NCBI GenBank assembly: GCA_049472355.1
Contig: JBLIRP010000064.1
Span: forward strand, 1-24,320
Direction: 5' to 3'
Length of the DNA: 24,320 bases
DNA from: a bacterium
GTDB taxonomy: Bacteria; SZUA-182; DTGQ01; JAFGSM01
Of this stretch, positions 1 through 24,320 are shown piece after piece. Both the position numbers and the translations under genes were made by a program. Numbering within the stretch: position 1 is the first letter of the stretch; every line of letters starts with the position of its first letter. The notes under the pieces were generated by a model. The model ran no database searches and was not told the origin of the DNA. It saw only the letters and a program-made list of their open reading frames with translations.

Positions 1-483
1 CGTCCGCTGGGAGGGGAATTCCTCGCCGCCGATTCCGTAATTCAGCGTGGTGATCCACCCCACCCGCTTACCCGCGGCCTCCATGATTCGTGCGATCAGC
101 GTACAGGTGGTTGTTTTTCCATTCGTACCGGTGACCCCCACCAGTTTGAGCCTTCTCGACGGATGCCCGTAGAATTCGTCGGCCATCAGTGCCAGTGCAC
201 GACGGGTATCGGAGACCAGACAGAGGACCAACCCTCGCTCCACCCACTTCCTGACGGCAGGGTCCTCCCAATACCTCCTGTCCTCGATGACAAAGCCGCG
301 GGCGCCCTTTTCTCCTGCATCGTGCAAAAAGAGATGACCGTCGGTGGCATATCCCTTGATCGCCACAAAGAGATCCCCCGGTTGCACCCTGCGCGAGTCA
401 TAGCACAGCCCGCCCACATCGAGGATCATGTTTCCCATGAATTCCAGGGGATCTGTGGAGCCCATCAAACGATCGATTTCCAT
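1..483 (-). CDS. murE: UDP-N-acetylmuramoyl-tripeptide synthetase MurE, 5' part (runs off the window; not in the ORF track)
   Basis: Manual translation from ATG 483: MEIDRLMGS...CYDSRRVQPGDLFVAIKG..DGH...LVGVTGTNGKTTT (Mur ligase P-loop). AAGGA SD upstream. Lies downstream of ftsI. Confidence 0.92.
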   Translation of the reverse strand, partial: MEIDRLMGSTDPLEFMGNMILDVGGLCYDSRRVQPGDLFVAIKGYATDGHLFLHDAGEKGARGFVIEDRRYWEDPAVRKWVERGLVLCLVSDTRRALALMADEFYGHPSRRLKLVGVTGTNGKTTTCTLIARIMEAAGKRVGWITTLNYGIGGEEFPSQRT

Positions 484-730
484 GTTCCTTGTCCCAACGA
501 TACCATTTCGTTATATGATATTTGCAGCGAATTATCTGTTTTTAAATACCCTTATCCCTCATCGTGATCGAACGATCACCATGGTTACTGGAACATATAG
601 TCGATACCTCGCTGCACCCATGAGGTCACTCCCCACCCTGCACCTGTCCTATATATTCTATCATACCCACCCTGGTGATATCGCAGCATTGTGTCCGCTC
701 CCGGGGGCCCCTTTCAGCCCCCCAGGCCCG

Positions 731-2440
731 CTAAAATTGAGCGGCCACGATAAGCTGACGATCCTTCCCAGGGCGATCGTTATCACCAGGGGGGATATGA
801 TAGTATCGAATGATTCGTGCCGCCACCTCGCCGAAGACGGGTGCCGCCACATCCCCTCCCCAGCACGTACCGCGCGGCTGGGAGATCATGACCAGCATGG
901 CCCATCGCGCCTGCTGGTCCGGAAAAAAACCCACAAAGGAGGCCACGAAATCCTGGTGCGAATACTCGCCGGTGGCGGGATCCACCATTTGTGCGGTCCC
1001 TGTCTTTCCCCCTATCGAATACCCCGGCACCGCCGCCTTTTGTCCGGTGCCTCGCTCCACCACCCCTTGGAGTATCTTTTTAAGCTGTTCGCTTGTCCTG
1101 GCGCTTATAACCCTTTTTTTCGCGGTCGGGGTCCTGTTGAAGAGCACACTGCCGTCACTTGCGCGAATTTCCTTCAGTAAAAAGGGCTCCATCAGATTCC
1201 CGCCGTTCACCAGTGAGGCAAAGGCGGTAATCATCTGGATGGGAGTTACCGAAACCTCCTGCCCAATGGAAATGGAGGCCATGGATAACCCTGACCAGCT
1301 CGAGGGGGGGCGCAGGATTCCCATGGCTTCCCCCGGAAAATCAATACCCGTTTTTTCGCCGAATCCGAATTTCCTTATGTACCGGTAGTATCGTTTTTCT
1401 CCCAATTCCCGGGCATACTTGATGGCGCCGATATTGCTCGACCGCTCAATAACCTGTCTGAAGCTCAGCCATCCGAATTTCATGTGATCCCTGATCTTCT
1501 TGCCGGCAATGGTAATTGCACCATTTTCGCAAAACACGATGGAATGATCCCGGACCAATCCTTCCTCCAGTAATGCCGCTGCCCAGAAGAGCTTGAAAAT
1601 GGAGCCGGGCTCATACACATCGGTCACGCAGCGGTTGCGCCAATAATCATTGGGATAATCGACGAAATGATTCGGATTATACCCGGGCCAGTTGGCCATG
1701 GCGATGATCCCGCCGGTATGGGTATCCATGATGATCACGAGTCCATGCTGGGCGTTCGCCTCTGTACAGGCCCTTCTCAGGGCGTCATCGGCAAAGAACT
1801 GTACGGCAAGATCGATTGTCAGATAAAGGTTGTGTTCCTTCCGGCTGCAGGAGGAGACATCACCGGCACATTCGGTGATGCAGGGCCGCTTCGTCCTGTT
1901 CAGGGAATCGTCGTAATGAAACTCCAGCCCCTCCAGCCCCTTTCCGTCGATACCGACAAAGCCGACAACCTGGGCGCCCAATTCGGCATTCGGGTAATAC
2001 CGCTCCGTTTCCATGATGTATTCGATTTCGGGAAGACTCAGGCCGTCAAGAGACTGCTTCTGATCCGGGTTGAGCCTTCGGTGGACCCAGACGAATCCCT
2101 TATCGCTTCGATATGCCTCCCGTATGCGCTGTTTGTCCGCCCACGGCAAACGTGCAAGCGCCTTCAGGACCGCATCCGGGCTGTCCGATTTCTTGGTAAT
2201 GAGATATGCGGAGGGGGCCTGGACGCTCAATGCCATTTCCCTCCCGCATCGGTCGTATATCCCTCCCCGCTGCGGGTCGGTATCCACGTGAATTCGTTCC
2301 CTTACCAGGTCCATGGCGTTCAATTCCACATGATCGATCACCTGCAACTGGACAAGACGTCCGATCAGCACGATGCTTCCCAGGCACAAAAGGGAGAAAA
2401 GAACGTATATCCTCCGTTTGCTCATTGAATGTCTATTCAT
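731..2440 (-). CDS. ftsI: Class B penicillin-binding protein (PBP3/FtsI), no PASTA domains
   Basis: N-terminal TM, RGxIYDR, RYYP and GLEGLE motifs. Catalytic SxxK (EPGSIFK), SxN (SSN) and KTG (KTGT). dcw position. Confidence 0.93.
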   Translation of the reverse strand: MNRHSMSKRRIYVLFSLLCLGSIVLIGRLVQLQVIDHVELNAMDLVRERIHVDTDPQRGGIYDRCGREMALSVQAPSAYLITKKSDSPDAVLKALARLPWADKQRIREAYRSDKGFVWVHRRLNPDQKQSLDGLSLPEIEYIMETERYYPNAELGAQVVGFVGIDGKGLEGLEFHYDDSLNRTKRPCITECAGDVSSCSRKEHNLYLTIDLAVQFFADDALRRACTEANAQHGLVIIMDTHTGGIIAMANWPGYNPNHFVDYPNDYWRNRCVTDVYEPGSIFKLFWAAALLEEGLVRDHSIVFCENGAITIAGKKIRDHMKFGWLSFRQVIERSSNIGAIKYARELGEKRYYRYIRKFGFGEKTGIDFPGEAMGILRPPSSWSGLSMASISIGQEVSVTPIQMITAFASLVNGGNLMEPFLLKEIRASDGSVLFNRTPTAKKRVISARTSEQLKKILQGVVERGTGQKAAVPGYSIGGKTGTAQMVDPATGEYSHQDFVASFVGFFPDQQARWAMLVMISQPRGTCWGGDVAAPVFGEVAARIIRYYHIPPGDNDRPGKDRQLIVAAQF

Positions 2441-2768
2441 CCTTCTCCAACGATTCGGTCGAAAGGATCACCAATTGATCGGGACCGGGATTCACGAATC
2501 CCAACTGCTCCCGGGCATTTCTTTCAATATGGGGCAATGACCTCAGGTATCCCCGCTCCAGGTGCAGGTGGCGGTTTATTTGCACCAACTGATCCCTGGA
2601 GTTCACCAACTCGATCACCTCATCCTCGATTCGCACCTTAAGGATACATTGCCGTATGTAGAACAGGACCATTGCAAAGAAAATCGTCAGAACCAGGGCA
2701 TACCCAAAGGCCCGTATCACCTCGGCGGTATCAAGATCCCGGTGGACTTTATAATTCTTCAGCGACAT
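2433..2768 (-). CDS. ftsL: Cell division protein FtsL-like
   Basis: 111 aa with one TM, then coiled coil and IERNAREQLGFVNP. Overlaps rsmH and ftsI. Confidence 0.85.
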   Translation of the reverse strand: MSLKNYKVHRDLDTAEVIRAFGYALVLTIFFAMVLFYIRQCILKVRIEDEVIELVNSRDQLVQINRHLHLERGYLRSLPHIERNAREQLGFVNPGPDQLVILSTESLEKDE

Positions 2769-3670
2769 TCGGCGACCCTCATACGGGCGCTTCTGGATCG
2801 CGGATTCATGTGCACCTCCTCCGGGGAGGGTCTCAACGGTTTTTTGGTGATCATGTCGATCCTCCGGTGAACATCGCCCCCGGTCCCCTTACCAGCCGCC
2901 TCTCGAAAAAATCGCTTTACCAGACCATCCTCCAGGGAGTGAAAGGAAATGATGCACACCCTCGCCCCCTGCTTCAGGCAATCACATACCACCCTCAAAA
3001 AACGGGCAAGGTTCTCCAACTCCTGATTTACCTCTATCCTCAAGGCCTGAAATGTGCGGGTGGCCGGATGAATCCTCCATCTTCCCGGCGATCGGGGGAC
3101 GGCGGCACGGATCGTACGGACGAGGTGGGTTGTCGTTTCGATGGGATTCCTTTTCCTCTCCTCCGCAATCCTTCGAGCAATCCGCCGTGCCCAGCGTTCC
3201 CCGCCATAGTTCCATATGATTTCCGCCAGCTTGGCTTCCGGATACCGGTTGACGATGTCCGATGCCCGTATGCCTCCCGAGGGGTCGAAATTCATCCCCA
3301 GGGGCTCATCGCTTTGAAAACTGAATCCCCTCTCCTGGTCCCCCAATTGGTACGAGGAAACCCCCAGATCAAGGAGCACACCGTCAAGTGCGGTTATTTT
3401 ATGGGATTCCATGATGGAGGGAAGGTCCTTATAGTTTCCGTGCACCAGCGTGACCCGGTCCCGGAATTTGACAAGCCTCTGCCCCGCTATTGCAAGGGCA
3501 TTGGAGTCCATATCGATGCCGAGAAGCTTTCCATCCGGTGAGGTGCTGTCCAGAATCCTTTCCGCGTGCCCCCCCAGCCCAACGGTACCATCGCAGTAAA
3601 ATCTTCCCGAAAGACAATTCAGGCAGCATAGTACCTGATCGACCATCACAGGTGTATGAACCCCCTCCAT
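2759..3670 (-). CDS. rsmH: 16S rRNA m4C1402 methyltransferase RsmH (MraW)
   Basis: HTPVM, DGTVGLGGHA, DLGVSSYQL, HPATRTFQALRIEVN, SFHSLED and NPRSRSA motifs. Confidence 0.97.
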   Translation of the reverse strand: MEGVHTPVMVDQVLCCLNCLSGRFYCDGTVGLGGHAERILDSTSPDGKLLGIDMDSNALAIAGQRLVKFRDRVTLVHGNYKDLPSIMESHKITALDGVLLDLGVSSYQLGDQERGFSFQSDEPLGMNFDPSGGIRASDIVNRYPEAKLAEIIWNYGGERWARRIARRIAEERKRNPIETTTHLVRTIRAAVPRSPGRWRIHPATRTFQALRIEVNQELENLARFLRVVCDCLKQGARVCIISFHSLEDGLVKRFFREAAGKGTGGDVHRRIDMITKKPLRPSPEEVHMNPRSRSARMRVAECR

Positions 3671-3758
3671 CCCCTCCCCCTGCCTACTTGGAGACCCTGT
3701 AACGAGACACTATCGTATCTATGTAGAAAGGAATTCCGGAGTCACGAATCGAATGGTA

Positions 3759-4208
3759 TTACACCCCCAATTTCGCCACCTTTTGCATAAGAGTGCCCAT
3801 GTTCCCCTCAGTCTCCCTCATAGTCTCAGTCCATTTCTCAAGCGGCCAGATTTCAAAATGATCCATCACCCCCACTATGGCCACCTTTGAATTAATGCCG
3901 CACTTTTCCCTCATATACGGAGGGACCAATATCCTGCCCGAACGGTCCATGATACAGTCGAATGCGTCCGAATATCGCTTGCGTATAAACTTGATCACAT
4001 CGCTGTCAAAGGAGGGGAGATTCCGCAGCCTTTCCTCCTTTTTATTCCATTCCAGCAGGGGGTACACCTCAATGCAATCCTGGGACAGGGTGAGAGAAAG
4101 CTCCCCGCCACCATAGTCCTTGTTCAGGGTATCCCTGATCCGGGTAGGTATGCTCAACCTCCCCTTTTGGTCCACCGTATGCTCGTATGTCCCTTTAAAG
4201 CTCGGCAT
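3759..4208 (-). CDS. mraZ: Division/cell wall cluster transcriptional repressor MraZ
   Basis: FKGTYEHTVDQKGRLSIP and DRSGRILVP repeats, GVMDHFEIW. First gene of the dcw cluster. Confidence 0.97.
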   Translation of the reverse strand: MPSFKGTYEHTVDQKGRLSIPTRIRDTLNKDYGGGELSLTLSQDCIEVYPLLEWNKKEERLRNLPSFDSDVIKFIRKRYSDAFDCIMDRSGRILVPPYMREKCGINSKVAIVGVMDHFEIWPLEKWTETMRETEGNMGTLMQKVAKLGV

Positions 4209-4224
4209 TATCCGGATTCGTCGG

Positions 4225-4303
4225 TCCCAGTGTTGTGGTTTTGTATCCCTCTTTATCCCACATTAAGGTATAATTGTCCCACTTCTTGGAAAAGATAGCC
4301 CAC
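4225..4303 (-). promoter_or_regulatory. Probable MraZ operator boxes (GTGGG-like repeats)
   Basis: Minus-strand CTGGGA, GAGGGA, GTGGGA, GTGGGA and GTGGGC at + positions 4225, 4246, 4256, 4277 and 4298 (10 or 21 bp spacing). MraZ is known to bind (G)TGGG direct repeats upstream of its own gene. Confidence 0.75.
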
Positions 4304-4320
4304 TTGGATTTTTTTGTCAA
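4292..4320 (-). promoter_or_regulatory. Sigma70-type promoter of the dcw operon
   Basis: TTGACA (4320-4315), 17-bp spacer, TATCTT (4297-4292). One GTGGG box lies inside the spacer. Confidence 0.75.
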
Positions 4321-4546
4321 GGGTTGAAGTGATATTGGTCGCAGGCCAGGGTTTTGGATAGAGGGAAAAATAATATTTGTTAATTTTATTTATTTATCTA
4401 AAATAAATTATCCTCCGTTGTATAGTAAAAACTGCATATAATTTAAAGAATGATACCCGGCTCCAAGAGAAGAAAGGGAAAACAGTCCTGCAATGACCCC
4501 GGTGGGGGGAAGTGGGAGCGCTCCTTTCGCATCCAAGGAGGCGCAT

Positions 4547-4576
4547 TTGACAAGGGTGGATGCCATCCCCTAATAT
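4547..4576 (+). promoter_or_regulatory. Sigma70-type promoter of rsmI
   Basis: TTGACA (4547-4552), 18-bp spacer, TAATAT (4571-4576), then ATG at 4584. Confidence 0.6.
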
Positions 4577-4583
4577 CACACCT

Positions 4584-5288
4584 ATGGACGAATCATCGAA
4601 AAAAAGGGGGACCCTCTTTGTAATCGGCACCCCTATCGGCAATCTTAACGACATCACCCTCCGGGCGATCGAGGTTCTGAAGGGGGTGGACAGGGTGGCC
4701 GCGGAGGATACCCGCCAGACCAGGAGGCTCCTGAGCCGGCTCCATATCTCGAAACCCATGCTCAGCTACCATGAATTCAACGAGCAAAAAAGGGGGGCAT
4801 CCATCATCCGCTCCCTCCTGGAGGGTACGTCCATCGCGCTTGTTTCCGACGCAGGCACCCCCGGGATATCCGACCCCGGATACCGTTTGGTGCGAGATGC
4901 CATTCAGCATGATATAGCGGTGGTCCCCATACCCGGTCCCTCCGCCATCCTGGCTGCACTCTCGGCCTCGGGTCTTCCCACCGACTCCTTTGTGTTCGAG
5001 GGATTCCTGGAGGGGCGGGAGACCAGGCGGCGGAAACAGCTTGAGCGGCTCAAGGAGGAGGAGCGGACGATCATCCTGTTTGAATCCCCCCACCGGGTGC
5101 TCAAGGGGCTTCAGGCGGTCCTGGAAATCCTGGGCAACCGCCCCATCTGCCTGGCACGCGAGCTGACCAAGATACACGAGGAATTGCTCAGGGGGGATGT
5201 GGCAGCGGTCCTGGAGAATCTCAAAAAACGGGGGAGGATCAAGGGGGAAATCACCCTGATCATTCAGGGAAAGGGGCGGAAGGGCTGA
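4584..5288 (+). CDS. rsmI: 16S rRNA Cm1402 methyltransferase RsmI (alternative start at 4560)
   Basis: GTLFVIGTPIGNLNDIT, AEDTR, VSDAGTPGISDPG, FESPHR and RELTKIHEE motifs. Confidence 0.96.
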   Translation: MDESSKKRGTLFVIGTPIGNLNDITLRAIEVLKGVDRVAAEDTRQTRRLLSRLHISKPMLSYHEFNEQKRGASIIRSLLEGTSIALVSDAGTPGISDPGYRLVRDAIQHDIAVVPIPGPSAILAALSASGLPTDSFVFEGFLEGRETRRRKQLERLKEEERTIILFESPHRVLKGLQAVLEILGNRPICLARELTKIHEELLRGDVAAVLENLKKRGRIKGEITLIIQGKGRKG

Positions 5289-5346
5289 GTCCCGGTCCTG
5301 ACCAAATGCCTGGCGAAGGCGATACCTTGAAGGGGCTTGAAATATT

Positions 5347-5550
5347 TAATTGCCCAACATGGTACGGGGAGGGGAATGCATCTTTTGTTTCGGCTCCCTT
5401 GCACACAGCCTGTAAGGCTCGCTTCGGGCACACCTCAACTCGCCCTTCGGGCTCGAACAAGCGGCGTGCTTTTCCTCAGCTTCGCCCACATGCTGTAGTG
5501 CTCGTCCGCAGGCACACAGATGCATCCCCCTCCCCGTTTTACACAGGGTA
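5347..5550 (+). repeat. ~204-bp dispersed hairpin element, copy 1 (structured RNA or MITE/REP-like)
   Basis: Aligns with the reverse complement of 7135-7340. Outer stem CGGGGAGGGGAATGCATCT/AGATGCATCCCCCTCCCCG, apical GCCC-TTCG-GGC loop. Confidence 0.9.
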
Positions 5551-5593
5551 CTCATTACTTGCTGATGCATATGAATAAGGACACGGTGAGAGC

Positions 5594-6130
5594 ATGGTGA
5601 GGATAATCGTAAGCGGATCACGGCCGCGAACGGGGAAGACCGCGCTCATCCTGAGGATGATCGCGGAGTTCCCGGGATTTGCGGTCATCCAGGTGAAGAC
5701 GGGCGGCCTGTTCAGCTCGGTCATTGCGGAACCGCACGGGGATGAGGCGGATCACTTCAGGAAGAACGGCGCTGGACACGTGCTCTCCATCGAGGCGGAT
5801 GCAAGGGATTATGCGGATGCCATCGATCAGGCATTATGTCTGGTGCCTTTCGATATAAAGGTTGTGATCGTCGAGGCATACCCCTATCCGGAAGGGGTGC
5901 ATGGGGATGTCCTGATCTTTATGACCGACCGGATACACACGGCAGTAATCCCTGGGGAAGGGAATCATACCGTTATGGTCGATATATTGGAAGCCATACC
6001 TGATGAGAAACGGGCAAATGCGGTTCAATATCCGCTTTTCAACCTGCACCTTATGAACAACGACCCGGAGGAATGGGCCCGGTTCATGGCGTACCTAAGG
6101 GGACTCATCAGCCGGACAGAAACCGAATGA
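5594..6130 (+). CDS. Hypothetical P-loop protein, MobB-like N-terminus
   Basis: IIVSGSRPRTGKT Walker A at the N-terminus and VVIVE Walker B-like segment. Its 3' end overlaps the convergent ROK gene by 36 bp. Confidence 0.65.
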   Translation: MVRIIVSGSRPRTGKTALILRMIAEFPGFAVIQVKTGGLFSSVIAEPHGDEADHFRKNGAGHVLSIEADARDYADAIDQALCLVPFDIKVVIVEAYPYPEGVHGDVLIFMTDRIHTAVIPGEGNHTVMVDILEAIPDEKRANAVQYPLFNLHLMNNDPEEWARFMAYLRGLISRTETE

Positions 6131-7093
6131 ATATGCGGCAAGGCCGCACGCCCCGATCATGCCGGCATCATCACCCAGACGTGCCCGGACGATCGCGACC
6201 CTTTCGGCAAGTCCGGGCAAGGACCTTCGTTTGGCCTCTTCCACCATGGAGGGATAGAAGAAATCCCAGGCATTGCTGGCCCCGCCCCCTATGATGAATA
6301 GCTCAGGGTTCAGCATATTGATAAGACTTCCAATGCCAATACCCAGATACACCCCGGTTTGCCGCAGGATATCCCGGGCCATGTCATTCCCTCCCAGGGC
6401 TGCGCGATGTACGAGGGCAGCGGTCAATTCACCGGGTTCATTGATCCCCGCCGCTTCGAAAAGTCCCGGAGCGGTCCGATCATCGAGACGTTCGATGGTC
6501 CTTCGCACGATCCCGGTGGCCGAGACATACGCCTCCAGACACCCCCTGTTTCCGCACGGGCACTGCAATCCGTCGGGCACAATGGTCATGTGCCCGATTT
6601 CCCCGGCCATACCCTCAGAACCATGCCAGAGGCGGCCATCCAGGATGATCCCACCTCCCACGCCTGTGCCCAGGGTGAGGCCGATCATGCTTGAGCACCC
6701 CTGTCCGGCCCCGGCCCAATGCTCGCCAAAAACGGCTGCATTGGCATCGTTATCAAGGATGGTTGGAATATTGAACCTTCGGGAGATGATATCCCTCAGG
6801 GGGACATCATGCCACCCCTGGAAATTGGGGGATGTTACAATAATCCCTCGTTCGATATCGATAATACCAGCGGCACCGATTCCAATCCCTTGAATGGATC
6901 CATGCGGCGATTGCCCCTGCAATTCCTGAATGACGGCGACAATACGTTCGATAATCCGATCCCGTCCCTCATTGACCAGGGTCGGAACAAACCTCCGGCA
7001 CAAAACCTCGTGATTCTTGTTTACGATGCCCGCGTGTATGTTGGTACCGCCAAGATCAACACCAATAAAACATGGTAAGTATCGTTCATTCAT
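6095..7093 (-). CDS. ROK family sugar kinase (probable glucokinase)
   Basis: IGVDLGGT, NDANAA..GE, LGTGVGGG, GEIGH and CPCGNRGCLE zinc motif. Confidence 0.93.
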   Translation of the reverse strand: MNERYLPCFIGVDLGGTNIHAGIVNKNHEVLCRRFVPTLVNEGRDRIIERIVAVIQELQGQSPHGSIQGIGIGAAGIIDIERGIIVTSPNFQGWHDVPLRDIISRRFNIPTILDNDANAAVFGEHWAGAGQGCSSMIGLTLGTGVGGGIILDGRLWHGSEGMAGEIGHMTIVPDGLQCPCGNRGCLEAYVSATGIVRRTIERLDDRTAPGLFEAAGINEPGELTAALVHRAALGGNDMARDILRQTGVYLGIGIGSLINMLNPELFIIGGGASNAWDFFYPSMVEEAKRRSLPGLAERVAIVRARLGDDAGMIGACGLAAYSFGFCPADESP

Positions 7094-7134
7094 AGCAATC
7101 CATCAATGTCCTGCCTTGTACGATAACTGCGTGA

Positions 7135-7340
7135 TACCCTGTGGGCGATAGGGCAAGGGGGGTGCGCCTGTGTGCCTGCGGACGAGCACTACAGCCTGTC
7201 GGCGAAGCTTCGGAAAAGCACACCGACTGTTCGAGCCCGAAGGGCGAGTTGAGGTGTGCCCGAAACGAGCCTTACAGGCTGTGTGCAAGGGAGCCGAAAC
7301 AAAAGGCGCATCCCCCTTACCGCACGATATTGAGCAATTA
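7135..7340 (-). repeat. ~206-bp dispersed hairpin element, copy 2
   Basis: Inverted copy of 5347-5550 with long identical stretches. Outer stem GGTAAGGGGGATGCGCCT/AGGCGCACCCCCCTTGCC. Confidence 0.9.
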
Positions 7341-7456
7341 TCTTTTTCGCCTTTTTAACCGCCATTGTTCCATTGAGCGGCATTCAGGCGGGTATTGATG
7401 CATCGATGCCATGATTCAGCCCAAAAGACATTGAATCACAAAGCACGTAACCGCAA

Positions 7457-8608
7457 CTACTTTCTTTTCAGATTGATCCATTTTTCGTCCAGCCCTGCCA
7501 TTCCCTCCCAGGCACGGTCCAGATACAACATATCAAGGGTGGCGATTGCAGCCATGGCCTCGATCACCGCATAGATCCTTCCGACCAGGGTGGGATCCCT
7601 CCTGGTGATGGGGCTTAAGGTCTCTTCCTTCATGGTCGTCATGTTGATGGAAGGCTGCTCTACCGAGACGGTGGGGGTGGGCTTGATGGCCATCCTGCAC
7701 ACAATATCCTCCCCGTTGGTCATACCGCCCAGGACCCCGCCTGCATGATTCGTTCGGAACCTCACCTTTCCCTTATCAAGGTAGGGATGGTCATTGAATT
7801 CACTCCCCTTCATGGTGCCGCACCTGAACCCCGAGCCGAACTCGATTCCCTTCACCGCCCCGATACTCATGATGGCATGGGATAACACCGCGCCGAACTT
7901 GTCAAACACGGGCTCCCCCAGGCCGGCCGGGATATTATGGATCACCAGCTCAATGATGCCGCCCATGGTATCCCCCTCATCCTTCACCTCCAGGACCTTT
8001 GTGGTCATCTCTTCGGCGGCATCGAGATCAGGGCAGTTGATCTCGTTCTTCCGGTAGTTTTTCTTGGCCTCGTCAAAACTCATCGGTTTGGCCTTGATCC
8101 CGGCGCATTCAACGGTATATGCGAGGACCTCTATCCCGTGCCGGGCCAGGATGATCTTGGCCAATGCCCCACCTGCCACCCTGCCCACCGTCTCCCTGCC
8201 GGATGCCCTGCCGGCACCGCACCAGTCGGCTGACTCGCCGTACTTCAGGAAATAGGTATATTCGGCATGGCCCGGCCTGATAAGGTCCTTGTAATCCCTG
8301 TACTGGTCGATATGTACCATCTGCGTATCCACGTTATACACGATCATCCCCACCGGGGCCCCCGTGGTCACCCCGTCCTGTCCCATGCCCGCAAAGATAT
8401 GGACCTGGTCGGTCTCCTTCCTGGGAGAGTCGAGCTTGCCCTGCCCCGGCCTCCTCTTGTCCATCTCCCTCTGTATCATCTCATCCGTGAGCTTGATGCC
8501 CGGCGGCACGCCGTCGACGATCACCGCCAGGCCCGAGCCCTTCCCAATGCCATACGATTCCCCGCAGGTGGTGACCCTGAATATCCTTCCGAAGCTATTT
8601 CCCATCAT
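7457..8608 (-). CDS. aroC: Chorismate synthase (divergent motifs)
   Basis: GNSFG..FRVTT.GES, RRPGQ, RPGHA, GRASGRET, KGIEFGSGF, NHAGGVLGG and KPTP motifs. AAGGAGGT SD. Confidence 0.95.
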   Translation of the reverse strand: MMGNSFGRIFRVTTCGESYGIGKGSGLAVIVDGVPPGIKLTDEMIQREMDKRRPGQGKLDSPRKETDQVHIFAGMGQDGVTTGAPVGMIVYNVDTQMVHIDQYRDYKDLIRPGHAEYTYFLKYGESADWCGAGRASGRETVGRVAGGALAKIILARHGIEVLAYTVECAGIKAKPMSFDEAKKNYRKNEINCPDLDAAEEMTTKVLEVKDEGDTMGGIIELVIHNIPAGLGEPVFDKFGAVLSHAIMSIGAVKGIEFGSGFRCGTMKGSEFNDHPYLDKGKVRFRTNHAGGVLGGMTNGEDIVCRMAIKPTPTVSVEQPSINMTTMKEETLSPITRRDPTLVGRIYAVIEAMAAIATLDMLYLDRAWEGMAGLDEKWINLKRK

Positions 8609-8626
8609 TGTGAACGACCTCCTTGA

Positions 8627-9898
8627 CTATTCCATGATCTCCATGTCAGCCCCAATTCCCTTCATGATACCAGCATAATCCGGGAATGTCACACCCACTG
8701 CCTCGGCCGTGTCGATCACGGTCCGCCCCGAGGCCGTCATCCCGGCAAGGCTCAAGGCCATCACCACCCGATGATCATGGTATCCATAAACATGGGCGCC
8801 ATGAAGCCCCGAATGCTCGATGACCATGCCATCTTCCCTTTCCTCGACATGGGCACCCATCTTTGTGAGCTCATCCGTCATCACCCTGATCCGGTCCGTC
8901 TCCTTTATCCGGGCATGGGCGACATTCCTGATGACGGTCTGTCCCTGTGCATAACATCCGAGCACACTGATGGCAGGCAGAGCATCCGGGGTATTGTTCA
9001 GGTCCAGTTCACATCCGGTAAGCATGGATCCGTTCACCACGATGCCCTCTTTCCCAAACCTTATATCAGCACCCATTTCCCTGAGATACTCCAGCACGTG
9101 CCTATCCGCCTGGGTATCTCCCATATCCAATCCCTTGATAATCAAATCCCTTCCGAGCATCACCCCGGCAACAAGCATAAAGGTGGCGCTCGACCAGTCG
9201 CCGGGAATGGTTTTCTCGAAGGCCGTATAGGCTTGATTCCCGAAGATCCTTATGGTTTCAAGATCATGGTTCTCATATCGTATCCCCAACTCATCCAGCC
9301 ATCTGAGTGTCATCTCGATATAGGGCCGCTCGCAGAGATTCACTATCCTGATTTGGGTGTCCCGAGAGGCCAGCGGACAGTTGATCAGCAGGCTTGAGAT
9401 ATACTGCGAGCTCCGGCAGTCCACTGCGACCCTCCCGCCCTTCAACCTCCCTGTAATCTCCACAGGGGGGCATCCGTTGTTATGCACGGAAACTGCCTGT
9501 GCTCCAAGCATATTCAAGGCATCGAGCAATGGCTGCACCGTCCTTTTTCGTATCGAGGCGTCGCCATCGATAAGGACCTTTTTGTCGCCAAGTGCGGCGG
9601 TGCCCATGATCAGGTTGGTGGTGGTACCTGAATTCAGCGTGTCGATCCTCACACCCGTTTTCGGCCTTCCTGAAAACCCGCTGACGATGAATTCCCCGCC
9701 CTTCTTCTTTATTCCGGCGCCCAGTGCCGTGCACGCATTGATCGCCGCCCGTGTATCGGCGGATTCAAGCGCATTGACTAATCGTGATTCTCCCTCGGCA
9801 AGGGAGGCAAAGACAAATCCCCTGATGGTGTGGGACTTGCTGCTTGGCACCAGGACCTCTCCGCTTATCTTCTCCGTTCTATTAATCTGTAATCTCAT
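8627..9898 (-). CDS. aroA: EPSP synthase
   Basis: PSSKSHT, NSGTT, SSQYISSLL, PGDWSSA, RIKETDRI and DHRVVM motifs. Confidence 0.96.
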   Translation of the reverse strand: MRLQINRTEKISGEVLVPSSKSHTIRGFVFASLAEGESRLVNALESADTRAAINACTALGAGIKKKGGEFIVSGFSGRPKTGVRIDTLNSGTTTNLIMGTAALGDKKVLIDGDASIRKRTVQPLLDALNMLGAQAVSVHNNGCPPVEITGRLKGGRVAVDCRSSQYISSLLINCPLASRDTQIRIVNLCERPYIEMTLRWLDELGIRYENHDLETIRIFGNQAYTAFEKTIPGDWSSATFMLVAGVMLGRDLIIKGLDMGDTQADRHVLEYLREMGADIRFGKEGIVVNGSMLTGCELDLNNTPDALPAISVLGCYAQGQTVIRNVAHARIKETDRIRVMTDELTKMGAHVEEREDGMVIEHSGLHGAHVYGYHDHRVVMALSLAGMTASGRTVIDTAEAVGVTFPDYAGIMKGIGADMEIME

Positions 9899-9944
9899 AG
9901 ATCTCCCAAAACCGCCTTTTTCATCAATTCCTTATCGCAATCCT
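9824..9944. repeat. Direct repeat A (att-like): aroE 3' tail plus aroA 5' end, identical core 9882-9926
   Basis: Matches 12754-12874 at offset 2930 with no gaps. 14 mismatches in 121 bp by my count, 45-bp perfect core. Confidence 0.95.
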
Positions 9945-10158
9945 GGATGAATTTGCCTTCCGCATCCTCTGGGTAATAAGGCCTCAGCCTTTCCCATTCC
10001 CTGGGCTGTGATTCCTGAACAAACGCCAAAACCGCCCTTTTATCAAAGGCCAGATCAGTGCTGAAATCGCCGGCTTTGCCCGCCACCCAACCATTTTGGA
10101 CGAGATGGTCTACGATGGCGGACTCAAAGGTGGATTCGGTGTGGATACCATCAACCAT
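9895..10158 (-). pseudogene. hsdR: Type I restriction subunit HsdR N-terminal fragment (~72 aa) fused in frame to the duplicated aroE C-terminus
   Basis: IHTESTFESAIVDHL..GW...FVQESQPREWERL resembles HsdR N-termini, then DCDKELMKKAVLGDL*, compared with the AroE end DCNKALMKKAVLGDL*. Confidence 0.8.
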
Positions 10159-10375
10159 ATCTTTCCTTTTCCCCAAAAGCCAATGATCAGAGAGTCAAGG
10201 TTTTATATACTGATCCTGATATCATCGTAAACCCACGCCCATCATCATAAATCCACGCTCAGTTACATAACCGTTACATAAGATTTCATTTTATTTTTAA
10301 TAACTTAGCCAATACGAACGGTGTTTGACCATATAAATTGCACATGAAACCCTATATTTTCCGTACAAAAAACAC

Positions 10376-11836
10376 TCAGACCCAGAATGGAACATATTTG
10401 GCATATTTTCTTGATTTTCTATCCGCATCATAATCCCTGATAAATCCGGCTTGAATGGAATCACTGATAATGCGTGAGACGATCGGATAATTTTTTTCAT
10501 CAATACCGAATCTTTCGCGTAAGCTCTGATTGGTCATGAGCTCACCTGAAACGTATTTAAGACAGGCATGCAGATAGCAGGCGCGGATTTTGGCCTGTTT
10601 ATCCATCTGCCGCAATGTCAGAGGGGCGAACAGGATAACCCTGGTAAAGTTATCCCCGATAATGATCTCAGGCGCAGGCAATTGATACAATTCACATTCA
10701 AAAACGACCTTGTCAAAACCGCTGCCTCTTTCTTCACAGATATTCAGACGCCTCATCATACGGGCAAGTTGTTCATTTCTGCTTTCGGGACTGTGATCTA
10801 TAAAGCGAAGGGCATCAATAAGCGGCTTGCCAGGATTAGTGATTTCAATCCGATTATCGAACAATTCAACCATCGATGATGCACCACCAACACTAAAATC
10901 CTGATGGATAATCGCATTGGCAACCAGTTCACGAATAGCAATCGCCGGATATATAGTCACCTCTTTTCGAAGGGCCTGTTCAATGACCTCATTCGTCGGC
11001 AATTGATCGAGCATATATTCTATAAGCCCTTCAAATCCAACAGCATAACCCTTTCTGCCAATTTGTTCTTTTTTTGTTTTAACCCGATTATTTCCCTGAT
11101 AGATAATGACTCTTACTGCCTTTCTTGCAAGCGTATCGAATTGCTCCAAGTCCTTTGCAAACAGGATCCCGCCAAGGTTTGTAATATTGTATCTATCGCC
11201 GCATACTTCGATAACCCTGTCCTGCATTAGTCGGTCAAGTATACCCTTCCTGTTATCCGGCAATGGCAAATTGGACATCTCAAAATATTTGGGATAGTCA
11301 ATCAGACTGAGAACTTCATCTGAAGATGCCTTTTCAAATGCGATGCCTTTCTCGAAAACCGCATGATTCGTTCTTTGCCATATTTTTCGTTCCCTCTCAG
11401 GGTGATCATCGAGGTGTTTTTTATAGGAACCAATGCGAATAAATGTTTCACCCCTGAAGCTGACAGGCCGGTCTCTGGTGGCATCTATCCTGAATATGGC
11501 GAAATGTTTGCCTTCAAAGTCGAACTCAAAAATATCGAGATCTATCCTCGGATTAAGTTGGGTGACAAGGCAGTTCTCCAGTTCCTGATTCCCTTTTTTC
11601 GTTGTCAAGGGACGAAATGTGGTCCCGACCAGCCTGTGTGTTTCATTCTCGATGCCAAAAACCAGATAACCATAAGGCTTGTTTGCATAACGGGCGCTGT
11701 TCGAGAGGGCAGACAGATACTCCCCAATTTCCTGCGGATTCCAATTATCAACCTTGAACTCGGCCCACTCGCATTCCTTGGGCAAAGCCTGGAGAGATTT
11801 AAGCAATTTTTCTAATTCTTTTTGTTTCATTATCAT
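10376..11836 (-). CDS. Schlafen/AlbA_2 domain protein with HATPase (RecG C-terminal-like) and probable wHTH domain
   Basis: ECEWAEFK, SALSN, YLVFGI (AlbA_2). AIRELVANAIIHQDF, IEITNPG, RNEQLA and EERGSG (HATPase_c_4-like). Intact 486 aa, AT-rich. Confidence 0.88.
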   Translation of the reverse strand: MIMKQKELEKLLKSLQALPKECEWAEFKVDNWNPQEIGEYLSALSNSARYANKPYGYLVFGIENETHRLVGTTFRPLTTKKGNQELENCLVTQLNPRIDLDIFEFDFEGKHFAIFRIDATRDRPVSFRGETFIRIGSYKKHLDDHPERERKIWQRTNHAVFEKGIAFEKASSDEVLSLIDYPKYFEMSNLPLPDNRKGILDRLMQDRVIEVCGDRYNITNLGGILFAKDLEQFDTLARKAVRVIIYQGNNRVKTKKEQIGRKGYAVGFEGLIEYMLDQLPTNEVIEQALRKEVTIYPAIAIRELVANAIIHQDFSVGGASSMVELFDNRIEITNPGKPLIDALRFIDHSPESRNEQLARMMRRLNICEERGSGFDKVVFECELYQLPAPEIIIGDNFTRVILFAPLTLRQMDKQAKIRACYLHACLKYVSGELMTNQSLRERFGIDEKNYPIVSRIISDSIQAGFIRDYDADRKSRKYAKYVPFWV

Positions 11837-11852
11837 ATCACCTTGATTTATA

Positions 11853-11999
11853 TTATATCACCTTGATCTTCCCTGTCACCACCTCGCTGATCAAGGCTGT
11901 GCGATATTCCTGAAGGAGGCTGTTTTCTTCAACATTAATATAAAACCATTGTAAATTGGCTGCTCCTAAATATGGTTTTAAATGATAACCTCCTTTATC
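11853..11999 (-). pseudogene. hsdS: HsdS remnant: TRD fragment joined to the conserved C-terminus
   Basis: Manual translation DKGGYHLKPYLGAANLQWFYINVEE-NSLLQEYRTALISEVVTGKIKVI*. LQEYRTALISEVVTGKI is the typical HsdS terminus. Confidence 0.85.
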
Positions 12000-12004
12000 A
12001 TCAA

Positions 12005-12180
12005 AAGTTCCCCCACTTCTTTTTGGCTTAGTTCCAGCTTGGTGCCGACTTGGTGCCAGCTTAGTGCCGGCCTGGTGCCAACCTCATCATGGGCTTTTGA
12101 AGATTCAATGACTTCGGGATGGATCATGAATGTCGTTTTGAAACAGATCCGCTCTTCATCGGTCTCAAAAACGGATTTCG
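12005..12180 (-). pseudogene. Internal fragment of a second RecG-like/AlbA-HATPase family gene
   Basis: VFETDEERICFKTTFMIHP and LSWHQVGTKL resemble the post-HATPase region of such proteins (recognised from memory, unverified). Confidence 0.5.
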
Positions 12181-12185
12181 ACTCC

Positions 12186-12213
12186 TCATTCATCATTCAA
12201 CATTCATCATTCA
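12186..12213 (-). repeat. Four tandem heptamers TGAATGW
   Basis: Plus strand reads TCATTCA TCATTCA ACATTCA TCATTCA, overlapping the hsdM stop. Confidence 0.85.
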
Positions 12214-12734
12214 ACCACTTCCCTTATCATTCCATCCGTTTCCTGTTCCAGGGCCAGGATGTCCCTGCGTATCTCCTCCATGCTGCGCAGGGGTTTGTAT
12301 GTATAGAAATACCTGGTGAAGTTGATCTCATAGCCGATCAAAGAGCAACGACCCGTCGCTTATCGAAGGCAGGCCCGCATCAAAACGCCCGGCAAAGCCC
12401 TTATTTCTCGAACTCGTCCTTGATCTGCTTTTGGGCCTTTTTCCAGTCCACCCCAAAGGGGGGATTGCTGAGCATTCAGGTCGTGGGGGTATTCATCGGC
12501 AATGGAGAGCATCCCGCCGGTGCCGCAGGCAGGGTCGGAGAGGGTCTTGACGATGCCCTCCTTTCTGAGGATGTCTTTGTCATTGACAAAAAGGAGGTTC
12601 ACCATCAGTCTTATGACCTCACGGGGGGTGAAGTGTTCCCCTGCTGTTTCGTTGCTCAGTTCGGCGAATTTGCTGATCAGTTCTTCAAAGATGTATCCCC
12701 TTTCCATACTGTCCACATCCCTGAAATTGTTCAT
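12207..12734 (-). pseudogene. hsdM: HsdM remnant made of four joined fragments
   Basis: MNNFR | GYIFEELI..ETAGEHFTPREVIRLM..DPACGTGGML | MLSNPPFGVDWKK..GRF.AGLP.ISDGSLLF | IGYEINFTRYFY.YKPLRSMEEI..DILALEQE..* in shifting frames. Confidence 0.92.
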
Positions 12735-12753
12735 GTTTCTCACCAATCGATCA

Positions 12754-12874
12754 AATTGTATGGGACTTGCTGCTGGGTACCAGGACCTCTCCACTGATTT
12801 GCTCTGTTCTGTTAATCTGTAATCTCATAGATCTCCCAAAACCGCCTTTTTCATCAGTGCCTTATTGCAATCCT
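12754..12874. repeat. Direct repeat B (att-like): true aroE 3' end plus a 25-codon dead-end aroA fragment, identical core 12812-12856
   Basis: Translates MRLQINRTEQISGEVLVPSSKSHTI*, compared with AroA MRLQINRTEKISGEVLVPSSKSHTIRG. Confidence 0.95.
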
Positions 12875-14291
12875 TCCCTGTCCACAGCAGGAATTGCCGT
12901 GCCGCCTGATTAACGAACATCTCCACCCCTGAAACCGTCCGGCAGCCATTCTCAGCCGCCATCCTTAATAATCTGGTTTGACTGGGATTATAAACCGTAT
13001 CAAAAACAACCATATCCTTCAATACATCCGCCTCCACCGGGCTTTGGTCAATATCCGGTGACATGCCGATGGAGGTGGCATTGATCAGGATCTCCACGTC
13101 ATCCCATGGCACATCATCCATGCTCACAAACGTGCATCCCAGGTCAGCGGCCAGCCCCCTTCCCTTCTCCTCCGTTCGGTTGACGATGCTCAACCTCGCT
13201 CCCCTCTTCAGGACACCATAGCCGATTGCGCGTGCCACCCCCCCGGCTCCGATCATCAGCACCTTCCTTCCATCCAGGCGGGTCTTCCCTTCGATGGCCT
13301 CCACGGCCCCGTCGATATCCGTATTAAATCCCATTAACCTTCCGTCCCTCACCACGACGGTATTCACCGCACCCACCCTGCGGGCATCATCATCCACTTC
13401 ATCCAGGTATTCCATGATCCCCTGTTTATGGGGCATGGTCACACTAAAGCCGGCCAGTCGCTCCCTGAATGCGGACACGAATGCACCGATGTCATTGACC
13501 GGGAAATTGAGATACACGGCATTCAACCCGTGCTCCCTGAAACAGAGATTATGGATGAGATACCCCTTGCTCTTGGATACGGGGTTTCCGACCAGGCCGT
13601 ACAGGCGCAGGCCTTTGAGCTTGAGATCCTTGACCCTGTAGACATCCCTCAGGGTAGTACAGCGGATCTGGCCGGGTGCGGATTCCCTTCCCTTCTCCAT
13701 GCTGCCGAAGGTGAGGTACGAACCATAGGCGCACGCGAGAATTCTGGATATCTCTCCCAGGTCTCCCATGCATATCCCGATAAAATCCCTGCCCTCTTTC
13801 CTGGCCTGTTCAATCAGGCTGAGCATCCTCAGATTGTCCCTTAAATCCGTTGGCATCACGGCTATCTTCAGGATATCCGCGCCGAACCCCTTCATCTGCT
13901 CATAAATCCCTTCAATATCCGCAGGCATCTCGTTGAAATTATGATAGGATAGAATAATCCTTGAATCCTTTCTGCAGGCCATCACCTCCTGCACTGCCCG
14001 CCTGCCGGAACTCATCTCGATATCCACATGATCAGCACCGAACTCGGCGCACCGTCTCAATATCTCTATCCTTCTCTCCTCGCTGCCGGAATACCTCCCC
14101 CCTTCATCCGGCTTCCTGCAGGTCATGATCAGGGGGCATTTTTTCCAGGATATGATCTCTTTCAGGTCGGCATCATTCAATTCGGATATATAGTCCAGCC
14201 TGACCTCGACGATATCCGCCGTCCGGGCGACCACATCCATATGTCTCCTTACGTCACCGATATCTTCCGCAATGACCGGACAGCATATCAC
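12825..14291 (-). CDS. aroE: Bifunctional type I 3-dehydroquinate dehydratase / shikimate dehydrogenase (AroD-AroE fusion)
   Basis: EVRLD, SYHNF, LKIAV and SAPGQ (AroD). SVTMPHK, GAVNT, NTD, GAGG and NRT (AroE). GTG start. Confidence 0.95.
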   Translation of the reverse strand: MICCPVIAEDIGDVRRHMDVVARTADIVEVRLDYISELNDADLKEIISWKKCPLIMTCRKPDEGGRYSGSEERRIEILRRCAEFGADHVDIEMSSGRRAVQEVMACRKDSRIILSYHNFNEMPADIEGIYEQMKGFGADILKIAVMPTDLRDNLRMLSLIEQARKEGRDFIGICMGDLGEISRILACAYGSYLTFGSMEKGRESAPGQIRCTTLRDVYRVKDLKLKGLRLYGLVGNPVSKSKGYLIHNLCFREHGLNAVYLNFPVNDIGAFVSAFRERLAGFSVTMPHKQGIMEYLDEVDDDARRVGAVNTVVVRDGRLMGFNTDIDGAVEAIEGKTRLDGRKVLMIGAGGVARAIGYGVLKRGARLSIVNRTEEKGRGLAADLGCTFVSMDDVPWDDVEILINATSIGMSPDIDQSPVEADVLKDMVVFDTVYNPSQTRLLRMAAENGCRTVSGVEMFVNQAARQFLLWTGKDCNKALMKKAVLGDL

Positions 14292-14450
14292 GGCATAACC
14301 CCTGAAATTCTTCTTTTGACGCCAATAAAGACGAATTCGTGAATCACCGATGATAGGGGTGGATATGCCTGATCAACAATAGGTGCATACACCCGTATTT
14401 GAGTAGCAGTTTCCATTCTGTTTTCCGGCTGGTACAATGATCAGTACATG

Positions 14451-14539
14451 ATCATCGGTTGCCGGTAATTTTTGGACTCCCGCATGCATCAGAGAGTTCC
14501 ACCTGTTCCCCCTGACAGGGCTCGCGGCAACCGGGTGAT
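14451..14539 (-). other. Predicted three-helix RNA structure in the aro operon leader
   Basis: P1 ATCACCCGGTTGCCG/CGGCAACCGATGAT encloses CCTGT/ACAGG and GGAACTCTC/GGGAGTCC stems. Confidence 0.45.
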
Positions 14540-14554
14540 AGGAATTCACTGACA

Positions 14555-14583
14555 ATGATATCGTTCTTTAGGTTGAATATCAA
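14555..14583 (-). promoter_or_regulatory. Sigma70-type promoter upstream of the aro operon
   Basis: TTGATA (14583-14578), 17-bp spacer, TATCAT (14560-14555). Confidence 0.6.
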
Positions 14584-14748
14584 GGAGTTGAAACCCTTCA
14601 CCCACAAAAAAAGGGGGTTCCGCTTAGGAAGGCGTAGACATGTGGAAGATTGCATACAGGGGACGGACAGGGATTTCGGTCACATAGTCGAACATCCATG
14701 GTTGTGCGCCAGGCAAGTCCGGTATAGGCTTTGGGGTGAAGCCGCTTC

Positions 14749-14928
14749 TTATGCCTTTACCCTGCTGTGCCTTAATCGTCGCAGTTTATGATATTCCTTG
14801 ACGAATACCTGCCATACCTCGCCCAGGAACTTCGTTCCGCCGAAAATCATCGCCGGCATGAGCATGATGGTGACCATCACCGACAGCACGAAAAGCAGAA
14901 ACATTTTTACGAGCAGAATGAGTTTCAT
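14749..14928 (-). CDS. 59-aa small membrane protein (below the ORF track cut-off)
   Basis: MKLILLVKMFLLFVLSVMVTIMLMPAMIFGGTKFLGEVWQVFVKEYHKLRRLRHSRVKA*. GGGAG SD, hydrophobic N-terminus, basic tail. Confidence 0.72.
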   Translation of the reverse strand: MKLILLVKMFLLFVLSVMVTIMLMPAMIFGGTKFLGEVWQVFVKEYHKLRRLRHSRVKA

Positions 14929-15104
14929 ATGCTCCCCCTAACAGAAATTAAGGATGTACTCCCCTGCCATGTTGAATATCGATACCTGTCATATTGATCA
15001 TGGTCACTGTCATAGAGTATATTCAACATCCGATGGAGAAAAACCTCTATTGCCCCCTGTTTAATGCCTTACACCCCAGCGATCATGACACTTTTGTTTA
15101 TAGA

Positions 15105-15120
15105 AGCAATTTACATGCCA
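15105..15120 (-). promoter_or_regulatory. Sigma54 (-24/-12) promoter
   Basis: TGGCAT-GTAAA-TTGCT with exact GG-N10-GC spacing, intergenic and oriented toward the 59-aa ORF. Confidence 0.7.
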
Positions 15121-15386
15121 GAGGCATCCTGCCCGCCAATTTATCTTATTATCGGAATTTTAAGGCAAAACCCATTATGCATCGATCATGCATCCGTATC
15201 CCTGCGGATGATCCATGTTCATATCCTTACTCGGAAAATCAAATATTGCACACTTCGGGCCATTCCGGCATATTTTGGTTTGGCTGGATGGGTGGTTTAC
15301 AGTGGCTGATAGGATTTCGCCGAGCCGAGCATATCAGGGAAAAGGGTGTGGAGGGATTATTCGTGCTTCCTAAGCCGGGGATCGTA

Positions 15387-15764
15387 TTAATGCGGTTGAC
15401 CGAATCCGCTATTGGTCTGCGATTCCTCATCAGAAGAGGCGGCTTCCTCTTCCCTTTCCTGAGACGGGACATTGATGGTCTGAACCGATTGTGAAGAGAA
15501 GAGCGCATGACCACAGTAGGGACAGTAACGCGCCCCGGGGATCTCCCGAAATGACCTCCGGCATGCCTGGCACGTGTGCACATTTTTTTGTTGTGCCGTC
15601 TGCCATCGAATGAAAAGCCAGAGGGGAAGGAATATGATCATGGCCATAAACGTTCCGAACGCCCATAGGAGCGCCTGACCTTCGGAACGTCCCTTATCCC
15701 TGGCATCGATGAATACCCAAAATGCCGCCAAGGCCGGTATGAGTATAGCGAGCAGAATATGCAT
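15387..15764 (-). CDS. Small two-TM membrane protein with a zinc ribbon
   Basis: WVFIDARDKG...W...IFLPLWL (two TMs), then CQAC...CPYCG. Confidence 0.8.
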   Translation of the reverse strand: MHILLAILIPALAAFWVFIDARDKGRSEGQALLWAFGTFMAMIIFLPLWLFIRWQTAQQKNVHTCQACRRSFREIPGARYCPYCGHALFSSQSVQTINVPSQEREEEAASSDEESQTNSGFGQPH

Positions 15765-15989
15765 GCAAAACCCTCAGCAGTTCATATGATTACAATTATA
15801 CTCTCTCATCATAGTCCATTGCCGCTGCGATGTAAAGACATGCACCCACCTGTGACCGGTTTCACCCATATCCGGCGACGGGGGGTATGACGGCCGGACG
15901 GCATCGTCCCCTTTTCATGTCGCATTGTGCGCCCTTTTGAGGGCCAGGGGCCGCAATCCTGGGAAAGGACACCGCGCTTACATTGGCTA

Positions 15990-17594
15990 TCAAAAACCAT
16001 AGGGATACAAACCGAGCAGGGAAAAGGGAGAAATCACGGGGAATGAAACGACCCCCGGAGAAAAAAAGGGCGGGGGCGAGGAGATAAAAAGGGGATTGGG
16101 TGAGATGAGGAATTGCTGCAAGGGGTATCCCATTGAAAGGGGAGAATATCCCTGCTGCATTCCTCCAATGCCTTCATAGGAGAACGCCGGCACATTCGCT
16201 GCCGGGTTAAAATTGGACACCAGATTTTCACCATTTCCTATGTAGGTTGCCTGTGAACCGCGAGAGGCAAACGGGCGCCATCCCGTCCCCTGCGGCATGG
16301 GCCATTGCTGAGAAATCGATCCGGTTATGTCAGAGGCCGTCGTCAGGTAATTCATGGATGTCGCCGGACTGATGCCGCCCGCTCCCCATGGGTATGACCA
16401 TACAGCCCCATGAATGGTGGGCATTATAGGATAAGGGGTAAACCCTATCCCAAACACCGGCAGCGTACCAAACCCCGCGGTCGTCGGCGCTACCGGAAAG
16501 TAGCTGCCCGTGGAAACGCTGCCTGACGGCGGCACATAGCGTTTGCCAGGCTGGATGGTGACAATCCACTCTTTCGCCTCATCCCAATCCACGTATACAT
16601 CCCGCGGTGTGGAACTCCAGGTATCGTGGTTGATGGTCCAGTAGGTGGAGGGGCGGTTCAGAGTGGGGGTATTCACAGCGGGGGTAATCAGATACCCTAT
16701 CGTCACCATCCAATGGTCGCCCCATATGGAATGGTTTGATACGCCATATAATAACGGCCTTTTATGGGCGATTTCATCCATTACAATACGAAAATCGGGA
16801 GGCTGGAGGATTGCCCTGAATTCATAATCATTGTCATACAGGGACGTATTACAGACCCGTTCGATCCCTATGGGCACAAAATCATCGTGTACCCCTCCAA
16901 GAGCCGCACTCTGGGAGGGATACTCCATTGCCCTCTGGAGTTCCTCCACGAGTTTCGCAACATCCTCAATGTTCGCAGGGTCGTTGTCCACCAGAAGGGG
17001 ATATCCGTGGGCGTCCCAATACCCCAGCACGCAGGCGGCGGCAACAGGACCACAATTTCCCGGATACGGATCCGGATACCCATAATCTACTTGCCAATAA
17101 TCAGGCACCCCCTGGATGATCATCTGGCCAATTTCGAGGTCAGGGCTGGTTACCTGAATGCTGTACTCATGAGGACCGTATTGGTTGCCCCCATTATAAT
17201 TCTCCACCTTGATAAAATAGTCACCGGCTGCAGGACACACCCAATCGACAAGGGAACTGCCATCATCCCACAAGATATCGTTGCTGTCCAGAGATTCCTC
17301 AAATTCCTCGTCATAGAGCGAGATAATCGTATACGCCGGAGGGTAGCCGGTCTTGGTAAAGATCTGGTAGCTGAGACCCTCCTCGGCAAAAAAGGTAAAC
17401 CACTGTGTTTCATCGGGAAACGAAAAGGAATATATCGCCGAGCTCCCGTTCGGGGTGAGCGATACGGCATTTGAAGGCTTGTCATCCTGTTTCTGTGCAC
17501 GCACCACCGGGGGTCCCGCCAGCATAATGGCCGCCATACCCCACAGGATCAATGTAAACACTCTATTGAAGCGTGATCCGCAGATCATCGTCAC
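15990..17594 (-). CDS. Secreted protein: PPC-like beta domain, papain-like (C39-like) peptidase, P/G/S/aromatic low-complexity tail
   Basis: Signal peptide ending VRA. WFTF..EEG.SYQI..AGDYFIKV (PPC-like). NCGPVAAA.VLGYW (Cys), DHWMVTIGY (His), HDTW (Asp). Confidence 0.75.
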   Translation of the reverse strand: MTMICGSRFNRVFTLILWGMAAIMLAGPPVVRAQKQDDKPSNAVSLTPNGSSAIYSFSFPDETQWFTFFAEEGLSYQIFTKTGYPPAYTIISLYDEEFEESLDSNDILWDDGSSLVDWVCPAAGDYFIKVENYNGGNQYGPHEYSIQVTSPDLEIGQMIIQGVPDYWQVDYGYPDPYPGNCGPVAAACVLGYWDAHGYPLLVDNDPANIEDVAKLVEELQRAMEYPSQSAALGGVHDDFVPIGIERVCNTSLYDNDYEFRAILQPPDFRIVMDEIAHKRPLLYGVSNHSIWGDHWMVTIGYLITPAVNTPTLNRPSTYWTINHDTWSSTPRDVYVDWDEAKEWIVTIQPGKRYVPPSGSVSTGSYFPVAPTTAGFGTLPVFGIGFTPYPIMPTIHGAVWSYPWGAGGISPATSMNYLTTASDITGSISQQWPMPQGTGWRPFASRGSQATYIGNGENLVSNFNPAANVPAFSYEGIGGMQQGYSPLSMGYPLQQFLISPNPLFISSPPPFFSPGVVSFPVISPFSLLGLYPYGF

Positions 17595-18786
17595 ACTCTT
17601 TTACCAGGGGGGGACTCGGCTCCTCCCATGCCCTTCCCTCTTCGTGCACTGTCTCCGGGATAAGGCCGGACACCTTCTTGAAAGGGAAACCGATCCGAAT
17701 GACGTTTCCTTGGGCGCCGCATTCCTCAACCACCATGCATCCTCCCATGGATACAATCATCCGGTAGGTGACATAGAGATCCATTGCGCTCCCATCGCGT
17801 ATGCGTGAAAAGAACCTCCCCACCAGTTCCCTGAATCCCTCCCTGGACATCCCGGGCCCCTCATCCGCATAGTCAATGCTGACCTCGTTGGTATCATCAT
17901 GCAGCGTGCACGACATGGTAATGGTCCCCGACCCACTCATTGCATTGTAGGAATGGCGAAACAGGCGCATGAAGACCTGTTCGAACCGCATCGGGTCTCC
18001 CAGCATTTCCGGTATGTCCGCCGGGATATCGGTCATCACATGGATGGATGAAAAATCCATCGTATGCTTCAAAAGAAAGAGGGAACGCTCAATCACCCGG
18101 TCAAGCCTGATGCGTTCCCGATGTTCCTCAAGTGCACGGGTGTATGCCGCCATTTGATCAATCGCCTTCACAAGCTGTTGACATTGATTCAGTATCTCTG
18201 CAAAGGAATCCCGTGCCTTTGCCAGGTGTACTGCGTCATCCCCCATCTTCGCCAGGTTCATTTCCGCATGCAGGCTGATGACGGTAATGGGATTCCTGAT
18301 CTCATGGGCGAATACGTTCGTCAGTTCCCCTATGTTCAGAAAACCTTCCATGCCGCACCTGTCTTTGAGCAAACGCACCTGTTCCCTTTCAAGAATATGA
18401 TGTTCGATCGCCCTCCTCATCTTCAGCTTCAGACGATCATACGGATAGGGGTGCATGATGTACGCGTAGATATTCCTGCGGTCTATGTCCTCAGCCAGGG
18501 TCATGGCATCGTCTGCATGAAGGAGAATAATGCTTATGATATGCGGATGCTCCTTGCGAAGCGTATCGAGAAATCCGGGGGCACATAGATGCCGCCCGAC
18601 CACTATAACCGCCAGGCGAGGGGTACGGCTCACAAAGGTACGTGCCTCATCGTGAGAATGGGCAATAAGAACGGAAAAGGATGTCCCGAGCCTCTTCCTG
18701 TATAGGGAAAGTTCCCCCTCGCGATCGTCGACAAAGAGAATGGGAAAATCCCGGTAATTAATCTCTCCCCCCACCGGCTGATCCAT
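17563..18786 (-). CDS. Degenerate hybrid histidine kinase (pseudo-receiver, HisKA, degenerate HATPase)
   Basis: ILFVDD receiver start, FAHEIRNP H-box, DEGPGM G1 box. N and G2 boxes are altered. Confidence 0.85.
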   Translation of the reverse strand: MDQPVGGEINYRDFPILFVDDREGELSLYRKRLGTSFSVLIAHSHDEARTFVSRTPRLAVIVVGRHLCAPGFLDTLRKEHPHIISIILLHADDAMTLAEDIDRRNIYAYIMHPYPYDRLKLKMRRAIEHHILEREQVRLLKDRCGMEGFLNIGELTNVFAHEIRNPITVISLHAEMNLAKMGDDAVHLAKARDSFAEILNQCQQLVKAIDQMAAYTRALEEHRERIRLDRVIERSLFLLKHTMDFSSIHVMTDIPADIPEMLGDPMRFEQVFMRLFRHSYNAMSGSGTITMSCTLHDDTNEVSIDYADEGPGMSREGFRELVGRFFSRIRDGSAMDLYVTYRMIVSMGGCMVVEECGAQGNVIRIGFPFKKVSGLIPETVHEEGRAWEEPSPPLVKECDDDLRITLQ

Positions 18787-19453
18787 CTCTATCTCCGCTT
18801 AGACCTTGCACAAACTCCCATTTCTTCCGTATCCTCTCGTCTCGTTCAGTCTCATGCACGCCGCTTCGTGCCCGCAGGCCACTATAACAAAGCCGCTTCG
18901 CCGCTTCTTGATCCATAATGGCCATGTCTGATGTCCTCACGAACAGACTTTCTCCACGGTTCGGTGAATGCATCTCTACCCAGAGTTCCAACGGCGCCGG
19001 ATAGACATGTCCTGCCACCTCCCAATCCCCCGCGGCAGTCAGCTCCTCGATCAGTTTCATGATCCTCGTGATGTTGAGAATATAATCCGGCCATCCGCGG
19101 TGCATTTGAATGACCGGCACATGAGAGGTATTCGCCCCTGCCACCACGGTCACTATCCCCTCCCCCTTACTGTATCCCCGATACAAGGAAAGCGGGTCCT
19201 TCCAATTTGCATTGTTCAGCAACGGGGATTCGGGCTCACCCAACAAAAACATATAGGCCTGCGGTTGCCGGTCGCAATCCACCAGTACCTCGGTGTGGAG
19301 ATGCACGAGCCTTCCGAATGCCTCTTGAGCATAATGGAGCGCACCGAGCAGGGCGGTCCTCTCGTCTACTTCCTGGGATAATCCTGCGTAGGGGACACTG
19401 AGAATAAGGATGCTCAGAACGGGGATTGATATGAATCGTGTAACGATCCTCAC
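18758..19453 (-). CDS. Secreted hypothetical protein, possibly peptidase prodomain-like
   Basis: GTG start with GAGG SD and an N-terminal signal peptide. Overlaps the next gene. Confidence 0.7.
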   Translation of the reverse strand: MRIVTRFISIPVLSILILSVPYAGLSQEVDERTALLGALHYAQEAFGRLVHLHTEVLVDCDRQPQAYMFLLGEPESPLLNNANWKDPLSLYRGYSKGEGIVTVVAGANTSHVPVIQMHRGWPDYILNITRIMKLIEELTAAGDWEVAGHVYPAPLELWVEMHSPNRGESLFVRTSDMAIMDQEAAKRLCYSGLRARSGVHETERDERIRKKWEFVQGLSGDRDGSAGGGRD

Positions 19454-19705
19454 AGTGCTGTCCTCTCGTTAAGGATGTATAGTCTTATAGAAAGGACGGA
19501 TTCCGGTGATAATCCCTTATTCGACGGCACAGGGAGGGATGAAGCGGTGGGGACTTTTACAGGATTTTTATGACCTCGTATGAAACATTTTCCCATGTGG
19601 GCACGGAAAATGGAGTGACACACGATTAATGAAACATCCTCTCGGTGCAGCCTGCTTTATTATGTCTTTTCACAGGAGCGACACCTTTTCCGGGTGGAAC
19701 GGACC

Positions 19706-20086
19706 TCATACCTTGTCATTTCTCTCAAGGACTTCTCTGACCACCCGCTTCAATTCCTCGATTTGAATGGATTTGCTCAGGAATTCAAAGGCACCCAACA
19801 ACTTTGCCTTGTTTACATTTTCCTTGCCGGTGTATGCGGTAATGACAACGACCTTGAGATCGGGTCGGTTCTGCTCAATATAATCCAGGAATTCCATACC
19901 GCTCATCTTTGGCATCTTGAGATCCGTCAAGATAAGGTCGAAATCCTCATTTTCGATGGAGGACAAGGCACTCCTGCCATCTGTGGCTGTCTTTACCTCG
20001 TACCCCTCATCCTCGAGGATATCCTGCAAAACAGCCCTCATACCCACATCGTCGTCGATAAGAAGGATACGTTTGGCGGCCATCAT
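19706..20086 (-). CDS. Single-domain response regulator (CheY-like)
   Basis: ILLIDDD, DLILTDLKMP, ITAY and FLSK are all canonical. AGGAGG SD. Confidence 0.95.
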   Translation of the reverse strand: MMAAKRILLIDDDVGMRAVLQDILEDEGYEVKTATDGRSALSSIENEDFDLILTDLKMPKMSGMEFLDYIEQNRPDLKVVVITAYTGKENVNKAKLLGAFEFLSKSIQIEELKRVVREVLERNDKV

Positions 20087-20299
20087 CTACCTCCTATACA
20101 ATTCAAAAAGGTGCGGCTTCCCTTTCTTCGTGTTTTCGACAGTTCCCCCCCCCTCTCAACGCACTCCTCAATCTGGCGAGGTCGATGAGATGAAACCACC
20201 AGGAGGAATCGTACCCCTACTCGGGCTATACCCGTTATATGCAAATGGCACAGAATAAAAAATGGCAGTGCAATTTAATGGTATAATGACCTAAAAAAA

Positions 20300-20433
20300 G
20301 GGGATTGTCAAGATGAAACGCACATGAGCCGGATGAAACTGCGAATATCGAATGTAGAATGTGGAAGTGAAACGCAGATGAGCCTTCGGCTCACAAAGAG
20401 GCATGAAAATCCTGGGGGATTGTCAAGATGAAA
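20300..20433. repeat. 19-bp direct repeats flanking a 96-bp repetitive segment
   Basis: GGGGATTGTCAAGATGAAA at 20300-20318 and 20415-20433. Also TGAAACGCA(C/G)ATGAGCC twice, GAATNNN heptamers and a TGAGCC-TTC-GGCTCA hairpin. Confidence 0.75.
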
Positions 20434-20568
20434 TAATTGCATGGAGGTCTTTACGGGTGTCATGCTGCACTTTTTGCTGAACCCCCGTTATCTTTATGGA
20501 GTCTCCCCGGCACCCATTAGTGAACATGGCGGGGGCATTATACATGTACCGCACAGAGCGCAGATGCC

Positions 20569-20949
20569 CTATTCCGGCGACTCGAAAATGACCATGGCTA
20601 TCGCCTGCGGATCATCGTGGGTAATGGAAAGGTGCGTCCTGGTGATGCCCATCTCCCTCATGAGGATCGCCGCCCGCCCATGCATGGCAAGATGCGGCCG
20701 ACCGGAGCCGGAATGGGTGACCTCGATATCAGACCATCCCACCCCCCCGATGCCATCGCCGAATGCCTTTCTCGCCGCCTCTTTTGCCGCAAAGATCCCG
20801 GCGAGGTGCGGGAAGGGATTCCTCTTTTTGCCTGCATACGCCTTCTCATCTTCAGTGAATATCCGATTCATAAATGCGTCGCCCAGGCGCGTACAGGCCC
20901 TTCTGATTCTCTCGATGGCGATCAGGTCAATGCCGATGCCTCGTATCAT
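20569..20949 (-). CDS. acpS: Holo-[acyl-carrier-protein] synthase
   Basis: GIGIDL, RIFT..E, FAAKEA..KA.G, GRP and LSITHD motifs. Confidence 0.96.
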
Positions 20950-22999
20950 GCCCTGTTCTCCTTCTCCTCCGGGTATCCTGTCGTCCCCCTGAATGGATTT
21001 CGACGGTCATTGACGTGTTTCCGGCAAGTGCCGCGATCTCATCCCGAATCCTGGCCGCATCTTCAAATCGTAACTCCCGCGCGTACGCCTCCATCCTTTT
21101 CCGCAACCGGCCGGCATAGTCCTCGATGGATTCCTTGTCAGCCCGGTAGGGGACGCCCTCCTCCTTGACCAGGCTGGGGGTGTAGTAGTCCGCCTCGTAT
21201 ATCGACTGCAGGAGATCACCGATCGATTTTTTGATGGATTCCGGGGTGATGCGGTGCTCCCGATTATATGCCATCTGCATCTGCCTGCGCCGCTGCGTCT
21301 CCTCGATCGCGCTCCGCATTGAAGGGGTGATGCGGTCGGCATACATGAGCACCTGACCGTTCACGTTCCGTGCCGCCCTCCCGGCGGTCTGGATGAGGGA
21401 GGTGGTGGAGCGGAGGAAGCCCTCCTTATCCGCATCCAGTATCGCCACCAGAGACACCTCGGGTAAATCGAGGCCCTCCCTGAGCAGGTTCACCCCGATG
21501 AGACAATCAAACCTTCCCATGCGAAGGTCCCGCAGGATCTCCGTCCGTTCGATGGTGTCGATCTCGGAATGGAGATAGCGGACCCTGAGGTCCAGATTCT
21601 GATAGTATTCGGTCAGATCCTCCGCCATCCTCTTGGTCAGCGTGGTCACCAGCACGCGCTCGTTCCGCCGGATCCTGGACCTGATCTCCGCAAGGAGATC
21701 CTCCACCTGATTGGCGGCGGGTCTGACAATGAGTTCCGGATCCATAAGCCCGGTGGGCCGGATGATCTGTTCCACCACCCTCCCCTGTGCCATGGTCAGT
21801 TCATACCCGGCCGGGGTGGCTGAGACATAGATGCACTGGTGCACCTTCGCGCAGAATTCGTCAAAACTGAGCGGACGATTGTCATAGGCGGAGGGGAGAC
21901 GGAAGCCGAACTCCACAAGGCTCTTTTTCCGCGATCGGTCACCCTCGAGCATTCCCCGCACCTGGGGGATGGTCACGTGGGACTCATCGATGATCACCAG
22001 TTTATCCGGAGGAAAGTAATCAAGGAGGGTATGGGGAGGCTCACCCGGGCCTCGTCCATCCATATGACGGGAATAGTTCTCTATCCCGTGGCAATAGCCG
22101 ATCTCCTGCATCATCTCCAGATCATACCGGGTCCTCTGCTCAAGCCGCTGCGCCTCAAGGAGTTTTCCCTCGTCCCTCAACACACGCAGCCTTCCGGCGA
22201 GTTCCTCGCGTATGCCCTCCACCGCCCGCAGCATCTTCTCCCTGGGGAGGACATAGTGACTGTTGGGATAGATGAACACGCGATTCAGTGGCTGCTTCTT
22301 CATCCCGGTCACCGGGTCCAGGGAATGGAGCGCCTCCACTTCATCCCCGAACAAGCCTATGCGAATCGCCTCAAATCCGTATGCAGGGAATATCTCCACC
22401 ACATCACCCCGCACCCGGAAGGTGCCCCGCCTGAAATCGATGTCATTCCGCTCGTACTGCATGCGCACAAATTCCTCGAGGATGCTGCGCCGGTCAATGG
22501 CCTGTCCCTTTTCCAGGACAAAGCTCATATGAAGATATTCCTCGGGGGAGCCGAGGCCGTAGATGCAGGAAACGCTCGCCACCACGATCACGTCACGGCG
22601 GTCCAGGAGGGAACGGGTGGCTGAATGCCTCATCCGGTCGATATCCTCGTTGATGGAGGAATCCTTTTCGATGTAGGTGTCCGTGTGTGCTATGTACGCC
22701 TCCGGTTGATAGTAATCGTAGTAGCTGACAAAGTACTCTACCGCATTATCGGGGAAAAAGGCCTTGCATTCCGCATAGAGCTGGGCTGCCAGTGTCTTGT
22801 TATGGGAGATGATGAGGGTGGGCCGCTGAACCTGCTCGATGAGGTTGGCCATGGTAAACGTCTTGCCTGAGCCGGTGACACCCAGGAGTACCACATGGGG
22901 AGAGCCTGAGAGAACCTCCCGGACGATCAATGTGATGGCCTGTATTTGGTCCCCCTGTGGTTGGAACGGGGACACCAATCTGAATGGTGACATGCTCAT
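20927..22999 (-). CDS. uvrB: Excinuclease ABC subunit UvrB (start likely 22999 or 22993)
   Basis: [53 protein letters not shown] and C-terminal FEDAARIRD. Confidence 0.98.
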
Positions 23000-23108
23000 C
23001 CGCCCCTTTGCAGCGCACGATTCCAAGCGTATCCGGATTCAATCGTGTGGGGTGCCATGAATCCCCTCCATCGCCTCCCTGCGTGTGCATGAATCAATGC
23101 GGATACTA

Positions 23109-23660
23109 TTAGTGCGGGCGTCGCGTCCACCAATGCACCCCGATGAGGGCAACGGCACAAAACAGCAGAACCAGGGCCCAACGGATCTTCTGTGACGACA
23201 GGGAATGCGCAACGGGATACCCCGGGTGCACCCTGGTGATCCCACTGGCATGGATGTCGGTTTCACCACCATGGGTCCCGCAGGCACGATAAAAGGTACC
23301 CTCCACCTTTATTATATCACCTTGTGTTGTATATCCGCCTACGTACTTCATTGTGGGCATGATCCCCCTGGGAACCCATACCCCGATGCTCTCCGTTCCA
23401 TCATCCACATTGAGCCATACCCCGGCGCTGCGCTCCATGACGTCGCCGACCACCTCTCCCTGTATGGTAATCTCCCGGCCGTCGTAAAGCTTCTTGTCAT
23501 TGACCAGCCGGGTGACAGGAACCGTTCCTGCACATGCATCGGAGAGGAGGATAGACCGCGGAAGGGACAATGCCGCCAGCATGACCAGGACAAGGCAGGA
23601 TAGTGCATAGAGGACACGGAACCTTCTTCCGGAGCATGGAGAGATCCCTGTGTGGTTCAT
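23109..23660 (-). CDS. Membrane-anchored OB-fold-like protein
   Basis: N- and C-terminal hydrophobic segments, YDGREITIQGEVVGD, GDIIKVEGTF..AC..HGGETDIH. ATGA overlap with trkH. Confidence 0.7.
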   Translation of the reverse strand: MNHTGISPCSGRRFRVLYALSCLVLVMLAALSLPRSILLSDACAGTVPVTRLVNDKKLYDGREITIQGEVVGDVMERSAGVWLNVDDGTESIGVWVPRGIMPTMKYVGGYTTQGDIIKVEGTFYRACGTHGGETDIHASGITRVHPGYPVAHSLSSQKIRWALVLLFCAVALIGVHWWTRRPH

Positions 23661-24320
23661 CGAGCCCCCCCTATGATGCTTCCGATAAACCCGAAAAGGG
23701 CAAAGAGGGCCATGAATTCAAGCCTGCCCGCCCACATGGCAAAGATGTACACCACCTTGATCAAGGCGGGCATCGCCGGAAGGGTAAGACCGCAGCTCAG
23801 CCCGGTGTTGCTCGCTGCGGACACCCCTTCGAACATGGCCTCCATAAAGGGATACCCCTCCGATACCGCAACGAAGGTCGACAGCAGGTAGAGCCCGATA
23901 TAGGAGAGAACGATCAGCATGACCATCCGGATGTATTCATCCGTGAGTACGGTGTCCCTGATATGATGGAATTTTTGTACCAGTACGGAGGACTCGGGAG
24001 AGATGAGGCGGCGGATATTCTCCACCAGCCCGGTAAAAATCACCCCTATCCTCAGGTTCTTGAATCCGCCTGCGGTTGAGCAGGCGCTTCCCCCGATGGT
24101 CATGGCTATGATAAGCCCCAGGTAGGAGAGGAATCCCCACTCCCCCAGCCAGGTTGAGCCGTAAATGGTCATGTTTCCCGTGGTGGTATGGGCGGAGGCG
24201 AGATGATAGAATCCCCTCCTCCATGAGGCCCACAGGGTGGGATATACCCCCAGCCGTTCCAGCCCGAAAAGGACAAAGGCGGAGGTGATGAGCACGGTGC
24301 AGGTGAAGGAGATGATCTCC
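23657..24320 (-). CDS. trkH: TrkH family potassium uptake permease, 3' part
   Basis: SAHTTTG, IGGSACSTAGGFK, SAASNTGLS and MWAGRLE motifs. The frame stays open to the window edge. Confidence 0.92.
   Translation of the reverse strand, partial: EIISFTCTVLITSAFVLFGLERLGVYPTLWASWRRGFYHLASAHTTTGNMTIYGSTWLGEWGFLSYLGLIIAMTIGGSACSTAGGFKNLRIGVIFTGLVENIRRLISPESSVLVQKFHHIRDTVLTDEYIRMVMLIVLSYIGLYLLSTFVAVSEGYPFMEAMFEGVSAASNTGLSCGLTLPAMPALIKVVYIFAMWAGRLEFMALFALFGFIGSIIGGAR

Follow-up and report, generated by a model that had tools for sequence, protein, structure and literature searches.

A type I restriction–modification remnant between diverged copies of the aroE/aroA junction

The overlapping genes aroE and aroA serve amino-acid synthesis and restriction–modification systems serve phage defence; how fragments of the latter came to lie between two copies of the aroE/aroA junction, and where the spare copy of that junction came from, are the questions raised by this locus. 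The window analyzed here is a whole 24,320-nt stretch of bacterial DNA (contig JBLIRP010000064.1) from a genus that is uncultured in the data seen. An earlier note had read the locus as an integrase-free 2.93-kb circle, integrated by one crossover through a junction allele captured from a relative.

The direct repeats measure 120 nt at an offset of 2930 and are identical at 107/120 positions (Table 1); the earlier note gave the same offset and a length of ~121 bp, its extra base (9824/12754) being a third codon position, in codon 25, at which the copies differ. The 45-bp identical core that it described is exact and runs from the final codons of aroE through its stop to nt 17 of aroA, and the layout is likewise as it had stated: full aroE, core, dead-end aroA, insert, aroE tail, core, full aroA. 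Blastn of 9700–13000 against the whole genome returned no third copy, and the runner-up among the direct-repeat families listed for the window is 31 nt long. The arrangement has the topology expected from one crossover, with the target duplicated, aroDE (488 aa) and aroA (423 aa) both intact as claimed, and no loss relative to the sister genome G001 in aroDE–aroA; a crossover within the exact core would leave both aro genes whole. The junction is empty in 4/4 congeneric genomes, and the core is matched at 43/45 positions in G001 and at 31–38/45 in G002–G004. In the 18 nt of "aroE tail" beyond the core, the two copies differ at three positions, two of them non-synonymous. The tail reads K-E-L where HsdR homologues have K-E-L (49/50 aligned rows), and this supposed foreign aroE tail may in part be hsdR sequence.

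Table 1 Features of the insertion and its flanking genes, in window coordinates
Feature	Position	Strand	Basis and remarks
aroD–aroE fusion gene, intact, 488 aa	12825..14291	-	Pfam DHquinase_I, Shikimate_dh_N, SDH_C; 90% identity to G001 orthologue
Upstream repeat copy: aroE 3′ end, core, dead-end aroA codons 1–25, then stop	12755..12874	-	
Exact core of upstream copy, aroE stop overlapping aroA start	12812..12856	-	45 nt
hsdM remnant, three pieces	12207..12746	-	Homologue residues about 140–230, 283–327 with frameshift, 548–589
72-aa piece	11981..12196	-	Matches C-terminal part of the 548-aa ORF after the G003 hsdM remnant
hsdS C-terminal remnant	11853..11930	-	Residues 400–424 of 424 in L040; 80% identity, E 8e-8
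Candidate sigma-70-like site just upstream of the AlbA_2 gene	11852..11879	-	11/12 matches, TG extension
SLFN_AlbA_2 + HATPase_c_4 gene, intact, 486 aa	10376..11836	-	Pfam; 75–76% identity to L039/L040
hsdR N-terminal remnant fused in frame to aroE-like tail	9895..10176	-	Stop overlaps aroA start
Downstream repeat copy: 18-nt aroE-like or hsdR-like tail, core 9882–9926, working aroA start	9825..9944	-	
aroA (EPSP synthase), intact, 423 aa, mosaic relative to congeners	8627..9898	-	Pfam EPSP_synthase; permutation scans

Judged by homology, the cargo is a type I restriction–modification operon reduced to 2.8 kb. A Nitrospirae MAG contig (L040) carries the same order, hsdM-hsdS-AlbA_2/HATPase-hsdR, with 58–80% protein identity in the surviving pieces; unlike the present locus, it keeps hsdM, hsdS and hsdR whole and does not lie beside aro genes, and its intact operon occupies 7,889 bp versus 2,810 bp here. 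The AlbA_2/HATPase gene is the sole whole gene in the cargo and nearly all else is pseudogene debris: in place of the three intact genes of a functional type I system, hsdM, hsdS and hsdR are all truncated and hsdM is frameshifted. At least five losses are counted (HsdM residues 1–139, 231–282 and 328–547; almost all of HsdS; HsdR past about residue 76). The hsdM pieces were matched by tblastn with P0063, P0065, P0060 and the L040 HsdM and by PADLOC (MTase_I, 3e-33), and show changes at 7/108 conserved columns versus at most 5 in 110 homologues. The hsdR remnant is 58% identical to residues 10–88 of the L040 HsdR, with 59 HsdR matches among 119 candidates, and the 72-aa piece has no Pfam match and 54% identity over 37 aa to L034 (its G003 counterpart is L067 4103–5746). 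Cargo GC content is 0.447 versus 0.540 for the genome.

In a leave-one-out comparison with 21 homologues, the AlbA_2 gene ranks 3 of 22 for departures from conserved sites, inside their range, and its dS against L039 is saturated; a decay signal in this gene (7/156 conserved columns) was rejected, as it disappeared under leave-one-out. The sigma-70-like site is not significant, at least one such site occurring in the region in 11% of 200 shuffles, and may be due to chance. No recombinase family was detected among the 8 proteins scanned with Pfam, in line with the earlier note, and the cargo as it stands now holds no other mobile-element gene or integrase trace. Both arm–cargo joints fall inside hsdM and hsdR, indicating that the cargo ends are truncation scars. 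In a remnant with truncated ends the missing recombinase therefore says little, and neither the original arm length nor any lost integrase can be read from what is left.

Across aroA codons 6–25, the two repeat copies differ at 11 sites, of which 9 are synonymous and two form codon 10 (K/Q), the very count on which the earlier note had argued that neutral decay cannot give such a silent bias. That argument withstood testing, with P about 2e-4 for 9/11 and 5e-3 for 6/8 without the three joint-adjacent sites, indicating that the spare arm diverged while functional. These last three silent differences were considered as hsdM-derived, a candidate without support in 117 HsdM homologues, and the bias test was repeated without them. 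Extrapolating from the decay of hsdM, one would expect the dead aroA piece to carry, by estimate, just about 2 changes, mostly non-silent. Between +17 and +71, the copies differ at 10 aroA sites; the full copy has the G001 base at 6 of these and the dead-end copy at 2. Placed on an aroA tree, as the note had advised, the dead-end copy falls outside the pair formed by full aroA and G001, with support of 85/84 and 81/82, below threshold, on 58–121 columns. Functional divergence, combined with this weakly supported position outside the host-plus-sister pair, suggests that a related species is the probable source of the upstream aroA piece. The functional ortholog proposed by the note thus stands as regards functional divergence, and its foreign origin is reduced to probable, the tree being weak and allelic exchange possible. 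The working aroA is itself mosaic in permutation scans: it contains a tract nearer G002 than G001 at nt about 800–960 (p 0.0002–0.004), a cluster of differences from G001 at nt about 150–315 (p about 0.001) and a near-identical tract (p 0.003–0.005). As aroA is a mosaic of congeneric tracts, the silent divergence could stem from allelic exchange after a native duplication.

The insertion is an ordinary, if decayed, representative of a described class of restriction–modification insertions with duplications, whose repeats measure 46 to 423 bp, are in many cases imperfect (83/96, 98/104, 368/393), often span a start or stop codon and leave the target intact (PMC2853133). One Haemophilus influenzae insertion in that report is a type I operon in M-S-R order that includes two accessory genes; its repeat, 46 bp long, overlaps the end of a gene. 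Shared with this class are R and M homologues in the insert (here as fragments only), an insert below 20 kb both now and in the intact homologue, a duplication above 30 bp that is unique in the genome (120 nt, 45 exact) and no other mobile gene in the insert's present state. In contrast to the class, the empty site is known here only from other species and not from a same-species genome, the restriction–modification genes are debris with truncation scars at the ends, and the arms show a silent-site bias toward a congeneric allele; the word "synonymous" is absent from the main text of PMC2853133.

Three further systems were compared. At icd/icdC, e14 likewise leaves an intact gene and a stranded, silent-site-diverged fragment bracketing the insert, and recombination between them removes it; e14, however, is a prophage of 15 kb whose excision follows SOS induction, whereas no integrase is present here and the repeat straddles two genes (PMC13626634). 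Single-crossover integration and homology-facilitated illegitimate recombination (HFIR), both studied in laboratory constructs, are RecA-dependent without an element-encoded recombinase; single crossovers produce duplications of 109–950 bp, and HFIR usually deletes recipient DNA, whereas nothing is lost here (PMC3240628). HFIR joints use 3–10 bp of microhomology, and the hsdR/aroE joint may do likewise, the hsdR K-E-L lying in register with the aroE tail; the bases at the aroA joint have no clear HsdM match. As in SNAP, in which a duplication undergoes reciprocal gene loss, one gene is kept per copy, aroE upstream and aroA downstream, and the other is lost; SNAP locks the duplication in, whereas the shared core here still permits clean excision keeping both genes (PMC7055797). 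No literature precedent closer than these systems was found.

Searches elsewhere found the cassette at no other locus of its own genome; among 19 further genomes of the class, 5 gave matches, all short and distant. Within these genomes, the note's suggestion of the same cassette at other loci drew a negative answer. In JGI metagenomes the junction pattern had a single match, L031, one 2-kb metagenome contig of a congener. It appears to carry a separate duplication at the aroE/aroA junction, whose second copy keeps the upstream region and 100 aroD codons and is deleted to a short aroE tail. The arm had 0 matches in IMG/VR and none in plasmids and phages, and the G003 hsdM remnant sits at a different locus without repeat arms. 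Eight other repeat-bounded loci were examined in this genome from 48 candidate pairs; four are scar-like, none of these showing a clean empty site, one is a paralogue pair (L084) and L086, L087 and L092 were assigned to neither group. Present in the genome are dprA, comEC and a partial recA that lies at the end of a contig. Its full-length PF00589 matches are XerD and an XerC-like protein only, PF00239 matches number 0, and at 87.5% completeness an integrase could be unassembled.

An assembly chimera, two organisms joined via the 45-nt core, is highly improbable on the read data. Both arm–cargo joints lie within single contigs with 0 differences, the upstream repeat/hsdM joint in X16 (12398–12844) and the hsdR/aroE-tail joint in X8 (9897–10550), which speaks against the unspanned joints that the note had named as a refuting case; the inner hsdM joints are also within single contigs of X8 and X16 with 0 differences. 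Cargo depth in X8 (2.8–5.2) is similar to that of the flanks (4.3), and 11/20 listed runs hold at least half the words of 9500–13200, the flanks contributing about a quarter of those words and runs with small word shares being set aside. X8 and X16 come from studies with equal-sized entries in common, which could represent a single campaign or the source of the window. On the other side, no read contig passes from unique window sequence through an entire core into unique window sequence beyond it, which leaves the assembly as the basis for integration; X1 and X6 have no depth over most of the cargo, which was not taken as absence because about 40% of each run was unread (about 60% read). One empty-junction contig in the reads is about 93% identical and G001-like; neither a same-species empty allele nor a longer version of the insert was found. 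The read contigs list no circle joint, and they break inside the core and cannot show one.

The history that we consider somewhat better than an even bet is that a restriction–modification operon and a congener's junction allele entered together at the aroE/aroA overlap and were then mostly deleted. A type I operon of about 8 kb or more (hsdM, accessory gene, hsdS, AlbA_2/HATPase, hsdR) would have arrived with the congener's copy of the junction by a RecA-type crossover. Later deletions would have stripped most of hsdM, hsdS and hsdR, cut both ends and probably shortened once longer arms, leaving 2.8 kb with one working gene. In favor of this proposal are the empty junction in the congeners, the intact L040 operon with the same gene order, the mapped losses, the silent bias, the closer agreement of the working copy with G001, the recA, dprA and comEC genes alongside no integrase other than the Xer-type proteins, the congeneric aroA tracts, the L031 contig and the published class. 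Against it stand the weak tree and the incomplete genome, and the donor would have had to differ at 10/57 aroA sites while agreeing over the entire 45-nt core, which calls for chance or gene conversion.

The perfect core is accounted for directly if the junction was duplicated natively at operon insertion and a congener allele later overwrote one of the two copies (the working aroA in the simplest case), for which the mosaic tracts also speak. It is nevertheless the working copy, and not the dead one, that lies nearer G001, as expected if the working copy is native, and the exchange would have to begin exactly past the core; we regard this account as fairly unlikely. Less likely still is the remnant of an e14-type island whose attP carried a diverged target piece and whose own tyrosine or serine recombinase was later deleted. 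Such an island could leave the gene and silent-site-diverged fragment described for icd/icdC (PMC13626634), both cargo ends are cut by deletions, and congeners hold more PF00589 matches (5–14 per genome versus 4). The diverged target copy and restored target are indeed present, but no integrase lies beside an att site or has left a trace in the cargo, the arm is unmatched in virus and plasmid collections, L031 shows no integrase within its 2 kb (six-frame translation only), and no paper on aroA/aroE as an integration or attachment site was found. The earlier note's own version, an already reduced 2.93-kb circle with a captured 120-bp arm, crossing over once in the core and excisable as a unit, keeps its topology but lacks support for its circle, the cargo being a remnant with at least five losses. 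We consider it very unlikely: it first requires two illegitimate joints in the donor hsdM and hsdR, has no replication or transfer gene, is seen at no other site in its own genome or the 19 others of the class, and relies on 45 exact bases, a poor substrate for RecA. Its topological fit is nonetheless exact, the order of deletions and arrival is not fixed by the data, and single crossovers of non-replicating circles in Escherichia coli gave duplications of 109–950 bp (PMC3240628).

Beyond the favored history of joint entry and decay, the aroE/aroA overlap might be a reusable landing pad in the genus, with cross-species gene-end arms as the main integrase-free route of gain, deletions selected for downstream expression, and the promoter-like site before AlbA_2 able to drive aroA–aroC. 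This is a speculative and unlikely extension, which points to the hsdR stub being fused in frame with its stop overlapping the aroA start as that of aroE did; if it were true, a dead defence operon would now be integrated into how a core biosynthetic operon is wired. The class is known, and current models are unchanged by the present case. The locus adds evidence that the "target" found twice at such insertions can derive from a relative's allele instead of being newly copied from the host site; this would favor ordinary homologous recombination with donor-borne arms. It also cautions that short arms and an absent integrase can result from later deletion. One genome with several scar-like loci, together with an apparent second event at the aroE/aroA junction, makes the genus a usable test set.

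The long direct repeat reported at the aroE/aroA junction is real and the only one within the window. Its two 120-nt copies, offset by 2930, match at 107/120 positions and share an exact 45-nt core comprising the end of the aroD-aroE fusion gene, whose stop is overlapped by the aroA start, together with the opening 17 nt of aroA; the window's genome holds no third copy. Copy-versus-copy comparison of aroA codons 6–25 confirmed the 11 differences already described (nine silent, two within one K/Q codon), and the upstream aroA piece meets a stop directly after codon 25. In all four congeneric genomes aroDE runs straight into aroA, so the 2.8 kb that separates the copies here (GC 0.447 versus 0.540 genome-wide) is an insertion. 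The aroDE operon leader also turns over, as its unequal lengths indicate (0.3 kb here, 1.7 kb in the sister species G001, several kb in congener G002). Elsewhere in the window, two intergenic 193-nt segments form an inverted pair with 88% complementarity (26 genome matches, of which 3 are near-full copies); the corresponding part of G001 lacks the sequence at either position.

The only whole cargo gene encodes a 486-aa SLFN_AlbA_2 + HATPase_c_4 protein. Among 28 related loci, a Nitrospirae MAG contig has the AlbA_2 gene as part of an intact 7,889-bp type I operon (hsdM-hsdS-AlbA_2-hsdR), and the window retains that order as pieces: three stretches of HsdM (residues ~140–230, 283–327 with a frameshift, and 548–589), 72 aa from an accessory gene, the C-terminal 25 residues of HsdS and approximately the N-terminal 76 of HsdR. 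In hsdM, 7/108 conserved columns are changed, more than in any of the 110 homologues that also defined the columns; the AlbA_2 gene lies within the range of 21 homologues (leave-one-out). Both arm/cargo joints fall inside genes. The present cargo ends are therefore truncation scars, which show neither how large the arriving unit was nor whether it lacked a recombinase, and the earlier note's small circle with a captured arm is not supported. A literal circle of that size, integrating by a single crossover through a captured housekeeping-gene junction, is improbable; that the insert is the remnant of an integrase island is doubtful. The in-frame hsdR-tail fusion, which retains a stop overlapping the aroA start (a one-in-three chance for a random joint), and a promoter-like site, of a kind present in 11% of shuffles, are sequence leads only. 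In congener G003, a 548-aa ORF and an hsdM remnant that is more decayed than the one here come after a PNPOx gene and the stranded tail of a PEP-synthase-like gene; in the window's genome the same PNPOx gene has its tail duplicated. In genome G006, accessory genes of a related type I operon are bracketed by a 165-nt hsdM-end copy and an 81-nt hsdS-start copy.

Selection was acting while the two aroA starts diverged, as indicated by a silent bias of 9/11 (P 2e-4; ~26% of random changes expected silent) that persists at 6/8 when three sites beside the joint are left out (P 5e-3). At 10 differing sites (+17 to +71), the working copy, i.e., the start of intact aroA, has the G001 base at six and the dead-end copy at two, and trees grouped the working copy with G001 and placed the dead copy outside, with support values (85/84 and 81/82) that do not reach the tool's threshold. 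A foreign dead-end copy, as previously proposed, is thus weakly favoured on these alignments. Compared with G001 and G002, the aroA gene is a mosaic (permutation p 0.0002–0.005), so congeneric alleles do enter it; this supports a foreign arm, yet also permits a native duplication of the junction with allelic exchange afterwards, which we consider unlikely given the grouping of the working copy with G001. Along aroA, one tract is nearer G002 than the sister G001, one is distant from all congeners, and a 3' one is near-identical to G001. The 18 nt outside the core continue the frame of HsdR K-F-I-Q as D-C-D-K-E-L, with K, E and L at those positions in 49/50 rows of the HsdR alignment (the anchor was matched in 50/59 homologues, in one of them wrongly); of the three differences in this tail, two are compatible with hsdR codons, so it may represent a microhomology joint.

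Of 20 runs listed from seven studies, 11 contained at least half of the words, and contigs of four were placed on the window. Contigs without differences bridge the joint of hsdR with the tail and those within hsdM (run X8), as well as the aroA/hsdM joint (run X16); these runs may represent one campaign. In X1 and X6 (~60% of each read), the flanks are present and the cargo is almost absent. Contiguity holds at both arm–cargo joints, but no contig in the four runs compared crosses a whole core between unique window sequences. That gap is what an assembly chimera would need, and the bridged joints make one hardly credible. It also leaves integrated, empty and circular forms indistinguishable in these contigs: the sole empty-junction contig (X16) differs from the window at 34/474 letters, its six listed letters within 12859–12912 are those of G001, and it thus belongs to another species. 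A short low-complexity stretch 3' of the hsdM stop, single-copy in the window's genome, attracts very deep unrelated X8 contigs (bin depth 1622).

Locations of the repeat, supporting contigs and comparable loci
Feature	Location	Copy differences	Cargo
Direct repeat	9825-9944; 12755-12874		
Intact aroA	8627-9898 (-)		
X8 contigs	9897-10550; 10740-11334; 11337-12578		
X16 contig	12398-12844		
Promoter-like site	11879-11852		
Low-complexity stretch	12181-12212		
aroDE leader	14297-14590		
Inverted pair	5339-5531; 7156-7348		
Dispersed repeat	20368-20434		
Congener metagenome contig	L031:1-2068		
G003 hsdM remnant and ORF	L067:2899-5746 (G003:C77)		
G006 type I operon	L068:2192-4648 (G006:C102)		
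HycI tail	C72:20050-35707	6 silent, 1 not	15.4 kb
Flavin/Fe-S protein tail	C72:68012-73538	7 silent, 1 not	5.3 kb, includes DDE transposase
PNPOx tail	C60:17843-33770	5 silent, 9 not	15.7 kb
ABC ATPase piece	C77:18418-23044		methylase, two HNH genes, XhoI-like fragment

The single metagenome match, a contig from a congener ~89–94% identical to G002, appears to carry a separate duplication at the aroE/aroA junction, with a long second copy trimmed down to a tail. In order, the contig holds the aroE end and 10 nt of aroA; 0.9 kb of DNA low in GC, including a putative receiver-domain-like ORF; a second copy of both the upstream region and 100 aroD codons, joined by deletion to a short aroE end; a 65-nt repeat; and aroA. 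This ~65-nt dispersed repeat (58 near-full copies among 68 genome matches) lies there at the start of aroA with the same 6-nt sequence on either side, and resembles a MITE with target duplication. In the window's own genome, the filter retained 48 pairs of repeats on the same contig, and at four of eight loci retrieved an intact gene is accompanied by cargo and by an orphan, diverged fragment of that gene; we take the flavin/Fe-S protein to be HdrA-like. One C72 cargo encodes just one protein, of 4,574 aa (Peptidase_C25/Laminin_G). No integrase family was among the best matches listed for 37 proteins scanned at these loci. In this genome (87.5% complete), the only full PF00589 matches are XerD and a XerC-like protein, PF00239 has no match, and comEC, dprA and partial recA are present.

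The literature offers several parallels. Furuta et al. 2010 (PMC2853133) recognise 'insertion with long target duplication' from the presence of R and M homologues, an insert <20 kb, a duplication >30 bp and no other mobile element; they report such insertions for RM types I–IV, where the repeats are imperfect and often extend over a start or stop codon, and the supplementary figures include one into an operon-like structure. In those terms, our locus has these features in decayed form, with the empty site seen in congeners. It shares silent-site-diverged arms with e14 icd/icdC (PMC13626634), and single crossovers leave 109–950 bp duplications (PMC3240628); looser parallels are merodiploid formation by transformation (PMC3784515), SNAP (PMC7055797) and provirus decay by deletion (PMC13626063). 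The literature search found no paper on aroA or aroE as an integration site.

The original observation is real and correctly described, and its interpretation is partly correct. Most probably, at moderate confidence, a larger RM segment arrived carrying a congener's copy of the aroE/aroA junction, was integrated there by host homologous recombination, and then decayed. The locus is a decayed case of an already described class, insertion with long target duplication.

Follow-up and report, generated by a model that had tools for sequence, protein, structure and literature searches.

A telescoped type I restriction-modification remnant between diverged copies of the aroDE-aroA junction

The restriction island and its parts

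The stretch of DNA analysed here (the window) comprises 24,320 nucleotides of contig JBLIRP010000064.1, part of a genome bin of 148 contigs that is 87.5% complete (G000). A 2.8-kb insert, the island, separates aroDE from aroA and is bounded at both ends by 120-bp direct repeats, which are 89% identical and span the aroDE stop and the aroA start. The genes and gene pieces of the island and its flanks are all on the minus strand. Upstream of the island lies aroDE (12825..14291; assigned by Pfam), an intact host gene that encodes a dehydroquinase-shikimate dehydrogenase fusion and is about 91% identical to its counterpart in genome G001. The upstream repeat copy (12755..12874) consists of the aroDE 3' end and a dead 74-nt aroA start. 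The downstream copy (9825..9944) consists of a dead aroDE tail and the live start of aroA, which together with aroC forms the intact downstream host genes (7457..9898; NCBIfam). The insert contains restriction-modification (R-M) pieces and one AlbA-type gene alone, with no integrase or transposase in it as it now stands. The 120-bp repeat occurs only twice in G000. All four congeners, which are other species and not strains of the same species, have an empty site with a single copy and no insert. The aroDE/aroA core had no match among viral contigs, which gives no hint of a phage att site at this place. In G000 a simple CRISPR scan yielded a single tandem repeat with a 75-bp period and no other candidate array. 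Elsewhere in the window, a pair of 193-bp inverted repeats, 88% identical, surrounds two genes (5339-5531 and 7156-7348); the copy at 7156-7348 is located 3' of aroC and outside the blocks aligned with G001.

The island begins with the left joint, J7, and a 20-nt hsdM leader (12735..12754). The leader carries an SD-like site, GGTGAG, 5 nt upstream of the hsdM start, and 11 of 15 comparators among the matches listed begin MNNFREK. The first hsdM piece contains codons 1-5 (MNNFR; 12720..12734) and is joined in frame at J1, where 429 bp are lost, to codons 147-230 with the motif I region, in which four conserved residues are altered (12474..12725). Joint J2 (158 bp lost) leads to codons 283-327 with the NPPF region, where a conserved Gly is altered and a 1-nt insertion is found near 12404 (12340..12475), and J3 (656 bp lost) leads to codons 547-589 and the stop (12207..12339). 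Both J2 and J3 break the frame. A run of GAATGNN heptamers (12184..12212) follows and ends at J4 near 12183, where at least 1,170 bp are lost. The next piece is internal to a RecG-like AlbA_2/HATPase_c_4 gene, from about codon 390 (12003..12183; comparators L121, L075, L066 and L012). It ends at J5 (about 985 bp lost), beyond which are an AT-rich piece of the second target-recognition domain (TRD) of hsdS, with 85.5% nucleotide identity to L075 (11928..12005), and, after the in-frame joint J6 (387 bp lost), the hsdS C-terminus and stop (11853..11931). The J4 and J5 deletion sizes were obtained by arithmetic on L075 and L121. All eight segments named in the initial annotation are present, on the minus strand and in native order, and its estimate of roughly six deletions agrees with the six internal deletions counted.

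A promoter-like sequence, GTGACA-16-TATAAT (11 of 12 positions, with TG), whose function is putative, lies within the hsdS tail (11830..11879). It is followed by the surviving cargo, an intact gene of 486 codons with SLFN_AlbA_2 and HATPase_c_4 domains (10376..11836; Pfam). Between this gene and hsdR there is a conserved TTATGTAAC-GG-TTATGTAAC motif (10258..10285), which is shared by eight other loci. Only codons 1-71 of hsdR remain, fused in frame at J8 (9944) to the duplicated aroDE tail (9895..10158). The stop of this fusion overlaps the start of aroA, an arrangement also found in the native operon, and an in-frame outcome has one chance in three.

The span from hsdM to hsdS, about 4.7 kb in intact relatives, is reduced to 882 bp, so that 19% is kept. 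The codons left are 177 of 589 in hsdM, about 50 in hsdS and 71 in hsdR. Homology to all three genes was found and intact frames for all three were absent, which leaves a remnant only; the R-M genes of the window cannot restrict or methylate. Intact relatives have the same arrangement. L075 contains an intact hsdM, a RecG-like gene and the same hsdS TRD in the same order, L066 and L074 have hsdM, the RecG-like gene and hsdS ordered as in the string, and L084 combines hsdM, hsdS, an AlbA gene and hsdR in one locus.

The heptamer run after hsdM may come from a four-helix-bundle cassette. It had no match in 16 comparators among the matches listed, and a literature search on a heptamer or four-helix-bundle origin gave nothing relevant. 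A dispersed repeat family with variable GAATGTA-type heptamer runs and a conserved GTGAAACGCA(C/G)ATGAG tail is found at 20303-20384 of the window and on many other contigs of G000; it resembles a miniature mobile element.

Point decay and the surviving gene

The string was initially described as having few point lesions. They are indeed few, yet the decay is real, about 2% rather than negligible. The hsdM pieces have five private changes at 106 invariant columns, compared with 0-2 in 30 intact homologues, and a looser count gives 6 of 129 columns; both counts correspond to about 2% divergence since inactivation (about 1.9%). The 1-nt insertion near 12404 is the one small indel in the string, against six large deletions.

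The AlbA gene has three private changes at about 192 invariant columns, compared with 3-6 in seven of eight homologues (the most distant homologue has 49). The chance that a 486-aa frame would survive decay like that of hsdM is about 5%. The AlbA_2/HATPase_c_4 gene is thus the only part of the island under purifying selection, and it is a candidate stand-alone defence or stress gene singled out by the trimming. Just 5' of it there is an imperfect 20-bp tandem duplication (11830-11873) with the -10-like TATAAT in copy 1 and an SD-like AAGGTGAT in copy 2. The site in the hsdS tail is a putative promoter of the AlbA gene, in a scan that found 11 such sites where 9 were expected. The 880-bp string is debris without a function of its own, except possibly for this putative promoter. 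The TTATGTAAC-GG-TTATGTAAC motif is located 3' of AlbA-type genes or 5' of hsdR in L020, L021, L023, L024, L052, L053, L078 and L084 and is possibly an operator or promoter element.

Entry of the unit and origin of the deletions

The dead and live aroA starts differ at 10 of 74 positions. Nine of the differences are synonymous and one is a replacement (P ~4e-5 under neutral decay), and at three sites where the live copy agrees with G001 the dead start has the outgroup-like state. These two findings indicate that the dead start is not an in-place copy left to decay; by its substitutions, the upstream repeat copy is shown to come from another lineage of the genus. In the Nobusato model the target is reportedly duplicated in place, both repeat copies being derived from the recipient's own target. 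Such a duplication was rejected for this island because the three sites place the dead copy outside the group formed by the live copy and G001, and its differences from the live copy are nearly all synonymous.

Codon phase was examined in 10 of 33 repeat pairs in G000. Five pairs, including that of the window, have at least 60% of their mismatches in one phase, and a sixth has too few mismatches to judge. One of the five belongs to an island at C77:18418-23044 (L143), where a DNA methylase gene and an HNH gene lie between 327-bp copies, 86% alike, of the end of an ABC-ATPase gene (typed by eye); this island is probably another R-M insertion flanked by a foreign repeat. At C31:1528-4921 of the same genome a 3-kb insert lies between 205-bp gene-end copies, 93% alike, of a putative V/A-type ATPase subunit D gene.

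The order of pieces and the foreign repeat suggest how the island arose. A type I R-M unit consisting of hsdM, the RecG-like gene, hsdS, the AlbA_2/HATPase_c_4 gene and hsdR would have been inserted at the aroDE-aroA junction. It would have entered along with a short segment of the aro operon of a congener, giving rise to the two diverged 120-bp repeats. Entry may have occurred by homologous recombination with a circle or a linear fragment, probably after natural transformation; the DNA-uptake genes comEC and dprA have matches with open frames in G000, and the host is putatively competent. The foreign flanking repeat agrees with transfer of R-M units from species to species on arms of host genes.

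No near-identical intact donor was found for the pieces, the best of 73 hsdM loci being 78-83% identical per piece, and a plasmid search gave distant hsdM matches only. The overlaps at the joints are therefore deduced from comparators that are 70-86% identical: 7 of 8 nt at J1 (TTCA(G/A)GGA), 2 nt (AT) at J2, 0-1 nt at J3, about 3 nt (approximately TGA) at J5 and 2-4 nt (AA or AAGA) at J6. By these comparisons some joints would have microhomology, as proposed from the start. The AATG proposed at about 12475 does not hold, since C or T, not A, precedes ATG in 15 of 15 right-hand comparators at J2 and only AT is shared. At J8, hsdR and aroDE share AG, and an in-register similar stretch lies 8 nt beyond the crossover.

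Several readings other than deletion of a resident unit were weighed. Graph shortcuts in the assembly of a metagenome bin could have produced the joints, and the genome is a bin of 148 contigs. The joints share fewer than 10 nt, far below assembly word sizes. In addition, the breakpoints were compared with contigs from four of 20 listed runs (X3, X7, X8 and X9), two possible-source runs being left out. Three X3 contigs span all eight joints with 0, 0 and 1 difference, so the breakpoints, which the initial annotation wished to see supported by reads, recur in these data. Contigs of X8 cross J2, J3, J6 and J8 and those of X9 cross J2 and J6. X8 and X9 may represent one campaign, and X3, whose year is that of the possible source study, may belong to its campaign. 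X7 yielded no long island contig and is uninformative, as only 59% of the run was read; one joint at depth 3 in it carries 32 foreign letters and was treated as noise. With joints crossed by contigs of runs from 2020, 2021 and 2025 at 0-1 differences, an assembly artefact has an almost negligible probability. A mosaic drawn from more than one donor, or the end-joining of shattered DNA, would account for the strongly unequal GC3 (0.08 in the hsdS TRD, 0.67-0.83 in hsdM); Ku was not found in the 87.5% complete genome, so that end-joining, if any, would proceed by microhomology. Against it, the native order and strand of five internal pieces would arise at random with a chance of 1 in 3,840, and the gene set and the TRD occur together in single intact loci (L075, L066). 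The hsdM pieces also agree in their top-ranked comparators (Spearman 0.33-0.55, n=73), which is consistent with one donor for all pieces, a point raised at the outset, and makes the mosaic highly unlikely. Still less probable, and very remote in our judgement, is a functional mini-cassette, whose kept pieces would be selected homology arms moving the AlbA gene into other R-M loci. Gene ends are retained in the string, short hsdM or hsdS end fragments lie beside cargo genes in L011, L097 and L059, and the AlbA gene is frequent in R-M loci (L084, L023, L024). The pieces, however, have altered invariant residues, and the retained hsdM codons are only weakly enriched in conservation (0.894 versus 0.855 for the lost ones; P = 0.07, two internal blocks), which does not bear out the suggestion that they serve as arms. 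G000 has no second copy of the string and no R-M target for a mini-cassette, a phylum search of 19 further genomes gave no other copy, and the similar fragment strings expected elsewhere were absent from the 136 loci scanned. No terminal inverted repeat was seen among the 25 longest of 127 pairs listed.

A chimera of 63 codons at L011:3329-3520, composed of an hsdS N-terminus and an hsdM C-terminus, lies between two cargo genes of an intact R-M locus; its hsdM part starts at most three codons from the start of the last hsdM piece of the window.

Damage to R-M genes was also surveyed in other loci, taken from bins and as assembled sequence only. An hsdR match was present in 52 of 79 fetched loci, among which 38 are intact, five are cut by the edge of the locus and nine are damaged. 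Large deletions are responsible in four of the nine. L078 (about 530 bp) and L079 (about 430 bp) have a single deletion each, with about 7 nt of homology at the joint, and their point decay is not in excess; L108 has two hsdR deletions, a 1-nt indel and a lost hsdM start; and L101 is an hsdM-hsdR fusion. The other five have frameshifts, stops or truncation, some of which may be sequencing errors. In L089:10001-21749 there are two copies of the hsdM region, separated by 8.7 kb and equal in match score, which represent a tandem R-M duplication or an assembly repeat.

Telescoping is found elsewhere in G000 as well. Self-comparison revealed copies of an AcrB-family gene, 78-91% identical, at C112, C30 and C48+C60, with deletions of 274, 216, 695, 1,669 and 638 bp. 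Most of their differences are synonymous; stops are absent and there is one 1-nt gap. Decay affects 5 of 44, 0 of 22 and 1 of 74 (C48+C60) invariant columns, where 40 intact homologues have a median of 0.75%. The related genomes G004 and G005 have one telescoped copy each of the same gene amid toxin-antitoxin-like cargo. The telescoped RND efflux copies indicate that telescoping is not specific to R-M or defence genes. On C113 an intergenic copy lacks two segments, of 179 and 138 bp, and the 179-bp deletion lies at a 9-nt repeat. Overlaps in the other strings of G000 are 0-9 nt, and copies with one, two and six joints exist. The scans behind these observations were of three kinds. A tblastn search of 974 proteins of the fetched loci against G000 gave collapsed gaps at the window and on C65, C85, C90 and C95. 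Nucleotide comparison gave 92 junction clusters, of which the RND, C113 and C65 clusters were inspected; the others appeared by eye to be noise-like repeat families and were left uncounted. A protein self-scan of 1,928 ORFs gave five joints, three in RND copies and two within long ORFs.

The AcrB-family array (C112:13926-22649, L138; C30:7586-7982; C48:1-210; C60:1-1468; also L157 in G004 and L158 in G005) consists of an AcrB-family gene followed by diverged telescoped self-copies interleaved with PIN, AbiEii and AlbA_2/HATPase_c_4 cargo. The array has the look of an accretion hotspot common to the family.

The number of deletions is high for the point decay, as first noted. At a neutral ratio of 0.037 non-IS deletions per substitution, derived from the E. 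coli data in the available part of PMC10292909, six or more joints arose in 0-2.5% of stepwise simulations at 2-3% point decay. At this ratio six joints with at most 1.2 kb left were seen in none of 1,500 runs in each of four settings. With ratios of 0.1-0.4, six or more joints arose in 0.7-19% of runs, and in 0-11% with at most 1.2 kb left. The locus is a tail event under the simulation model, and deletions above the E. coli neutral rate make selection or a high deletion rate likely. The other damaged R-M loci likewise point to a deletion ratio above the E. coli value. Loss of repair genes was considered as a cause and rejected: recJ, mutS and recO are present, sbcD is below the cut-off and Ku was not found in the 87.5% complete genome.

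Whether the deletions accumulated separately or arose together was the central question left by the initial annotation, which favoured a concerted process. In such a process most deletions would have occurred in one event or a short burst tied to the uptake and integration of foreign DNA, by homology-anchored illegitimate recombination with several forward jumps or by serial template switching, and the decay would have come later. Several facts speak for it: the excess of deletions over the neutral laboratory rate, the presence of comEC and dprA, the in-register hsdR/aroDE similarity 8 nt from the J8 crossover, and the position of every telescoped string found in G000, which is in or beside islands with diverged flank copies. 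The last link is biased, however, as the scans required a nearby reference copy. Two-deletion copies with almost no decay exist, and C48+C60 (1 of 74) and L108 count against a stepwise reading in that they also fit a burst. A single event is nevertheless not required, because R-M loci with one deletion (L078, L079) and with two (L108) exist, as does the one-deletion stage C30, and the copies differ in age. L078, L079 and L108 come from unrelated taxa, so that a machine specific to the lineage is unneeded, and products with several deletions are not described in the available text of PMC6382021 on homology-facilitated illegitimate recombination. Concerted compaction is accordingly rather unlikely. 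Ordinary pseudogenisation had been expected to show stepwise intermediates with proportional decay. The stages were found in related R-M loci; the proportionality was not, since L078, L079 and L108 lack excess point decay. No intermediate of the window's own locus was seen: the island contigs of X3, X8 and X9 all have the same structure, and none of those listed is a shorter or longer allele, although contigs drop rare variants.

The explanation we consider likely as a whole is that of an R-M remnant that entered with a foreign flank, lost its sequence by separate deletions, decayed by about 2% and kept its AlbA gene. Separate deletions, each of about 160-1,170 bp and with 0-8 nt of homology at the joint, would have cut down the dead R-M genes while point decay went on. 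The deletions and the decay are read directly from the locus, and their stepwise order would follow from the intermediates in relatives. The deletions may have occurred by slippage or end-joining at short homologies. They were probably favoured, as the junk lay co-directionally inside a needed operon, or else this type of deletion is simply frequent here; selection against transcribed junk in the aro operon may have aided their fixation. The AlbA gene would have escaped the trimming together with its putative promoter, and the coupling to aroA would have been kept. If the hsdS tail does hold a promoter, the argument from polarity for a benefit to aro expression loses weight.

A broader proposal, to which we give a low probability, is that in this competent sediment lineage defence cargo crosses species on housekeeping-gene arms, foreign partial copies are left behind as repeats, and the redundant DNA is collapsed by a burst of deletions of several hundred bases tied to uptake, integration or break repair and not by gradual erosion. 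If this is true, the unproven step of 'release and re-infection' of R-M units, as well as a deletion process that outruns point mutation, would be recorded in the window, in the RND array and in the islands on C77 and C31.

Comparison with known systems

Insertion of R-M genes with long target duplication was described by Furuta, Abe and Kobayashi (2010, PMC2853133). In the available text of that paper, long imperfect direct repeats enclose the R-M genes, the empty site has one copy of the repeat and an integrase is lacking, as in the window. The repeats of the island exceed 30 bp (120 bp) and are not dispersed, the empty site is single-copy, and no integrase or transposase is present. According to the same text, the repeats often extend across a start codon or a stop codon, and the majority of hosts have natural competence. 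Among the type I cases, operon-like targets, partial R-M genes and a passenger gene for an 'ATP binding protein' are described. The window differs from the class so described in that one repeat copy comes from another lineage and not from the recipient's target, and in that the R-M genes are telescoped by six deletions. The foreign copy bears on 'release and re-infection', a step that the available portion of PMC2853133 calls unproven.

Pseudogene erosion is the second point of comparison, as far as the accessible text of the sources goes. Microhomology was found at 171 of 396 pseudogene deletions, and indels in pseudogenes have a power-law distribution in which few exceed 15 nt (PMC6054270); pseudogenes that are expressed are removed by selection (PMC2916853); and about 25% of deletions raised fitness (PMC3386194). 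Slippage is treated in PMC4948707. As in the window, deletion in these accounts removes dead genes, often at short homologies and faster than neutral if they are expressed. Small indels dominate the curated sets, as far as they are described there, with a mean deletion of 19-40 nt and multi-gene deletions excluded. In the window, by contrast, large deletions outnumber small indels six to one and a readable string is left. Large deletions outnumber small indels in other remnants of G000 too, a spectrum missed by curated pseudogene studies and measurable in this lineage.

In the model of PMC5635113 (2017), as given in its available sections, cargo without mobile-element genes moves by recombination of neighbouring host genes, more so in transformable species. 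That model is a double crossover with replacement, whereas in the window a diverged partial copy of a host gene is left as a repeat. Homology-facilitated illegitimate recombination in competent bacteria, as outlined in the accessible part of PMC6382021, brings in foreign DNA by combining a homologous anchor with an illegitimate joint at short homology, a route that the entry of the island may resemble. The joints of the window have 0-8 nt of overlap, and several internal deletions in one product are not described in that part. None of the titles listed in the literature searches describes telescoped gene strings, subscription papers being mostly outside their coverage.

The intact loci of the MNNFREK hsdM subfamily (L075, L066, L074, L084; PADLOC MTase_I PDLC03029) have the same genes, order and passenger families as the window, which retains 19% of their hsdM-to-hsdS span and 71 hsdR codons. 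As dead DNA the string is no new defence system, and its value is as a record of process. The locus can be explained as an extreme instance of deletion-driven decay in an island of a known type, and what places it above the routine is the foreign repeat copy together with a trimming by several hundred bases at a time that recurs across the family.
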